A DNA stretch of 64,000 nt from a virus: the IMG/VR virus record IMGVR_UViG_3300025093_000012, positions 1-64,000 of that record. One strand, given 5' to 3'. The notes under the pieces are model-generated. The model saw only the letters and a program-made list of their open reading frames with translations. It was not told the origin of the DNA and ran no database searches. Shown here in pieces: positions 1 through 64,000 of this stretch. The translations under genes were made by a program, and so were the position numbers. Each line of letters starts with the position of its first letter. The first letter of the stretch is position 1.

Positions 1-137
1 TTAGTTGGTCTACAAGCAGGATATGGTCTTTTAGATCCTGATCTAGACTTTCTGCCACAAGGCTTTCCTGTCTTACAGTCTATCCAACCTTTACCGTTGT
101 TTCTGCTAAACCATTTACGTAAACCTTCCTTAGCCAT
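1..137 (-). CDS. small basic Cys-containing phage protein (runs off window start)
   Basis: Manual translation MAKEGLRKWFSRNNGKGWIDCKTGKPCGRKSRSGSKRPYPACRPT; the ATG overlaps the upstream stop (TAATG coupling at 135-139). Confidence 0.7.
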   Translation of the reverse strand, partial: MAKEGLRKWFSRNNGKGWIDCKTGKPCGRKSRSGSKRPYPACRPT

Positions 138-346
138 TACTTCTTCTTTTTCTTTTTCTTTTTAGAGTTGCCCCAATTAGCAGCCCCCACCTTTCTACAC
201 TTAACCAATGCCCCCGAACCATATGCTGATGGCCAAGTACCCCCGTTCCTAGTGTATCTTGCTTTCACTTTATGGTAGCATGCATCCTTCTTACTACCAC
301 CCTTTTTATATTCCTTGTCTTCTTTGACCTTTTTTAGTACGCTCAT
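137..346 (-). CDS. small Lys-rich phage protein (DACYHKVK..WPSAY type)
   Basis: 69 aa ORF coupled to both neighbours; the motif type recurs in aquatic phages. Confidence 0.7.
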   Translation of the reverse strand: MSVLKKVKEDKEYKKGGSKKDACYHKVKARYTRNGGTWPSAYGSGALVKCRKVGAANWGNSKKKKKKKK

Positions 347-591
347 ATCCTATACCTTTTACGTTTCTTCTGAACCCTCTGTTGAATTTTAGCGAGATTA
401 TAGTATTGGCTCAGGTGCTCCACCCATACCAACACATCTGCTATCTCCTCTTCTATCTCATCAGTGTGATCCACTTGCTTATTCATATCCTGCATCAATG
501 CGGTTGCAAGTTCACAGCATTCTTCCACTGTCTTCTGTCTTGCAAACTGCTTTCCGCTTTCAACCTTTGTTTTTTTAATAATGCTGTACAT
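343..591 (-). CDS. MazG-like NTP pyrophosphohydrolase
   Basis: EECCEL...EEEIADV (ExxE/ExxD) all-alpha NTP-PPase pattern; start moved to MYSII at 591. Confidence 0.7.
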   Translation of the reverse strand: MYSIIKKTKVESGKQFARQKTVEECCELATALMQDMNKQVDHTDEIEEEIADVLVWVEHLSQYYNLAKIQQRVQKKRKRYRI

Positions 592-631
592 AATTGTTTG
601 ATTTAATTTTACTACACAATATACAACACAA

Positions 632-952
632 TTATTCAACCACAGCTTTACGTGCGTCAATGATGTCACGTATCTCAGCACACTTCTCATACTCCTCTGT
701 ATCTACAAAATAGTACATCATATTCTCCAAAGTATCCATAGACGGATCTTCATCTGGGTTGTGCGCACATAACGCCTGCACAGTTGCCTTATCATTTGAT
801 TCTTCACTGAACATCTTCTCAATACTACTTCTACCTGTAATAATCATGAATGAATTCCTAAATGCAGTATCAACTATTAAGTCCTCTAGATCCTGTTTTT
901 GTTGAAATGATAAATCATCCATACCTTCAAATGCGTCAAATTCTTCTGACAT
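632..952 (-). CDS. acidic hypothetical protein with UVR-like C-terminal motif
   Basis: 106 aa; C-terminal EEYEKCAEIRD resembles the UvrB/UvrC motif. Confidence 0.65.
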   Translation of the reverse strand: MSEEFDAFEGMDDLSFQQKQDLEDLIVDTAFRNSFMIITGRSSIEKMFSEESNDKATVQALCAHNPDEDPSMDTLENMMYYFVDTEEYEKCAEIRDIIDARKAVVE

Positions 953-1008
953 TTTTATTTATTTTTTTTGGTTAAACATTCCCTTCTCTAAAGGATTACT
1001 GTACATAC

Positions 1009-1023
1009 ATAATATACAAAAAA
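1009..1023 (-). promoter_or_regulatory. putative phage promoter TTTTTGTATATTAT
   Basis: The same 14-mer occurs at 33581 and 35123, each upstream of a minus-strand gene. Confidence 0.6.
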
Positions 1024-1149
1024 TTCCTGGGTATTGAAAATTTACTGTGTGTGAAGTTCTTGGAACCTTATAACAATCAGCTCCCCGTCTTAACATTGGG
1101 TAACGTCCACCCCCTATGTCAAAGTGTGGACAAGCTAAAATCAAAAAAT

Positions 1150-1437
1150 ATGGCTAACGCAATTTTTTTCCACAAGATAGTAAATAACACTATCATTGTC
1201 AAGTCCTCAGTCCTATCTCTTAACAAGAAAGAACTGAACGGACAGACAACCTACAGTAGACAACAAGGTCAGGTGACCTATGGTCTACTATGCCTTTGTG
1301 ATGCTGATGGTAATACCATCAACCCACAAACACTGGGCCTCAAGAAGGACCAAGAGCTAAAGGGCTACAGGTTGACTAACAACCCTGTCCTTGACCAGGA
1401 AACTGGTGAAGAAACAGGTATGTTCTGGGCTGAATAA
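1150..1437 (+). CDS. hypothetical protein, first gene of the rightward block
   Basis: ATG at 1150 after an A-rich leader; hairpin overlaps the stop (1422-1446). Confidence 0.7.
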   Translation: MANAIFFHKIVNNTIIVKSSVLSLNKKELNGQTTYSRQQGQVTYGLLCLCDADGNTINPQTLGLKKDQELKGYRLTNNPVLDQETGEETGMFWAE

Positions 1438-2063
1438 GCCTGGAACTTGCCTGCCTGTGGAAACACAGGTTCTGAAGATGTGGTGACCCATTATAGTTAC
1501 GTGGACTTTGTGTACACTAACTATGTGGTTCCACTTACACTCTGCTTAATAATGTACTACTAAACACTCCAACTCCAGTTGATAGCTGTTGCAGTTGCAA
1601 TTTAGTTACATTTTTATTTGTTGTGTACGTTAAATTGTGTGTGTGAGGTCTTAATCACCACAATTACCCACTTCTTCCCACTACTATTACTGTCTATGAT
1701 AGTAATATATAATATAGCTATAACCACTGTATTTGTGAGTTTTAATTTGAGTCTGTTTGTTTCCTACACACTCTTATAGTGGTTATGGCTTTCTCTTGTT
1801 CTTTCTCTATAGGATAAGAGCTATATCAACCGCAATATTAAAAAATATAGAAAGGCTGTACTATTAGTCAATGACACATTGGCAACAGCGTATTCCTAAG
1901 CAAGAAGACAAACTGCTTAAATAATATTCTAGTTCCAAAGGGTAGGATTGATCACCTGTAATAATTTCCTAAAAAGTGGGAGACTGTTTAACAGTTCGTA
2001 GTAGTCACATTATGTGGAACCACAACTAGAATATTAAATTAATTAACCTCAATCTTAAAACTT

Positions 2064-2270
2064 ATGACACCACTAAATCCAATTGTGAGAACAGTAATCA
2101 AAGTATTATACCTAATTGTGTTACCTACTATATCTGTAGCACTATGGGTAATGTTATACAACAATGGAATCTTGAATACACCAATCAAGATATTCCTTGT
2201 TAGTTTCCTTTCCTTTCTAGGTCTATTTGCATCAGGATTATTCTGGTGGATAGCTTGGATTAATAGATAA
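2064..2270 (+). CDS. small two-TM membrane protein
   Basis: Two hydrophobic stretches; A-rich leader. Confidence 0.65.
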   Translation: MTPLNPIVRTVIKVLYLIVLPTISVALWVMLYNNGILNTPIKIFLVSFLSFLGLFASGLFWWIAWINR

Positions 2271-2274
2271 ATAT

Positions 2275-3175
2275 ATATTAGGTTCTATAGAGTTACCTAA
2301 GTACACAAAACTCTTGACACTGATCAGATGCATATGATCACCGTTTAAAAGGAGATACAATAGAATTCAGCCTTTAATGCGTAACCGTGTCTTATCAGAA
2401 TGGTGAGAATCCATACAACGTTTAATATATACCGTGGCTCATGTCTTGTCGTGAACAAGCATTAGTGTCTATAGAATATATTTGGCTGCTTATAGTCATT
2501 AGGATAATCCTGGTAACAGGAATAAAGTTTACACAGAAGATTAAAACAGTTCTGTGTAGGCGTTGCATTATTGCAATCCATGTAAGCAAGGTAGCAACCA
2601 CAACAATAGCCGTATGGTGGAGTTGTGATTCCATTTGTCAGTGGAATTGAGTGTGAAAGCACAATAGGGGAACTACTAGGTAATGAAGAGAACTGTAGGT
2701 ATACAGTAATCTTTGTTATTAGTGTAATAGATGTGGTAACAGCATCTTGATTCACCGTGGGTAGACATATCTACACTGGATAGTTGTACTGCGTTGTCCT
2801 CAAAAGGGATGATGGGTAGCATTCTCATGCACTATCTGGATTCTGACATCTAGTGATTTTAATTAAACAATTAGAAAAGCTTAAGTCATGAGACATCTAG
2901 TAAGGACAATTACCTTATCACCTTGCAATATAGGTGGACTTTAGATCCGCAAGATCTATGGTTAGATGAAATTAAGTTCTACATAACAGCAGGGATGTTG
3001 TGAACCGTACCAGCGGGTGTGAATAAGATGGATTCTATAACTTACTTGATGAAAAACTGGTAGCACAGGATAAACTAGCGGTAATGTTGTCTACTATGCA
3101 GTAATGCATGGTGTGTATAATAGCAAAGACATTTGTTATAATGGCAATAGTTATGGTCACTTACTCAGCCTTAAC
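2275..3175 (+). ncRNA. candidate large structured ncRNA (GOLLD/ROOL-like)
   Basis: No convincing CDS; many short stems, GNRA tetraloops (2508-2521, 2651-2662, 2729-2747, 3093-3112) and T-loop UGAGAAU (2400-2414); G-U pairs favour the + strand. Boundaries are approximate. Confidence 0.65.
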
Positions 3176-3214
3176 ATTTTTTACTCAATCTTTAATAATT
3201 TAAAAACTACTACA

Positions 3215-3559
3215 ATGAAAGTATTATTTAGCATGAAAAAGGATATTCTTATTCATATTCTTTTACCAATGATGGTTATTGCATTAACCGTATTAATTTT
3301 CAAAGCAGAGGTGTTTGACTGGAGTCTTATTGCCTGTGTTACACCACTTGCATTAGCTACTGTTTTCTTACAGTGGGCACAGTGGTCATCTTATCCTAGA
3401 CAATCTAGAATAAAATTTACACGTGAGTTTATTCCTTCTGTAGGATTTTCTTTCGTAGTAAATCACCATCAGAAGGGAATTGGTATTCTATTACCATGCT
3501 TCTTCTTTTGTATTGAGTTTCAAGACTTGTATTTATTTCATAAAAAGCAAGTATCATGA
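3215..3559 (+). CDS. membrane protein
   Basis: Hydrophobic segments; likely start MKVLFS at 3215. Confidence 0.6.
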   Translation: MKVLFSMKKDILIHILLPMMVIALTVLIFKAEVFDWSLIACVTPLALATVFLQWAQWSSYPRQSRIKFTREFIPSVGFSFVVNHHQKGIGILLPCFFFCIEFQDLYLFHKKQVS

Positions 3560-3783
3560 GACATATCAAGAGATTAATTGCACCAATCAAGCTATTCGTA
3601 GCTTGGTTGTTTGCACACTTGTTATCTTGGGTAACAGTGTTTATTAGCATTCCTACAGTAGAATTCTTACTTGCAAAAGAATATTGGAGTACTGCAGGTC
3701 ACATAGTATTCATCATATCATTCATTATATACTTTGCAATGACAATAGTATTCTTGTTTGATTTAAAACGTAAAGGATCATGA
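3556..3783 (+). CDS. two-TM membrane protein
   Basis: ATGA-coupled on both sides; two hydrophobic helices. Confidence 0.65.
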   Translation: MRHIKRLIAPIKLFVAWLFAHLLSWVTVFISIPTVEFLLAKEYWSTAGHIVFIISFIIYFAMTIVFLFDLKRKGS

Positions 3784-4319
3784 TTTTTGATTTAGCTAAG
3801 TCTTTTTGGAATAGACTCTTCAATACTGAGGAGTCTTTCCAAGAGGATGAACACAACTACAAAAGAGTATTTAAAACTGATAGAGGTCAGATTGTTAAAG
3901 TCCCTAAGATACTTTCTGTAAGTAATGATATAATTATTTACACAAGTGAGTATTTTATGGGTACTTGTCAGCAATCTTACTGTACCAGAACAAATACCAT
4001 GAGTGTTCAATTTCGTATAATGGATTGGAATTTACCAAAATACTTTCTTAAGAATATTGGTAAGTACTTCATTGAAGTAAATGAATTTGAATACCAAGGC
4101 TTTACTGTTAAAGCATCAGCATGTGAGCAGTCAATCATTATAAACTTCCATAAGGATTATGCAAATGGTCCTAAATATTTGGATAGTTATGAAGAGATTA
4201 ACTACTTAAAAGACTTTGATCGTCTAAGAAAAAAGATGAAACATTTTGTTAAGCAAAACAAACATCTTAATTTTGAGCATGATCAATTGCTGATTGCTGT
4301 AGATATTTCTCAAATATGA
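3780..4319 (+). CDS. hypothetical protein
   Basis: 179 aa ORF with ATGA overlap. Confidence 0.65.
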   Translation: MIFDLAKSFWNRLFNTEESFQEDEHNYKRVFKTDRGQIVKVPKILSVSNDIIIYTSEYFMGTCQQSYCTRTNTMSVQFRIMDWNLPKYFLKNIGKYFIEVNEFEYQGFTVKASACEQSIIINFHKDYANGPKYLDSYEEINYLKDFDRLRKKMKHFVKQNKHLNFEHDQLLIAVDISQI

Positions 4320-4386
4320 GAAACATAACAGTACCAGTATATAGTTAGAGATTTAGTAGTCAGTAATGGTTATTAAGTTTGAGTGG

Positions 4387-4418
4387 GTAGTGGGGTAGTG
4401 TAATAGCTACCTCACTAC
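4387..4418 (+). terminator. hairpin immediately upstream of tRNA-Arg (terminator or processing site)
   Basis: GTAGTGGGGTAG-loop-CTACCTCACTAC stem. Confidence 0.45.
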
Positions 4419-4423
4419 TATTT

Positions 4424-4497
4424 GCTCCCATAGCTCAACTGGATAGAGCAACAGCCTTCTAAGCTGTAGGTTCTAGGTTCAAGTCCTAGTGGGAGTA
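4424..4497 (+). tRNA. tRNA-Arg(TCT)
   Basis: Acceptor GCTCCCA/TGGGAGT; anticodon arm ACAGC-CTTCTAA-GCTGT; T arm CTAGG-TTCAAGT-CCTAG; no encoded CCA. Confidence 0.95.
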
Positions 4498-4510
4498 CTA
4501 AAGGTGAATT

Positions 4511-4957
4511 ATGAATGTAAATAGAAAGTTAGCATGTATTATGGCATGTTTGATGTCAGTATCATTATACGGAAGTAATGACACATTTCCTCCATTAGAG
4601 TTTTTTGTTGATGCACTTATACAAGTAGAATCAAGAGGTGACTCAACTGCAGTAGGAGATGGTGGCAAAGCAGTAGGAGTATTGCAGATACATCCAATAA
4701 TGGTTAGAGAAGTAAATAGAATATTAAATAAACAAGGTTCTGATAAGAGATATGAATATGAAGATAGGTGGTCTGTTAGATCTTCTATAGAAATGTTTCA
4801 TATTTGGAGAAAGTATTATCACTCAAACTCATCATATGAAGTCATGGCTAGATCATGGAATGGTGGACCAGGTGGTCCGTACAGTAGATACACATTGTGC
4901 TATTGGAAGAAAGTGAAAAATGCTATGCTTGTTATTAGTGCCTCTAATGGATTATAA
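4511..4957 (+). CDS. lysozyme-like / lytic transglycosylase (SLT) with signal peptide
   Basis: LIQVES catalytic Glu, AVGVLQI, ARSWNGGP; hydrophobic N-terminus. Confidence 0.8.
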   Translation: MNVNRKLACIMACLMSVSLYGSNDTFPPLEFFVDALIQVESRGDSTAVGDGGKAVGVLQIHPIMVREVNRILNKQGSDKRYEYEDRWSVRSSIEMFHIWRKYYHSNSSYEVMARSWNGGPGGPYSRYTLCYWKKVKNAMLVISASNGL

Positions 4958-4959
4958 AT

Positions 4960-5388
4960 ATGAAAGAATTAATTGAATTTATTAAGGATGACTTTGCAGG
5001 ATTTGTAAAGTTAATCTTTGGAGCTGCAGCTACATCAGCTGTAGTAATAGTATTATTAGTAATGATTATGACCTGTACAGGTTGTGAAAAAGCAGAAGAC
5101 CTTCAGCCACCAACTAATGTTGAATTATCTGTAAATCTTAATGGAAGAACGTGTGGATGTGTAATAGAACAGACATCTCCTAATATGGATTATGATTGTA
5201 AATACAGAGGTGAAGGAACTTTGAATGGTGATTCTTGTGAAATTGTTATATGGGCTTTGCAAGAAGGACCATACTTTCCTTTCTTGGAGTCTTTTCCAAT
5301 TTATTTGAATGGTAACCCTGAAGGTAATGTAGATTGGTACACTACCTATGAAGGATCAAATGTAGTCATCCATGCAGAAAAATATTAA
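4960..5388 (+). CDS. putative lipoprotein or membrane-anchored protein
   Basis: Hydrophobic helix ending TCTGC followed by a polar domain. Confidence 0.6.
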   Translation: MKELIEFIKDDFAGFVKLIFGAAATSAVVIVLLVMIMTCTGCEKAEDLQPPTNVELSVNLNGRTCGCVIEQTSPNMDYDCKYRGEGTLNGDSCEIVIWALQEGPYFPFLESFPIYLNGNPEGNVDWYTTYEGSNVVIHAEKY

Positions 5389-5833
5389 AGTAGATGTGAG
5401 TCAGATTAAATATCTACTCAGAGATATGTTTAATGAAAAGTATATAAAGAATGGAGTAGCAATTGATGCTATATTTAATATGCTAAGTGAATCAGATATT
5501 GATTTGCTTATGCATATTTATAGTAGACCTGATTATAAGTTTCTAAGTTTAAACCAGAGGGTTAAGTTTAAACCTTCAAAGTATGACTTGGAGAATACAA
5601 ATATTGATACTCTTATTGATACAGGATATGCTAACCTAGATGGTTGGCATTATGGCATTGTTAAAGGAGATACCAGTTATAATAGTGGTTTCAATCCAAC
5701 TTATCATAGAATGGTTGTTCAAACTATGACAACAGATGCTGATAATTGCACTATACCAATTGAAATAGAAGTTTATACTTCTACTTTATATCCTGTTGAA
5801 GACAATGAAGGCAAATGGAAAGGTTTGGAATAG
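5372..5833 (+). CDS. hypothetical protein
   Basis: 153 aa ORF in operon. Confidence 0.65.
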   Translation: MQKNIKVDVSQIKYLLRDMFNEKYIKNGVAIDAIFNMLSESDIDLLMHIYSRPDYKFLSLNQRVKFKPSKYDLENTNIDTLIDTGYANLDGWHYGIVKGDTSYNSGFNPTYHRMVVQTMTTDADNCTIPIEIEVYTSTLYPVEDNEGKWKGLE

Positions 5834-6057
5834 TTTCATATGAAGTTATAACTGATCCTGAGTTATCATTGATAGCCAAAAGCGTATATTGTGTGTATTG
5901 TATACATGCAGATAAAAGACGCATGTGTTTTCCTAGTAATGGAACTATAGCTGACATGTTAGGTGTTGGTTATAGTACTGTTAGTAGGGGTATAAAGGAG
6001 CTGAAAGATGCTAAGTATATCACTAGACAAGGTAGATATATAAAACTTTTGAAGTAG
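5815..6057 (+). CDS. helix-turn-helix protein (HTH_36-like)
   Basis: CFPSNGTIADMLGVGYSTVSRGIKELKDAKYI winged-HTH pattern. Confidence 0.8.
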   Translation: MERFGIVSYEVITDPELSLIAKSVYCVYCIHADKRRMCFPSNGTIADMLGVGYSTVSRGIKELKDAKYITRQGRYIKLLK

Positions 6058-6138
6058 ATAGCTATACTACTCTAAATTATTATATGTCTATCAGCAAGAT
6101 TAAGTTAAATACGTTGTTATTTTACCTAGTTTTGTACT

Positions 6139-6405
6139 ATGATTTACCAATTACCAAACGGCAGAGTAATCCATCTGAGTCTAGAACAATATCTAGATAT
6201 GTCAGATGAAGAATTACATGAGTTAGCCTGTCTTGGTGATGCATATACATCAGATCCTGTTGATCCTTTTTATAAATCAGTGGCTGGAAGATCAACAGCC
6301 ACACCAGAAATCCCAGAAGTAGAAGAAGAAAAAGAAAAAGATTTAGATGAATTTTCTACGGAAGAGAAACTACAGGATGATTACTTTCATCCTGATGATG
6401 TGTAA
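6139..6405 (+). CDS. acidic hypothetical protein
   Basis: 88 aa; TAGTTTTG (TAnnTTTG) at 6127-6134 just upstream. Confidence 0.7.
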   Translation: MIYQLPNGRVIHLSLEQYLDMSDEELHELACLGDAYTSDPVDPFYKSVAGRSTATPEIPEVEEEKEKDLDEFSTEEKLQDDYFHPDDV

Positions 6406-6439
6406 ACCCTTTTATTAATTATTTAAAACCAATTTTGAC

Positions 6440-7054
6440 ATGACAAATGGTAAAGTAACTATTGTTGCAGATGACAATGGTAGTGTAATTAGAGTGTCCA
6501 AGAACAATCCTGAGTATGGACATGTAAGATTAGTTCAGGAGAAAACGTTTATTGGTTCAGGAAACTGGGCTAAAAGACAAACAAGAAGTACCTTAATTCA
6601 TGGTACAGTAGAAGATCTACAAGCTACAGGGCTAGCTGAGGCAAAAGAATTGCCAGGTCATATTGTAATTAGAGAACAACTTGAACCATTTCAAGAGAAA
6701 GATGGTGATAGAGATCTTAAAGTTGCTGGAGATACAGGTGTTATCTGTTGTTCATATGGTCAACCTATTTATAGGAAAGCCTTCTACTCTATGGATTTAA
6801 GTGAACCAGATGTTCTTATCCAACACACAAATCAAGATGCTATTAGAGAAGCTAATGGTCTTGAGCCACGTGGAACTCAAATTTCAAAAGAGCATATGGA
6901 AGAAATAACTGCTAACGTTCAAGAAGAAGAGCCTAAGTCAACAAGACGCAATAAGGCTAAAGAGAATGAGCAGGTAGATCTTGAAGACTCTATTGAAGAA
7001 GTAGAGAACACTGAAGAAATTGAGGTAGAAGAGGATGATTCCTTTGAACTTTAA
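6440..7054 (+). CDS. hypothetical protein with acidic tail (possible ssDNA-binding protein)
   Basis: Beta-rich N-domain and acidic tail ending DDSFEL; followed by a terminator. Confidence 0.6.
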   Translation: MTNGKVTIVADDNGSVIRVSKNNPEYGHVRLVQEKTFIGSGNWAKRQTRSTLIHGTVEDLQATGLAEAKELPGHIVIREQLEPFQEKDGDRDLKVAGDTGVICCSYGQPIYRKAFYSMDLSEPDVLIQHTNQDAIREANGLEPRGTQISKEHMEEITANVQEEEPKSTRRNKAKENEQVDLEDSIEEVENTEEIEVEEDDSFEL

Positions 7055-7065
7055 TATTTGTTAAT

Positions 7066-7093
7066 GGGGTTGTGTAATGCAACCCCTTTTTTT
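7066..7093 (+). terminator. intrinsic terminator
   Basis: GGGGTTG-loop-CAACCCC followed by a T-run. Confidence 0.85.
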
Positions 7094-7117
7094 ATTTTTG
7101 ACTCTTAAATTATCATT

Positions 7118-7306
7118 ATGAAAAATTTATTTGTTTTAATGCTTGCAGTAGCAGGCTTATCTATTGCTTCTTGTGGAGTATTTGTAGAAGAAGAAGTTCA
7201 AGAAGAAACTTCTACGGATGTTGATACTCTAGAAGTACCAGTAGAAATACCAACAGATACAGTTGTTTCAGATACTTGTGAAGACACAGTTCTTCTAAGC
7301 ATCTAG
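7118..7306 (+). CDS. small acidic lipoprotein
   Basis: Signal peptide II with lipobox IASC and an Asp/Glu-rich mature part. Confidence 0.7.
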   Translation: MKNLFVLMLAVAGLSIASCGVFVEEEVQEETSTDVDTLEVPVEIPTDTVVSDTCEDTVLLSI

Positions 7307-7326
7307 TTACTAAGTTATCTTTATTT

Positions 7327-7351
7327 AAGAGGGGCTTCGGCCCCTTTTTTT
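7327..7351 (+). terminator. intrinsic terminator
   Basis: AGGGGC-TTCG-GCCCCT followed by a T-run. Confidence 0.9.
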
Positions 7352-7389
7352 ATGCTCAAACTTTATTAATAACTAAAACCCTTACTAAA

Positions 7390-7866
7390 ATGCTAAATCA
7401 AAATCAAATACAACAGTTAAAACAAGCACAATATGTAGCACGTTTAAAGAAGCTAGAAATTTATGATGAATATCTAGCTTATGACAGGAAGATAGATTAT
7501 TCCAAGCTTAATCCTCAACAGCACTTCTTATTTAAAAGAGTATTACATGGATTGAAACTGTATACTAAAGAAGAAATTAATAGTATGCACTGGGATAAGA
7601 AGAGAAGAATAATAAAAGTCTGGAAAAGATCTCAAGATGTAATAAATAGGTGGAAACAAAAGCTATGTTACAATGACTCTCAAAAGATATTTGCTATATT
7701 TGCAAAGAGAGGAATAGGTAAAGCTTTTTATGATTCACCGTTTGAATACATACCAGACTTTAGAAACAAACTTACTCTCAAGGAAATGGGAATTGAATAT
7801 GAACATTTGATTGTTAAGTTCATAGATGAAGGTTTGTTACCAAGGAATTTCTTTGATATTAAATGA
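7390..7866 (+). CDS. hypothetical protein
   Basis: 158 aa ORF coupled to the next gene. Confidence 0.7.
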   Translation: MLNQNQIQQLKQAQYVARLKKLEIYDEYLAYDRKIDYSKLNPQQHFLFKRVLHGLKLYTKEEINSMHWDKKRRIIKVWKRSQDVINRWKQKLCYNDSQKIFAIFAKRGIGKAFYDSPFEYIPDFRNKLTLKEMGIEYEHLIVKFIDEGLLPRNFFDIK

Positions 7867-8261
7867 AACCAAAAAAGAAATATTGTAGTGGGTGTGATTC
7901 TAATCAGTATATTTGGAAGAATCATGAAGGTAATAAGTATTGCAAGAGTTGCTGGTTAAAATCTAATGGTCAACCTTTGAAACCTAAAAAGGTTAAACCA
8001 ATTAAATTTAAATCTGCAAAAATGCAAAAGCTTGATGCATTGTATAGTAAGTTACGTAGAGTATACTTAACAAAACATCCAATGTGTCAAGCAGCTTTAC
8101 CTAATTGTACAAAACAATCAACAGATGTACATCATAAGAAAGGGAGAGGTAAGTATCATAATGAGGTAGAAACATGGTTATCAGTATGTAGAAATTGCCA
8201 TACTTGGATAGAAGAAAATCCAAAAGAGGCAATAGAGTTAGGCTTTAGTATGCCACGGTGA
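7863..8261 (+). CDS. HNH endonuclease with N-terminal zinc finger
   Basis: CxxC...CxxC, DVHHKKGRG, VCRNCHTWI. Confidence 0.8.
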   Translation: MKPKKKYCSGCDSNQYIWKNHEGNKYCKSCWLKSNGQPLKPKKVKPIKFKSAKMQKLDALYSKLRRVYLTKHPMCQAALPNCTKQSTDVHHKKGRGKYHNEVETWLSVCRNCHTWIEENPKEAIELGFSMPR

Positions 8262-8337
8262 TGGAATTGGTAGACATGACAGACTTAAACTCTGTTGGAC
8301 AGTATAGTCCGTGTGGGTTCAAATCCCATCCGTGGTA
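8252..8337 (+). tRNA. tRNA-Leu(TAA)
   Basis: Acceptor GCCACGG/CCGTGGT; anticodon arm ACAGA-CTTAAAC-TCTGT; long variable arm. Confidence 0.92.
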
Positions 8338-8344
8338 CAAATCT

Positions 8345-8418
8345 GCTCTCTTAGCTCAGTTGGTCAGAGCAACTGACTCATAATCAGTAGGTCACAGGTT
8401 CAAGCCCTGTAGGGAGCA
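8345..8418 (+). tRNA. tRNA with CAT anticodon (Ile2 or elongator Met)
   Basis: Acceptor GCTCTCT/AGGGAGC; anticodon arm ACTGA-CTCATAA-TCAGT; the paired 1:72 position argues against an initiator. Confidence 0.9.
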
Positions 8419-8508
8419 CCTTAAAACAATTTATTATGACTTTTAAGAAACAAGATTTAGAGAAACTTCAACAACTTAAAGAATCTCTTAAAAAAATGGA
8501 ACAAAAGA

Positions 8509-9603
8509 ATGAGAGAAGAAATACAAAAAGAAGCACTAAGTCTAGCAACAAACAATAGTAGATGCGGCCTTGGTATTTCTATGGGTGTAGGCAAAACTAG
8601 AATTGCTATACAACATCTAATGAAAAATTATGATCCATTTATTAGAGCTTTGGTAGTTGTACCAAAGAAAACTATAATGGAATCCTGGATAGATGAACTT
8701 AAAAAGATGTCATTGACAGATAAGTTATCTTCCCATATAGAGTTTGTAACATACCTATCTTTAAATAAAAAGAATCCAAATGATTATGACATAGTCTATT
8801 TAGATGAGTGTCATAGTTTATTAGATACACATAAGACTTTCTTGTCTGAATTTAAAGGTAAGATACTGGGTCTAACAGGTACACCACCTAGAAAAGGCAC
8901 AGAAAAATATAATATGGTCAATAAATATTGTCCCATTATATATAATTATAGTGTTGATCAAGCAACGGATAGTAAAATCCTGAATGATTATAAGATTATT
9001 GTTCATGAGTTACAACTATCTAAGCTTAAGACACACAAAAAGAAAGGTAAGAATGGTGGTTTCTGGTATACTTCAGAGCAAGATGATTATAATTACTTTA
9101 CTGCACGTGTAGGTGAGGCACAGACACAAAAACAAAAACAGTTTTCATCTATTATGAGAATGAAAGCAATGATGGACTATGGTACAAAAGAAGCATATGC
9201 AAAAGCATTGCTTAAAAACATAGATCAAAAGTGTTTGGTGTTTGCTAATACAAAGAAACAAGCAGATAGGATGTGTAAGTATAGTTATTACTCAGGTAAT
9301 AGAAAGTCTGAAGAAAACCTAGAAATGTTTAGTGATGGAAGAATTAATCAGATGTCATGTGTGTTACAACTTAGTGAAGGTGTATCTATACCTGATCTAA
9401 AGCAAGGTGTTATTATGCATGCATATGGTAATGAAAGAAAAACATCACAAAGAATAGGGAGACTGCTAAGACTCTTACCTTATGAACAATCTATATGTCA
9501 TGTATTGTGTTATGCAAATACAATAGATGTTAAATGGGTTAACTCAGCATTATCATCATTTGATCAAGATAAAATACATTTTTATAATCCTCTAGAAGGT
9601 TAA
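8509..9603 (+). CDS. superfamily 2 helicase (DExH)
   Basis: SMGVGKT Walker A, LDECH, LTGTP, SQRIGRLLR. Confidence 0.9.
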   Translation: MREEIQKEALSLATNNSRCGLGISMGVGKTRIAIQHLMKNYDPFIRALVVVPKKTIMESWIDELKKMSLTDKLSSHIEFVTYLSLNKKNPNDYDIVYLDECHSLLDTHKTFLSEFKGKILGLTGTPPRKGTEKYNMVNKYCPIIYNYSVDQATDSKILNDYKIIVHELQLSKLKTHKKKGKNGGFWYTSEQDDYNYFTARVGEAQTQKQKQFSSIMRMKAMMDYGTKEAYAKALLKNIDQKCLVFANTKKQADRMCKYSYYSGNRKSEENLEMFSDGRINQMSCVLQLSEGVSIPDLKQGVIMHAYGNERKTSQRIGRLLRLLPYEQSICHVLCYANTIDVKWVNSALSSFDQDKIHFYNPLEG

Positions 9604-9613
9604 AAGTTTAGTT

Positions 9614-9862
9614 ATGGGAAGAATGAAAGAGATTTTTATGGAACAACGTCAACAGTTTAATCAATCAGATGAAGAGAAACAACATCTTGAATATCTTAAA
9701 TGGTATTATGAAACCAGAAAAGATGTTCCAGTAGATATGACAATGGCCTGTCCTAATTGTTCTGAAAAGAAATTAGAATATCTAGATATGAATAACATTG
9801 AATGTACTGGCTGTGGTCAAGAGTTTATTCTTGTTGATGCAAATACATTAAGATTTAAATAA
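9614..9862 (+). CDS. zinc-ribbon protein
   Basis: CPNC...CTGC. Confidence 0.7.
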   Translation: MGRMKEIFMEQRQQFNQSDEEKQHLEYLKWYYETRKDVPVDMTMACPNCSEKKLEYLDMNNIECTGCGQEFILVDANTLRFK

Positions 9863-9867
9863 CTATT

Positions 9868-10236
9868 ATGGAAATAATACTAGCATTTACAACTGGCTGT
9901 TTAGTAATGGCAGGTTTGTATGTAATTTATAAAGAGGTAAATTTTATGTTACCTGAAGATGATTGTGTAAATCTACCTATTAGAATAGATGCAACTTACA
10001 TTAGTCAGTCTCCCAATACATTTTATGGAATGTATTTATATTATAATGAGAATGATTCATGGAGATACAAAATGAGATCATTAGAAGAAGCTAATGTAAT
10101 TTTGCAACTATATGGTATTAGAACTAAACTTCCTGCAAGATATGATTCTGTTGGTTATCATACTTTGATACAAATTGCAACAGAAGCTGATGGCAGAGTT
10201 GTATTTGAATTTAATGATGATTTTGATGTATCATGA
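9868..10236 (+). CDS. membrane-anchored hypothetical protein
   Basis: N-terminal hydrophobic helix. Confidence 0.6.
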   Translation: MEIILAFTTGCLVMAGLYVIYKEVNFMLPEDDCVNLPIRIDATYISQSPNTFYGMYLYYNENDSWRYKMRSLEEANVILQLYGIRTKLPARYDSVGYHTLIQIATEADGRVVFEFNDDFDVS

Positions 10237-10616
10237 AAACAAATCTCTTTGCAAATCTTACAAAAAAGAATGGTAAGCTTGAGTATAACATTAAAGCTCA
10301 ACAGAATATATACAATCAGTTTGTAAAAGACTTGCCTGAAGGTGCTAAAGTAGAAATATTTGTTAGTGTCTCAGGTGATAATGGTACTAATGCACAGATA
10401 GCTAAGATACATGTAAGTATTAGACAACTTGCAAATGATATTGGTTATAGTTTTAGTGAAATGAAACTATTAGTAAAAAGAAAAGCAGGACTCTGTTTCA
10501 ATAAGAATGGAACGGAGTACTGCAAATCTTTTGGTGACTGTAGTAAAGAAGAACTTAACTCTGTAATACAAGAGATTATAGAGTTAGGTGATGAGGTTGG
10601 ATCTAACCTCCGTTAG
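10233..10616 (+). CDS. NinB/Orf-like recombination protein
   Basis: TNAQIAKIH..IRQLA...EMKLLVK...SFGDCSKEELNSVI resembles the NinB/YbcN pattern. Confidence 0.55.
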   Translation: MKTNLFANLTKKNGKLEYNIKAQQNIYNQFVKDLPEGAKVEIFVSVSGDNGTNAQIAKIHVSIRQLANDIGYSFSEMKLLVKRKAGLCFNKNGTEYCKSFGDCSKEELNSVIQEIIELGDEVGSNLR

Positions 10617-11106
10617 ATTCAGCTCTCATTCTAGCAGCTGCCTCATCTTCTTTTCTCATTGTCTCATAGTCAGCTTTACTTTGTTTGAAAGCTTTCTTAA
10701 GATCTTCATCATTGAATGTTTCAAATGATTTAATTATCTTTTGTAACTCTTCACTGTGATCTTCATCAGTTATAATGACCTTACCTTGCTCTACTGCACG
10801 TAAATTAATTTCAGTTTGCAATGACATTAGAGTCCATAAAGCGTTCATAAAAGGATTTACTGGAGCATCTTCTGGAATATTTTCAAAACCAGTTCTGATG
10901 TGTTCTAAAGCTACAACTATTTCATCTTCTTCATGTAATGAAAATAAATAGTTCATAGATTCTTCTAAGTATATTCTAAATGAACCTACAATAGGAACAT
11001 CAATTGTCTCTTCAGGATCAACATACATAACTTTCTTGTTAGCTCTTGCTTCCTGAGCAGCTTTGATATTAGCTTCTATTTGCTTCTTTGTTAATTTCTT
11101 TGCCAT
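10603..11106 (-). CDS. hypothetical protein (lone antisense gene in the early block)
   Basis: 167 aa with no competing + ORF; own TATATTTG element at 11217-11224. Confidence 0.75.
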   Translation of the reverse strand: MAKKLTKKQIEANIKAAQEARANKKVMYVDPEETIDVPIVGSFRIYLEESMNYLFSLHEEDEIVVALEHIRTGFENIPEDAPVNPFMNALWTLMSLQTEINLRAVEQGKVIITDEDHSEELQKIIKSFETFNDEDLKKAFKQSKADYETMRKEDEAAARMRAESNGG

Positions 11107-11216
11107 GTGTAAATTTTTTAATTAAAGCAGGACGGATTAATATCCTGGGTGTTTTTATAGTTGGATCTTCCAACGCAATCAATAAATCAGTGTGTGTTTT
11201 ATTAAAATACATGCAA

Positions 11217-11243
11217 CAAATATAGTAAAATATATTATCTTTG
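11217..11243. promoter_or_regulatory. divergent Bacteroidetes-type -7 elements (TAnnTTTG)
   Basis: TATATTTG on minus (11217-11224) and TATCTTTG on plus (11236-11243) between divergent genes. Confidence 0.6.
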
Positions 11244-11264
11244 TTAACTTTAAAACCAATAAAT

Positions 11265-11846
11265 ATGTTTCCAGATCAAGTGAAAGAGATGATGAGGGAA
11301 GTTGAGATCTTTAAGAATAGATTTGAATTTACCTTCAACAGAAAACTACACATCATTATTGCTGATAAAAACAGCAAATCTAAGATAGATAACTACAGTG
11401 TACAATGGAAGGATGAAATTGATGCATTGGGGAATCATAAGATAACCAATAAGCTTGAAGAGTTACAAGGTATTGTTCTTCGTGCTATGCATAAGGTTAA
11501 CCCTGATTTACGTAATATTGATTCAATGGTAATTAGTACTAGAAGAAGAGAGGTGTTAGTATGGATACAAGCATTTACACATATTGCAAGAAGGATAGGT
11601 TTTACTACAACAAAAATTGGTGAGTTCATTGGTAGAGATCACTCTACTATTGTACATCAAACTAAAGCTACAAGTAATATGCTTTTCACAAAAGAAGAAC
11701 TATTTATGCAAGCTTATAATGCAATCATTAATGAAATCCGAGATTATGTGGGAATTATTTCAACAAATACTGAAGGAGAAGATGACACCAAATCAGTTCT
11801 TAATTCTTTACGGAATAAAGAAGAGTCTGGCATTACCATTACCTGA
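11265..11846 (+). CDS. protein with DnaA C-terminal (domain IV) HTH
   Basis: RRREV...FTTTKIGEFIGRDHSTIVH matches the DnaA GRDHTTV signature. Confidence 0.75.
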   Translation: MFPDQVKEMMREVEIFKNRFEFTFNRKLHIIIADKNSKSKIDNYSVQWKDEIDALGNHKITNKLEELQGIVLRAMHKVNPDLRNIDSMVISTRRREVLVWIQAFTHIARRIGFTTTKIGEFIGRDHSTIVHQTKATSNMLFTKEELFMQAYNAIINEIRDYVGIISTNTEGEDDTKSVLNSLRNKEESGITIT

Positions 11847-12330
11847 TCATGCAAATGAAATAAATCATTTAAAAGCTGAAGGTTTTTTGGATAATGATGG
11901 AACACTGAGTATAAAAGCAAGAAAAGTAATTACAAGATTTGAGAATTACTTTGTTAAGGCAAAGAAAAGAACAAACATCCAGCTTATGGGTAAAGAGTTC
12001 TTAACCAGGATAAATGAATATAGAGATATATTTCCTGCAGGTAAGTTACCAAGTGGTAAACCTGCACGTGTAAATGTAAAGACTCTTGAAAATTCATTTA
12101 GATGGTTCTTTGAAAACTATGATTTCACTTGGGATGAAATTATAGAAGCAACAAGAAGATATGTTAATGCATACAGAGATAATGAGTATATGTATATGAA
12201 AACAAGCCAATACTTTATTTGTAAACAGGACAAGTCTAAAGTCAGAACATCTGATCTTGCAGACTATTGTGATATGATTAGAGATGGAGTAGAGCCTGAT
12301 GACAACCACTTTAAAGAGAAGGTGGTATGA
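11746..12330 (+). CDS. putative replication initiator / helicase-loader-like protein
   Basis: Start MWELF at 11746; coupled to dnaB; function inferred from position only. Confidence 0.55.
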   Translation: MWELFQQILKEKMTPNQFLILYGIKKSLALPLPDHANEINHLKAEGFLDNDGTLSIKARKVITRFENYFVKAKKRTNIQLMGKEFLTRINEYRDIFPAGKLPSGKPARVNVKTLENSFRWFFENYDFTWDEIIEATRRYVNAYRDNEYMYMKTSQYFICKQDKSKVRTSDLADYCDMIRDGVEPDDNHFKEKVV

Positions 12331-13277
12331 GTAAGGAAGCTTGGCATGGACAATATCAATCATTTAATGATGCATTAAAATATATGCTTGATAGACAATC
12401 TGGTAAAGAGAAGTCTATATACACACCGTGGCCTAAGTTTAATGATGCTGTAACAGATGGATTAGAGTGGAATACTCTTACTGTTATTGGCGGTAGACCT
12501 GGGTCAGGTAAGACACTGATTAAAGATCAGATAGTTAGAGAATCATTTGTTCTTAATCCTGAAGAAAACTACAGAGTTCTTGAGTTTCAATTTGAGATGG
12601 TAGGTAGAACTTCAGCATTGAGAGAATTTAGTTCTATAACTGGTAAGACATATAAAGAATTGTGTAGTGCAGGTACTAAACTAACTACTGCAGATTTCAA
12701 TAAATGTCATATGTATGCTAAAGATAGAGTCAAAAGTCCTGTAGATATAATCTCAACACCGATGACAGTAAACCAAATGCGTGAACAAATAGATATGTAT
12801 ATGGACACACATAAAGGACAGAAGACTATTATCACATTAGATCATACTATTCTAGTAAAGAGAGCACCCTATCAGAATAACAGACTTGATATGTTATTTG
12901 AGTTAGGTGAATTCTTTACGCAAGTTAAACGTGAATACCCATGCATGTTTATTGCACTCTCACAGCTGAACAGAAATATAGATAATCCTGATAGAGCTGT
13001 TGATGGTAAGTATGGTAACTATGTACTTGAATCAGATATATTTGGTTCAGATGCAATGTTACAGCATGCTGATACCTTGATTGGTATTAACCGTCCTGCC
13101 AAACAGAAGATTAGATTCTATGGCCCAGATAGATATATAATACAAGATGATAAGACACTGGTATTACATTTTCTAAAGGCAAGAAATGGTGACACTAGAA
13201 TGAGTTTCTTTAAAGCTCAGTTTGAGAGAATGCAAATAGCAGAGATGGACACACCACCTCAGCAAGAAAGAAGATAA
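12327..13277 (+). CDS. dnaB: DnaB-like replicative helicase
   Basis: GGRPGSGKT, FEM, LDH, LSQLNR, LKARNG. Confidence 0.92.
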   Translation: MSKEAWHGQYQSFNDALKYMLDRQSGKEKSIYTPWPKFNDAVTDGLEWNTLTVIGGRPGSGKTLIKDQIVRESFVLNPEENYRVLEFQFEMVGRTSALREFSSITGKTYKELCSAGTKLTTADFNKCHMYAKDRVKSPVDIISTPMTVNQMREQIDMYMDTHKGQKTIITLDHTILVKRAPYQNNRLDMLFELGEFFTQVKREYPCMFIALSQLNRNIDNPDRAVDGKYGNYVLESDIFGSDAMLQHADTLIGINRPAKQKIRFYGPDRYIIQDDKTLVLHFLKARNGDTRMSFFKAQFERMQIAEMDTPPQQERR

Positions 13278-13278
13278 T

Positions 13279-13821
13279 ATGGATACAAAAATTAATAATA
13301 TGACTCCAACTGAACGTAAACAGAAAGTTGCTGAACTTAGGAAGGAGCATCAACCTTACTTTAATAGTATTGGTGATAAGGATGCTTTGTTTATACCTAA
13401 GATGGCCTATAGACCTTCTGGAAAGGATGAATTAATTATCTCATTTTTTCCAAGTGAACTAGAAAAAGGTAAAGATATTTATACAGAATTTGTAAGTAAG
13501 CAGTATGAATCTGAAGATCCAAAGAGAACTTTGTATTTATCAAAGTATAATCCTCATTGGAAAGAAGAATATGAAATGGTTACAAGCAATGCTGGATTTG
13601 AAAGACATATCATACCTGTTTCTGAATTGAAAGTGATTAATGATGCAGCAAGTAGAGGACAAAAATTTACAACACAGTCCTTTCAAGAAGCTCAAAAAAC
13701 TTTTAATAATATAAAATTACCAGACCCAGAGACTGGTAGAGATATGCTAGATGTACTTAAAGGCATTGAGAAAGCATTAATAGGAATTCAAAAAACATTG
13801 TACAACTCATTAAATAAATAA
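13279..13821 (+). CDS. hypothetical protein
   Basis: 180 aa ORF in the replication operon. Confidence 0.7.
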   Translation: MDTKINNMTPTERKQKVAELRKEHQPYFNSIGDKDALFIPKMAYRPSGKDELIISFFPSELEKGKDIYTEFVSKQYESEDPKRTLYLSKYNPHWKEEYEMVTSNAGFERHIIPVSELKVINDAASRGQKFTTQSFQEAQKTFNNIKLPDPETGRDMLDVLKGIEKALIGIQKTLYNSLNK

Positions 13822-13823
13822 AC

Positions 13824-14504
13824 ATGGCACAAAGCGTATTAGTTATTGCTGACTCAGGTACTGGTAAATCTACATCTATCAGGACTCTAGATCCAAAAGA
13901 AACATTTATTGTTAACATTGCAAACAAGCCTTTACCATTTAAAGGTTGGAAGAAGAATTACACAAACGTAAGTAAAGAGAATCCAAAAGGTAATATGACT
14001 TCTGCATCATCCGCTAATGGAATTGTAAAAGCTATGATGCATGTTAATGATAAGATGCCACACATCAAGACATTAGTTATTGATGACTGGCAGTATATGT
14101 CCAGCTTTGAATACTTTGATAGAGCTAGTGAGAAAGGTTATGATAAGTTTACTCAGATTGCGGCTAACCTAGCACAGGTTGCTAAGATGCCTAAAGATAT
14201 GAGAGATGACTTGACTATCTTTTTCTTAACTCACTCAGAAGATTCAACTGATATTAACGGACACAGAAAAGTTAAGGCTAAAACTATTGGTAAAATGATA
14301 GATAATACTTTAACTTTGGAAGGTCTTTTCTCTATTGTTTTATTTGGTAGAGTAAAGAAGAATGAGGACTCATTAGAATATGGGTTTGATACACAAAATA
14401 ATGGAGAGAACACATGTAAGTCTCCAATGGGAATGTTTGAAGATTCCTTTATACCCAATGATTTACAATTTGTAAAAGATTGTATTAATGAATATGAAAA
14501 TTAA
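13824..14504 (+). CDS. AAA_24 / Sak4-like ATPase
   Basis: ADSGTGKS, LVIDD, KTIGKMID, CKSPMGMF. Confidence 0.85.
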   Translation: MAQSVLVIADSGTGKSTSIRTLDPKETFIVNIANKPLPFKGWKKNYTNVSKENPKGNMTSASSANGIVKAMMHVNDKMPHIKTLVIDDWQYMSSFEYFDRASEKGYDKFTQIAANLAQVAKMPKDMRDDLTIFFLTHSEDSTDINGHRKVKAKTIGKMIDNTLTLEGLFSIVLFGRVKKNEDSLEYGFDTQNNGENTCKSPMGMFEDSFIPNDLQFVKDCINEYEN

Positions 14505-14506
14505 TT

Positions 14507-15211
14507 ATGGAAAATTTAAAAAAAGCAACTATGTTTAATACTAAAGACATGTCTGCAGGTTCAAGCAGACCAAAGCCAGTAATGAGCCCAGGTAATCAAA
14601 CTATTAGAATTAATTCTGTAACGTTTGATAAGACCCCATATGATACAGAAGCATACAATATTACATTGCATGTGGAAACTCAACCTGTCAAAGGAGACTT
14701 TGAAGGATTCTACAAAGACATGAATGATCAGTCTAAAGGTAGATATGATGGCCAAGTTGGTAGAGTTAGAATGACTCCTTATCCATACAAAGATGCAAGC
14801 TTACCAAGCGGGCGTGAAGTTAGTAGAGATCAGGAGATTCTTAAGTCTATGATTTTCTTGTCTGAGCAATTGGGTAAGAGAGATCAGCTTGATGCTATTG
14901 AGGCAGACTCAATTGATGGATTCATGACTAAAGCTGCTGCTTTGTTTGCAAACAGTGATTTCTTTAATGCATGTATTGGGTCAAGACAATGGGAGAATAA
15001 AGATGGATACATCAATGATGATCTTTATCTTCCAAGACCATCAAAAGATGGTGTACCTGTTGAAGGTATGGATGTGGATACAAGTCAATCACGTTTGTTG
15101 ATTTATGATAAGTCTAAACATCTTAGAGAAGTTGTAAAGAAAGATACTACTCAGAGTGTTGATTCTTCATTTGAAGGAACATCAGGTAGTGGTTCTGACT
15201 TTGAACTTTAA
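14507..15211 (+). CDS. putative single-stranded DNA-binding protein
   Basis: Follows the Sak4-like gene; flexible tail ending SDFEL. Confidence 0.55.
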   Translation: MENLKKATMFNTKDMSAGSSRPKPVMSPGNQTIRINSVTFDKTPYDTEAYNITLHVETQPVKGDFEGFYKDMNDQSKGRYDGQVGRVRMTPYPYKDASLPSGREVSRDQEILKSMIFLSEQLGKRDQLDAIEADSIDGFMTKAAALFANSDFFNACIGSRQWENKDGYINDDLYLPRPSKDGVPVEGMDVDTSQSRLLIYDKSKHLREVVKKDTTQSVDSSFEGTSGSGSDFEL

Positions 15212-15333
15212 TAAATAGTTTGGATTCGGAAGGTGTTGAATGGTGTAAGACCAGACGTGGCAATACCAACTTAATTGAGGAGAAAACAATTGCGTTAACC
15301 AAGCCTCATGCCTTCCCCTTTCCAACTTTTGTT

Positions 15334-16311
15334 ATGATTAGTACAAAGAATCTTGTATCCAATGAAGGCAATGTCCCAAGTGCATGGGTGTTTCAATACT
15401 ATTTGGATCTACCAGAGAGTTTGACAGGACAAAATGTAAGAATACATTCTATATTTAATCCTGGTGAGAGAACACCAAGTATGTGGGTCTTTGTAGATAA
15501 AGCTACAAGGCAGTATAAGTATAAAGATTTCTCAACTGGCAACTATGGTAATAAGATTGATTTGATTAAGGAGCTTTTTAGTATAGACTACTCAAAGGCT
15601 GTATTTAAAATGATTAATGATTACAACAAGTTTGCTCTAGAAAAAGGTAAGTATAACGTAGAGGTTAAAGATCATCCTAGATATAAGGTTGATAACTGCA
15701 ATGAACGGCCATGGAATAGACTAGACCAACAGTATTGGTTACAGTTTAATATTGGCAAGTCAACATTAGAGAAATATAATGTAAGACCTCTTGAATACTA
15801 TACAATGTCAAAGGATGATCCTGATGGTTTAAAAACTATTAAGATTGAGTATCCCAAACTATATGGTTACTTTGACAAGGATGGTAATGTCTATAAAATA
15901 TACCAGCCGTCACAAAAAAAATATAAATTCATAAAGGTTAAAGCACATTTGCAGGGCTTTGATCAGTTAGAATATAATCAACCTTACTTAGTTATATGCT
16001 CCTCATTGAAGGATGCAATGTGTTTGAAACAGTTTGGTTATAACCTTGAGGTTATTGCTCCTGACTCAGAGAATACACTAATTAAACCATATATAATACA
16101 TAATTTAAAAGAGAAGTACAGAAAAGTTATAACTTTGTTTGATAATGATGTGGCAGGTGGTAAAGCAATAGATAAATACAGAGAGATGTATTCTATTAAT
16201 GGCTTTGCACTTGATGAATGTAAAGATTTATCAGATGCTGTACAGGCACACGGGTTTGAAGTAGTCCATAAGATGCTTAAACCAATGCTACTTAAAACTT
16301 TAAAATTATGA
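15334..16311 (+). CDS. DNA primase (Toprim)
   Basis: ERTPSM...YKDFSTG N-domain, SSLKDAM, FDNDVAG, KDLSD; start MISTK at 15334. Confidence 0.85.
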   Translation: MISTKNLVSNEGNVPSAWVFQYYLDLPESLTGQNVRIHSIFNPGERTPSMWVFVDKATRQYKYKDFSTGNYGNKIDLIKELFSIDYSKAVFKMINDYNKFALEKGKYNVEVKDHPRYKVDNCNERPWNRLDQQYWLQFNIGKSTLEKYNVRPLEYYTMSKDDPDGLKTIKIEYPKLYGYFDKDGNVYKIYQPSQKKYKFIKVKAHLQGFDQLEYNQPYLVICSSLKDAMCLKQFGYNLEVIAPDSENTLIKPYIIHNLKEKYRKVITLFDNDVAGGKAIDKYREMYSINGFALDECKDLSDAVQAHGFEVVHKMLKPMLLKTLKL

Positions 16312-16736
16312 AATGGTTTATACCAGGCAATGTACCTTCCAGTAAGAACGGAAGAAGATGGACAGGTAAATATTTTATATCTAGTAAAGCTACTATGAAG
16401 TATAGAAAGGATACTGCTAAATACTATAAACAGTATGCTGCTTCCTTTGCAAAAGAGTTATCTAAATATGATCTACCTGTAATAGTTTCTTTTAAATTTT
16501 TTAGAGGCTCTAGGCATAAGTTTGATTATATAAATCCTGCACAAACAGTTCAAGATGACATGGTAAAACATGGATGGATAGAAGATGATAATATGACATA
16601 TATCATTCCTCGTTTTGAAGAGTATGTGTATGATAAGGAAAACCCAGGAGTTCAAATTAAAATAATGAAAAATGGAAAAATTAACAATAGAACAAAAACT
16701 ACTACTAAGAAAACTAAAAGACCACGGACTAAGTGA
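16308..16736 (+). CDS. RusA-like Holliday junction resolvase
   Basis: VPSSKN, FDYINPAQTVQDDM, GWIEDDN. Confidence 0.75.
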   Translation: MKWFIPGNVPSSKNGRRWTGKYFISSKATMKYRKDTAKYYKQYAASFAKELSKYDLPVIVSFKFFRGSRHKFDYINPAQTVQDDMVKHGWIEDDNMTYIIPRFEEYVYDKENPGVQIKIMKNGKINNRTKTTTKKTKRPRTK

Positions 16737-17079
16737 AGTACAAATTAGTTATTCAGGTGGTGGTGATGATGGTTGCATAGATGATGTGTGTGGATATGCA
16801 TTAGATAAAGATGGACGTTCTAAATATCAAGGTAACAAGTCTATACCAGAAAACTTTATGAATGTTTTTGAAGATCTATTTTATGATATGATTAGCAAAA
16901 ATGTAGAGTGGGATTGGGTTAATAATGAAGGTGGTTTTGGTAGTCTTTATATTGATGTTGATACAGGTGCAATAACAATTGAACATTCTCAAAGAGTTGT
17001 AGAAGAACATACATACAATGTTCATGATGATGATTTTGTAAATACATTAGATAATGGCTCATCCGTTAGTACACGCTAG
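16672..17079 (+). CDS. DUF6878-like protein
   Basis: YSGGGDDGCID and WVNNEGGFG motifs. Confidence 0.7.
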   Translation: MEKLTIEQKLLLRKLKDHGLSEVQISYSGGGDDGCIDDVCGYALDKDGRSKYQGNKSIPENFMNVFEDLFYDMISKNVEWDWVNNEGGFGSLYIDVDTGAITIEHSQRVVEEHTYNVHDDDFVNTLDNGSSVSTR

Positions 17080-17401
17080 ATCATCAGCAAAAAAGTTTGG
17101 AGGTAAACCAGAAGACTATACACATATACATGAATGGTTTGATGCTACAAAGGCATGGTTAGGGACCAGTATGCATAGAGTTTATAGACATCACTCTGAA
17201 GGTATCTTTGAATGTGAAGAGGTATTTGGAAAAAGTTTTACTAATTCAGATGGTAAGACTGTATATACTAGATATGTTGGTGAGCAACATGTAAGAGAGG
17301 ATTGTAATAACTATATACCATCTGCTAAAGAATGGTTTGATATTATAAGTACAAACAAGATGCCTGTGTGGGCATTAAAAACAATGAAAATAAATGATTG
17401 A
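17054..17401 (+). CDS. DUF6915-like His-rich protein
   Basis: MAHP..HA.SS.KKFGG, IHEWFD, HRVYRHHSEG, EQHVRED. Confidence 0.8.
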   Translation: MAHPLVHARSSAKKFGGKPEDYTHIHEWFDATKAWLGTSMHRVYRHHSEGIFECEEVFGKSFTNSDGKTVYTRYVGEQHVREDCNNYIPSAKEWFDIISTNKMPVWALKTMKIND

Positions 17402-17795
17402 ATTAAATTTAGAATTATATATCAGTAATAAAAAACTTATAAATGGTTCAGATGAAGATATGGAGATTGGCATTGCTAATCTTAAGAATGCAAAAGCATC
17501 TGATATAGTTCTTTGTAGTCTAGCAAAATCACTTGGTGCTCATCGTAGACAAATGTTTTTGCATAGATATTGTCGTGATGTAAACATGTTGGATGATGCA
17601 GATCAAGATGCACGGTTGGTATACTTACAAAACTTGTGTAAACCTTGGAGTGTAGTATTTGAAGAACTGAAAGGAACTGATGTTTCTGATTTAGATAAAG
17701 AGATAGTTCACTATGAACTTTATAATCTTTATATGAAGACTATCTGTGAAGATCATAAGTTTATTAAAAACATAACCTTTGAATTAGAATGGTAA
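17394..17795 (+). CDS. hypothetical protein
   Basis: 133 aa, overlaps both neighbours. Confidence 0.7.
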   Translation: MIELNLELYISNKKLINGSDEDMEIGIANLKNAKASDIVLCSLAKSLGAHRRQMFLHRYCRDVNMLDDADQDARLVYLQNLCKPWSVVFEELKGTDVSDLDKEIVHYELYNLYMKTICEDHKFIKNITFELEW

Positions 17796-18952
17796 ATATT
17801 TCAGATCAACTTGCTAGAGCAAGTAAGACCCTTATACTAGATGAGCCCTTTTACGGGCTCTTTTTAGTTGGGTTAAATAAAGTTATACGTAAAGACATAC
17901 CTACTGCAGGTGTGAGTAAAAATGGTATAGGTGTTCAACTATCTATTAACCCAACATTCTTTTCTGAGTTAGATGATAAGAAAAGGATTGGTTTGTTGAA
18001 GCATGAGCTTCTTCATATATCCTTTGGTCACTTGGTAATGAGAGATAGATATGATAATCATAAGCTATTTAATATTGCAGCAGATCTTGAAATCAATCAA
18101 TACATTGGTAGAGATTATTTACCAGAAGGTGGTATAACTATGGATACTTTTCCTGAGTTAGATTTACCTGAGAAAGCAGGTACTGCAAAGTATTATGAAC
18201 TCTTACAACAGGCTAAGCAAGATGGGACATCTCCATCATTAGAATCTTTGATGGATCAAATGAATGGTGATAGTCAATATGATCATACTACATGGGATGA
18301 GTTTGATGAATTATCTGAAGCAGAAAAGAAACTAGTTCAAAAACAAATTGAGCATCAGTTAAAAGAAACTGCAGAGCAAACTGAGAAAAAGCGTGGTAAC
18401 ATACCAGGTGAACTTGCTGAATTGATTGGCAGACTAAGACATATTGAACCTGCTAAGTTTGATTGGAAAGGTTATCTCAGAAGATTTGTAGGGAACTCTA
18501 GTGTATCATATACTAAAAAGCTAAGACGTAAGCATAATAAAAGATATACGGAGAATCCAGGACTTAAGATTAAGTTTAAGAATAATATACTTGTTGGTGT
18601 TGACACATCAGGATCAGTATCTAGTTCTGAACTAAAGGAATTTATGAATGAGTTGTGTCATATGCATAAGACTGGTCATAAGATTACAGTTGCACAATGT
18701 GATACACGTTTGAATTCAGTAGAAGAGTTCAATCCAAAAAAGGATTGGGAGATCAAAGGTAGAGGTGGTACAGACTTTCAACCTGTAATTGATCACTTTA
18801 ATGAAAAGAGAGGGACATATACAGCCCTTATATATTTAACTGACGGAGAAGCATACTCTCCAGAGAACTGTCCACAAAATACCTTATGGGTACATAGTTC
18901 TCGTTGTAATATTAATGAAGACTTACCAGGTCTAAAAATCCAATTAAATTAA
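17789..18952 (+). CDS. DUF2201-type metallopeptidase plus vWA domain protein
   Basis: HELLH zincin motif, NIAADLEIN, MIDAS DTSGS, GRGGTDF, TDG. Confidence 0.9.
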   Translation: MVNISDQLARASKTLILDEPFYGLFLVGLNKVIRKDIPTAGVSKNGIGVQLSINPTFFSELDDKKRIGLLKHELLHISFGHLVMRDRYDNHKLFNIAADLEINQYIGRDYLPEGGITMDTFPELDLPEKAGTAKYYELLQQAKQDGTSPSLESLMDQMNGDSQYDHTTWDEFDELSEAEKKLVQKQIEHQLKETAEQTEKKRGNIPGELAELIGRLRHIEPAKFDWKGYLRRFVGNSSVSYTKKLRRKHNKRYTENPGLKIKFKNNILVGVDTSGSVSSSELKEFMNELCHMHKTGHKITVAQCDTRLNSVEEFNPKKDWEIKGRGGTDFQPVIDHFNEKRGTYTALIYLTDGEAYSPENCPQNTLWVHSSRCNINEDLPGLKIQLN

Positions 18953-18959
18953 AATAATT

Positions 18960-20222
18960 ATGGCACAAGTAAATTTGAATATTGAAGAAGTAAAAGGTTT
19001 TGTAAACCATATAATTGAGAACAATAGATTCTTGCAAGAAGGAGGTAAAAATCCTGTAGCTATTGAAATTGTAGGTGAGTCTGGTATTGGTAAGACCTCT
19101 ACTGTTATTGAATTGGCTAAAGAAAACAATTTGAATTTTGTTAAACTTAATCTTGCACAGATTGAAGAGCTTGGTGATTTAGTTGGTTTTCCTGTACGTC
19201 AGTTTCAGATGTATAAAGAAAAGCAAGTTGCAAAGAAGCTTGATGATCTAACATATACTGCTGCACAGAAAGCTGCAGCTGCTGCTCAAGTTGGTAATGC
19301 TTCTGTCACAAAGAAAGTTGGACAGTGGGTTGATGAACTTGCTGTTGAAGAATATCTGAGACAAGGTTGGAAAATGACAGGTAAGAATAGAATGTCTTAC
19401 TGTGCACCTGAGTGGATTGCAGACAAAAAAGATGGAGGCATCCTTCTTCTTGATGACTGGAACCGTGCAGATGTTAGATTCATCCAGGCTGTGATGGAGT
19501 TGGTTGATAGACAAACTTACATCTCTTGGGCTCTTCCAAAAGACTGGCATATCATATTGACTAGTAATCCAGATAATGGAGACTATATGGTTAATAGTAT
19601 TGACTCAGCTCAAAAGACTCGTTACATTACTGCAAACTTGAAGTTTGATGTAGATGTATGGGCCAAGTGGGCAGAAGAAGCAGGAATTGATACACGTTGT
19701 ATTAACTTCTTGTTGCTACATCCAGAGTTGGTTACACAAGAGACTAATGCAAGATCTATTACTACGTTCTTTAATGCTATTTCTAGCTTTGAATCTTTTG
19801 AGGATAACCTTTCTCTAATTCAAATGATTGGTGAAGGTAGTGTTGGTGATGCATTTGCATCTATGTTTACCACCTTTATTAATAACAAACTGGACAAGCT
19901 TGTTACACCTAAAGATCTATTGACTCATGATAATGAGCAGTATATTCTTGGTGAACTTAGAAGTTGTGTTGGAAAGGATGACAATTACAGAGCAGATATT
20001 GCTTCAACTCTAGCTACTAGATTGGCAAACTATTCTGTAGTTTATTCTAAGGAAAACAAGATTGACCAGAAGATTACTGATAGATTGATTTCACTATGTA
20101 CTAAGGATTACTTTACTGATGATCTTAAGTATTTGGTAGTGCGTACAATCTTTAATGGTAACAAGCAGAAGTTTAACAAGATGATGATGAATCCAGAAAT
20201 CATCAAAATGACTGTAAAGTAA
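18960..20222 (+). CDS. MoxR-like AAA+ ATPase
   Basis: GESGIGKT, LLLDDWNRA, TSNP, DSAQKTR. Confidence 0.88.
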   Translation: MAQVNLNIEEVKGFVNHIIENNRFLQEGGKNPVAIEIVGESGIGKTSTVIELAKENNLNFVKLNLAQIEELGDLVGFPVRQFQMYKEKQVAKKLDDLTYTAAQKAAAAAQVGNASVTKKVGQWVDELAVEEYLRQGWKMTGKNRMSYCAPEWIADKKDGGILLLDDWNRADVRFIQAVMELVDRQTYISWALPKDWHIILTSNPDNGDYMVNSIDSAQKTRYITANLKFDVDVWAKWAEEAGIDTRCINFLLLHPELVTQETNARSITTFFNAISSFESFEDNLSLIQMIGEGSVGDAFASMFTTFINNKLDKLVTPKDLLTHDNEQYILGELRSCVGKDDNYRADIASTLATRLANYSVVYSKENKIDQKITDRLISLCTKDYFTDDLKYLVVRTIFNGNKQKFNKMMMNPEIIKMTVK

Positions 20223-20223
20223 T

Positions 20224-21267
20224 ATGGCAAGAACTGTACACCAGGAGTTTAATCCTGATGCAGTTGCTCACTTTGGTATCAGCTGTGACCCTTATGGGGT
20301 CATGGTTGATTCAAGTGGCAACTTTGAAACTGTATTTATAGATGAGTCAGAGAGATTAACAAAAAGATTAATTAATATTCTTGACAAGTCTGACTGTGAT
20401 GTCCAACCAGACATGACATTATATAAAAGAGCATTTGTTCTTCCTAATTGTCCTGTATCAAATGATAGAATAAAATCTGCATTGAAAGAGCATAGTATTA
20501 CTATTACTAAAGATTTATCAAAAGCAGATATAATTGTATCTCATACTGATATAGATACCTCAAGGGAAAATGGAGTTAACATTAACCATAATTACATGTT
20601 TAATCATTTATGGAATTATAGTTCAATTGACACTGGAAATGTTTTGATAGATAACTATTGTAATGAAAATGCAAGAGAGGGTGTAAAGGCTAGAGTAATA
20701 CTTGATGCAAAAGCTGAAGAGTGGATTAACCGTTATAATGTTATGTATCACAGCATGCCTTATGATTCATATTTAATCACAGGTCTTGCAGTTAATGTTG
20801 CATATGAAGCTGAAGTTAATGGTATTCCTGTGTTTGATGTACAAAAAGTTATGCATCAGTCTGCAAATAAGATAAATATCACTGAACAATTGATGTCTGA
20901 TATTTCATCTATGGTGTCATCTGGAGGTGAGGATAATTGGAATATGATTGGAGCAATACTTCCTACTATTGATTATAAATATAAGCCACATCTTATATGG
21001 CAGTTAAGTCAAGATATAGGTCATTCTTTATATAGGATTAAAAGAAATAAAGATGTGCAATACTGGAGAAGTGCTTCTGACTTTGATCTGTATTACAATA
21101 TGTCTGCATTAGATATGATTCAACACATGGAAAAATCAAACATATTGAATAGTGAATCATTTAAGTTTCTAGAATCTATTGTAAGAAAAGAAATTAGAAT
21201 TGACAATAGAGACTTATATGTATTTAAAGTGAATGTGAAACCTGAATATAAAAAATATTTAAAATGA
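20224..21267 (+). CDS. hypothetical protein with possible BRCT-like segment
   Basis: 347 aa; ITITKDLSKADIIVS; paralog-like similarity to the next ORF. Confidence 0.65.
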   Translation: MARTVHQEFNPDAVAHFGISCDPYGVMVDSSGNFETVFIDESERLTKRLINILDKSDCDVQPDMTLYKRAFVLPNCPVSNDRIKSALKEHSITITKDLSKADIIVSHTDIDTSRENGVNINHNYMFNHLWNYSSIDTGNVLIDNYCNENAREGVKARVILDAKAEEWINRYNVMYHSMPYDSYLITGLAVNVAYEAEVNGIPVFDVQKVMHQSANKINITEQLMSDISSMVSSGGEDNWNMIGAILPTIDYKYKPHLIWQLSQDIGHSLYRIKRNKDVQYWRSASDFDLYYNMSALDMIQHMEKSNILNSESFKFLESIVRKEIRIDNRDLYVFKVNVKPEYKKYLK

Positions 21268-22469
21268 GAAAGTTAATTGAAATAAAATGTATAGGTAATT
21301 CAAAACACTATAATATAAAAGGTGAAGATCTTGGTTATTATCTAGGTGTTGCAGATAGATGGGGTGCTAGTATACTTGCAGCTGATCCAATCAATGGTGT
21401 CAAGCTTGAAAACAAAGACCACATTGATTCAGATTATATTACTAATAATGTGAATCATCTTTATAGATTACCAAAACTATCCTTGTCAAGAGATAAGTTA
21501 TCTTTGTTGCAAGAGAAATGTGATTTTAAAGTTACTAGAAATAAATCTAAAGCAGATTTAATTGCTATATCAGATAAGACTTTGGATTCTTTACAGGTTA
21601 TAACTTGGAATTCTGCTCCAGCTTTATTTAAAGATATAAAGCAAAAGATTTATAGTCTTATAAATAATTCTAAATTATCTACTGAGATGAAAGATGAATT
21701 TATTGAAGGCTTTCAAAGCGTAGAAGCAATATATGGTGATGATGTATATCTTTTAGCTGATCATAGTTATTACAGTGGATCTTCAGATCCTTTAACTGTG
21801 TTTTTACAAGCTTTTTATTCTTTATGTAGGAACAATAATCCTAGAGCTTATATTGGTTATATACCTAATGAGGCTTATGATACATATAAGTTTATAATGG
21901 CCAATAAGGATAAGCTTATAACTGATACACAGTTGAATGAACTTTGCACTGAAGATTCAATACCACTAGATAAAGAATCTTTTAAAAGTATACATAAACT
22001 TGTTGTTTCTGAAGACATGGAAAATGTAAGTGTTGGTTTGACTATGATAGCTAATTGTAATCAAGAAGCTTCTAAAACATTTTTATCTTTATTGTTTGCC
22101 TTTAATTCTGAGAGTATGAAAAGATCTAAAGTTTGGAACCAGGTTAACTTCAAACATTTAAGAAGTAAGTATAGTGCTTACGTTAATATGTCTCTTGGTC
22201 AGTGGGGTGGTCAATATGATTACCTTGTAAAGCAAATGTGTAATGATAAGTGTCTTACTTTATTTGCATCAAAGGTTATTGCTAATACAATGTTTAAAAG
22301 AGTTCTTCAAGGTTACAGTGCAGCAGGTAATAAAGATTCTGTATTTACATTATCTCCTGCAGATTTAAAGTTGAAACCTGAATATGCTAACCAGATTATT
22401 AATGAATCTGATACTAGGTTAAGCAATGTTATTAATGCTGGAGGCCATAATGATGATTTACCCTTTTAG
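21264..22469 (+). CDS. hypothetical protein with possible BRCT-like segment
   Basis: 401 aa; FKVTRNKSKADLIAIS. Confidence 0.65.
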   Translation: MRKLIEIKCIGNSKHYNIKGEDLGYYLGVADRWGASILAADPINGVKLENKDHIDSDYITNNVNHLYRLPKLSLSRDKLSLLQEKCDFKVTRNKSKADLIAISDKTLDSLQVITWNSAPALFKDIKQKIYSLINNSKLSTEMKDEFIEGFQSVEAIYGDDVYLLADHSYYSGSSDPLTVFLQAFYSLCRNNNPRAYIGYIPNEAYDTYKFIMANKDKLITDTQLNELCTEDSIPLDKESFKSIHKLVVSEDMENVSVGLTMIANCNQEASKTFLSLLFAFNSESMKRSKVWNQVNFKHLRSKYSAYVNMSLGQWGGQYDYLVKQMCNDKCLTLFASKVIANTMFKRVLQGYSAAGNKDSVFTLSPADLKLKPEYANQIINESDTRLSNVINAGGHNDDLPF

Positions 22470-22574
22470 ATTTTAGTTTAGTGAATCATTTCCAGCTGTA
22501 GAAAGGAGCACGGGTTAGATTGAAAAAACTATCTTGTGGAAGCCCGTGCTTCTTCTACTTAATTATTTTATATT

Positions 22575-23555
22575 ATGAAAAGAGATCCAATAAAAGAAGA
22601 AAATTTTTACAGTGGGGATTATAAGTTTAGTTACTCATCATTGAACAAGCTTTTATTCTCACCTCAACTTTTTTATAAAGATTATATCCTTAAAGAAAGG
22701 GAAGAGAAGACAGATAAACACCTCATTGAAGGTAAGTTGTTACACCTGTTGTTATTGCAACCAGAGAAACTACATGAAGAGTTTTCTATTGTCCCTAATA
22801 AAGTACCATCAGATAATGTTCGTAAAGTCTTAAATGATTTAAAGAAGGTTGCTGCTGGTGATTTGAATGGTCTTGGTTTAGAGATTCTACAAATATTAAA
22901 GGAACACAATCTATATCAATCTTTCAAAGAAGATGAAAAAAGACTAAGCAAAATTCAGACTACTGAAAATGCAGAGTATTTTAAGTTCTTACTTGAGAGT
23001 GGTAAAGATGTGATAGATAATGATATGTTATCTAAAGCCAATGAAAGAGTAGATATTATCAAAGCCAATCCTACAGTGATGAGTTTGCTAGAAGATAATG
23101 TTACTGACTTTGAGATGGATCCAATTGAATCATACAATGAGAAGTATCTTGAATGCAATCTTAAGGACCATAACTTTGGTTTAAAAGGTTATATAGATAG
23201 ATATGTTATTGATCATGAGTCAAAAGAGATTACAATCATTGACTTTAAGACTACATCTAAACCATTGGATAAGTTTGCAGAGACGGTAGACTATTATAAC
23301 TATTGGATGCAAGCAGTTATCTACATTACTCTGGTGATAAAAAGTCATGAGCAGGACATTACTGATTACAAAATTAATTTTAAGTTTGTAGTAATTGATA
23401 GTTATGATCAAGTATACACATTTGATGTTGCTGATGAAACAAAATCAGAGTGGTACACAGGTTTCTATGAAGTATTAGAACAAGCCAAATACCACTATGA
23501 TGAAAGAGATTATACTTTACCCTATCAATTTGCAAAAGGTAACGTTATCTTGTAG
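22575..23555 (+). CDS. PD-(D/E)XK exonuclease (RecE/Cas4-like)
   Basis: SYSSL, G.LLH, KGYIDRY...IIDFKT, YWMQAVIY. Confidence 0.85.
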   Translation: MKRDPIKEENFYSGDYKFSYSSLNKLLFSPQLFYKDYILKEREEKTDKHLIEGKLLHLLLLQPEKLHEEFSIVPNKVPSDNVRKVLNDLKKVAAGDLNGLGLEILQILKEHNLYQSFKEDEKRLSKIQTTENAEYFKFLLESGKDVIDNDMLSKANERVDIIKANPTVMSLLEDNVTDFEMDPIESYNEKYLECNLKDHNFGLKGYIDRYVIDHESKEITIIDFKTTSKPLDKFAETVDYYNYWMQAVIYITLVIKSHEQDITDYKINFKFVVIDSYDQVYTFDVADETKSEWYTGFYEVLEQAKYHYDERDYTLPYQFAKGNVIL

Positions 23556-24118
23556 TGGAAGGTTTATATAAAGAATATTTTCAAAAGAGTAAAATCTTTT
23601 TGTATCCTTTATTAGGGATAAAAAAAGGTGCAAGGTTTGTTCCTGTACAAACATACATTTCATGGGGTGAAAAGTATAGTGAGTGCAGGAGCAAATTGCT
23701 CTGTCTTTATACTTTAGATGAAGATAATTTGAAAGACTTTATAGATTTTAGTAATGGTGTTCTTGAGACATCAAAGTTTTATGTAGAAAAAAATGAAATA
23801 GATAAATATAATATAGTATATATTTTCAATCTTAAAGGTTATGGTACTGACTACAAGAAATTTATCAACGGAAAGTATTCTAAATTTAAAAAAGCAACTA
23901 AAGAAAAGATCATAGCATTCTTTGGAGAGTATGGAAAGTCTGCAGAATATGTAGAAAGTTATCTATACCCTGAATATTATTGGGATGATTATGCAAGTTT
24001 TCTAGCAATAAGAGCTGAGGATCTTCAAGCTGTTGGAGAACTGTGTAGTTTACCAGATTTAGAGAAAGAAAACTTTGAAAAAGATTTGGAAATTATAAAA
24101 AATGAATTAAGTTTGTAA
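23555..24118 (+). CDS. hypothetical protein
   Basis: 187 aa, GTG start overlapping the upstream stop. Confidence 0.7.
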   Translation: MEGLYKEYFQKSKIFLYPLLGIKKGARFVPVQTYISWGEKYSECRSKLLCLYTLDEDNLKDFIDFSNGVLETSKFYVEKNEIDKYNIVYIFNLKGYGTDYKKFINGKYSKFKKATKEKIIAFFGEYGKSAEYVESYLYPEYYWDDYASFLAIRAEDLQAVGELCSLPDLEKENFEKDLEIIKNELSL

Positions 24119-24135
24119 CCTTAAATAAAACTGAT

Positions 24136-24585
24136 ATGGCAAAGAAAACAAAAAAGTATGTAGAGGATAACCCAAAGAGCATGATGCTAGTCAAGAGTGC
24201 TTTTGGCTCTATGAAAAGCTTTAAGCTTATTCCTATTACTAATGACTGTCCTTATGTAGAGTGTTTATTTTCACCTGAACAAAAGATGATGGTTGTTATT
24301 ACTAAGTTTATGAAACAAAGTTATCATATGGTACAAAAGCTAGATGATAATGGAGATCCTGTACCTGTAAAAGGTAAACCAAGGGAAAATGGTAAACAGT
24401 TCAGAGAAGAAAGAAGACTTGTTGATACTTGTTCAGAGCAGTACATTGTTACTGAAGAAGAGATTAGAGAAATTATTGACATGTTTGCTGTAAATCCAGA
24501 TGCATTTGACTTAGATGAGTTCTTCCTAAGTGATAGTAATATCATTGGTGGAACTGCAGAAAAACCGTTGATTACAGCGGTATAG
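24136..24585 (+). CDS. hypothetical protein
   Basis: 149 aa; TAAGTTTG at 24108-24115 upstream. Confidence 0.7.
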   Translation: MAKKTKKYVEDNPKSMMLVKSAFGSMKSFKLIPITNDCPYVECLFSPEQKMMVVITKFMKQSYHMVQKLDDNGDPVPVKGKPRENGKQFREERRLVDTCSEQYIVTEEEIREIIDMFAVNPDAFDLDEFFLSDSNIIGGTAEKPLITAV

Positions 24586-24627
24586 GTCTGAGGTCCTATA
24601 AATCCTCCTTTTATTTATTTTTTCACT

Positions 24628-24662
24628 GGAAGAGGGCCTATCAACATGGGCCCTTTTCTTTT
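24628..24662 (+). terminator. intrinsic terminator
   Basis: GAAGAGGGCCTA-loop-TGGGCCCTTTTC followed by Ts. Confidence 0.75.
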
Positions 24663-24685
24663 GTACTAACTAATACTGACATGAC

Positions 24686-26587
24686 ATGAATCATTGGATA
24701 ATGGATTATGAAACTTTGTCAAACTGTTTTGTAGCCGTATTCAAACATTACAAAACAGATGAGACACATATTTATTCTGTATGTAAATTGCAGAATGATT
24801 ATGAAAAGTTTATTGATTTCCTAAAACAAAATATAGAAAATAAGGAGTGGCACATATCTTATAATGGATTGGCGTTTGATGCCCAGGTAACTCACAATAT
24901 AATTAAACATCATGATCAACTCCGTGACATGGAGGGAGAGGATGTTGCACATGAGATATATAAATATGCTCAAGCTTGCATTCAGAAATCTAATGATGGT
25001 GAGTTTCAAGAGTATGCTGAATGGAATATGTCTATAAAACAAATTGACGTTTTTAAATTGAATCATTGGGATAATGCTGCTAAAAGATCTAGTCTTAAAT
25101 GGATTCAGTATAGTATGGATTGGGACAACATGGTTGACATGCCGTTACCTCATGATACAAAAATAAATACACAACAACAACTTGATATGATAATTAGTTA
25201 TTGTATTAATGATGTTGACTCAACAAAAGAAATTTTTAATCAGTGTAAACCTTTGATTGCATTACGTAAGAACCTTACTGATCAGTATGGTATTAACTTA
25301 TATAGTGCATCTGAACCACGGATCAGTAAAGAACTATTTGCATACTACCTAAGTAAGGAGTTAAGAATATCAAAGTATGAATTAAAAAAGCTAAGGACGT
25401 ATAGAAATGTAATCAAAGTAAAAGATATACTGCTTGATTATATAAAGTTTAATACTCCTGAGTTTAATAATCTGCTTGACAAGTTTAAGACAGTTGAGGT
25501 AAATCCCAATCAAACTAAAGGAGGTTTTAAGTATTCTGTTATTTACAAAGATGTAAAAACAGACTTTGGTTTGGGTGGTGTTCACGGTTGTAATAAACCA
25601 GGTGTTTATGAATCAGATGAAGAGAATGTAATTATGTCTTCTGATGTTGCAAGCTTTTATCCTAATCTAGCTATTATGAATAAGATTGCACCAGCTCACC
25701 TACCAAAAGATCAGTTCTGTAAACTGTATGAATGGTTCTTTACAGAGAGAAAAAAGATTCCTAAGAGTAATCCTATGAACTATGTATATAAAATTATACT
25801 GAACAGTACATATGGTCTTAGTAATGATAAGAACTCTTTTCTGTATGATCCTCAGTTTACAATGTTTATTACTATCAATGGTCAGCTTACCCTGATGATG
25901 TTATATGAAATGATCATGGAGGCAATACCAGAGGCTATACCATTGATGCAAAATACTGATGGTGTTGAGACAGTGATACCTAGATCTAAAAAAGATTTAT
26001 ATCTAGAAGTGTGCAGGCAATGGGAAGAGATAACTAATCTTGTTCTTGAGCACGGCACATATTCTAAGTTAGTTCTTGCTGATGTCAATAATTATATTGC
26101 AGTAGATGAGAATGGTAAAGCTAAGTGTAAAGGCAGATTTGAATTTGAAGATTTAGCCCTTCATAAAAATAAGTCTAAGCTTATTATACCAAAGGCTCTA
26201 TATGCATACTTTGTTGACGGAACCTTACCAGAACATACACTTAAGCACAATAGAAACATATTAGACTACTGTATAGGTGGAAAGTCTAAAGGTAACTGGC
26301 AGCAGGTATCTAGATCTATTGAGCACAATTTGCCTGTAGAAAGAAAACTACAGAAAATAAATAGATATTACATTTCTAATAATGGTTGTAAGATTATAAA
26401 AGTAAACAAGACTGATGGTCGTGAAATACAATTAGAATCTGGAAGATGGATGCAAACAATAATGAACAATATAGAACACAAAAAGTGGGAAGATTATGAC
26501 ATTAATGAAACATATTATCTAAATGCAATTGAGAAAGAAATAAATAATATCATAGGAATGGAGAGCAATCAACTATTGCTTTTCTAA
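24686..26587 (+). CDS. polB: family B DNA polymerase (crAss-like)
   Basis: Exo motifs DYET, YNGLAFD, YCINDV; pol motifs SDVASFYP, KIILNSTYG, NTDG. Confidence 0.92.
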   Translation: MNHWIMDYETLSNCFVAVFKHYKTDETHIYSVCKLQNDYEKFIDFLKQNIENKEWHISYNGLAFDAQVTHNIIKHHDQLRDMEGEDVAHEIYKYAQACIQKSNDGEFQEYAEWNMSIKQIDVFKLNHWDNAAKRSSLKWIQYSMDWDNMVDMPLPHDTKINTQQQLDMIISYCINDVDSTKEIFNQCKPLIALRKNLTDQYGINLYSASEPRISKELFAYYLSKELRISKYELKKLRTYRNVIKVKDILLDYIKFNTPEFNNLLDKFKTVEVNPNQTKGGFKYSVIYKDVKTDFGLGGVHGCNKPGVYESDEENVIMSSDVASFYPNLAIMNKIAPAHLPKDQFCKLYEWFFTERKKIPKSNPMNYVYKIILNSTYGLSNDKNSFLYDPQFTMFITINGQLTLMMLYEMIMEAIPEAIPLMQNTDGVETVIPRSKKDLYLEVCRQWEEITNLVLEHGTYSKLVLADVNNYIAVDENGKAKCKGRFEFEDLALHKNKSKLIIPKALYAYFVDGTLPEHTLKHNRNILDYCIGGKSKGNWQQVSRSIEHNLPVERKLQKINRYYISNNGCKIIKVNKTDGREIQLESGRWMQTIMNNIEHKKWEDYDINETYYLNAIEKEINNIIGMESNQLLLF

Positions 26588-26623
26588 TAGAATTTAATTA
26601 AATTTGAAACTAAATTATTAAAA

Positions 26624-27496
26624 ATGGGATACAAAAAACCAACTAGTTGCAGTGCAGATTATCTGGCTGCAGCTAAGTTCCCAAATCATGGGAGCACATA
26701 TACAGTAATACGCCATAAATTTCTTATTGATGCTAGCAGAAGTCTATTAAAGACTCATGGTTTTGATATTGTAAATGAGGAATATAAAGCTACTGGAGAT
26801 TGCAATATTGCGCAAGGTATCTACCACATCAAATCACAGCAAGATCCAGAGTTAGGAATGATGTTTGCCTGGACAAACAGTTACAACAAACAAATTAGAT
26901 TTCAATGTGGTATTGGAGCCTATGTATTTGTTTGCAACAACGGAATGGTAGCAGGTGACATGTCAACCTATGCAAGAAAGCATACAGGTAATGCTGACTC
27001 TGAGGCATTTAATCAAATAATGTCACAGATTAAAAATGCCAACAAGCACTATACTAAACTTGTTAATGATAAGGAGGCAATGAAAAATGTATCACTATCT
27101 AATAAGGAGCAGGCAGAACTTGTTGGACGTTTATTTATTGAAGAAGAGTTATTAGATAGTAGCCAAGTTTCTTGCATTAAGAAAGAAATGAACAAGCCAT
27201 CTTATAACTATAATATTGGACAAGATACAGGATGGGCATTTTATAATCATGTTACACATGCATTAAAAATGTCACACCCTAGATCATGGATGTCTGATCA
27301 ACAAAAGTTTCATGAGTTTATGATTGCAGAATGCTTAAGTCAATCTACAATCCAAGCTACTGATGTAAATGAAGTTGAACCAGACTCAATAGATCCAAAC
27401 CAACTTACTCTTGATCAACAATTTGATGAAGACACTGTGATAGAAGAAGCACCTGTCTTTAATATAGATGAAGAGGATTTTGATTTTGAATTATAA
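26624..27496 (+). CDS. DUF932/DUF945-like protein
   Basis: NSYNK...VFVCNNGMV...RKHTG...WAFYNHVT. Confidence 0.75.
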   Translation: MGYKKPTSCSADYLAAAKFPNHGSTYTVIRHKFLIDASRSLLKTHGFDIVNEEYKATGDCNIAQGIYHIKSQQDPELGMMFAWTNSYNKQIRFQCGIGAYVFVCNNGMVAGDMSTYARKHTGNADSEAFNQIMSQIKNANKHYTKLVNDKEAMKNVSLSNKEQAELVGRLFIEEELLDSSQVSCIKKEMNKPSYNYNIGQDTGWAFYNHVTHALKMSHPRSWMSDQQKFHEFMIAECLSQSTIQATDVNEVEPDSIDPNQLTLDQQFDEDTVIEEAPVFNIDEEDFDFEL

Positions 27497-27594
27497 TCTG
27501 AGTCATGTCAGGATGCATGGTAGAGGTTTATCCATCAGAGGATAATTAAATGCGGCCTATTTGTGGTTATGCCTCTATTATGTTTTTATACTAA

Positions 27595-28005
27595 ATGTAT
27601 ATGGAATTATTAAATACACATCCAGTAAAAAAATCAGACTTAGGATTTCACGGTAATCTATTTGGTGGAAAGTTATTAGCATGGCTTGATGCAAGTGCGG
27701 CAGCTTTTGCAGCACAATGTTGTGATACACCAAGGATGGTTACAGTGTCTATAGATAAGTGTATATTTAAAAGACCTGCTAAAGAGGGTCAGCTTGTTAA
27801 AGTTTATGGATCAGTGGTCCAAGTAAACAATACAAGTATTGAGTTAGCTTTAGAAGCTAGATCTCATAATGTATATAATGGAAGACAGCATCTAATTCTT
27901 TCTACAAATATTACTTTTGTAAGGATAGATGAACAGGGTGAACCCATTCCTATTAGTCATAAGGTAAGGGATAACTTTAATGAAGCCAGGTCAGAGATTA
28001 AATAA
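27595..28005 (+). CDS. acyl-CoA thioesterase (hotdog fold, YciA-like)
   Basis: DLGFHGNLFGGKLLAWLD, MVTVSID, TFVRIDEQGEP. Confidence 0.88.
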   Translation: MYMELLNTHPVKKSDLGFHGNLFGGKLLAWLDASAAAFAAQCCDTPRMVTVSIDKCIFKRPAKEGQLVKVYGSVVQVNNTSIELALEARSHNVYNGRQHLILSTNITFVRIDEQGEPIPISHKVRDNFNEARSEIK

Positions 28006-28420
28006 AGCAGATGTAGAAGCAATAGCTACATTAGCTCTAAATTGGTGTGAGCTGAAGTATGGAGATTCATTTAATAATGAACCTGTATGCCTATGTGTAG
28101 AGTATCAGGAATTAAAGAAGCCTATTGAATATGGTATATATGATTTTAAAAATAATATAATTATTATATTCTACAATACAGCCAGAACACCCAGACTTAT
28201 ATGCAAAACAATCATTCATGAATACACGCATGCTCAACAGGATATGAATAAATATACTGAGCATCATGAACAATACAGGTATCATAATAATCCCTATGAA
28301 AAGGCAGCGTATGATAGAGAAGATGATTGGCGTGAATGTTTTAATAATATAATAAAATTAAAAAATGGAACCAAAGCAGATAGCAGCCATACAAACAGGG
28401 CTGATAGACAAGAAACTTAA
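27980..28420 (+). CDS. zincin-like metallopeptidase
   Basis: TIIHEYTHAQQ...NPYEKAA. Confidence 0.75.
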   Translation: MKPGQRLNKADVEAIATLALNWCELKYGDSFNNEPVCLCVEYQELKKPIEYGIYDFKNNIIIIFYNTARTPRLICKTIIHEYTHAQQDMNKYTEHHEQYRYHNNPYEKAAYDREDDWRECFNNIIKLKNGTKADSSHTNRADRQET

Positions 28421-29072
28421 ACATACAGATGGTTGGAGCCATCATATGACAACTAGTATTATATCAGAGGGGTTTACCTCAGCTCTAGTAGAACTTAAGA
28501 AGTGTAGTGATGAAGGAAAGAAGTTTACTCCAGAGTTTAAAAATATATTTAAGTCATTTGAATTGTGCTCTTATCAGAATTTGAAAGTAGTTATTGTAGG
28601 ACAAGATCCATATCCACAAGAAGGTGTTGCAGATGGTGTGTCATTTAGTTGTTCTAGGACAAAAAAAGAACAACCTTCTCTTAGATATATCTTTGATGAG
28701 TTACAGAATCAGTATCCTGATGCATCCCGTGATTGTGATCTAAGTAGATGGTCAAAACAAGGTGTGCTTATGTTAAACACTGCATTGACATGTGAGGTAA
28801 ATAATATTGGCTCACACGTATCTATATGGAAAGATTTTATGGTTGATGTATTCATTAATACTCTTAATAAACATCATAATGACTTACAATTTGTATTTTT
28901 AGGTAAGAAGTCTGAAGTGTTTGGTAAATATATTGACAATAGACACACTAAACATTTTGTAATTCATCCTGCAGCTGCTGCATATCGTGGTGGTAAATGG
29001 AATTGTGATAACCTATTTAAGAAGATAAATGAAAAACTCAGACAAAAAGGTGAAACAGAAATCCAATGGTAA
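28365..29072 (+). CDS. ung: uracil-DNA glycosylase family 1
   Basis: VVIVGQDPYP, PSL, QGVLMLNTALT, HPAAA. Confidence 0.92.
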   Translation: MEPKQIAAIQTGLIDKKLKHTDGWSHHMTTSIISEGFTSALVELKKCSDEGKKFTPEFKNIFKSFELCSYQNLKVVIVGQDPYPQEGVADGVSFSCSRTKKEQPSLRYIFDELQNQYPDASRDCDLSRWSKQGVLMLNTALTCEVNNIGSHVSIWKDFMVDVFINTLNKHHNDLQFVFLGKKSEVFGKYIDNRHTKHFVIHPAAAAYRGGKWNCDNLFKKINEKLRQKGETEIQW

Positions 29073-29169
29073 GCCAAAGGATCTCAAAGAAAAAACCAAA
29101 GAAAAGAAAGATAAAGGAAATGGAAAAAACTTTATCTTCTGCTACTGGGATTTCTAATATTGTAGTTAT

Positions 29170-30006
29170 ATGGCCATAAAGCACCAGAAAACAAAAACAT
29201 TAGTAACCAAAACAAATAATAATAGTAGTGACTGCATAGCACCCAATATCATCTATGGATGCTTTGGAGGTTGTGTAGACACCTATTGTTATATGTCTAG
29301 ATATAATGGTCATAGAGTATTTGTTAATACAAATGTTGATGACATTTTTAACTCTGTAGTTGAGTGGGAAAAGACTTATAATAAAGTGCCCAATCAACAG
29401 GACCCTGTGTATACAATGGTAGACATTGCTTGTAACTCAGATTTAGTTCTGATGCAGAAGCATATGCCAGAACCGTTAATGGATTACTTGAAGAGGTATG
29501 ATGATCATCCTCAACTTAATAGTACAATGGCTACTAAGTATCCTCACATGTTAAAGTTAGATGTTAACCATTTTAATAAAAAGCCTAGAGTCCGTGTAAG
29601 TCTCATGCCTCAGAAGTATTCTTTTATATTAGAACCAAAGATGCAAGGGATAAGATCCAGAATAAAGGATGTAAATAGACTAAAGGATTTAGGGTGGGAA
29701 GTACATTTAAATTATTCACCTTTAATTTTTTATCCAGGTTGGAGGGAAGAGTATGATAATTTATTTAAATTTGTCAAGAAGTACGCAGGTGAAAATAAAT
29801 GTGAAGTTATTGCCTTAACTAATCACGTATACCAAATGAATAGATCAAGTGAAGAAGCAAGAGAATTAATGAAATACTCTGATGAGGTTAAGAATCACAA
29901 TGGTATCATGAGGTATCCAGTTAAACAGAAAGCACGTCTTCTTGAAGATTTTAAATCTATATATGCAAAGTACTTTGACCTAGATACAATTAGATATATA
30001 TTTTAA
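29170..30006 (+). CDS. spore photoproduct lyase-like radical SAM protein
   Basis: PNIIYGCFGGCVDTYCYM, ATKY, RVRVSLMPQ, LNYSP, MRYP resemble the SplB-like family. Confidence 0.78.
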   Translation: MAIKHQKTKTLVTKTNNNSSDCIAPNIIYGCFGGCVDTYCYMSRYNGHRVFVNTNVDDIFNSVVEWEKTYNKVPNQQDPVYTMVDIACNSDLVLMQKHMPEPLMDYLKRYDDHPQLNSTMATKYPHMLKLDVNHFNKKPRVRVSLMPQKYSFILEPKMQGIRSRIKDVNRLKDLGWEVHLNYSPLIFYPGWREEYDNLFKFVKKYAGENKCEVIALTNHVYQMNRSSEEARELMKYSDEVKNHNGIMRYPVKQKARLLEDFKSIYAKYFDLDTIRYIF

Positions 30007-30007
30007 T

Positions 30008-30376
30008 ATGAAAGAAAAAAGAAGAGCAATAAAATGTGAGCTTGAAAGAAAGAGTTCAAGTAACCCAGGTTACTACAAATACAATGTAACCATTAGAGAA
30101 AAGGATGGCACTACTCATAAGCAACCTGCCTACGGTAAGGATATGCAAGATGCATTATCTAGATTATTAAGAAAGGAAATCACTGTTAAAGTTGAAAACA
30201 AAGTTTTGAATAATCCTTCTTTATTAGTAGCTTTGTGGTTACTTATAATGGGATGGCCAGCTATATTAAGTGAAAAATTTGATAAACCTATATTCTTATT
30301 ATTAGCTTTTGCTGGAGTAGCTGTTATAGTTCTATGTTACTACTTGTGGATGAAACACCTTAATAAAGGTGACTAA
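30008..30376 (+). CDS. membrane protein
   Basis: Two C-terminal hydrophobic helices. Confidence 0.7.
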   Translation: MKEKRRAIKCELERKSSSNPGYYKYNVTIREKDGTTHKQPAYGKDMQDALSRLLRKEITVKVENKVLNNPSLLVALWLLIMGWPAILSEKFDKPIFLLLAFAGVAVIVLCYYLWMKHLNKGD

Positions 30377-30401
30377 TTATTAACCCTTTAAATTTCAAAA
30401 A

Positions 30402-30569
30402 ATGAATGAAAATTTAAAACCAATGATTGAGAAAGAACCAGATCTTTCTAATGTAAATTTAAGTCAAGAACCAAATATTGATCTAAGCAAGATTGATATG
30501 GATGGTGAAGCAATTCTGAGAAGAAATGCTGAGACAATTCGTAATGCTGATAAATATGCAGCTAGATAA
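30402..30569 (+). CDS. small hypothetical protein (55 aa, below ORF-track cutoff)
   Basis: Manual translation MNENLKPMIEKEPDLS...KYAAR; fills the gap after an A-rich leader. Confidence 0.5.
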   Translation: MNENLKPMIEKEPDLSNVNLSQEPNIDLSKIDMDGEAILRRNAETIRNADKYAAR

Positions 30570-30879
30570 ATTTAAAAATTTATTACAACATATATATAGG
30601 AGGACTGATGAAACCTTTGACATCAAGCGTGATGAATATGCAAATGATGTAGATGTTTTTAAATCACTAAAAAATGGAACAGCTTTTTCATTTCAATCAG
30701 AACCTGAACAGGTAGCTTGGAATTACCTAGCTAAACATCTAGAATCTATTCAGTCAATCCTTAGTAAGTTACCAGATGAAGAACCATCTGTTGAACTGAT
30801 TAATGAGAAACTAGGAGATGCCATAAACTATTTGATCATTATTGAAGGCCTCTTAAGAGAGAGGAAAACAAAGAAGTAA
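30556..30879 (+). CDS. DUF1599-like nucleotide-modification-associated protein
   Basis: KRDEYA...KH..SI...EKLGDAINY pattern. Confidence 0.6.
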   Translation: MQLDKFKNLLQHIYRRTDETFDIKRDEYANDVDVFKSLKNGTAFSFQSEPEQVAWNYLAKHLESIQSILSKLPDEEPSVELINEKLGDAINYLIIIEGLLRERKTKK

Positions 30880-30907
30880 GTATAAAACCAACATTTTATA
30901 TTTACTG

Positions 30908-30951
30908 AAAAAGGCTAGCAGGTTTATTCCATTTTCCTGCTGGTCTTTTTT
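30908..30951. terminator. bidirectional terminator between convergent blocks
   Basis: AAAAAGGCTAGCAGG...CCTGCTGGTCTTTTTT. Confidence 0.75.
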
Positions 30952-32012
30952 TATGGGGCCCATGCCATAGCAGTAGTTTGTATTGCTAAGTCTGTAATAT
31001 TTCCAGCCTTAGAACCACTTGTAGTTGTAAACTCATAGGCAATACCCCAATAATCACCCATAGCTAAGGGAGTAGTTAAAGTTCTACTAGATTCAGTTTT
31101 TTGTAGTCTTTGTGCTGTTGCATTAAAATCTAGAACATCTAGTGTTTCCTTAGAAAATGTTATAAGACTATTACCGTTAGTTGGTGTATATCTAATAAGA
31201 ATAATTTTAACGGCAGCTCCTGTACCTAATGCTGCAATATCTGCAGCGGTTAATGCAGATTTACACATTGAATACAAAGTAATCTTGGTAAAAGGGGCTG
31301 TTGCCCTTTGATAATTACTGCCTTGAAATATACCAAAGATATCATCTGGATCATAAGCTAATCCAGTACCAGTAACTGCTGAATATATTACAGTTCTAAA
31401 CAAAGATGGAAATAAATAAAAATCAGATACAGACCAGTTTGAAATGTATAATGAATGATTAACACGTTGCTCTCTACGGTCTGCTGCTGCTGGAATATTT
31501 ACTGTAACATCAGGTCCTACATTAGTTGCAGTTACACCTCCTCCAGTAAAGTCTAAACTTGCAAGGTTAGTTGTCTTAGTAACCCCTTCATCTTTTACAG
31601 TGATGGCTGTACCACCACCTCCTCCAGAACAACATGTACCAAATGTAACTGTTGCTGTAGTAAATTCAGGTCTTAATGATTTACCTACTTCATCACTAAC
31701 AATTGTGATAATTGCAGTTGTAGACTTATGTACTTGATGATATAGTGGAGCATTAATAAGCATATCTGTAACCTCTTCTTCAGTTACAGTTGAGCCAGTA
31801 AAATTAACTTCAACAAGATCTTTAGCATTTACATCTTTAGCTCCTTTAAAATATATACCTACACTGTTTGCACCTGCTTGAGTATCAAAACCAAGTATAT
31901 CTGAATATTTATAATATACCCATTCCGTGCTTGCAGCAATATAAAATTTATAAATAACGGATGGTGGATCTCCTAAGAACTGTGATCCACCTGCTTGAGT
32001 ATTCTTATCCAT
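30951..32012 (-). CDS. putative virion structural protein (fiber/decoration-like)
   Basis: Thr/Gly-rich; GGGGG linker then ITVKDEG..LDFTGGGVTAT; late block. Confidence 0.55.
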   Translation of the reverse strand: MDKNTQAGGSQFLGDPPSVIYKFYIAASTEWVYYKYSDILGFDTQAGANSVGIYFKGAKDVNAKDLVEVNFTGSTVTEEEVTDMLINAPLYHQVHKSTTAIITIVSDEVGKSLRPEFTTATVTFGTCCSGGGGGTAITVKDEGVTKTTNLASLDFTGGGVTATNVGPDVTVNIPAAADRREQRVNHSLYISNWSVSDFYLFPSLFRTVIYSAVTGTGLAYDPDDIFGIFQGSNYQRATAPFTKITLYSMCKSALTAADIAALGTGAAVKIILIRYTPTNGNSLITFSKETLDVLDFNATAQRLQKTESSRTLTTPLAMGDYWGIAYEFTTTSGSKAGNITDLAIQTTAMAWAP

Positions 32013-32024
32013 AGTAAAATAGTA

Positions 32025-32396
32025 TTACTCTCTAGTCCAGTAATGCCACTCTACACTTGTAGCAGCTGTGTCATACTTTAGTCTCATCCCTACACCTGCC
32101 TTTATAGGAAGGAATGCAAAGTCATTTGGTTTTAATAAAGCAATATTATTAGGTGTGCCATCATCATCAGTAACAAGAATGTTACCCCCTGTACTAGTAG
32201 ACCCTGTGTTTCTAACAAAGACATAAGTATCTTTAGTGTGTGCACGGTCAACAATCTCTTGATCAGTAGTAGTTATAGTAGTTATAGTACCACTCTTAGT
32301 AGGATCTGTTACATTCAATGTTGGTGCAACAGTAATACTAAGGATATCAGTATAACTTAAACTTGCTAATTTTAGTGTTGATGTGATTGTTGCCAT
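32025..32396 (-). CDS. putative capsid auxiliary / structural protein
   Basis: Thr-rich, beta-strand-like sequence; late block. Confidence 0.55.
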   Translation of the reverse strand: MATITSTLKLASLSYTDILSITVAPTLNVTDPTKSGTITTITTTDQEIVDRAHTKDTYVFVRNTGSTSTGGNILVTDDDGTPNNIALLKPNDFAFLPIKAGVGMRLKYDTAATSVEWHYWTRE

Positions 32397-32546
32397 AATA
32401 TTACTTTATCTTCCTTGACCTACATATTTCTTTTTGTAGTTCTTGGATGTTTTTGTTTTACTAGTCTTGGTTTTGGCATGAACTCCTGGTCTTTTCTTTT
32501 TAGTGACTACAGTGAATTCATATGCACTTATCTTTCTTGCCATGAA

Positions 32547-32795
32547 TTATCTTTTCTTAGGCTTCATGGATGTACCATACTTAGCCTTTTTCATTTTCTT
32601 TGGATCCATTGAAGTTCCATACTTAGCTTTCTTTTTATAAGTAAGCTCTGGATTTGCAGCAGCTAAAGCTTCTAAACCTTTACTAGCTTTTTTCATCATT
32701 CTTTTTGCAGCTGGTCCAGCTCCGTAAGCTCCTCCATCTCCATAAGTTACAAGGCCATTTTTACTTTTAAAGCCTCCTTTAATGTGCATTGGCAT
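32547..32795 (-). CDS. small basic protein with KKAKYGTSM repeat
   Basis: 82 aa with an internal duplicated 9-mer. Confidence 0.65.
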   Translation of the reverse strand: MPMHIKGGFKSKNGLVTYGDGGAYGAGPAAKRMMKKASKGLEALAAANPELTYKKKAKYGTSMDPKKMKKAKYGTSMKPKKR

Positions 32796-32820
32796 AATTT
32801 CTAATTTTTATTATTAATAT

Positions 32821-33054
32821 TTAAAGTAACCCGTTAGGGCCCATTTCCATTCCATATGGACAACCACATCCCTGTACTTGCCCACCTTCTTTTTTCTTAA
32901 AACTTTTTAATGTCTTAGCTAAGTTACATCTACGTTTTGCTTTAGTAGATGGTGGATTTTCACAATACTCAGATATACTCATTCCTTTTGCCTTTGCAGC
33001 AGCAGTTAATGAACCTGGTTTTTTTATTGCATCTTTAATCCAATTCTTAGCCAT
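32821..33054 (-). CDS. small basic phage protein (WIKDAIKKPG type)
   Basis: WI..AIKKPG.L...LAKTL motif. Confidence 0.7.
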   Translation of the reverse strand: MAKNWIKDAIKKPGSLTAAAKAKGMSISEYCENPPSTKAKRRCNLAKTLKSFKKKEGGQVQGCGCPYGMEMGPNGLL

Positions 33055-33059
33055 AACTA

Positions 33060-33353
33060 TTACTTTGCGTGTGAACCATCACAATTTCCATCAGGATCTT
33101 GTGTATTACCGCAAGCACACTTCTTTGTCATATACTTATCAAATGCTCCTGACTTAACTACATCAGTAAACAATTTGAATTGTTCTTTAGTAAAAAAAGT
33201 ATACCCTTCTTCATCTCCACCTACAACTACTTTGTCTGATTCAGTTGAGATGTCAATTGCTGGGCATGATTTACAGTTAGCACAAAATGTCATTTGTGAT
33301 CTACCATTAGATACACTAACATTCTTTAATCCGTCAAAATTTTCTAAGTTCAT
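33060..33353 (-). CDS. CDGSH iron-sulfur domain protein
   Basis: C-terminal CACGNTQDPDGNCDGSH plus an N-terminal CxxCxxC. Confidence 0.7.
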   Translation of the reverse strand: MNLENFDGLKNVSVSNGRSQMTFCANCKSCPAIDISTESDKVVVGGDEEGYTFFTKEQFKLFTDVVKSGAFDKYMTKKCACGNTQDPDGNCDGSHAK

Positions 33354-33364
33354 ATTGGTTCTAT

Positions 33365-33556
33365 TTAAATTTCAAATCCTACATTAAAAATTACAAATCT
33401 AAATCTTTTTGAGTCACACGTTTCTCTATCACAACGTACACAAAGATTAAATTCAAATACTGTAACCTTACCAATTCTTAGTAAGAGTTCATATTTAAGT
33501 TTTTTATTTGGAGCTTTCCAGCTGTTAATCCAATTGATTGTAGTGCTCTTTGCCAT
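33365..33556 (-). CDS. hypothetical protein
   Basis: 63 aa with the promoter motif upstream. Confidence 0.65.
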   Translation of the reverse strand: MAKSTTINWINSWKAPNKKLKYELLLRIGKVTVFEFNLCVRCDRETCDSKRFRFVIFNVGFEI

Positions 33557-33580
33557 AATTTTTTATTTTATACTTATACT

Positions 33581-33596
33581 ATAATATACAAAAAAA
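33581..33596 (-). promoter_or_regulatory. putative phage promoter TTTTTGTATATTAT
   Basis: Repeat of the motif at 1009 and 35123. Confidence 0.6.
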
Positions 33597-33604
33597 CATC
33601 TAGA

Positions 33605-34015
33605 TTACCTCATTCTTCTCTTATCATACCTTCCACCAGGAAGACCACAACTACTTCCACCATGTCTCATAGACATACCTGGACCAGATGTAGTTACAAT
33701 CTCAATAGGACCTCTTCTTCTTTTAGTATTAGAACCACCTTTTCTTTTAGGAGAGTTCATTGGGCCAACTTGTTTCTTAGTTGTCCTTGCACTATTAATC
33801 AGATCCATTTTCTCAATTTGAGTTCTCTGTAATTCATTCTGATCTTTTAACAACATGTTTTGCATTTGCAAATCCTGCATCATCTTTTGTTGCATCATTT
33901 GTTGTTGAGCAGCCATCTGCATTTCAAACTGCATCATATTATTCTGAGCCCCAAGATTTCTTTGGTTTGTCTCCATTCCTTTTCTTGCTCTCATTTGTGG
34001 TCTTCTATATCTCAT
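33605..34015 (-). CDS. Gln/Met-rich basic protein
   Basis: Likely start MRYRRPQ at 34015; low complexity. Confidence 0.6.
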   Translation of the reverse strand: MRYRRPQMRARKGMETNQRNLGAQNNMMQFEMQMAAQQQMMQQKMMQDLQMQNMLLKDQNELQRTQIEKMDLINSARTTKKQVGPMNSPKRKGGSNTKRRRGPIEIVTTSGPGMSMRHGGSSCGLPGGRYDKRRMR

Positions 34016-34022
34016 AATACTA

Positions 34023-34772
34023 TTATCTTGATCCTCTAGATGATCTGGTTGTTCTACTTTTTGATACTGTCTTACCTTTTCTTGTTTGAGCATTCATGAA
34101 CTTTGCCATCTCACGTTTATATTGAGTTTTTCTTTGCGTGTTAGTTCTCTGAGCACTATCAAACTGAGACTTAGCTATGTTATAGTTTGGTAAGGTTCTA
34201 TCATTAAAATCTCTTAAATTAGTTTGATAAGCTTGGTAATCTTGCTGATACCGTGGTAAAACTTTACTAGTATAACGGGTATATTCTGCTACCTGTGCTG
34301 AAACTGTTTTATCTTTTGAATTAGTAATCTCACTTATTGCCTCCTTAGTTGCTTTTGCTTCTTTTTCTAAACTTGCTTGTTCTTCTTTATTTTTAGTAGC
34401 CTTAAGTTTTGTTTCTATCTCAGCTAATCTATCTTGATACGTTGTTGTGGGTTTACTCTTTGGTATAGTATATGGATTAGTTGGAGCTTTAGGTTGCTCA
34501 GGTGCTTTAGGAGCAGTAGGAGCTTTACCAGGATCACTTACTTGTAACAATAATTTTTGTACAGGTTTAGTACCTTGATCTGACTTTTTTGTAGCTCTAC
34601 CTCTTACCTTTGCAGAAGACTCTGGATACTCTACAGTTCTCTGAACTGGAAGAATACTATTAAGTTGTGTACCTGATACAGATAAAGACTTTAATGCTTG
34701 ATTAAGTCTAGTACTGTGGGACATAGCTTGTCCCTTGGTCATTTTCTTTTTTGAATTTGCTTTTTTAGCCAT
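34023..34772 (-). CDS. basic coiled-coil protein
   Basis: 249 aa; PKAP repeats; Lys/Arg-rich ends. Confidence 0.7.
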   Translation of the reverse strand: MAKKANSKKKMTKGQAMSHSTRLNQALKSLSVSGTQLNSILPVQRTVEYPESSAKVRGRATKKSDQGTKPVQKLLLQVSDPGKAPTAPKAPEQPKAPTNPYTIPKSKPTTTYQDRLAEIETKLKATKNKEEQASLEKEAKATKEAISEITNSKDKTVSAQVAEYTRYTSKVLPRYQQDYQAYQTNLRDFNDRTLPNYNIAKSQFDSAQRTNTQRKTQYKREMAKFMNAQTRKGKTVSKSRTTRSSRGSR

Positions 34773-34774
34773 AG

Positions 34775-35074
34775 TTATAATTTTTTAAGACGCTCATTCT
34801 CTGCTTCAAGAAACTTAACTTTCTCTCTTAGAGTTGCAACTTGTTCTGTTAAAGTAATGATACATATACGTAGATCATCCTTTTCTTTAGAAGACTCAGA
34901 CAAAAGAATTTCTAACCTATGTACTCTTTTCTTTAGGTCTTCTTTGTATTCTCCTTGTAAATCCATACTTTTGCTTTTCAGTGCTAGTTTGGATTTGTAA
35001 AACTTGAATGCCTCATTGCTCCCTAAAACTGTTAGGGCAGTAACAATGATCGTTCCAATGATATTCCAATCCAT
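34775..35074 (-). CDS. TM plus coiled-coil protein (holin-like candidate)
   Basis: N-terminal TM helix then a heptad pattern. Confidence 0.5.
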   Translation of the reverse strand: MDWNIIGTIIVTALTVLGSNEAFKFYKSKLALKSKSMDLQGEYKEDLKKRVHRLEILLSESSKEKDDLRICIITLTEQVATLREKVKFLEAENERLKKL

Positions 35075-35122
35075 TTTTATAAATATATAATATGATAGTA
35101 CCTATCTAAAGGAGGTACACAT

Positions 35123-35136
35123 ATAATATACAAAAA
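35123..35136 (-). promoter_or_regulatory. putative phage promoter TTTTTGTATATTAT
   Basis: Third copy of the motif. Confidence 0.6.
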
Positions 35137-35158
35137 TTAAATATAAAACAGAAATAAA

Positions 35159-35341
35159 ATGAAATTAAAAAGACATCAATTTTTTGTAGAGTTTCTACCT
35201 AAGACATGCTTATTAGGCTTGTCTATTTCACAACATGAAACCAAGATAGCGGAAGATGATTCTGAGTGGCATCCTGCCTTCAGTATTGAACTTGGTTTAG
35301 CATTTATTAAATTTTCCTATATAAACATTTCTATATCATAA
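35159..35341 (+). CDS. hypothetical protein
   Basis: 60 aa with an A-rich leader. Confidence 0.5.
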   Translation: MKLKRHQFFVEFLPKTCLLGLSISQHETKIAEDDSEWHPAFSIELGLAFIKFSYINISIS

Positions 35342-35421
35342 TTAAAAGTGGTATATTATTACTACCTCCAAATCTTGGGGGTATTTTTTTCTTTATTGTT
35401 TAACATTTAAAATAACTTGAC

Positions 35422-37281
35422 ATGAATTTAAATAACCAAATTCTGAGTGACATCACTGTCCATATGAAGTATGCCAAGTATCTTCCTGAATTTAAAAGAA
35501 GGGAGACTTGGGATGAGCTTGTTACTAGAAACAAAGCAATGCACATTAAAAAATTTCCTACTCTCAAAGAAGAGATAGATGAAGTATACAAACTTGTATA
35601 TGATAAAAAGATTTTACCATCAATGAGATCAATGCAATTTGGTGGCAAACCAATTGAAATTAGTCCTAATAGAATATACAACTGTGCTTATCTACCTATA
35701 GACAGTCTTTACTCATTCAGTGAAACTATGTTTCTACTCTTGGGTGGGACAGGTGTTGGTTATTCTGTACAGAAGCATCATGTAGAAAAGCTTCCTCCTA
35801 TCAATAAACCTTATAAGAAGAGAACAAAAAGATATGTGATTAGTGACTCTATAGAAGGTTGGGCTGACGCAGTAAAAGTTCTAATGAAGTCCTATCTAAA
35901 TGGTAGATCATCTAAGATTGTATTTGACTTTTCAGATATTAGACCCAAAGGTGCTAGACTTGTAACATCAGGTGGTAAAGCTCCTGGGCCTCAGCCACTT
36001 AAAGAATGTCTATTTAAAATAGAAGGCATTTTAAACAGTAAAGAAGATGGAGACAAACTTTCTACTTTAGAAGTACATGATATTGTATGCTACATTGCTG
36101 ATGCTGTCTTAGCTGGTGGTATCAGACGTGCTGCATTAATTAGTTTATTTAGTGCGGATGATAGTGAAATGATTTCTTGTAAGTCTGGATCATGGTGGGA
36201 ACTAAACCCACAACGTGGCCGTGCTAATAACTCTGCAGTATTAATGAGACACAAAATCACCAAAGAGTTCTTTATGGACCTATGGAAACGTGTTGAGTTA
36301 TCTGGAGCTGGTGAGCCTGGTATTTATCTTAACAATGATAAAGACTGGGGAACTAATCCATGTTGTGAGATTGCACTACGTCCATTCCAATTCTGTAACT
36401 TGTGTGAAGTAAATGTATCAACCATTGAATCACAAGAGGATCTTAATGAAAGAGTTAAGGCCGCTGCATTCATTGGTACATTACAAGCTGGTTACACTGA
36501 CTTCCACTATCTCAGACCTATTTGGCAAGAGACTACTGAAAAAGATGCTTTGATCGGTATCTCCATGACAGGTATTGGATCAGGCAGAATCTTAGGTTAT
36601 GATATGACCCAGGCTGCTGAGATTGTAAAGAAAGAAAATACAAGAGTAGCTAAAGCTATTGGTATCAATAAGTCAGCAAGATGCACCACTGTAAAACCTG
36701 CTGGTACAACTTCATTAACTTTAGGTACGTCATCTGGTATTCATGCTTGGCATAATGATTATTATGTAAGAAGAATCCGTGTAGGTAAAAATGAATCTAT
36801 CTATACTTATCTGGTAAATAATCACCCAGAGTTAGTTGAAGATTGTGTATTCCGCAGTCATGACACTGCTGTAATCAGTATTCCACAGTCAGCTCCTGAA
36901 GGATCTATACTTAGAACAGAGTCTCCTTTTGCACTTCTTGAAAGAATTAAAAAGGTTGCAACTGAATGGGTTAAACCAGGTCATAGATCTGGAAGTAATA
37001 CTCACAATGTCTCTGCTACTGTAAGTCTTAAAAAGGAAGATTGGGAGATGGCAGGCCAATGGATGTGGGAGAATAGGGATCATTATAATGGATTGTCTGT
37101 ATTGCCTTATGATGGTGGTACGTATACTCAAGCTCCATTTGAAGACATCTCAAAAAGAAAGTTCAATGAGATGGTTAAGTCTTTAATGGATGTTGATCTT
37201 ACAAAGATAGTTGAAGATGATGATAATACAAATCTCTCAGGTGAATTAGCATGTGCTGGTGGATCTTGTGAAGTTAAGTAA
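35422..37281 (+). CDS. nrdJ: class II (adenosylcobalamin) ribonucleotide reductase, monomeric RTPR type
   Basis: YNC, LGGTGVG, TNPCCEI, CNLCEVN, TVKPAGT, C-terminal CAGGSC; no beta-subunit gene nearby. Confidence 0.9.
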   Translation: MNLNNQILSDITVHMKYAKYLPEFKRRETWDELVTRNKAMHIKKFPTLKEEIDEVYKLVYDKKILPSMRSMQFGGKPIEISPNRIYNCAYLPIDSLYSFSETMFLLLGGTGVGYSVQKHHVEKLPPINKPYKKRTKRYVISDSIEGWADAVKVLMKSYLNGRSSKIVFDFSDIRPKGARLVTSGGKAPGPQPLKECLFKIEGILNSKEDGDKLSTLEVHDIVCYIADAVLAGGIRRAALISLFSADDSEMISCKSGSWWELNPQRGRANNSAVLMRHKITKEFFMDLWKRVELSGAGEPGIYLNNDKDWGTNPCCEIALRPFQFCNLCEVNVSTIESQEDLNERVKAAAFIGTLQAGYTDFHYLRPIWQETTEKDALIGISMTGIGSGRILGYDMTQAAEIVKKENTRVAKAIGINKSARCTTVKPAGTTSLTLGTSSGIHAWHNDYYVRRIRVGKNESIYTYLVNNHPELVEDCVFRSHDTAVISIPQSAPEGSILRTESPFALLERIKKVATEWVKPGHRSGSNTHNVSATVSLKKEDWEMAGQWMWENRDHYNGLSVLPYDGGTYTQAPFEDISKRKFNEMVKSLMDVDLTKIVEDDDNTNLSGELACAGGSCEVK

Positions 37282-37283
37282 TC

Positions 37284-37466
37284 ATGAGTAAGAAGAAGGA
37301 TTGGATACATGATTTATATGTTAGAGAATTTCTCAAACCTAAACATCACCCTGACCACTTTTATTGGGAGAATGGGAAGATGGTTATGACAGAGAAGTAT
37401 CATCTTGCCAGGGGCAAGTGTTGTGGCAGTGGCTGCAAGCACTGTCCTTGGAGAAAGAAGAATTAG
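37284..37466 (+). CDS. DUF5522-like Cys-rich protein
   Basis: V.TE.YHL.RG.CCGSGCKHCPW. Confidence 0.8.
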   Translation: MSKKKDWIHDLYVREFLKPKHHPDHFYWENGKMVMTEKYHLARGKCCGSGCKHCPWRKKN

Positions 37467-37633
37467 TCTGCAGTGTATAAGGGTTTAACCTTTGCTGTAA
37501 TTAATTCATCTTCCGTACCAATCACGTAATAGATACCTTCTATTATAAATAAATCTAGGGGAGTATGATGTTCTTTTTTAAGTCTGTCATACTCCTCTTT
37601 TTTTACTATCACTACTGTTTTCTCAATTGCCAT
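37463..37633 (-). CDS. small hypothetical protein (56 aa, below cutoff)
   Basis: Manual translation MAIEKTVVIVKKEEYDRLKK...PLYTAD; starts 1 nt after the upstream stop. Confidence 0.5.
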   Translation of the reverse strand: MAIEKTVVIVKKEEYDRLKKEHHTPLDLFIIEGIYYVIGTEDELITAKVKPLYTAD

Positions 37634-37634
37634 T

Positions 37635-38420
37635 TTACCATTGTAAAAATTTAGGTGTGTACTGAATCCCTACACCAACGTAGTTTCTAAACTGTCCAGT
37701 GGTTGTCATTCCCACACCCATTTGTATTCCTAATCCTATTGTCTTGCGTGAGTTTCTTTGAAACTTTTTAAGGCCCTCATCATCTTGGACAAGGATTCCT
37801 GATGCATTATTAAATGATACACCAGGGTAATCCGTCTTCAGATTGATGAACACCTCTTTGGTTTTTCTGTCTTGTAAGAGTGTTGACTCAAGCCAAATAT
37901 TTTGTCTTAAAGTAAGGTTTGCTTTGCCTCCATAGAGTAGACTATCATGGACAAATATGGGCATATTAAAGTCAACTATCCTGTAGCTCTGTCCAAATGT
38001 AGTTGTATCGTTATATTTCACAACGTGTTGTTGGCCATCAGGATTCTCTGCTATAAACAGTGTGTCAAACACTTGTTCAATCACAGGTGTGAATACAATG
38101 CTGTCTCGTATTTCAGTCTTGTATTTCACTATTGTTATTGGTGGTTTGTTTTTTTCAAACTCTACCTCATCACCTAGTTCATCTATGGTTAAGTTTAGTC
38201 CTCGTATCTCACCGTTGAGCAAACCGTTCTCATCTATGTAGTGTTCTAATGTGTCCGTAAGAGCTGTATTATTGTTTGTTATTCGTGTAACTTCATCCTT
38301 AGCTTTCTGTGTTGACTCACACTGGCGTAAAAAGAGCATTATTAATACTGCTATTATTACCAGCATGATAACCTTAGAGTTATCAGAAATTATCTTTATT
38401 ATATCTACAATACTTTTCAT
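37635..38420 (-). CDS. putative spanin-like membrane protein
   Basis: N-terminal TM, coiled coil, C-terminal amphipathic beta strands (YVGVGIQY). Confidence 0.55.
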   Translation of the reverse strand: MKSIVDIIKIISDNSKVIMLVIIAVLIMLFLRQCESTQKAKDEVTRITNNNTALTDTLEHYIDENGLLNGEIRGLNLTIDELGDEVEFEKNKPPITIVKYKTEIRDSIVFTPVIEQVFDTLFIAENPDGQQHVVKYNDTTTFGQSYRIVDFNMPIFVHDSLLYGGKANLTLRQNIWLESTLLQDRKTKEVFINLKTDYPGVSFNNASGILVQDDEGLKKFQRNSRKTIGLGIQMGVGMTTTGQFRNYVGVGIQYTPKFLQW

Positions 38421-38525
38421 ACTAACATTTAATCTTTCTGCACAATTCTTCTATAGTGAACACCCATTCTGAATATGGTCTGTTTCTATTGTACTGTTCT
38501 ATTCTCCACTTATCTGATCTACTCA

Positions 38526-41500
38526 TTACTTAACAAAGAAATCATTGACTGTATCATATGCTTGCCATCTGTTGTACATATAAATCAATGGTAATACATC
38601 ACCCCACTCTTTTAAAATCTTTGGTTGACCCTTACGGCCAGTTCTTTGATAATAAACTCTAGTGTCTTTTGTAATATCATAATCTTCTTCAAACAGACCA
38701 TAGTATCCCATGTTTGCTAGTCCAAACTTACCAGTTGCTTGAATAGCACCAGCCAACTCACCTAATGATCTCATGATTGGAATAGGAGACTTAGCCATCA
38801 TATACTGTTCACTTGCACCAGCAACTGGGAAGAAGAACATAAATTCTCTAGCTTGTCTATTAAACTGATAAACTAAAGCATTCTCTAATCTTGTTCTTGA
38901 TTGTGTATCATCGTCATCATCATCTTCAAATAGATTTGCTAATATCATTGCCATAGCAAAACTTGACATTGCAATACCAAAGTCTGCAAGAGATCTATAG
39001 AAGTTTTTGATTTTATTATCAGTCTTTTCTTTACCTTCTTGGAACTCCAGCTCTCTGTAAGCTTTACCTATCTGTCCTTTTGCTTTAATAATGTAAGCCA
39101 TCACATTTACAAAAGACTTGTATCTTCCTTCTACCCAACCAAGATTTTCATTGTAGTATTCTTTTCTAAATCTTGCATCTAAACCTGGCACAACCCACTT
39201 ATGGAACTGTGCTACCAGCATACCCAAAGTATGGTCTTGAATAACCATTCTATCAGCATATGCATAGTTACCATGAATCTGTTTGTTGACCTCACGGATC
39301 TGGTTTCTTACATCATATCTAGTATTCTCATCTAATAAACTTTGTGTAATTAGATTACCGTCACTATCAGTTCTTCTTTCATTAAACCTTATAAGCTCAG
39401 TGAATCCTTCTTTTAGAGTCACTTTACCAGTTTGACTATTATACTGTAGTGCATCATAGTATGACATCTCTTCTCCTGTTTCAGGATTTCTAACTGTAGT
39501 AGACATCATTATTGCCACACCAACTTTTGTCTGAACATTATATTCTGCAGAGTCCTGGAACATATAGGCTGCAGAGAATGCTTTTTCTCTAAGACCTTTC
39601 TGACCTTCTGATGATTGCTCACGTATATCTGCTTTAGCATCCATCATTCTCATGTAATCAGCTACAGCTTCATATTTACTAGCAGGTTTGTACAGCTTAT
39701 ATCCATCACCACCAATAATAGGTGACCAAGTTGATTCATCACCTAGCTTTCTCATCATTAGAGGTATAGATTTATTATACTCTATTACAGCTCTACCATA
39801 AGCTTTTGGATCAAAGTATCTACCACCAGCAACCTCAACCATGTTGTTAAGTCTACCCATAGCATAGTTATTGATGTTACCAAACCAGTTTAGACCCACA
39901 TATGTTAAAGAAGTATATGAAACTAAACCTCTAGCAACTTTCTCCATGAATCCTCTAGTCTTCTTATTGTTATCAAAATAGACCATGTTAACCCACTTCT
40001 TAGCTCTCTTTACAATATTAGATTCATAGTCAGCCCCTATCTCAGTAATCTGACCTTTACCTATTGCAGTTTTAGTTGCATCAACAACACTTGCAAAGCC
40101 TGATGGAGTATACTTTCTTTTCTCCATTGTTTTAATGATAGCTGTGACAGTGTTTTTAATCTCTCCCATTGTCTCATAGTTCTGAGCCATTCCATTAAAG
40201 AGCAGAAGATTCTTACCCATATCAAGACTAAGTTCATTCTTAGAAGGTGCAGCTTGGATAGAGTTTCTTTCACTCTCTAAAAGATTTAACTCCTCTTTAT
40301 ACTGACCAACCTTAATCTTTTTATTTTCAAAGTCTTGCTTTAGTGCATTGATCTTATCATTAATAAACTCTAGTCTCTTTTCATCTCTGGTATTTCCTAC
40401 ATAAAAAATAGGAAGAGTGTCTTCAATAAAGTTACCCTGCTCATCAGTTATAACTTTTTCTACTCTAGTAGTTGTACTTATAAGATTTTTAAAACCTCTG
40501 TTTGCTTTAGCTGTAAGTTTACCAATAAGACCGCCCTCTCTTCTAATCTCATCAACAAAGTTTTCTCTGATGATTAAAGAGTTACCAAGCATTTTAGATT
40601 GTACAGATGAAGGTAGTTTCTTCAATAGATCATCTTCAAATAATCTTATGTACATTAAATAGAACTCCTTTTGAGCTAATGCTAGTGAGTCATTAGCATT
40701 AGGATTCATTAGTTGCTGATACTTATCACTAACCATGACTGTACCATTTCTAGCTATATCTCTAACCTCAACAAACTCAGACTTAACAAAACCTATTCCT
40801 CCACCATCATAACCACTGTCCATTCTTTTTACAACACCAGTAGGAGATCCATCTGCATTTTTAGCAATATAGTTTGATGGTTCTACTCTATGATACTTAT
40901 CTAAGAATTCTCTCTTCTGTCTTGCTGATGCACTTCTTTTAAACTTCCAACGTCCAGATTCTTTATTTGCAAATAATGAGAAGTACATAAGTTTCTCTCT
41001 TGCATCTTTATATTCTTTAGTATATCTGTGGAAGTCTCCATCTTCTGGTTGACCATCAATAACTCTTTCACCTCTCATAAAATCACTATATGCTTTTCTT
41101 TTCTCATATAGTTTTCTATTAAAAGCTAGCTCTTCATCAGTGTAATCTTCTAAATTATCTTTATAGATATACTGCTGTCTAAATATAGACTCACCTTGCT
41201 CATCGTATCTAAGTGATGTCCACTGTGCATTATACTGTGGTCCAATTTTCTTTACATAAGTTCCTAAGAAGTTGCCATCCTCATCAAAGTTCAACATGAA
41301 ACTATAATCTACTTTACCACCTGGTGAAAGCTTTGCAAGTTTACCTGCTCTGTTTCTAATTTCATCTGCTCTTTCTTCCGCTAAATCTAAAGTCTTTTGT
41401 ACTTGTCTTTTATAAAGTTTATCTAACAATTGAGATAATGGATCTGGACTTGTTGCCAAATCACTAACTCCCATTCTCAATGTACTTATATCTGACATAG

Positions 41501-44177
41501 CTTTAACATTACCAGAAAGATCATATCCAGTAATAATTGCACTTATATCATCTTCAGTTAGATCTGCATTTGTTGTATTAGTTCTGTATAGTTCTAATAC
41601 ATAGTTTTGTATCCCTGAATTAATTAAACCTTTTTCTTTGTATGCACCCTCACCTAGAACTTGGTCACTAAGAGTTCTTAGTTTGTTTCTTAAACCTTCT
41701 GTTGTTGCTCCTAAAGGAACACCTTTTGGATTCTGTACATTATCTAGAGATTGATAAGATCTAGCAACACCTTCCATTGCTAAAACTCTATCAATATACT
41801 CCATCTTATTTTGTTGAACGGGGTCATTTATATACTCTATAAAATCCTCCATTTCATCTATAGATCTTTGCAATAGCTCATCATAGATGACATCTGACTT
41901 ACCCTCCATTCTTGCTGTCTGTATATCAGATATTGCTCTGTCAAGAGCATCTATAATTTTTTCTACATTAGTAGTTTGCTTTTGTCTATCTTGAAGTGTT
42001 TCTAAAGCTTGTCTTCTTGTGACAAGTTTTATCTGGTATGACTTGAGTACATCATTTTTAATTTGATATATATCATTCTCTATATACTCACCATCTGGCT
42101 GCTTCTCATCTTCATTCAATCTATTTGGATCAGCCTCTTCTTCAACTTGATCTTTATAAAAAGTATCTTCATTGATAGGCACAACCTGATCAACAAAGTG
42201 AGCCATCATACTTGGATTATGATATGTAGTACCCTCTACTCTAAAGTTTACAACCTTATCATCTGTAAGATCTACCTTGATATGTACAGTCTGTGAATCA
42301 GTACTTACTTCATAACCCATATTACCTAAGATTCTTCTATAGGTATTTACTTGAAGGTTATGTTGTGTTCTAGTTGTAAACCCTTGTTGCATTGATTTAG
42401 GAAGAGCAGGATCATAGAAAATACTTCCTTCATTTACAGGATACTTTCTATTAGAGTATGCATCCTCCTTTATAGAGTTCTTACTAGTCTTTAGATCAAT
42501 TATTGTTAATGATCCATCCGTATGTACAACAAGCAAGTCAATTGTTCCTGAAGTAGATGTAGCAGCATCTGTTATAACAACCTGTGGGATAACAACCGCA
42601 CCCTGATCTCTATACATTGCAAGTATAGTTTGTATTTGATCTACAGCTCTTACAACTTGTTCTTTATTAAGAACATTCATTTTTTCTTTGAGGCCTTCAA
42701 CATCAGGATCTTCTGACATAGGCATAACTGCTAGATACTCCATAATGACATCAAAGTCATCTCCTATATCTCTATTAATTTTATACTTATTCTCAGGATC
42801 ATTTAGATTACCTTTAATTCTACCCGTAACTGAAGCATTTACTTCACCTGTTTCTACATTAATGTATTTATGATCTTCTTTATTTAATATAACTAAAGGT
42901 GTGTCAGTTCCAGTCAGTGTACTACCTACAGTAAAATCATCAAAGCTTTCTTTGTTATCTATATCTAATCCTGTAAGTTGAGCAACTCTTTTAGCTTGTA
43001 CATCTGTTGTAGATTGTGCTACTAGCTCATTTGCTTGTGTCTTTCTTTCAGGAGTCAAAGAAAACTTAACTCTACTGTCTCCTGTAGTATCCTCCCTTTC
43101 AAATCTAAACTCAAGAGCATCATTGTTTAATAGCTTAGCTAGATTAGTTAGTGTGTTATCAGACCTTAGCATATTAGCTCTAACAGGAATTCTTTGACCT
43201 GCAATATATTTACTAAGGTCTTCTATAACATCAAGGATAAATTTGAGAAGCTCAGATATTTTTTGCTTCCAAGTTAGTGTGGGTCTTTCTTCATATTCTT
43301 TATTGAAGTGTCTAGATAATGCTTGAGTAACTAACTCTATATCTCTATCTTGCTGATTAAACCCTCTTCTTGCTGTATATGTACCATCTATTTGCAACTT
43401 GAGTTGAGGAAACATCTGCTTTGCTTCAGCTAACAAAGATCTGTATAATGCTGGCTTTTGGATCATTACAGCATCTACAAATGGGTGAAGTACTTCTTCT
43501 ACTGCTGTATCAGCATTCACTCTCCCTTTTATAATATATGCCACTCCTTTTACATAGTAACTTCTAAGGCTATTAAAGCTAACACCTCTTCTATTTGCTG
43601 GAGCTAATGAGTCATAATATTCTCTAGCCTCTTTTACAGAAGCCACTCTTATATCTAGCTGAGGAAATATTCCCTGCATGTGATCAACAATATCTAAAAT
43701 ATGTGTGTGATCTTTATTAGTACTTTCTTGAATAATATCCTGGGGCCCAAAGACTACTGGATCAATAGATACCTTATATGTTTTATTAGTTCTATCTAAA
43801 TTGATAGATTCTGCAGATATGTTCCAGAAGTCTATAAGCTTTAAAAGTTTCAACCTATTACTTTCTGCAACTGTTCTATCTAAAGCTACAACTTGATCTC
43901 CCTCAGTATTATTTATATAGTAGTCACCATTAAACTTACTGATCAGTCCAGCATTACTTAAATTTGCAAGTATAGCATCTGCATAGTTCTTTTGCTTCAA
44001 TGCAAACTTTACCTTTTCATTTTGCACATACTTCTTTGCTTGGTATACAGTAGGAAAAGCATCTGAGTTTGTACTCTTTTGCCACTTATCTATAATACTA
44101 TTAATAACTATGACATCTCCGTACTCACCCTCAAGTGCTTTATACTCTGGAGTATTTCTATTAAAACATTTTGCCAT
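38526..44177 (-). CDS. large virion cargo protein with PD-(D/E)XK nuclease-like domain
   Basis: 1883 aa; SGTIDLL...IIDLKT...QHNLQVNTY; degenerate zincin-like EEVLH; coupled to the RNAP gene. Confidence 0.8.
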   Translation of the reverse strand: MAKCFNRNTPEYKALEGEYGDVIVINSIIDKWQKSTNSDAFPTVYQAKKYVQNEKVKFALKQKNYADAILANLSNAGLISKFNGDYYINNTEGDQVVALDRTVAESNRLKLLKLIDFWNISAESINLDRTNKTYKVSIDPVVFGPQDIIQESTNKDHTHILDIVDHMQGIFPQLDIRVASVKEAREYYDSLAPANRRGVSFNSLRSYYVKGVAYIIKGRVNADTAVEEVLHPFVDAVMIQKPALYRSLLAEAKQMFPQLKLQIDGTYTARRGFNQQDRDIELVTQALSRHFNKEYEERPTLTWKQKISELLKFILDVIEDLSKYIAGQRIPVRANMLRSDNTLTNLAKLLNNDALEFRFEREDTTGDSRVKFSLTPERKTQANELVAQSTTDVQAKRVAQLTGLDIDNKESFDDFTVGSTLTGTDTPLVILNKEDHKYINVETGEVNASVTGRIKGNLNDPENKYKINRDIGDDFDVIMEYLAVMPMSEDPDVEGLKEKMNVLNKEQVVRAVDQIQTILAMYRDQGAVVIPQVVITDAATSTSGTIDLLVVHTDGSLTIIDLKTSKNSIKEDAYSNRKYPVNEGSIFYDPALPKSMQQGFTTRTQHNLQVNTYRRILGNMGYEVSTDSQTVHIKVDLTDDKVVNFRVEGTTYHNPSMMAHFVDQVVPINEDTFYKDQVEEEADPNRLNEDEKQPDGEYIENDIYQIKNDVLKSYQIKLVTRRQALETLQDRQKQTTNVEKIIDALDRAISDIQTARMEGKSDVIYDELLQRSIDEMEDFIEYINDPVQQNKMEYIDRVLAMEGVARSYQSLDNVQNPKGVPLGATTEGLRNKLRTLSDQVLGEGAYKEKGLINSGIQNYVLELYRTNTTNADLTEDDISAIITGYDLSGNVKAMSDISTLRMGVSDLATSPDPLSQLLDKLYKRQVQKTLDLAEERADEIRNRAGKLAKLSPGGKVDYSFMLNFDEDGNFLGTYVKKIGPQYNAQWTSLRYDEQGESIFRQQYIYKDNLEDYTDEELAFNRKLYEKRKAYSDFMRGERVIDGQPEDGDFHRYTKEYKDAREKLMYFSLFANKESGRWKFKRSASARQKREFLDKYHRVEPSNYIAKNADGSPTGVVKRMDSGYDGGGIGFVKSEFVEVRDIARNGTVMVSDKYQQLMNPNANDSLALAQKEFYLMYIRLFEDDLLKKLPSSVQSKMLGNSLIIRENFVDEIRREGGLIGKLTAKANRGFKNLISTTTRVEKVITDEQGNFIEDTLPIFYVGNTRDEKRLEFINDKINALKQDFENKKIKVGQYKEELNLLESERNSIQAAPSKNELSLDMGKNLLLFNGMAQNYETMGEIKNTVTAIIKTMEKRKYTPSGFASVVDATKTAIGKGQITEIGADYESNIVKRAKKWVNMVYFDNNKKTRGFMEKVARGLVSYTSLTYVGLNWFGNINNYAMGRLNNMVEVAGGRYFDPKAYGRAVIEYNKSIPLMMRKLGDESTWSPIIGGDGYKLYKPASKYEAVADYMRMMDAKADIREQSSEGQKGLREKAFSAAYMFQDSAEYNVQTKVGVAIMMSTTVRNPETGEEMSYYDALQYNSQTGKVTLKEGFTELIRFNERRTDSDGNLITQSLLDENTRYDVRNQIREVNKQIHGNYAYADRMVIQDHTLGMLVAQFHKWVVPGLDARFRKEYYNENLGWVEGRYKSFVNVMAYIIKAKGQIGKAYRELEFQEGKEKTDNKIKNFYRSLADFGIAMSSFAMAMILANLFEDDDDDDTQSRTRLENALVYQFNRQAREFMFFFPVAGASEQYMMAKSPIPIMRSLGELAGAIQATGKFGLANMGYYGLFEEDYDITKDTRVYYQRTGRKGQPKILKEWGDVLPLIYMYNRWQAYDTVNDFFVK

Positions 44178-47100
44178 TACTTACAATTTTTTAATGTCTC
44201 CATCCAATCTTCTTGAGATATAGGAAACAGTGAATTACTAGCTTTGTATGCAGCTATTGCTTCTTCAACACTAGATATTTTTCTATTTTCTGAAATCTCT
44301 CTTTTTGCATCAGGAGTTATGTTATCCCATTCAGTTTCTATAGTAGTGTAATCTGCATTAGGATCTTCTTTAGCTTTTATTTTTACACTACGCCCTTCTG
44401 TGTCTATACTTGGACCTTCTTCTACATTCTGCTCACTCATTCTTTGTATTTGTTCCAACTGAGAAGGAGTAGGATCTGTAACTTCAACTGTTACTTTTAC
44501 ATTACCTGTTTGGCCTGCTACATTTTCTACAGTATAGTTTTTATCTGTAGCATTGACTCTTACTCCTGGTTTACCCATTCCTGTTGGATCTTGTGAAGCA
44601 GCTGCTGCCCATTTTTCCATACTACTTTCACTAGTATTTGTAGCTGAATCTCTTTGATCTTTTTTCTCTTGAAGATATTTATAATCTGATCTATCACCAT
44701 GTACAAACCCTGCATCATATTGTTGCATAGATCCTTTAGCTTCTACTTCTTCATACTTTGCACGTAATCCATAAGCTATATTTTCATTAGTGAAATCAAT
44801 CATATCTTGATAATTACCAGCTTGCTTAGGCGTATACAAATATACAAGTTTAAATTCTCTTACATCTGCTTTTTTTCTTTGACCTGGCTTTGCAGGAGGT
44901 GCTACATCCATTTTTATAATCATAGGAAATCCTATCAAGTCAATAGTTTGTGTACCACCACCTTTCTTTGGTACATCTTGTTTTGCAGTTGCAAATCTAC
45001 CAGCTCTTACAATTGCTTTTGTATTCCTTTCTCTATTCATAGAAAGTTCAAAGTCTTGGTATCTACCTTTCTTACGTGTTTCCTTTTTAGTTTTCTTTGT
45101 CTTAGAGAAGTTAGCGTTAATATCTATAGTATACTGGCCTTCTTCATTTTCTTCTACTAGAATAGCCTTCTGTCTAGTTTTAACTTTTGACTTTTGTTTT
45201 ATTACTTGAACTGGCCCTCTTTGTCTTCTTTTAATTTCACTCAAGAAATATATATTACCTCTTGACTGTGAGTAGCCTTCAACCCATTCTTTAAGAAGCT
45301 CTGTTTGTGTATCACCAAACATTGAAACAAACTGACCATCTGATACTCTATCATTATCAAATAGATTTGTAACTCTACCAGATACATTTAATATATCATC
45401 AAGCAATGGAACAGGAATAATATCTAAGAATGTATCCCTAGCATATTGTAATCCATCTTTTAATATTAAATAGTGGATTATATGTCTCACATCTTCTCTT
45501 AGCTCAGGCATTGCATATAAGTCACGTAAACCATTTTGAAGTTGTGTCACTTGACTAGCATTAAGATTGGTCCAAGTTTTTCCAACAAGCATGTTAATCA
45601 TAGCTTTATTTGCTGGATTGTTTGTATCCTTTTTAGCAACAAAATCCATGAATGCATTAGACTGACCTTTTGATTTAAGTACAGTTCTAATATTATTTAC
45701 TACACTATTGATAGTAATAGGTCCTGCCATTTCATCATAGATAAATCCATTATCAAGAGAAACATTTAATTTAGCATTACCATTATCAGATAAAGCTTTC
45801 ATATATGCTTTAACTATAAAATAGCTTAATAAGTCTTTAGCAACTTTAGGCTCTTGAGCAAAAGGTATATTTTGCATTGCTGCATTCTTAAATCTTAAGA
45901 AAGTAGGAGACATAGTTACAAAGACAGATGGCATTGTCTGAGTTAGATTATCTAAGATAGCTGCATATCTTCCTTGGAATGTTTTATTTTTATCAAATAA
46001 AGATCTGGCATCTACAGGAATGCTAGATTCAGCCCATTCTTTTTCACTCATAAATAGACCTACAGATTCCATTTTTTGATATGCTCTATTAATATCATCT
46101 ATTGAAGTAAAATCAAATGAAGTATTTGTAGATAACACTTGCAAATCACCTAATGTAGAAGATAAAACAGTTGCATTTCTAAACAACAATAATGTAGCTA
46201 GTTTTTCTGTTGAATCTATTTCACCTGGATTTCTTATCTCATTGATAAGCATGTCCGTAGTTACCTTTGTTTTTTTAGCATTTGTTATAGCATCATCATT
46301 TTGAGCAGCTAGTTCATCTATAGCTTCATTTAGTAGAGCAGTCATAGATGCTTCACCAGCTTCAGCTCTTGCATATATTTCTCTAACAGTTGGTTGATTA
46401 ATTAACATTATTGCTGTTTTAAGATCAACTCCTAAACTAACTAATCCAACTGTTGTAGCTAATGCATTTTTATTTAATCCTAGTTTTCCAAGAAGTCTTT
46501 CTTTAGCATTATCTGTAGCTGCAGTAACCAATGCAGAAATAACAAATTGCTTTCTATCACCGCTAGTTAGAGGTTTACCAGTAGCTGGATCTATAAAATA
46601 GTCACCTTTAAATGATGTATAATTATAATCATTGATGCTTATATTACCACCTGCAATAGGACCTAATCTATTTGTAGATCTTAAGGATATATTATACTCC
46701 TTAAGCATGTTAACTATAATGTTTGGTAGTACCGCTGCACCAATTGCTCCAGCTCCTGCTTTATTATTTACCCAAGATCTATACATACCTACAGGGCTTT
46801 CAATAATAACACCTTCTTCTCTTACTAAATCTGCAAGTTCTGGAAGTGATTCTTCTATTTCATTCCATACCTCTTCTACAGGATCTAATACTGCAGGTTC
46901 ATAAGCTGCACCAACAGGTCTATCAAATCTACCTTCAGTCATTCCCTTATTACCAAGCATAGCATACTTAAGATTAATTGCCTCATTGCTTTGTGCTGCT
47001 GTATATGGTAATCTGTCAAACTTTTCTTTATATTGAATGAACTCATCTTTAGTTACAGGCAGGCTTAATATCTTCAGTGCACCTATAATACTATCAGAAG

Positions 47101-50100
47101 GAAGAGATAAATCATTAACTTTTGCAGGATCAGTGATTCTTCCACGTGACTTCCATAAATCAACTGCATAGCTCATAGAAGTTCCCTTCTTCTTAGCATC
47201 TGCAATCATGTAGTCTATGTATTCTTGATACTGCTGATCTACATTTTCTGTTGCACCATACTCAATAAACTCTCCATCCTTTACATAGAACTCTTTAAAG
47301 TGAGTATACAATTTATCAATATCAAAGTCAGCCCCAGATATTTCAACTAGTTCAGTAGGGAACATTGCTGATGAACCATACTCTACAGGCAAGAAGTCAA
47401 CTACTTTTAAGTTAATAGCTGAGTGCTTATCCTGTGAAGGAATACGTACACCAAACATTTTTGCAACTACATCTGGAATAGGTTGGTCAGCTTTAATTTT
47501 ATTTAATCTAACATCCCAAGCAGGCATTGCTGTCTCAGAGTAAGTAAGACCAGTTTCATTACCATTCTTGTCATACTCTTTTACATTCATTCTTAACTCA
47601 TCTAAGTATATATCACCAACCTGTAGACCAACAAAGGTTCTATTGTCTTGGTTATCATACTCTGTTTTAGCTAGCTCTTGTCTATTCTTTAGATAGTCTT
47701 CTCTTCTTATTACCTCCCATCTTGTTGGATTACCAACCTCATCAACAGCTAGAGCTCTCTTATAAAACTTCTTACCAAAGTTTGATACAAGAGCAAAGCT
47801 ATCTCCTGCAACTTTTTCTGATACTTCTCCTTTTGAGAAAAATGCTAAGAATAACTGTTGGAATTTATTCTGAGTAATTGGATTGTTAAGATCATACTTT
47901 TGTGATCCTGTTTCATCCATCTCAAATATCTCCATAAACTGTGGTCCAGCTCCAGAGGCAGCTAATGCTTGTTGTGCATACTTTAAGAATGCATGTAGAT
48001 CAACTGTAACCGTACCAAGTTCAATACTATCCTGTAATTCATCTTGAGCTCTTTGGAAGTCAAAGATTAAGTTTCTTCTTTGTAAGTATTTAATCTCTAC
48101 CCTATCACCCAATGTTTTGTTGTATAAAGCCCTTACTTCACCCAAAGACATTTCTTTATCACCAACAGTAACTCTAACAGAATTATCTTGCTCACTAGTT
48201 ATTAGTTGTTTTATCTGAGTAGGATCAGTGATAGTCCCTTTATTAGAAGGTGTGATCTGCTGTAATCTCATGTACTTAGCAGATAGGTCAGTTACATATC
48301 CACTATTCACAAAGTCATCATATTGTGCTTGATCACTTAGATTAAAGTTAGGATTTAAGATTACCTCTTTAGGAATTATATTTTTCTTTGCCGTTTTAGA
48401 AGCAGAAGCAGGTACTGCTATTGCAATAGTATCTACACCATTTGCTTCTACAGATTCCATTGCAACTCTAAGGTTATGCAAATGAACTGTATCTGGTAAA
48501 GCTTTTTCAAAGTTAGTCTCTGGATCAGAAGTTAAATTCTTTGATAGTACAAAAGCAGACATCTTCAAGAATACCTCACCATCAAAGTATACAAATTTCT
48601 TAGAGTTCATTATACCACCAAGAGCTTTGTATCCTTGTTGTGTAATACCTGCACCATAGAATTCATCCAAAGAAATATTTTCTCCAGCATCAACTCTATC
48701 CATAATTCTTGCTTGTGCTGTATTAAGACTTCCTATACCAAACATTAAATATCTAAATGCTTTTGATGTATAGTAAAGTTGTGCATCAGTAGATGTAACT
48801 GGTTTATCCTCTGTACCTTTTCTACCAAAACGTGCTGGTGTTTCTATGTCTTCAAAAGTCATAAGACTAATGTGGTTCACCTTATGGTTTACACCAAGAC
48901 CTGATTTTATGTTACCTGCTGAATCATATACATATGGAGCAGCAATAAGACTTTGTGCACTTGGTCCTGCAGCATTTAATGCCTTTGCTCTTTTAATTTC
49001 ATCTACAGAATTCTTAAAAAGCATAGATGGATCTTGCAATAGTATTTGCTTAAATAAAGTTCTATTCAACCACTCATTGTAGAAGATCTGTTTTAAATTA
49101 TGATTATCAGGATTATTAGCAATAAGGTTAAGTCTCTCTGCAGACTTCTTAGTTATCTTATTGTTTGTTCCAGTGCTAGTTGCTAATGTTCCTGTAATTC
49201 TTTTATCAACGGAGTCTAAGGTTTTGTTATTCTGCAGTATTGTTAAATGCTCATTAAACTCTTGTTCTAGTCTTTCTTTAATTAGATCTCTAACTGAGAT
49301 TCCTAATTCAGCCTCTATCTCAGCTTTTGTTTTATCATAATCAAAGTTAGGATCTTCATTTGCTGCTTTCTCAAACATCTCAATGACTTGATCATTAACA
49401 TCTTTTTGTTCAAAATCTACTTCTTCTGTCACCTCAGTAACACCAAGAGCATCAAACATTTGCTGCTCTACAGAATTCATTTTTCTTAATGTAGCAATGT
49501 CAAATGTTTGCTTTCCTTGCAACCATTGTTTTATTGCTCCAGTTCTTACAAAATATTGCGTATCTCCAAGATACAGCATATTGTTATTCTGTTTTGTCTT
49601 TGTCTGGCTTATGTCACCACCTAATAAAGCAAGGAGCTCTTCAATAGAATAATTCTCTGAACTTTGAACACCTTGATATTCAATCATATATTTTTCAGAA
49701 CTTAATTCATTAGACTTTCCTGTTGTATAGATAGATCCTACTACTTGTCTACTTCTATTTAAATCTAATCTTTGTACCTGATCATTACTAAGAATAAAAA
49801 GTTGACTCTCATCTTCCTTTCTATTTTCTAAAGTTTTTCTTGCTTCTGCATTAAGAGCTAAGCCTTGATTTTCTCCTAATGAATTTAATTTAGTAACTCT
49901 AGTTTTACTTTTACTAAGTAAGTTTCTACCGTTATAAAATTTAAATGCTCTACCAGAAGCACTATCATTATACCCAAAAACTTCATCCTCTGTAAACCCT
50001 TCTTTCTCAAACTTCTCACGGTTTATTCTTTCTGTTTCAGTTCTAATTACAGCATCTTCAAAACGTTCAACTGTTTCATCTGTAAGTTCTGACTTACCAT

Positions 50101-53100
50101 TTTTAAGTGCTACTGTCATAAGTACAGGAAGAGGAACAAAGTCTGCTGTATTAGATTCTGATATTACAGTTATGTTCTGCAATGATGTTGCATACGGAAC
50201 TCTTTTACCATTTTCATCTAAATGGTATCTTTCTTTTAATTCACCAGTGGAATTATTATAGTCAGATAAGTATAAGTTAATTGCCAATGCTTGGAACTCA
50301 GCTCCTGAAACATCCCCAAAGGTTTTATTATTTTTATTATCCTTTAGTTTATTGTTAGCTTTAAAATTACCATTCTCATCTGCTTCTAGATTAGTATACT
50401 TAACACCACCCATTCTAGATATTCTAAGCTTACCACTAACCACCAAGTCTCTAAATCTAGGATCAGTCAACATAAACTGTTTAGTTAAGAATGGATTATC
50501 TAACAATTCATCCATTGCATCTTCTGAGTTCAGTTCTGCTACTTTCTCTAAATTGTATGTAGGCATCTGATGTGCATAGATCAACTTACCTTCAGCATTT
50601 CTAAATACTGTAGCACCAACAGTGCTATCAAAAACAGCATTTAGTTGTGCAAGCTTCTTAATTCTAAACTTAACATCAGTACCAGTCTCTTGACCTGTTG
50701 AAGTATCTTCAGTTACATCTTCTTCTATTTGATCATAGTAAAGATTTGCTTTTACTCTACCATCTTCAGTTCTACCATGTAAGCTTATTGCAACTCCTAT
50801 CTCTTGAACATCTTCTAAATTAAATGTAGGTGTAGGTACTGATGAAGCATACAATTTCATAAATGTATTCTGATCATCATTCTTATTTGTTACACCATTA
50901 TTTAGAATTATAAACTTAACTGTTAAAGCAGTAACATCTATACCAACTTTGTTAAACAGATCAGAAGATATTTCTCTTGCTGCTTTGTCTAATACTGCTG
51001 AGTCAATCTGATCTTTACCAGCTAAAAACTCTATTCTTTCAAATACAGCCTGTGCACTATTTCTTAATCCTTCTTTATCAGTTAGACCGTCTACTAATGT
51101 AGCATAGTGGTCTTGCCAATTATCAATCTGTGTAGAAGCATCATCTCTACTAGTTGCTTTAAATATATTTACAAGCTTTGCATTCTGATCTACCTCTAAT
51201 TGATAGTAATCAGATCTTAACTGTGTAAATCCTTTTAATACAGCCTGGAAGAATCCTTGACTTCTAACCTGGTCAACATTGTAGTTACCATTTAATAGCT
51301 GCTCTAATGTATACTCTGATAAATTAAACTTTGCAAATAGATCACCTATAACTGCTCTAGTATCATCATTTTGATTTTCAAAATACTTTAATCTTGCAAG
51401 CATTTGATTAGGATCTGTAATCCCAGCCAAAGCTTTCATAAATGTATTATAAGTATTTACATAGTTTACTGGTGCTAATGTTTGTTTACCAGTCAATGGA
51501 TCTATAACACTTTTTAATCTAGTAGCAAAGAATACACGGATACCCTTACTTACAGATTTAAACCCACCTATCTCATTTGCAGAAGCTTCAAAGTCCTCAT
51601 CATTCTTAAGTGATGCATCAAGAGCTAGTGCGTTTCTATCTAATACAACTTGTTGATCTTCAATTTGTGTATCAAATAAATTCAATAAATCAGATACAGA
51701 TTTTCTTACATCATCTTTATATGTACGTAAACCTTCATATCTTTCTTCCAACTGATCTGAGTAGTCAAAGAAGTTTTCATCTTCTGCATAATATAAATTA
51801 CCCTCTTCATCAGTTCGTGCAGGATCTTGTTCTTCTATGTACTCATCAATAACTCTATCTAAAAGTTCTTTTGGATTATACTTACCATTAAAATCATTTG
51901 CTTTTGTAAGCTTTTCCTGAGCTCTAAAGAAGTTTGCAGTAATAGAACCAACTATTGTTTCTGTTTCTTGCTGAGTAAAGTAGTTATTGATATAATATAT
52001 CTCAGTGTCATCTGTTCTACCAATTAATCTAGAAGATGGAATAGGATCTCCTTTACGTATAGCAAAAGCAATATTACTTGGTGCACCTGTTTGTTCAAGA
52101 ATAGTTGAATCAGTTATAGCTGATTCTGTAAATCTATTTTTCTGTATAGGTGCTGCCTTATACTTACCTGTGTTAATGTCATTAAATAATCCTTGTAAGT
52201 CACCTTTGCTATATGATAAGAAGATGCTCTTAATAAAGTCAATAAGTCTTTGGAAAAAACTCTTAACCTCTGTATCAACTTTACTACTTCTTGGATTTAT
52301 TTTAAATAGTTCAAACTGATCTGCCAAGTACTCTTCAAAAATTGTACTATCAAGAGTCTTATTATCCATATCAGCATATGTCTGAGACAAAGTTTTCATA
52401 TAAGCTCTTGCCTCTGCCATGGTTTTCACAAAGACACCAGACTCAATCTCATATCCTTTTGAAGTCTTCATTAGAGATCTTACATTATCTCTAGCTATAC
52501 CTAAGAATTTAGTAATCTCTGCTTCACTAAGCATCATTCTAAATACAGCGTGAAATGCTTCATGGTATCTAAAACCTGTTTCTTTACCAACATATAGACT
52601 ACCTGATAATGCCTCTATACCTTTAGATACTTTACCTAGTTCTATAACAAAGGCTCCTAATGTAATCCCATTACTAATAAGCCTTCTACCTAAGTCTTCT
52701 ATATCCTTTATTTGAATGTATTCAGGAAGGTTGTCATTAGCCCACTTGATAAACTCATTAATTTCTTCAACATTTCTACCATCAAACTTGTCACTTACTA
52801 TTTTACCAATAAGTTTTTCTTTTAAAGACTTAATCTCTTTCTCAAGCTTCTGCACCTCTTCAGAGTTTTTAACTGCATTAAGTGCTTGTAGATTATACTG
52901 TCCTTTTGTTTGTCCAGGGTTAGCTTCTTTAAACTCTTTTATAAATTGATTACGTAAGGATACTCTTAAAGCTTTTAACTCTATTTCTTTTTCTGCAATA
53001 AGTGAGGCTAAGTCTTGATTATTATATTCAGCTTGTAACCCGTCCTCATCTTTTTGTGTTGCAGCTTCTATTGTGGAATTATCCGTAGCTAGTGCTAGAT

Positions 53101-56100
53101 CAACACCACTTGATAGTTTATATGCTTCAGCAACATCTTTTTCTATTTGTGATAATGAATCATATCCATCACTGATTATCTTTTTTCTAATATCTTCAAT
53201 AATCTCTTCAGGAATATTTTCAAAATTATTTTCAAAGAGTTCATTATATACTTCTTGATTTAATGATATAGGTCCTCCTTCAACTGTATCCTCTGCTTTT
53301 GCAACATCTCCTTCTGGAGAAGAACTTTCATACTTATTGATAGAGTTCATCTCATTCTTAATAGCATCCTCATTTGTATAGTTAAGGTCTGCAGCTAAGC
53401 CCCATTTTAACTCTGGTATTATATTAGCTGATAATCCTATTCCTTGTAACTCAGATACATTAGATAAGTTTCTTGGTAAGTTAGGTACAAAACTTTGATC
53501 ATTAAGTTTAATTTTTATACCTGCCTCTTTTGCTTGCGGGCTATTTTTTATTTTATTATTTATAGCAGTAGCAAAATCAGAAAGAGTTCTTATCTCTGCA
53601 AAGTCTGGTGCATTTAAAAATACACTCACTGATTCACCTTGCTTGTTTTTTACAGTAACTTCAAAACCACCTCTTTTATTAAACCTCATAAAGACATTTA
53701 ATCCAGGTTGGCTAGTTTGCACATAAAATATGTCAGCTATCTTATCAGTGGCTTGATCTCCTAATGTTTCAGGATCAAACTTATCAGTCTTAGTTTTAAA
53801 CTCACCCTTATCATCAGTTACATTATCTAATAACTCCTGTTGAGTTTCTTTTATATTAGTTACTACTTCTACACCAGCTTCTTTAGAAAGAGCATCCAGT
53901 TTAATTTCAAAGTATGAAATAGTACCATTTGGTAATGTAACAAACTGTACATATCTACCCATCCCTAATGCTGGTATAGTATCAAACCCATCCCTTCTTA
54001 ACTGTTCTGCAATAGCTGCGGTTATAGCTTGATCTGTTACAGACCCAGGTTCTAAATTATCAGTGGGTACTTTTTTAGATATTCTTACACCTCTCTTATC
54101 CTTTCTAGTATCATATATAATTGTATACTCTTCACCGTTGTATGTAAAGGTATTTGATTCTAAATCTTCATATGCCGTAGTTGCAGTCTGTCCACCTTTA
54201 AGAACTGGATTACCGTTAGCATTAACTCTCCAACCATTGTAACCAGGTGTTATATTAAGTTCTATGTTTTCAAGATCATTAATACCAAAAAATAAAGTAG
54301 GTGTACTACCAAGTTTAGATTTAAGTTCTTCTGTAATTAATTTAGCTTTTGAATAGTTTCTTCTAACTGATGCAGCTAACTCTTCTGCAGACTGACCTTT
54401 GTTCTTTATAAATAATCTTTCTGCTTGCTCTGCAGTAATTTTTGTAGCATCAATTGTACTACCATCTACATCTAACAATAATGTTTGATCTATACCTGCC
54501 ATAATACCTAATGGCTTTCCGTCAGACATAATTGTGATTTGGTATTTATTTACACCATATGCTAATAAAGGATTAGCAGCAAAACCTTCATTTACATTAT
54601 AGGGTTTTACCTTACCAGCTTCAATATCTTTTATTTGCTGATCATAATTAGGGTTTAACTCAACAAGCAATTCAAGATCTTTAATTTGTGTTGGAGTTAA
54701 CTCTCTAAGTTTCTTTTCAAAGTCTTCTTTATTGCTTAAATCTAAATCATCGTATTTACCATGTAATAAAAATCCAGGCATAACTTTAGCACCATTAAAA
54801 CCATATATAGTTAACGGATAAAACTGTGAAATTTTAGTTACTAGTGTACCTACTAAATTAACAGAAGCATCATCAACTCTTTGGAAACCTTGTGCTTCCC
54901 ATTGCTTCACAGTATAGAACTTCTCTTTTTTAGGTGTATTCTTGCTTTGTTCAGCATCAAGCGGCTCTAAGTAAATATTCTTAAACGTAGAAACCATTTT
55001 ATTAGAAGACTTAACCAGATATTTATTACCTACTGAATCTACCACAATATCACCACTCTTCAAAAATTGCCCAGCAAACTTAAATGTTTCATTCTTGGGC
55101 ATATTGTTTTGGTAATACTTATAAGCTTTCTTAGCTCTCTTAAATGCATCTTTACCTGTATAACCAAGTTGAATGTATTTACCATTTGGATCTATACTAC
55201 CAAACTTATCATATAGGTTGTTACCTTTACCGTCTACAATTGTATACACTACTTCAGTTTGACCATTGTCATCTACTGTAGTAGTCTTTAGAAGATTGAT
55301 TCCCATTACATCATCAGAGGCCACAACTTCTTCAGTGGCATCTAACTTATCTTTTGGTAATGTACCTTTCCCTGCAAACTCAGGAGATACATCAGAATAA
55401 TCTACATCTAAACGTGTTAAAAGACCATTAGTTCCAACTAAGAGTGGGTTACGTGCATTTGCTTTTAACCATTCATCCATTGTAGGATACTCTGTCTTAT
55501 CTATAGAGTCATCATTCTTATAGAACTCATTCAGCTCATACCTTGCTTGTAGTATATTCTTACCACCTTTCTTTGATGCTAACCACTTGTTCTTATCTAA
55601 AAATGGTCCATCTGTAACACTGTATGTAGCTTTATACTGCTGATAAAGTTTATCAAGTATCTCTTGTGTGTTCTTATCTGAGTTATAAAACTGTTGGTAC
55701 TTACTTCTACCTACAATACTTTCAAAATCAGGTGTTGCACCTTCTTCTGTTTCTTGCTGGCTTTCAGCTTGTGTTTCTTGTCTTTGTGCATCTACACTTT
55801 CTGCTGTTTCTACACTCTGTGATTTCTGTAAGTCAGATATTCTACTTTGTATTCTCTTAAATAATACTGGATCACTTTGAGCAGTAATCTTTCCTTCAGC
55901 ACTATAGTAGTTAGTAGGTATAATACCTCTTTCTAAAAATGCAATTGTCTCATCAGGATCAGGCTGCACACCTTCTTCTTCAGATAAAGTCTGTAACCAC
56001 TGAATACGTATCTTTTTATCTTGGTATCTCTTTAATTTTAAAGTTTGATTATTCTTATCCGTGTACTTCTCATACACTTCTTTCATTACACCAGAGATTC

Positions 56101-59100
56101 TCTCAATGTACTCATCCATATATTCAGGATTCATAAGAGTCATGTGAGCTCTATAATAATCTCCAGCTCTACCTTTCAGATAACCGTAGTCAATAATATC
56201 TACTAAAACACTCTTAAGATCTTTACCTTTTAAAGTATCTCCTTTTGCATCAGCTAAGAATGCTATATAATCTATAAATGCTTGCTGTAATCCAGAAGAC
56301 TTAATCTTTCTTCTATCAAATCTACCTATTCTTCTAGTTTTACCAACACCGTCCTTAGTTCCAAATATAGGTCTACCTTCTTCATCAAGAGCTACAATAT
56401 CTTGAAACTCAATTCCTTCACTTACAATAGCATATTCAGGATTAGTTAGTATATCACTTAAGACAGTTAAGAGTTCTAACTTTTTCTTTTTAAACTCAAT
56501 CTGTTCTTTCTCTTCTTTTGTCTTTCCTTCCTTCTTAACCTCTTCCTCTAACAAACCTAACTCTTTTACAAGTTTAGTTGGATCAGTTAAAATATCTATA
56601 TCTAAAGCTGTAAGAGATTCTAATGCTTCTTGGTTTCCAAGTTTGGTAAAGATTTCATTAGATCTTATAAGAGATGTTTCAAAAGTATTCTTAGTATATA
56701 AAGCCATTTCTCTTGCATGCTTAAATGCAACAGACTTTAATACTTCCTGCTGATACTCTCTTGTGCCTTTTTCAAACTTATCAGGCCTATATGGGTTTAT
56801 AAACTCTTCATTAAACTCATCATAGTTTTTCTCAACCTCATTTGCTCTATCCTCAAACTTATCTAATCTTTTTCTTAATGTAGATGCAGAAGATCTATTG
56901 TCTGGAAATGCTTCTTTTAAAGCCTTATCATCCATCTTCTTCATGTCTTGGATGTAGTCTTTAAATATTCCCATTCTTCCTGTAGCAAGTACAGTATTTA
57001 AATGAGAGAAGATTGCTGCATCAGCTGCATCATAATAACTTAAAATATCTCCAGCATCTGCTGCTGCAAACATTGTTTGATTATATGCTTTTTGAGTAAG
57101 TAGGTTTATTCTATCAGGATTAAAAAACTTATCTGGATCAGCATACACATTATTAAGTTGTTCTACAGCATTAGCAATAACTTTTTCTTTATTATCTACA
57201 AACTCCTGCCACTGCCCATCCTTCATTATTTTACTCTTACCCCATCTAAATATATTTGGAACACTGTCCATCATAAATTTCTGAGGGCCTTGAACTAAAC
57301 CACCCATAAGGAATCCAGACATAAACACTTTAAATCCTTCACCACTCATTTGTGATCCCATACCTCTACTTACAGCATCCATAATATCTAATGACGGATT
57401 TCTTTGTAATGTATCTGTACCTAAGAAAGTTCTTCTAGCATTATTATAGTTCTCTGTCATTTCTGCTAACTGCATATCAATATCAGCTGATAGATCTAAA
57501 CTATATAAACCATCGTAGTATGATCTAATTCCAGCAGATGATGCTTCTTGAGCTAATTCTTGAAAACCTTCAGCAAAATTTGCTACAGAATATTTTAAAC
57601 CAGTTGCAGCTAAATGTTTCATAGAACCTCTAGCACCAGCTTTATACATTCTTCTAAATGTCTCTCCTATAATCCACTCCTTCCCTAAATCACTAAAAGG
57701 CTTTTTACCAGCCTTAGTTCCACCAAAGAATATTCTACCAAATCTACTGTCTAGTGCATCATCCATTACCCTACCTAAAGGTCTAAAACCTCTCATAGCT
57801 GGACCAAGAACTAACTTATTAGATAAGTAAATGATTGGTAAGTTTATCATCTGATTAGTAAATGCAGCTTGCCTTGCATCAGACGCAATCATATTCAGTT
57901 GCTCTTGTGTTGGAGCACTATTATTATTGTACTTGTATATATCTTCATACAATGACATTCTTCTTTCAGCCTCAGTCATACCACCTTCCATCTTAGACTC
58001 TGACCACGCTAAGTTAACAGCTCTAATATCTCTATAGAATCCACCAAGATGAGCATTAGCTCTAGCTATGTTTGTCATGTTCTCTCCAGCTTTAGCTGCA
58101 GTTCTGACTTTATGAAAAGAATATAATGTTTCTGGTGTAAGAAATCTAGCCATACCAAGACCAAGCTTAGTACCACCACTTCTTACAGCAGTATAAAATG
58201 ATTTAGCTGCATCAAAGTTTTTTAACTTACCCAGCATTTTAGAACCAGCTGATGCATATGTTTTTACATCTGCTAATCTAGATAAAGCCTTCACAAATCT
58301 ACCTGCATTATATGCAGTTCTTGTAGCTAATGCACCAGCTGTACCACCACCACTAAAGTATGTTGCTAAAGCTAATACAGCTTCTTCTACCATTATGTTA
58401 GAGACAATACCAAATGTATAAGCACTATTTACATATAAATCATTAAAGAATCCTCTTGTACCACCACTAGATGATCTACCAATTCTCATTGCATCATCCA
58501 TTGCTTGTGCACCTTGCATATCAGATAGACTTGTTCTTCCTGAAAATGCATCAGCTATAGATCTATAACTAGAAGTAAATGCATCATCAAACATTGAAGA
58601 GAATGCAGCACGTGATCTAGTAAAGTTATCCCATTTACTAGAATTAGTATTATAGTATGCATCATTATTAGCAAAAGGATGAAAACCTAAATCTTTAAAT
58701 CTAGGATGATGGTAGTATCTATCCATCTCATACTTTCTACTATTGTAACTTACAGGATGTGTATATGCAGGAGTTGATGTAGGACTCTCTAAAGCAGAAG
58801 TTAAATTTTCACCTGATGCAAAAAATGCTTTTCTACCTGCTGCAGAATTTAAATTAAAGTTACCTGTATCAGCTTCAAAAGGATTAAATGCATCACCAGC
58901 ATTTCCTGGATGTGCAGTATTCATATTACTATTAGGCAATTGAACTGCATATTTAGACATATCAACAGCATGCTGATCAATCATATCTCTAAACGGTTGA
59001 TCATCAAATGCTGGTTGTGATGCAATTGCAATATCAACAGCACCATTAAATGAACTATCATCAACCATTGCTACAGGATCAAACCTGTAAGGAATATCAA

Positions 59101-59266
59101 TAGCTCCTGTTCCAGGACCAACAACATCTTCTGGAAAATTATCAACTGCAATTTGATTTGCATCAACAGTTGACTCCATTGGCAAACTTACTTCAGGTGT
59201 ATTGCTTAATGATGCATCTGGCGTAACATTTGGAGATACAGGTAAATTTTCATTTAATTCTGCCAT
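44177..59266 (-). CDS. giant virion RNA polymerase (crAss-like) with zincin domain
   Basis: 5029 aa; RIPSQ...GADFDIDK (DFDID at 47315-47329) as in crAss-like virion RNAPs; HEAFH at 52550-52564. Confidence 0.9.
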   Translation of the reverse strand: MAELNENLPVSPNVTPDASLSNTPEVSLPMESTVDANQIAVDNFPEDVVGPGTGAIDIPYRFDPVAMVDDSSFNGAVDIAIASQPAFDDQPFRDMIDQHAVDMSKYAVQLPNSNMNTAHPGNAGDAFNPFEADTGNFNLNSAAGRKAFFASGENLTSALESPTSTPAYTHPVSYNSRKYEMDRYYHHPRFKDLGFHPFANNDAYYNTNSSKWDNFTRSRAAFSSMFDDAFTSSYRSIADAFSGRTSLSDMQGAQAMDDAMRIGRSSSGGTRGFFNDLYVNSAYTFGIVSNIMVEEAVLALATYFSGGGTAGALATRTAYNAGRFVKALSRLADVKTYASAGSKMLGKLKNFDAAKSFYTAVRSGGTKLGLGMARFLTPETLYSFHKVRTAAKAGENMTNIARANAHLGGFYRDIRAVNLAWSESKMEGGMTEAERRMSLYEDIYKYNNNSAPTQEQLNMIASDARQAAFTNQMINLPIIYLSNKLVLGPAMRGFRPLGRVMDDALDSRFGRIFFGGTKAGKKPFSDLGKEWIIGETFRRMYKAGARGSMKHLAATGLKYSVANFAEGFQELAQEASSAGIRSYYDGLYSLDLSADIDMQLAEMTENYNNARRTFLGTDTLQRNPSLDIMDAVSRGMGSQMSGEGFKVFMSGFLMGGLVQGPQKFMMDSVPNIFRWGKSKIMKDGQWQEFVDNKEKVIANAVEQLNNVYADPDKFFNPDRINLLTQKAYNQTMFAAADAGDILSYYDAADAAIFSHLNTVLATGRMGIFKDYIQDMKKMDDKALKEAFPDNRSSASTLRKRLDKFEDRANEVEKNYDEFNEEFINPYRPDKFEKGTREYQQEVLKSVAFKHAREMALYTKNTFETSLIRSNEIFTKLGNQEALESLTALDIDILTDPTKLVKELGLLEEEVKKEGKTKEEKEQIEFKKKKLELLTVLSDILTNPEYAIVSEGIEFQDIVALDEEGRPIFGTKDGVGKTRRIGRFDRRKIKSSGLQQAFIDYIAFLADAKGDTLKGKDLKSVLVDIIDYGYLKGRAGDYYRAHMTLMNPEYMDEYIERISGVMKEVYEKYTDKNNQTLKLKRYQDKKIRIQWLQTLSEEEGVQPDPDETIAFLERGIIPTNYYSAEGKITAQSDPVLFKRIQSRISDLQKSQSVETAESVDAQRQETQAESQQETEEGATPDFESIVGRSKYQQFYNSDKNTQEILDKLYQQYKATYSVTDGPFLDKNKWLASKKGGKNILQARYELNEFYKNDDSIDKTEYPTMDEWLKANARNPLLVGTNGLLTRLDVDYSDVSPEFAGKGTLPKDKLDATEEVVASDDVMGINLLKTTTVDDNGQTEVVYTIVDGKGNNLYDKFGSIDPNGKYIQLGYTGKDAFKRAKKAYKYYQNNMPKNETFKFAGQFLKSGDIVVDSVGNKYLVKSSNKMVSTFKNIYLEPLDAEQSKNTPKKEKFYTVKQWEAQGFQRVDDASVNLVGTLVTKISQFYPLTIYGFNGAKVMPGFLLHGKYDDLDLSNKEDFEKKLRELTPTQIKDLELLVELNPNYDQQIKDIEAGKVKPYNVNEGFAANPLLAYGVNKYQITIMSDGKPLGIMAGIDQTLLLDVDGSTIDATKITAEQAERLFIKNKGQSAEELAASVRRNYSKAKLITEELKSKLGSTPTLFFGINDLENIELNITPGYNGWRVNANGNPVLKGGQTATTAYEDLESNTFTYNGEEYTIIYDTRKDKRGVRISKKVPTDNLEPGSVTDQAITAAIAEQLRRDGFDTIPALGMGRYVQFVTLPNGTISYFEIKLDALSKEAGVEVVTNIKETQQELLDNVTDDKGEFKTKTDKFDPETLGDQATDKIADIFYVQTSQPGLNVFMRFNKRGGFEVTVKNKQGESVSVFLNAPDFAEIRTLSDFATAINNKIKNSPQAKEAGIKIKLNDQSFVPNLPRNLSNVSELQGIGLSANIIPELKWGLAADLNYTNEDAIKNEMNSINKYESSSPEGDVAKAEDTVEGGPISLNQEVYNELFENNFENIPEEIIEDIRKKIISDGYDSLSQIEKDVAEAYKLSSGVDLALATDNSTIEAATQKDEDGLQAEYNNQDLASLIAEKEIELKALRVSLRNQFIKEFKEANPGQTKGQYNLQALNAVKNSEEVQKLEKEIKSLKEKLIGKIVSDKFDGRNVEEINEFIKWANDNLPEYIQIKDIEDLGRRLISNGITLGAFVIELGKVSKGIEALSGSLYVGKETGFRYHEAFHAVFRMMLSEAEITKFLGIARDNVRSLMKTSKGYEIESGVFVKTMAEARAYMKTLSQTYADMDNKTLDSTIFEEYLADQFELFKINPRSSKVDTEVKSFFQRLIDFIKSIFLSYSKGDLQGLFNDINTGKYKAAPIQKNRFTESAITDSTILEQTGAPSNIAFAIRKGDPIPSSRLIGRTDDTEIYYINNYFTQQETETIVGSITANFFRAQEKLTKANDFNGKYNPKELLDRVIDEYIEEQDPARTDEEGNLYYAEDENFFDYSDQLEERYEGLRTYKDDVRKSVSDLLNLFDTQIEDQQVVLDRNALALDASLKNDEDFEASANEIGGFKSVSKGIRVFFATRLKSVIDPLTGKQTLAPVNYVNTYNTFMKALAGITDPNQMLARLKYFENQNDDTRAVIGDLFAKFNLSEYTLEQLLNGNYNVDQVRSQGFFQAVLKGFTQLRSDYYQLEVDQNAKLVNIFKATSRDDASTQIDNWQDHYATLVDGLTDKEGLRNSAQAVFERIEFLAGKDQIDSAVLDKAAREISSDLFNKVGIDVTALTVKFIILNNGVTNKNDDQNTFMKLYASSVPTPTFNLEDVQEIGVAISLHGRTEDGRVKANLYYDQIEEDVTEDTSTGQETGTDVKFRIKKLAQLNAVFDSTVGATVFRNAEGKLIYAHQMPTYNLEKVAELNSEDAMDELLDNPFLTKQFMLTDPRFRDLVVSGKLRISRMGGVKYTNLEADENGNFKANNKLKDNKNNKTFGDVSGAEFQALAINLYLSDYNNSTGELKERYHLDENGKRVPYATSLQNITVISESNTADFVPLPVLMTVALKNGKSELTDETVERFEDAVIRTETERINREKFEKEGFTEDEVFGYNDSASGRAFKFYNGRNLLSKSKTRVTKLNSLGENQGLALNAEARKTLENRKEDESQLFILSNDQVQRLDLNRSRQVVGSIYTTGKSNELSSEKYMIEYQGVQSSENYSIEELLALLGGDISQTKTKQNNNMLYLGDTQYFVRTGAIKQWLQGKQTFDIATLRKMNSVEQQMFDALGVTEVTEEVDFEQKDVNDQVIEMFEKAANEDPNFDYDKTKAEIEAELGISVRDLIKERLEQEFNEHLTILQNNKTLDSVDKRITGTLATSTGTNNKITKKSAERLNLIANNPDNHNLKQIFYNEWLNRTLFKQILLQDPSMLFKNSVDEIKRAKALNAAGPSAQSLIAAPYVYDSAGNIKSGLGVNHKVNHISLMTFEDIETPARFGRKGTEDKPVTSTDAQLYYTSKAFRYLMFGIGSLNTAQARIMDRVDAGENISLDEFYGAGITQQGYKALGGIMNSKKFVYFDGEVFLKMSAFVLSKNLTSDPETNFEKALPDTVHLHNLRVAMESVEANGVDTIAIAVPASASKTAKKNIIPKEVILNPNFNLSDQAQYDDFVNSGYVTDLSAKYMRLQQITPSNKGTITDPTQIKQLITSEQDNSVRVTVGDKEMSLGEVRALYNKTLGDRVEIKYLQRRNLIFDFQRAQDELQDSIELGTVTVDLHAFLKYAQQALAASGAGPQFMEIFEMDETGSQKYDLNNPITQNKFQQLFLAFFSKGEVSEKVAGDSFALVSNFGKKFYKRALAVDEVGNPTRWEVIRREDYLKNRQELAKTEYDNQDNRTFVGLQVGDIYLDELRMNVKEYDKNGNETGLTYSETAMPAWDVRLNKIKADQPIPDVVAKMFGVRIPSQDKHSAINLKVVDFLPVEYGSSAMFPTELVEISGADFDIDKLYTHFKEFYVKDGEFIEYGATENVDQQYQEYIDYMIADAKKKGTSMSYAVDLWKSRGRITDPAKVNDLSLPSDSIIGALKILSLPVTKDEFIQYKEKFDRLPYTAAQSNEAINLKYAMLGNKGMTEGRFDRPVGAAYEPAVLDPVEEVWNEIEESLPELADLVREEGVIIESPVGMYRSWVNNKAGAGAIGAAVLPNIIVNMLKEYNISLRSTNRLGPIAGGNISINDYNYTSFKGDYFIDPATGKPLTSGDRKQFVISALVTAATDNAKERLLGKLGLNKNALATTVGLVSLGVDLKTAIMLINQPTVREIYARAEAGEASMTALLNEAIDELAAQNDDAITNAKKTKVTTDMLINEIRNPGEIDSTEKLATLLLFRNATVLSSTLGDLQVLSTNTSFDFTSIDDINRAYQKMESVGLFMSEKEWAESSIPVDARSLFDKNKTFQGRYAAILDNLTQTMPSVFVTMSPTFLRFKNAAMQNIPFAQEPKVAKDLLSYFIVKAYMKALSDNGNAKLNVSLDNGFIYDEMAGPITINSVVNNIRTVLKSKGQSNAFMDFVAKKDTNNPANKAMINMLVGKTWTNLNASQVTQLQNGLRDLYAMPELREDVRHIIHYLILKDGLQYARDTFLDIIPVPLLDDILNVSGRVTNLFDNDRVSDGQFVSMFGDTQTELLKEWVEGYSQSRGNIYFLSEIKRRQRGPVQVIKQKSKVKTRQKAILVEENEEGQYTIDINANFSKTKKTKKETRKKGRYQDFELSMNRERNTKAIVRAGRFATAKQDVPKKGGGTQTIDLIGFPMIIKMDVAPPAKPGQRKKADVREFKLVYLYTPKQAGNYQDMIDFTNENIAYGLRAKYEEVEAKGSMQQYDAGFVHGDRSDYKYLQEKKDQRDSATNTSESSMEKWAAAASQDPTGMGKPGVRVNATDKNYTVENVAGQTGNVKVTVEVTDPTPSQLEQIQRMSEQNVEEGPSIDTEGRSVKIKAKEDPNADYTTIETEWDNITPDAKREISENRKISSVEEAIAAYKASNSLFPISQEDWMETLKNCK

Positions 59267-59277
59267 AGTATTATGTC

Positions 59278-62200
59278 TTATTGGTTTCCTTGGATTTCGT
59301 CAGAAATCTTTTTATTATTCACACCAAGGTTATGTAATCTTTGATTTTGAACTATTCTATGTCTATCTAATTGTTTAGCATCAAGATTTAATACAGTAGC
59401 TGATACTGGATCAGGAACAATGTTTCCTGTCTTTGGATCTACACCATATGTTGTAAATTCTTGTATATATTGTCCTTTGCTATTTTGATATATAGTAAAG
59501 TTACCCCCGTTTGCAATAAATGGACTTTCATATCTACCGTCTCTAGCAATTGTAGAAGCTACTTGATTTATTATTTGATTATCACTCTTGTATGCATTAT
59601 TATCATATGATTCAGGATACATAATAGTAATACCATTTTGCAATAACTTAAAATCATTCTCACTTAAATTACTTTTTCTAGAGTTAATGTAATCATCTGA
59701 AAATCTAATATGTCTTGCAGCCACCTGTTGATCTGCAGGTTGTTCTGGTCCACCTGCTTTTTCTACATAAGTATCATTAATAACAAACCTACTATCAGTT
59801 TTATCAGGAAGACCTCTTCTAAGATCTGTAAAAGCTCCTTCTAAAAATCCTCTTGCTGTTGGATTCTCTTCTATATCAGCATATGGAGTACCACGTTCAT
59901 CACCAAAAGTAATTCTTAAATCAGCTTTAGGTGTATTATAGAATACATTCACAAGATCTTTCATCTGTTCTGTAGCTTGTGCACTTGGAGCAGCAACATC
60001 ATAAACACTAGAATATTGATTCTCTAAAATCTGATCACCGTATTCTGTTTGTCCTAATGTATAAGCTCTTCTATCAAATGTAAGCTCCATATCATCTGCA
60101 GCTGCATCATCACCCATAGTATTCATATTAGAAACAAAATCATCATAAAGAGAATCTGCATCATTAGCTGCTTTTTCATCATTAAATGCCCACCTATTAT
60201 TCATGACTGTTTCAGCTGTATACTCACTAGTCATTTGAGTATAACTATCACGGGCCCAGTACTCATATCTTTTTGTCTCTCTATCATCACCAAAGAACCC
60301 TCTCTTATCTCTCATCCAGAAAGGATAGTCATCCATATCCCAATTATTCGTACTTATAGCTCTATTTATTTGAGCCATATCAGCTGAAGTACCTCTCATT
60401 ACAGAACTATATATCTGTCTATATTCATCTTTACCAACCATCCTATATGTTGGTTGACCATTTGCATCTAACATAGGATGCTCATAATCAGGAGATGACA
60501 TTATTTCATTAACCTCTTGTGGGCTATGGCCTTGTTTATATAATTGTATTTCTCCTTCTGAAAGAATAATCCCTGGTATTTCTTGAATAGGCTTTCCGTC
60601 ATTACCATTTCCTTTATAACCACTATATCTACCAAGATTACCTTGCTCTAATTCATTTGCTAAAGTAAAATCATGAATATTTTTATATATTCTATTTTGT
60701 TCATTTTCAGCATCAATCATAACTTGTTGTTGAGTATTTAAATCCTCAACATATGCACCTATCTGTTGTGTAATAGCAACACCTTCTGTTGTTTGTGTAA
60801 GTGTAGGAAAGTTAAGATTAACTACTGAACCATCTTGTAGAGTAACATAAGGTGCATCTGAGTCTCCTGGTTTAGTAGTTGTAAAGAAATTAATTAGACC
60901 ATTAGTTCTATTATCTAAAAACTGAAGATTAGCTTGATTATATCCTTCGTATTGTTTTTTAATATCCTCTTTTGTAAGAGTACTACCTGATGGTCTAGCA
61001 TCATACATTTGATCTATAAATTCATCAGTAACCTCAACAGGAGAAAGATCAGCAAACATTTGATCTACTGTACCAACTTTTACTTGACCATTTGGATATT
61101 GTGTATTTTGAACAGTATATTCAAACTGTCCACCTCCTTTATAACCACCTGTACCTTGAAATTCAGCTGGAAGGTTTTGTGCTAAAAACTCATAAAACTC
61201 TTTAGAAGTTTTATTATAAGCTCTTGTTTGTTGTATAGTAGCAGCTTCATTTCTTTCCATCATTGTATGAAGTCCAACTGGATCACCACTTATAGCCTCA
61301 TCACCAGGTAATTGTATAACACCACCAAACAAATCTGCAGCTGCTGCTTGATTATCCATATCTTTCAAAGCTACATCATACTCAAACTTTTTAGCCATCT
61401 TAGCCATGTCATAAGCATGCTGAGCATTCATTCTAGATAATGCAAACTGATGTTGCATTTCTAATTGTTTAAATGGATTAGCTTTTAATGTTCTTTCAGC
61501 ATCTATCATGCTGTATGCTTTTGCAGCAGCCAACATTTTAGGAGCCATATTACCACCCATATATGCACTATAAGCTATATTCATAAGCTTATTTACATCA
61601 TCAGTTGGTTGTCTTACTTCCTTTAGACTTTGCTCAGTAGCTTTTTTATTTGCTTCAGCAATAGAAAGATTGTATGCATTCAAAGCAAGAGCTTCCTCAG
61701 CAGATGAGCCAGGAGTTATATTATTTCTTTTAGCCCATTCTTTCCAATTGTTATCTGCTTGTACAGCATTTTCATAAACAGCATTATCATTAACTAGCTT
61801 CTTAGTTTGCTCATCAGCATATACCTCAATTGTTTGTTGAGCCCATGCTTGTTCTGCTTGCTGTCTCCCACCATACTGTTCAGCATTTTCTTTACCAAAA
61901 TTATATGCTTTAACCTGTGCTTCTAACATATAAGCTTGACGCACTTGTGGATCTTGCATTACTGTATTTTGAATATACTCAGCAGCTGGATTTGAATAAA
62001 TAGGAATTGGTTGTTTATTATCATCATAAATTAATGAGCCATCTTGATTTCTTTGATAACCTGTAACTTGACTTGTAAGAGCATTACCATTCTGTGTAGT
62101 AACAATCCAATCACCTTCTAGTGTAGTTTGTTTTACTTTTAAACCACTGTCTTTTAGTGCCTCAAAAGATTTCTCATATAAATTAGGGTTAGATATATAT

Positions 62201-62700
62201 TTAGGTAAACCCATTGTTTGTGCTTCCTCTGCAGATGCGTCTCTAAACTTTTCCATTTGCATCTGTAAACCTTGAACACCAATGTCCCAATACCTATCTC
62301 TTGTCTCATCTACACTAGAGTTCTTAAATCTATTAGCATTCATCATCTCTTGTCTATAAGACTTAGTGAACGCCATATCTTTTAGAAGTGCTTTATCTTC
62401 AAAAAATGGTTTAAACACACCTTTTGCTACATCAACATTCTTTTGTAAAGAAAGGTCTAATCCAGAAACCTGCTTAAGACCATTACTAATTCTATTAGCA
62501 TACTGATCTTGTTTCTCTTTACTATCTTCTCTAGTCAAAGGTGCATATACAACTTTACTATATAGATTATTCAATGATTGGAAGTTGGTATCATACCTAT
62601 CCTGCCTAACTGTTAAAACATCAGATAGAAACTTATAGTCTGGCTTGAATGGCTCCAAGACAGGTATATAATCCGTTACTCCTTTTATATAAGTTGCCAT
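59278..62700 (-). CDS. large virion cargo/ejection protein
   Basis: 1140 aa helical protein directly upstream of the vRNAP gene, as in crAss-like cargo clusters. Confidence 0.7.
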   Translation of the reverse strand: MATYIKGVTDYIPVLEPFKPDYKFLSDVLTVRQDRYDTNFQSLNNLYSKVVYAPLTREDSKEKQDQYANRISNGLKQVSGLDLSLQKNVDVAKGVFKPFFEDKALLKDMAFTKSYRQEMMNANRFKNSSVDETRDRYWDIGVQGLQMQMEKFRDASAEEAQTMGLPKYISNPNLYEKSFEALKDSGLKVKQTTLEGDWIVTTQNGNALTSQVTGYQRNQDGSLIYDDNKQPIPIYSNPAAEYIQNTVMQDPQVRQAYMLEAQVKAYNFGKENAEQYGGRQQAEQAWAQQTIEVYADEQTKKLVNDNAVYENAVQADNNWKEWAKRNNITPGSSAEEALALNAYNLSIAEANKKATEQSLKEVRQPTDDVNKLMNIAYSAYMGGNMAPKMLAAAKAYSMIDAERTLKANPFKQLEMQHQFALSRMNAQHAYDMAKMAKKFEYDVALKDMDNQAAAADLFGGVIQLPGDEAISGDPVGLHTMMERNEAATIQQTRAYNKTSKEFYEFLAQNLPAEFQGTGGYKGGGQFEYTVQNTQYPNGQVKVGTVDQMFADLSPVEVTDEFIDQMYDARPSGSTLTKEDIKKQYEGYNQANLQFLDNRTNGLINFFTTTKPGDSDAPYVTLQDGSVVNLNFPTLTQTTEGVAITQQIGAYVEDLNTQQQVMIDAENEQNRIYKNIHDFTLANELEQGNLGRYSGYKGNGNDGKPIQEIPGIILSEGEIQLYKQGHSPQEVNEIMSSPDYEHPMLDANGQPTYRMVGKDEYRQIYSSVMRGTSADMAQINRAISTNNWDMDDYPFWMRDKRGFFGDDRETKRYEYWARDSYTQMTSEYTAETVMNNRWAFNDEKAANDADSLYDDFVSNMNTMGDDAAADDMELTFDRRAYTLGQTEYGDQILENQYSSVYDVAAPSAQATEQMKDLVNVFYNTPKADLRITFGDERGTPYADIEENPTARGFLEGAFTDLRRGLPDKTDSRFVINDTYVEKAGGPEQPADQQVAARHIRFSDDYINSRKSNLSENDFKLLQNGITIMYPESYDNNAYKSDNQIINQVASTIARDGRYESPFIANGGNFTIYQNSKGQYIQEFTTYGVDPKTGNIVPDPVSATVLNLDAKQLDRHRIVQNQRLHNLGVNNKKISDEIQGNQ

Positions 62701-62704
62701 ATTA

Positions 62705-62712
62705 CAAAGATA
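62705..62712 (-). promoter_or_regulatory. Bacteroidetes-type -7 element TATCTTTG
   Basis: TAnnTTTG 4 nt upstream of the ATG at 62700. Confidence 0.45.
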
Positions 62713-62762
62713 CTAAATTTTTATGGTTTGTCATATTATACACAATACACTTTTAAAGTTTA

Positions 62763-64000
62763 CTATTTACCCATTGGCAAGAAAAAATCTCTTAATTCTG
62801 CTCCTTTTCTAAGGATTCTCATTTCTCTTCCCATCTTACCTTGATATCCTGCATTTGTAATTACATCTTGCTGCTGTCTACCAAATGTAGTTGGTGCAGT
62901 TTGATTAGGCATTTTAAATACAGGCCACTGATCCTGTGGTACACCTGCAGCATCTAGCTTTTCTGTAATAGCAACATACTGATCAACTGCATCTTGTGGA
63001 TCTTTATAATTAGGATCTGCATAAAATGCTTTAGGATCTGTAATATTAATTATACCTCCTGACGCTGGATCAATATCAAACTGAGGATATATACTATTTA
63101 GATTTGCTGTATTAGCTCTATTAGTATATGCATTCTGAAGCTGTGCAGTAATAGCTGCATTTGCTTTTCTCATTGCATTATCATAGTTCTCATCAGTTAG
63201 TACAGTGTTATCATATAACTGTTTCTTTTCGTTATTATTAAGAAGTTGAGTTTTATACTCTAGCTCTGCATTTTTAACACCTATAGTATTAGCTAGTTGT
63301 ACATTATCATTTTGAACTTTATTTATTGTATCAGCAATAGCTGTATTAGCTTTACCTTGTGCTGCTAGTGCAGCAGACATAGCTCTACCAGAACCAGATC
63401 CAAATGCTTTAGCTACTTCTGCAGCTGTAGCTGCTTGCTCACCTATAGCTGCAATCTCTCTTGTAGGATCTTTAAATACTCCGTCAATTTGTGGTTGGTC
63501 ATAAAATGGAGCCCAAGGATAACGTTTTTGCAAACTCAGTTTAGCATCTCTTGCGTTAGCTAAACCTAGTTCATCTTGTAACCAAAATGGAGTATCTTTT
63601 TTCTCACCTACTTTTTCTTGAACATCAATTTCCTTATCACACTCACAACCAGATGCAGGTGTAGTTACATTTCCTTCAGCATCTTTTACAGCTGCAGTAT
63701 AAGGTGTCCAAGTTCCTCCAGCTTCAGTACATGCTGCTTGCATCTCTTCTGCATTTGCACAAGGCACAGCATCCACGGCTTCTGTAGTTTCTACAGTACC
63801 CATCAACTCTCTGTTAGTGGTATTACCCCAAAAACCATCATCTCCTGAAACCATTCCATCAAATAGTTTATCATCGGCAACACCAGTATTAAAGTACTCT
63901 TGAGTTTTATCATCTCCTGCTTCAACATACTTACCAGCAATAAAACCTGCTTGAGCATGACTAATCATATCCTTATCTAATGGAGTAAAGCCTTGCTCTT
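62763..64000 (-). CDS. virion cargo protein, C-terminal part (start outside window)
   Basis: Frame stays open to the window edge; Ala/Gln/Asn-rich helical region. Confidence 0.7.
   Translation of the reverse strand, partial: EQGFTPLDKDMISHAQAGFIAGKYVEAGDDKTQEYFNTGVADDKLFDGMVSGDDGFWGNTTNRELMGTVETTEAVDAVPCANAEEMQAACTEAGGTWTPYTAAVKDAEGNVTTPASGCECDKEIDVQEKVGEKKDTPFWLQDELGLANARDAKLSLQKRYPWAPFYDQPQIDGVFKDPTREIAAIGEQAATAAEVAKAFGSGSGRAMSAALAAQGKANTAIADTINKVQNDNVQLANTIGVKNAELEYKTQLLNNNEKKQLYDNTVLTDENYDNAMRKANAAITAQLQNAYTNRANTANLNSIYPQFDIDPASGGIINITDPKAFYADPNYKDPQDAVDQYVAITEKLDAAGVPQDQWPVFKMPNQTAPTTFGRQQQDVITNAGYQGKMGREMRILRKGAELRDFFLPMGK

Follow-up and report, generated by a model that had tools for sequence, protein, structure and literature searches.

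A probable distant GOLLD homolog encoded by an aquatic crAss-like phage

The question addressed here was what is encoded, if not protein, by the stretch at positions 2275-3175, close to the left end of an IMG/VR virus record of 112,837 bp (IMGVR_UViG_3300025093_000012; CheckV completeness 96%). The sequence analyzed, hereafter the window, comprised the first 64,000 nucleotides of that record. The first-pass annotation of the window had described the stretch as an ORF-poor, densely structured region of a crAss-like phage, and had proposed either a relative of the GOLLD or ROOL RNAs or a new large RNA class. In size and elaboration, GOLLD RNAs rank among the foremost RNAs of bacteria or phages. 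The family (RF02032) was reportedly described by Weinberg et al. in 2009, and we know of no biological role for it, its cargo and its benefit to the phage included. From the combined evidence we concluded, at a probability of about 0.9, that ~2408-3171 of the plus strand was a gene for a stand-alone non-coding RNA of ~762 nt, which was a distant homolog of GOLLD.

Coding content, folding and family assignment

The ORF-poor character of the stretch was borne out. The longest reading frames within 2275-3103 (code 11) were short and overlapping, being 97 aa and 70 aa on the minus strand and 69 aa on the plus strand. The presence of ORFs of 69-97 aa would be in keeping with protein-coding DNA, either as small overlapping ORFs or as an alternative-code gene. 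However, reading TAG as Q or TGA as W opened no long frame in 2275-3175, and the remainder of the 64-kb window was gene-packed and read well in the ordinary code 11. The codon-type conservation of a short ORF, which the first-pass annotation had set against an RNA, was also looked for: none of the ORFs was retained in lineage B, nor in L109, in spite of the 92% identity of the latter copy. The coding explanation was therefore considered the least probable of all those weighed here. The features surrounding the stretch were the following.

2064-2270, plus strand: hydrophobic ORF of 68 aa, upstream of the RNA (context only)
3215-3559, plus strand: hydrophobic ORF of 114 aa, beginning 44 nt past the RNA (context only)
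4424-4498, plus strand: tRNA-Arg(UCU), the nearest tRNA gene, 1.25 kb downstream of the RNA (Rfam and ARAGORN)

No family was matched in a PHROG search with the two small flanking ORFs (68 aa and 114 aa). The tRNA that had been noticed ~1.2 kb downstream was real and was the tRNA-Arg(UCU) listed above; tRNA-Leu and tRNA-Met were located 5 kb downstream of the RNA.

The dense structure read earlier from the letters was upheld by comparison with dinucleotide shuffles, which were outperformed on the plus strand only. The MFE z-score of 2275-3175 was -4.20 on the plus strand and -0.79 on the minus strand, and that of the probable mature RNA (2408-3171, plus strand) was -5.31. Eleven of the twelve stems listed by the first-pass annotation were present in the sequence, and most of them were recovered in the MFE fold, in the Rfam-guided structure or in both. 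The stems 2778-2784/2831-2837, 2942-2958 and 3093-3112 proved to be helices of the GOLLD model, the GAAA-loop stem 2651-2662 was preserved in all three full-length lineages described below, and the stem 2692-2707 carried a double change (G>A/C>U) in L109. The long-range pairing 3008-3013/3057-3062, which had also been listed, was absent from the Rfam-guided structure.

At the Rfam gathering thresholds the window contained three tRNAs and nothing else. The models of ROOL, OLE, group I-II introns, RNase P and tmRNA gave no match at E<=10 in window positions 1-5000, and GOLLD was the sole strong Rfam match besides tRNA. The GOLLD model RF02032 was aligned over its full length (model positions 1-416) with 2778-3171 of the plus strand at 73 bits, with an E-value of 4.3e-18 in a 5-kb search and of 2.3e-20 in a whole-genome search. 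The gathering threshold of RF02032 is 150 bits, hence Rfam's own pipeline would not annotate the window RNA; that threshold was set by curators and does not reflect the biology of the RNA. Kretsch et al. (2025) gathered 806 GOLLDs by using cmsearch at E<=1e-5 (PMC12286853), and the window RNA, at 4.3e-18, lay far within that limit.

The Rfam consensus structure of 98 model pairs was mapped on the window. Both residues were present in 90 of the pairs, and 84 of these 90 (93%) were Watson-Crick or G-U, when shuffles gave 35.9±4.3 (maximum 49, n=1000) and sliding the 3' partner by 1-3 nt gave 30-42. The departures from the model consisted of six non-canonical pairs and eight pairs that were partly or wholly deleted. 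Across 14 aligned 3' domains, no variation was seen in AGCNNAAGU, CGCAAG or CUCAGCC, and the first loop had a conserved AAAAG core. The window lineage shares these signature motifs unchanged with canonical GOLLDs (193-203 bits) and with four further sub-threshold lineages. The registration of the 14 divergent 3' domains by MAFFT was too poor for RNAalifold or structure projection, therefore the pair counts were limited to lineages alignable by sequence. Additionally, the model R1, built from two near-identical sequences, misaligned lineages C and D.

A new large RNA class sharing a few GOLLD motifs by convergence or chance would agree with the score under the Rfam cut-off, with a 5' half that could not be aligned to canonical GOLLD 5' halves, and with the failure of the Rfam-based genome pipeline to find the 92%-identical copy of G042 and the copy of G019. 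On the other hand, full-length model alignments with E-values of 1e-17 to 1e-24 were obtained for several independent lineages, and pairing reached 93% of the model pairs, with the pseudoknot and every signature motif at homologous positions. A variable 5' half is, moreover, itself typical of GOLLD (PMC12286853). A new class was hence judged very unlikely, and the window RNA is a divergent GOLLD. Thus, of the earlier suggestions, GOLLD was the right one, with the full-model match, the pairs, the pseudoknot and the motifs kept, whereas the ROOL relative and the new class had to be given up.

Parts, ends and covariation of the RNA

The RNA and the block preceding it were divided into the following parts.

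2274-2407, plus strand: upstream block travelling with the RNA, conserved with L109 and outside the cover of the RNA contigs
2408-2777, plus strand: 5' domain, ~370 nt of lineage-specific ornate hairpins (MFE fold, 121 pairs)
2778-3171, plus strand: 3' domain, the conserved GOLLD core holding all of RF02032 (covariance model)
2778-2837, plus strand: first stem-loop of the 3' domain, apical loop UCAAAAG at 2800-2806 (7/7 and 14/14 pairs formed)
2838-2874, plus strand: variable A/U-rich linker of ~37 nt, aligning to the unstructured Rfam linker
2875-2887, plus strand: junction motif AAAAGCUUAAGUC (family signature AGCNNAAGU), invariant in 14/14 aligned 3' domains
2894-2904, plus strand: pseudoknot 5' strand CAUCUAGUAAG, pairing with 3041-3051 (9/10 model pairs)
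2937-2963, plus strand: hairpin with a CGCAA loop at 2948-2952 (Rfam helix, 8/9 pairs formed)
3041-3051, plus strand: pseudoknot 3' strand CUUACUUGAUG, partner of 2894-2904
3155-3171, plus strand: 3'-terminal hairpin with the conserved CUCAGCC(U), the RNA 3' end (Rfam alignment end; contig ends 3168 and 3170)

All or part of the RNA stretch was contained in 20 public runs from marine, aquatic and freshwater samples, and six of these runs were metatranscriptomes. Four RNA runs from four studies (X7-X10) were mapped on window 1000-5500, and their contigs were identical to the window. A single 761-nt contig covered 2408-3168 in X7, and a contig of X10 covered 2410-3068. The contigs of X8 covered 2410-2750, 2721-2830 and 2801-3170, and those of X9 covered 2412-3160 in pieces, with an Illumina adapter immediately before 2412. 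The contigs of two runs ended at 3168 and 3170, and the 3' end fell where the Rfam model stops. The RNA contigs of the four runs did not cover the flanking genes, which carries no evidential weight. The ends were taken from assembled contigs, which give neither the strand nor the level nor the timing of the RNA, and their coincidence at 2408-2412 and 3168-3170 was a weak hint of a discrete RNA of ~762 nt, such as the first-pass annotation had proposed to look for in metatranscriptomes.

Since the RNA contigs began at 2408-2412, the mature RNA was probably about 2408-3171, and the hairpin 2400-2414 would then straddle its 5' end. The boundaries drawn earlier (2275-3175) nearly equaled the block conserved with L109 (2274-3170), but were probably too wide on the 5' side for the RNA, the contigs of which began only at 2408-2412. 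As the conserved block starts at 2274, the segment 2274-2407 was read as a probable promoter, a 5' leader removed by processing, or both. A sigma-70 promoter scan at the locus gave nothing above chance. The motif ATGYGTWAYCRTGTCT (2377-2392), upstream of the 5' end, was common to lineage B; its repeats in the genome were no more than chance, and it was not a recurrent phage promoter in this genome.

It was also considered that the RNA might be a long structured 5' leader regulating the downstream small membrane-protein genes in cis. The RNA is co-oriented with the genes that follow it, the next ORF begins 44 nt past it, and no intrinsic terminator was predicted at the locus. However, the contigs of two studies end at 3168-3170, where the family has its conserved CUCAGCC terminus, the downstream genes differ among the other phages carrying the RNA, and GOLLD is a stand-alone RNA wherever it was studied (PMC12286853). 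A cis-regulatory leader was thus held to be extremely improbable, and the stand-alone RNA was retained.

The homologs were found by motif scans and model search, and three lineages of full-length copies were available for covariation: A (the window and L109), E (L153, from G019) and B (L095, L111, L112, L113, L115 and L116). The identity to the window RNA was 92.8% for L109, 68.8% for L153 and ~50% for lineage B. Lineage E was alignable to the window by sequence alone and therefore provided an unbiased covariation test. When the 84 canonical pairs of the 3' domain were compared with L153, 44 were unchanged, 21 double and 6 single changes preserved the pair, and 12 pairs were broken; the slid controls gave 0-2 double changes. 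For the 5' domain, where 121 MFE pairs were taken from the window only, 66 pairs were unchanged, 17 were kept with double and 11 with single changes, 15 were broken and 12 were gapped, against 1-4 double changes in the slid controls. The compensatory changes that the first-pass annotation had proposed to seek among homologs were thus present in both domains. Three of the double changes were located in the outer stem of 2778-2837. In the hairpin 2937-2963, 7 of 9 pairs were changed yet paired in L153, around a CGCAAG that did not vary among the 14 sequences.

An alignment of lineages A and B gave a consensus structure of the 5' domain in which 90% of the cells were paired, compared with 31-43% after sliding, and 30 compensatory pairs were counted, compared with 2-5; none of 500 shuffles reached this count. 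The latter test was weaker evidence, because the sequences tested had also supplied the structure and only two lineages were involved. The window and L109 differed in 65 columns, 41 of which were unpaired positions or indels, and 15 of the 21 changed pairs remained or became canonical.

These comparisons bear on a further possibility, that of a decaying, non-functional GOLLD remnant. The low Rfam score, the deleted model pairs and the lack of the RNA in the nearest relatives would fit a remnant. Nevertheless, pairing was preserved in 27 of 39 changed pairs of the 3' domain and in 28 of 43 changed pairs of the 5' domain, the whole 0.9-kb block was 92% identical in G042 despite neighbor proteins at 33-56%, and exact-match contigs were present in RNA libraries of four studies. 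A remnant was accordingly regarded as even less likely than a new class.

The 5' domain was common only to lineages B and E and partly to L127, in an RNA of ~762 nt by the contigs. No alignment was obtained with the 5' halves of lineage D or of canonical GOLLDs, and L127 gave a partial match only. The hairpin GUGU-GAAA-GCAC at 2651-2662 was an invariant member of this domain. A candidate pairing of the 5' domain, past the GAAA hairpin, with a CUUAU segment of the 3' domain comprised 14 bp in lineage B and 6+2 bp here.

Within the 3' domain, the AAAAG core of the loop at 2800-2806 was kept in 14/14 aligned GOLLD 3' domains. No embedded tRNA was detected by ARAGORN in the linker 2838-2874, the position at which the canonical GOLLD copies carry a tRNA. 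The repeat GACATCTAGT was found at 2845-2854 in the linker and at 2891-2900, so that the 5' strand of the pseudoknot occurs a second time within the linker. The multi-stem hairpin loops of the window were GGGA and UACCAG, when those of the Rfam consensus were CGCAA and CGGAA.

The pseudoknot was searched for between the junction after AGCNNAAGU and a strand ~95 nt past CGCAA. In the window the 10-bp duplex 2895-2904/3041-3050 contained one U-U mismatch, and in L153 4 of the 10 pairs were changed and still pairing. The best duplex was located at the homologous position in 13 of 16 GOLLDs, and its sequence differed per lineage, being CAUCUAGUAAG/CUUACUUGAUG in the window, AGUAUUGAGUU/AACUCAAUACA in lineage B and CCUGCCGAGG/UUUCGGCAUG in canonical copies. 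The same position with a different sequence was observed in A, B, E, L124, L127, lineage D and the canonical copies. The best-duplex search was not significant per sequence against shuffles, and its weight lies in the recurrence of the position. As judged from these sequences, the predicted long-range pseudoknot covaries across at least six lineages.

Distribution and exchange of the cassette

A group of aquatic crAss-like phages carries the RNA on a cassette of ~0.9 kb (2274-3170) that occupies a single variable slot. The slot was located between homologs of a 128-aa gene (1051-1437) and of a 204-aa gene (6440-7054), and the same slot was occupied in G042 (the source of L109), G019 and G036. 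In G043 a copy was present downstream of the 128-aa homolog, and the 204-aa homolog was not found in that contig fragment. The nearest relatives, with a DNA polymerase 88% and two flanking proteins 66-68% identical, kept the flanks and had ~1.14 kb of different sequence where the window has positions 1850-4230, with no RNA copy.

By blastn, window 2274-3170 was aligned with L109 9687-10583 at 92.5% identity, and the flanks were unaligned. The RNA of G042 was 92.8% identical to that of the window, when the flanking proteins were merely 33-56% identical. Those proteins were no closer to the window's than were the flanking proteins of G019 and G036, the RNAs of which were 69% and 50% identical, respectively. 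The simplest reading is that distantly related phages have recently exchanged the 0.9-kb cassette; the alternative is an unusually strong constraint on the RNA. The presence/absence polymorphism in one syntenic slot, together with the signs of exchange, indicates that GOLLD is an accessory module open to exchange and does not belong to the core genes of the phages.

The closest DNA polymerase among named phages was that of Cellulophaga phage phi14:2 (Crassvirales, Steigviridae) at 36% identity, and a 5029-aa protein matched only the crAss001-type virion RNA polymerase subunit. On account of these two matches, the label crAss-like, given already by the first-pass annotation, was considered reasonable but distant. 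The host is probably an aquatic member of the Bacteroidota.

A search of 2200-3250 against GenBank phages by blastn in the distant mode gave no match. A related-locus search with a 179-aa neighbor protein found nothing, and one with a 148-aa neighbor yielded four relatives that were gene-packed at the locus and without GOLLD. The first motif pattern scan returned canonical GOLLDs only, in addition to three chance matches in a coding gene. The RF02032 genome pipeline was positive for 1 of 37 relatives. It missed the 92%-identical copy of G042 as well as that of G019, and therefore was not a reliable test of absence; its negative results for Cellulophaga phage phi14:2 and crAss001 are weak, as the same pipeline misses real copies.

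A pattern of the 3' domain retrieved further sub-threshold GOLLDs of 73-95 bits on phage contigs of 96-354 kb, beside tRNA arrays or tmRNA genes. These environmental variants were L117, L119, L120, L122, L124, L125 and L127. Further sub-threshold variants, L129, L134, L135, L139 and L147, were retrieved from rumen Prevotellaceae/Clostridia MAG contigs. The canonical GOLLDs used as reference scored 193-203 bits and held a tRNA in the linker.

No paper linking GOLLD with Crassvirales was found in a literature search. An aquatic crAss-like phage lineage is added here to the carriers of GOLLD, each of which broadens the comparative base, together with environmental RNA evidence hinting at a discrete GOLLD-type RNA of ~762 nt. 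A whole clade of GOLLD is overlooked by the Rfam threshold and even by E-value pipelines.

Proposed assembly and comparison with known systems

In the cryo-EM structure of the env-38 GOLLD, an RNA of 833 nt forms a 14-mer cage in which the 3' domains are the rings, the 5' domains are the caps and the linker is inside (PMC12286853). By analogy with env-38, many copies of the window RNA would self-assemble without protein into a closed cage, with the conserved 3' domains forming the rings, the 5' domains the caps, and the short linker facing the interior. Such a cage might act during lytic infection and would most plausibly hold or organize translation-related cargo, such as tRNAs or ribosomal particles.

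A pairing predicted from covariation, L20-J13/15, turned out to be an intermolecular bridge in the same structure (PMC12286853). By our mapping, the 5' strand of the Rfam pseudoknot would lie in J13/15, so the covarying duplex of the window RNA may be that bridge. Positional mapping likewise suggests that the multi-stem hairpin loops correspond to the symmetric kissing contacts between the half-shells of the solved structure. Since GGGA and UACCAG replace the consensus loops, neither the geometry of the cage nor its formation is assured, and with the altered loops and a short, tRNA-less linker carrying a second pseudoknot strand, the stoichiometry could differ.

We proposed, tentatively and as a rather unlikely extension, that the window RNA might represent a distinct GOLLD subtype. 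Such a subtype would have a new type of cap (5') domain, a GNRA tetraloop and UACCAG in place of the equatorial kissing loops, and a linker carrying a spare pseudoknot strand at 2845-2854. It would hence form a cage of different stoichiometry, or use alternative pairing to switch from a closed monomer to an open form able to assemble and back, and would spread between distant phages as a 0.9-kb cassette.

ROOL resembles the window RNA in being a large ornate phage RNA, often near tRNAs, that forms an RNA-only cage. However, ROOL has a different sequence and fold, with intertwined 5' and 3' halves (PMC12286853), and its Rfam model had no match in the window at E<=10.

The sub-threshold variants, environmental and rumen, share with the window RNA the spacing of AGCNNAAGUNNUG...CGCAAG...CUCAGCC and the position of the pseudoknot, and all of them score below the cut-off. 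Their 5' domains are unrelated in sequence to that of the window, L127 being partially related, and most of them adjoin tRNA arrays or tmRNA genes.

GOLLD itself is encoded by phages or prophages, often near tRNA genes, and the window RNA is likewise phage-borne, with tRNAs nearby and none directly adjacent. The window RNA departs from canonical GOLLD in its non-alignable 5' domain, in a linker of ~37 nt without a tRNA and in a nearest tRNA 1.25 kb away. It departs from the consensus in the loops GGGA and UACCAG and in the score of 73 bits against the 150-bit cut-off, and its carrier, an aquatic crAss-like phage, differs from known GOLLD systems. At ~762 nt the RNA is comparable with the 833 nt of env-38, and it likewise consists of two domains, the first 3' stem-loop being joined to the core by a variable linker. 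The architecture of the 3' domain is identical helix for helix, the long-range pseudoknot included, and the UCAAAAG loop, AGCNNAAGU, the CGCAA loop and the CUCAGCC end, the signature motifs of GOLLD, are retained.

Pairing within the GOLLD-like RNA

Based on the RNAalifold consensus, positions 2661-2670, which directly follow the 5'-domain GAAA hairpin, were paired with a conserved 3'-domain segment, CUUAU (2911-2918). The complementarity of these segments in the window was only 6+2 bp, compared with 14 bp at the equivalent positions of three RNAs of the ~50% identical lineage B (L095, L111 and L113), a length that was reached by 1-3 of 100 shuffled sequences. It is possible that this pairing forms a contact between domains or between subunits.

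The 10-mer GACATCTAGT was found twice in the window:
2845-2854, variable linker
2891-2900, pseudoknot 5' strand

The linker copy was retained in L109, the 92.8% identical RNA of phage G042. Its pairing with 3041-3051, the 3' strand of the pseudoknot, would be nearly as good as that of the 5' strand, and the duplication may represent a putative switch operating by alternative pairing.

Detection of related copies

True sub-threshold GOLLDs escaped the RF02032 searches, the copies of G042 (L109), lineage B member L112 and contig G019 being among those missed; one of the missed copies was 92% identical to a sequence scoring 73 bits. The absence of GOLLD can be called only with a clade-specific model.

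In the G019 contig (IMGVR_UViG_3300030098_004828, 245,646 bp), a DNA polymerase gene and a homolog of the 204-aa gene that flanks the RNA slot each occurred twice, ~121-124 kb apart. Despite these paired genes, one GOLLD copy only was detected. The contig looks like two related genomes fused together rather than a clean dimer.

Surroundings of the RNA gene

Three small hydrophobic ORFs flanked the RNA:
2064-2270, 68 aa
3215-3559, 114 aa
3556-3783, 75 aa

None of them matched a PHROG family or was conserved among the other RNA-carrying phages.

Another ORF-free stretch (1440-2060), for which Rfam gave no match, was observed directly upstream of the GOLLD region. Folding of its + strand at 1580-1930 was better than that of shuffled sequences (z -4.35), with no such excess on the - strand (z -1.78). 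Parts of the stretch (1598-1923) were 71-80% identical in the nearest relatives without a GOLLD, and RNA contigs of low depth covered 1170-1376 and 1473-1779. The stretch could be a further small RNA, a regulatory region or an origin region.

In several large phage contigs, phage-encoded tmRNA genes, accompanied by long tRNA arrays, were located ~0.6-2 kb from the GOLLD gene. The loci noted were:
L120, 9375-9779, phage contig with a sub-threshold GOLLD
L119, 942-1349, likewise
L007, L010 and L012
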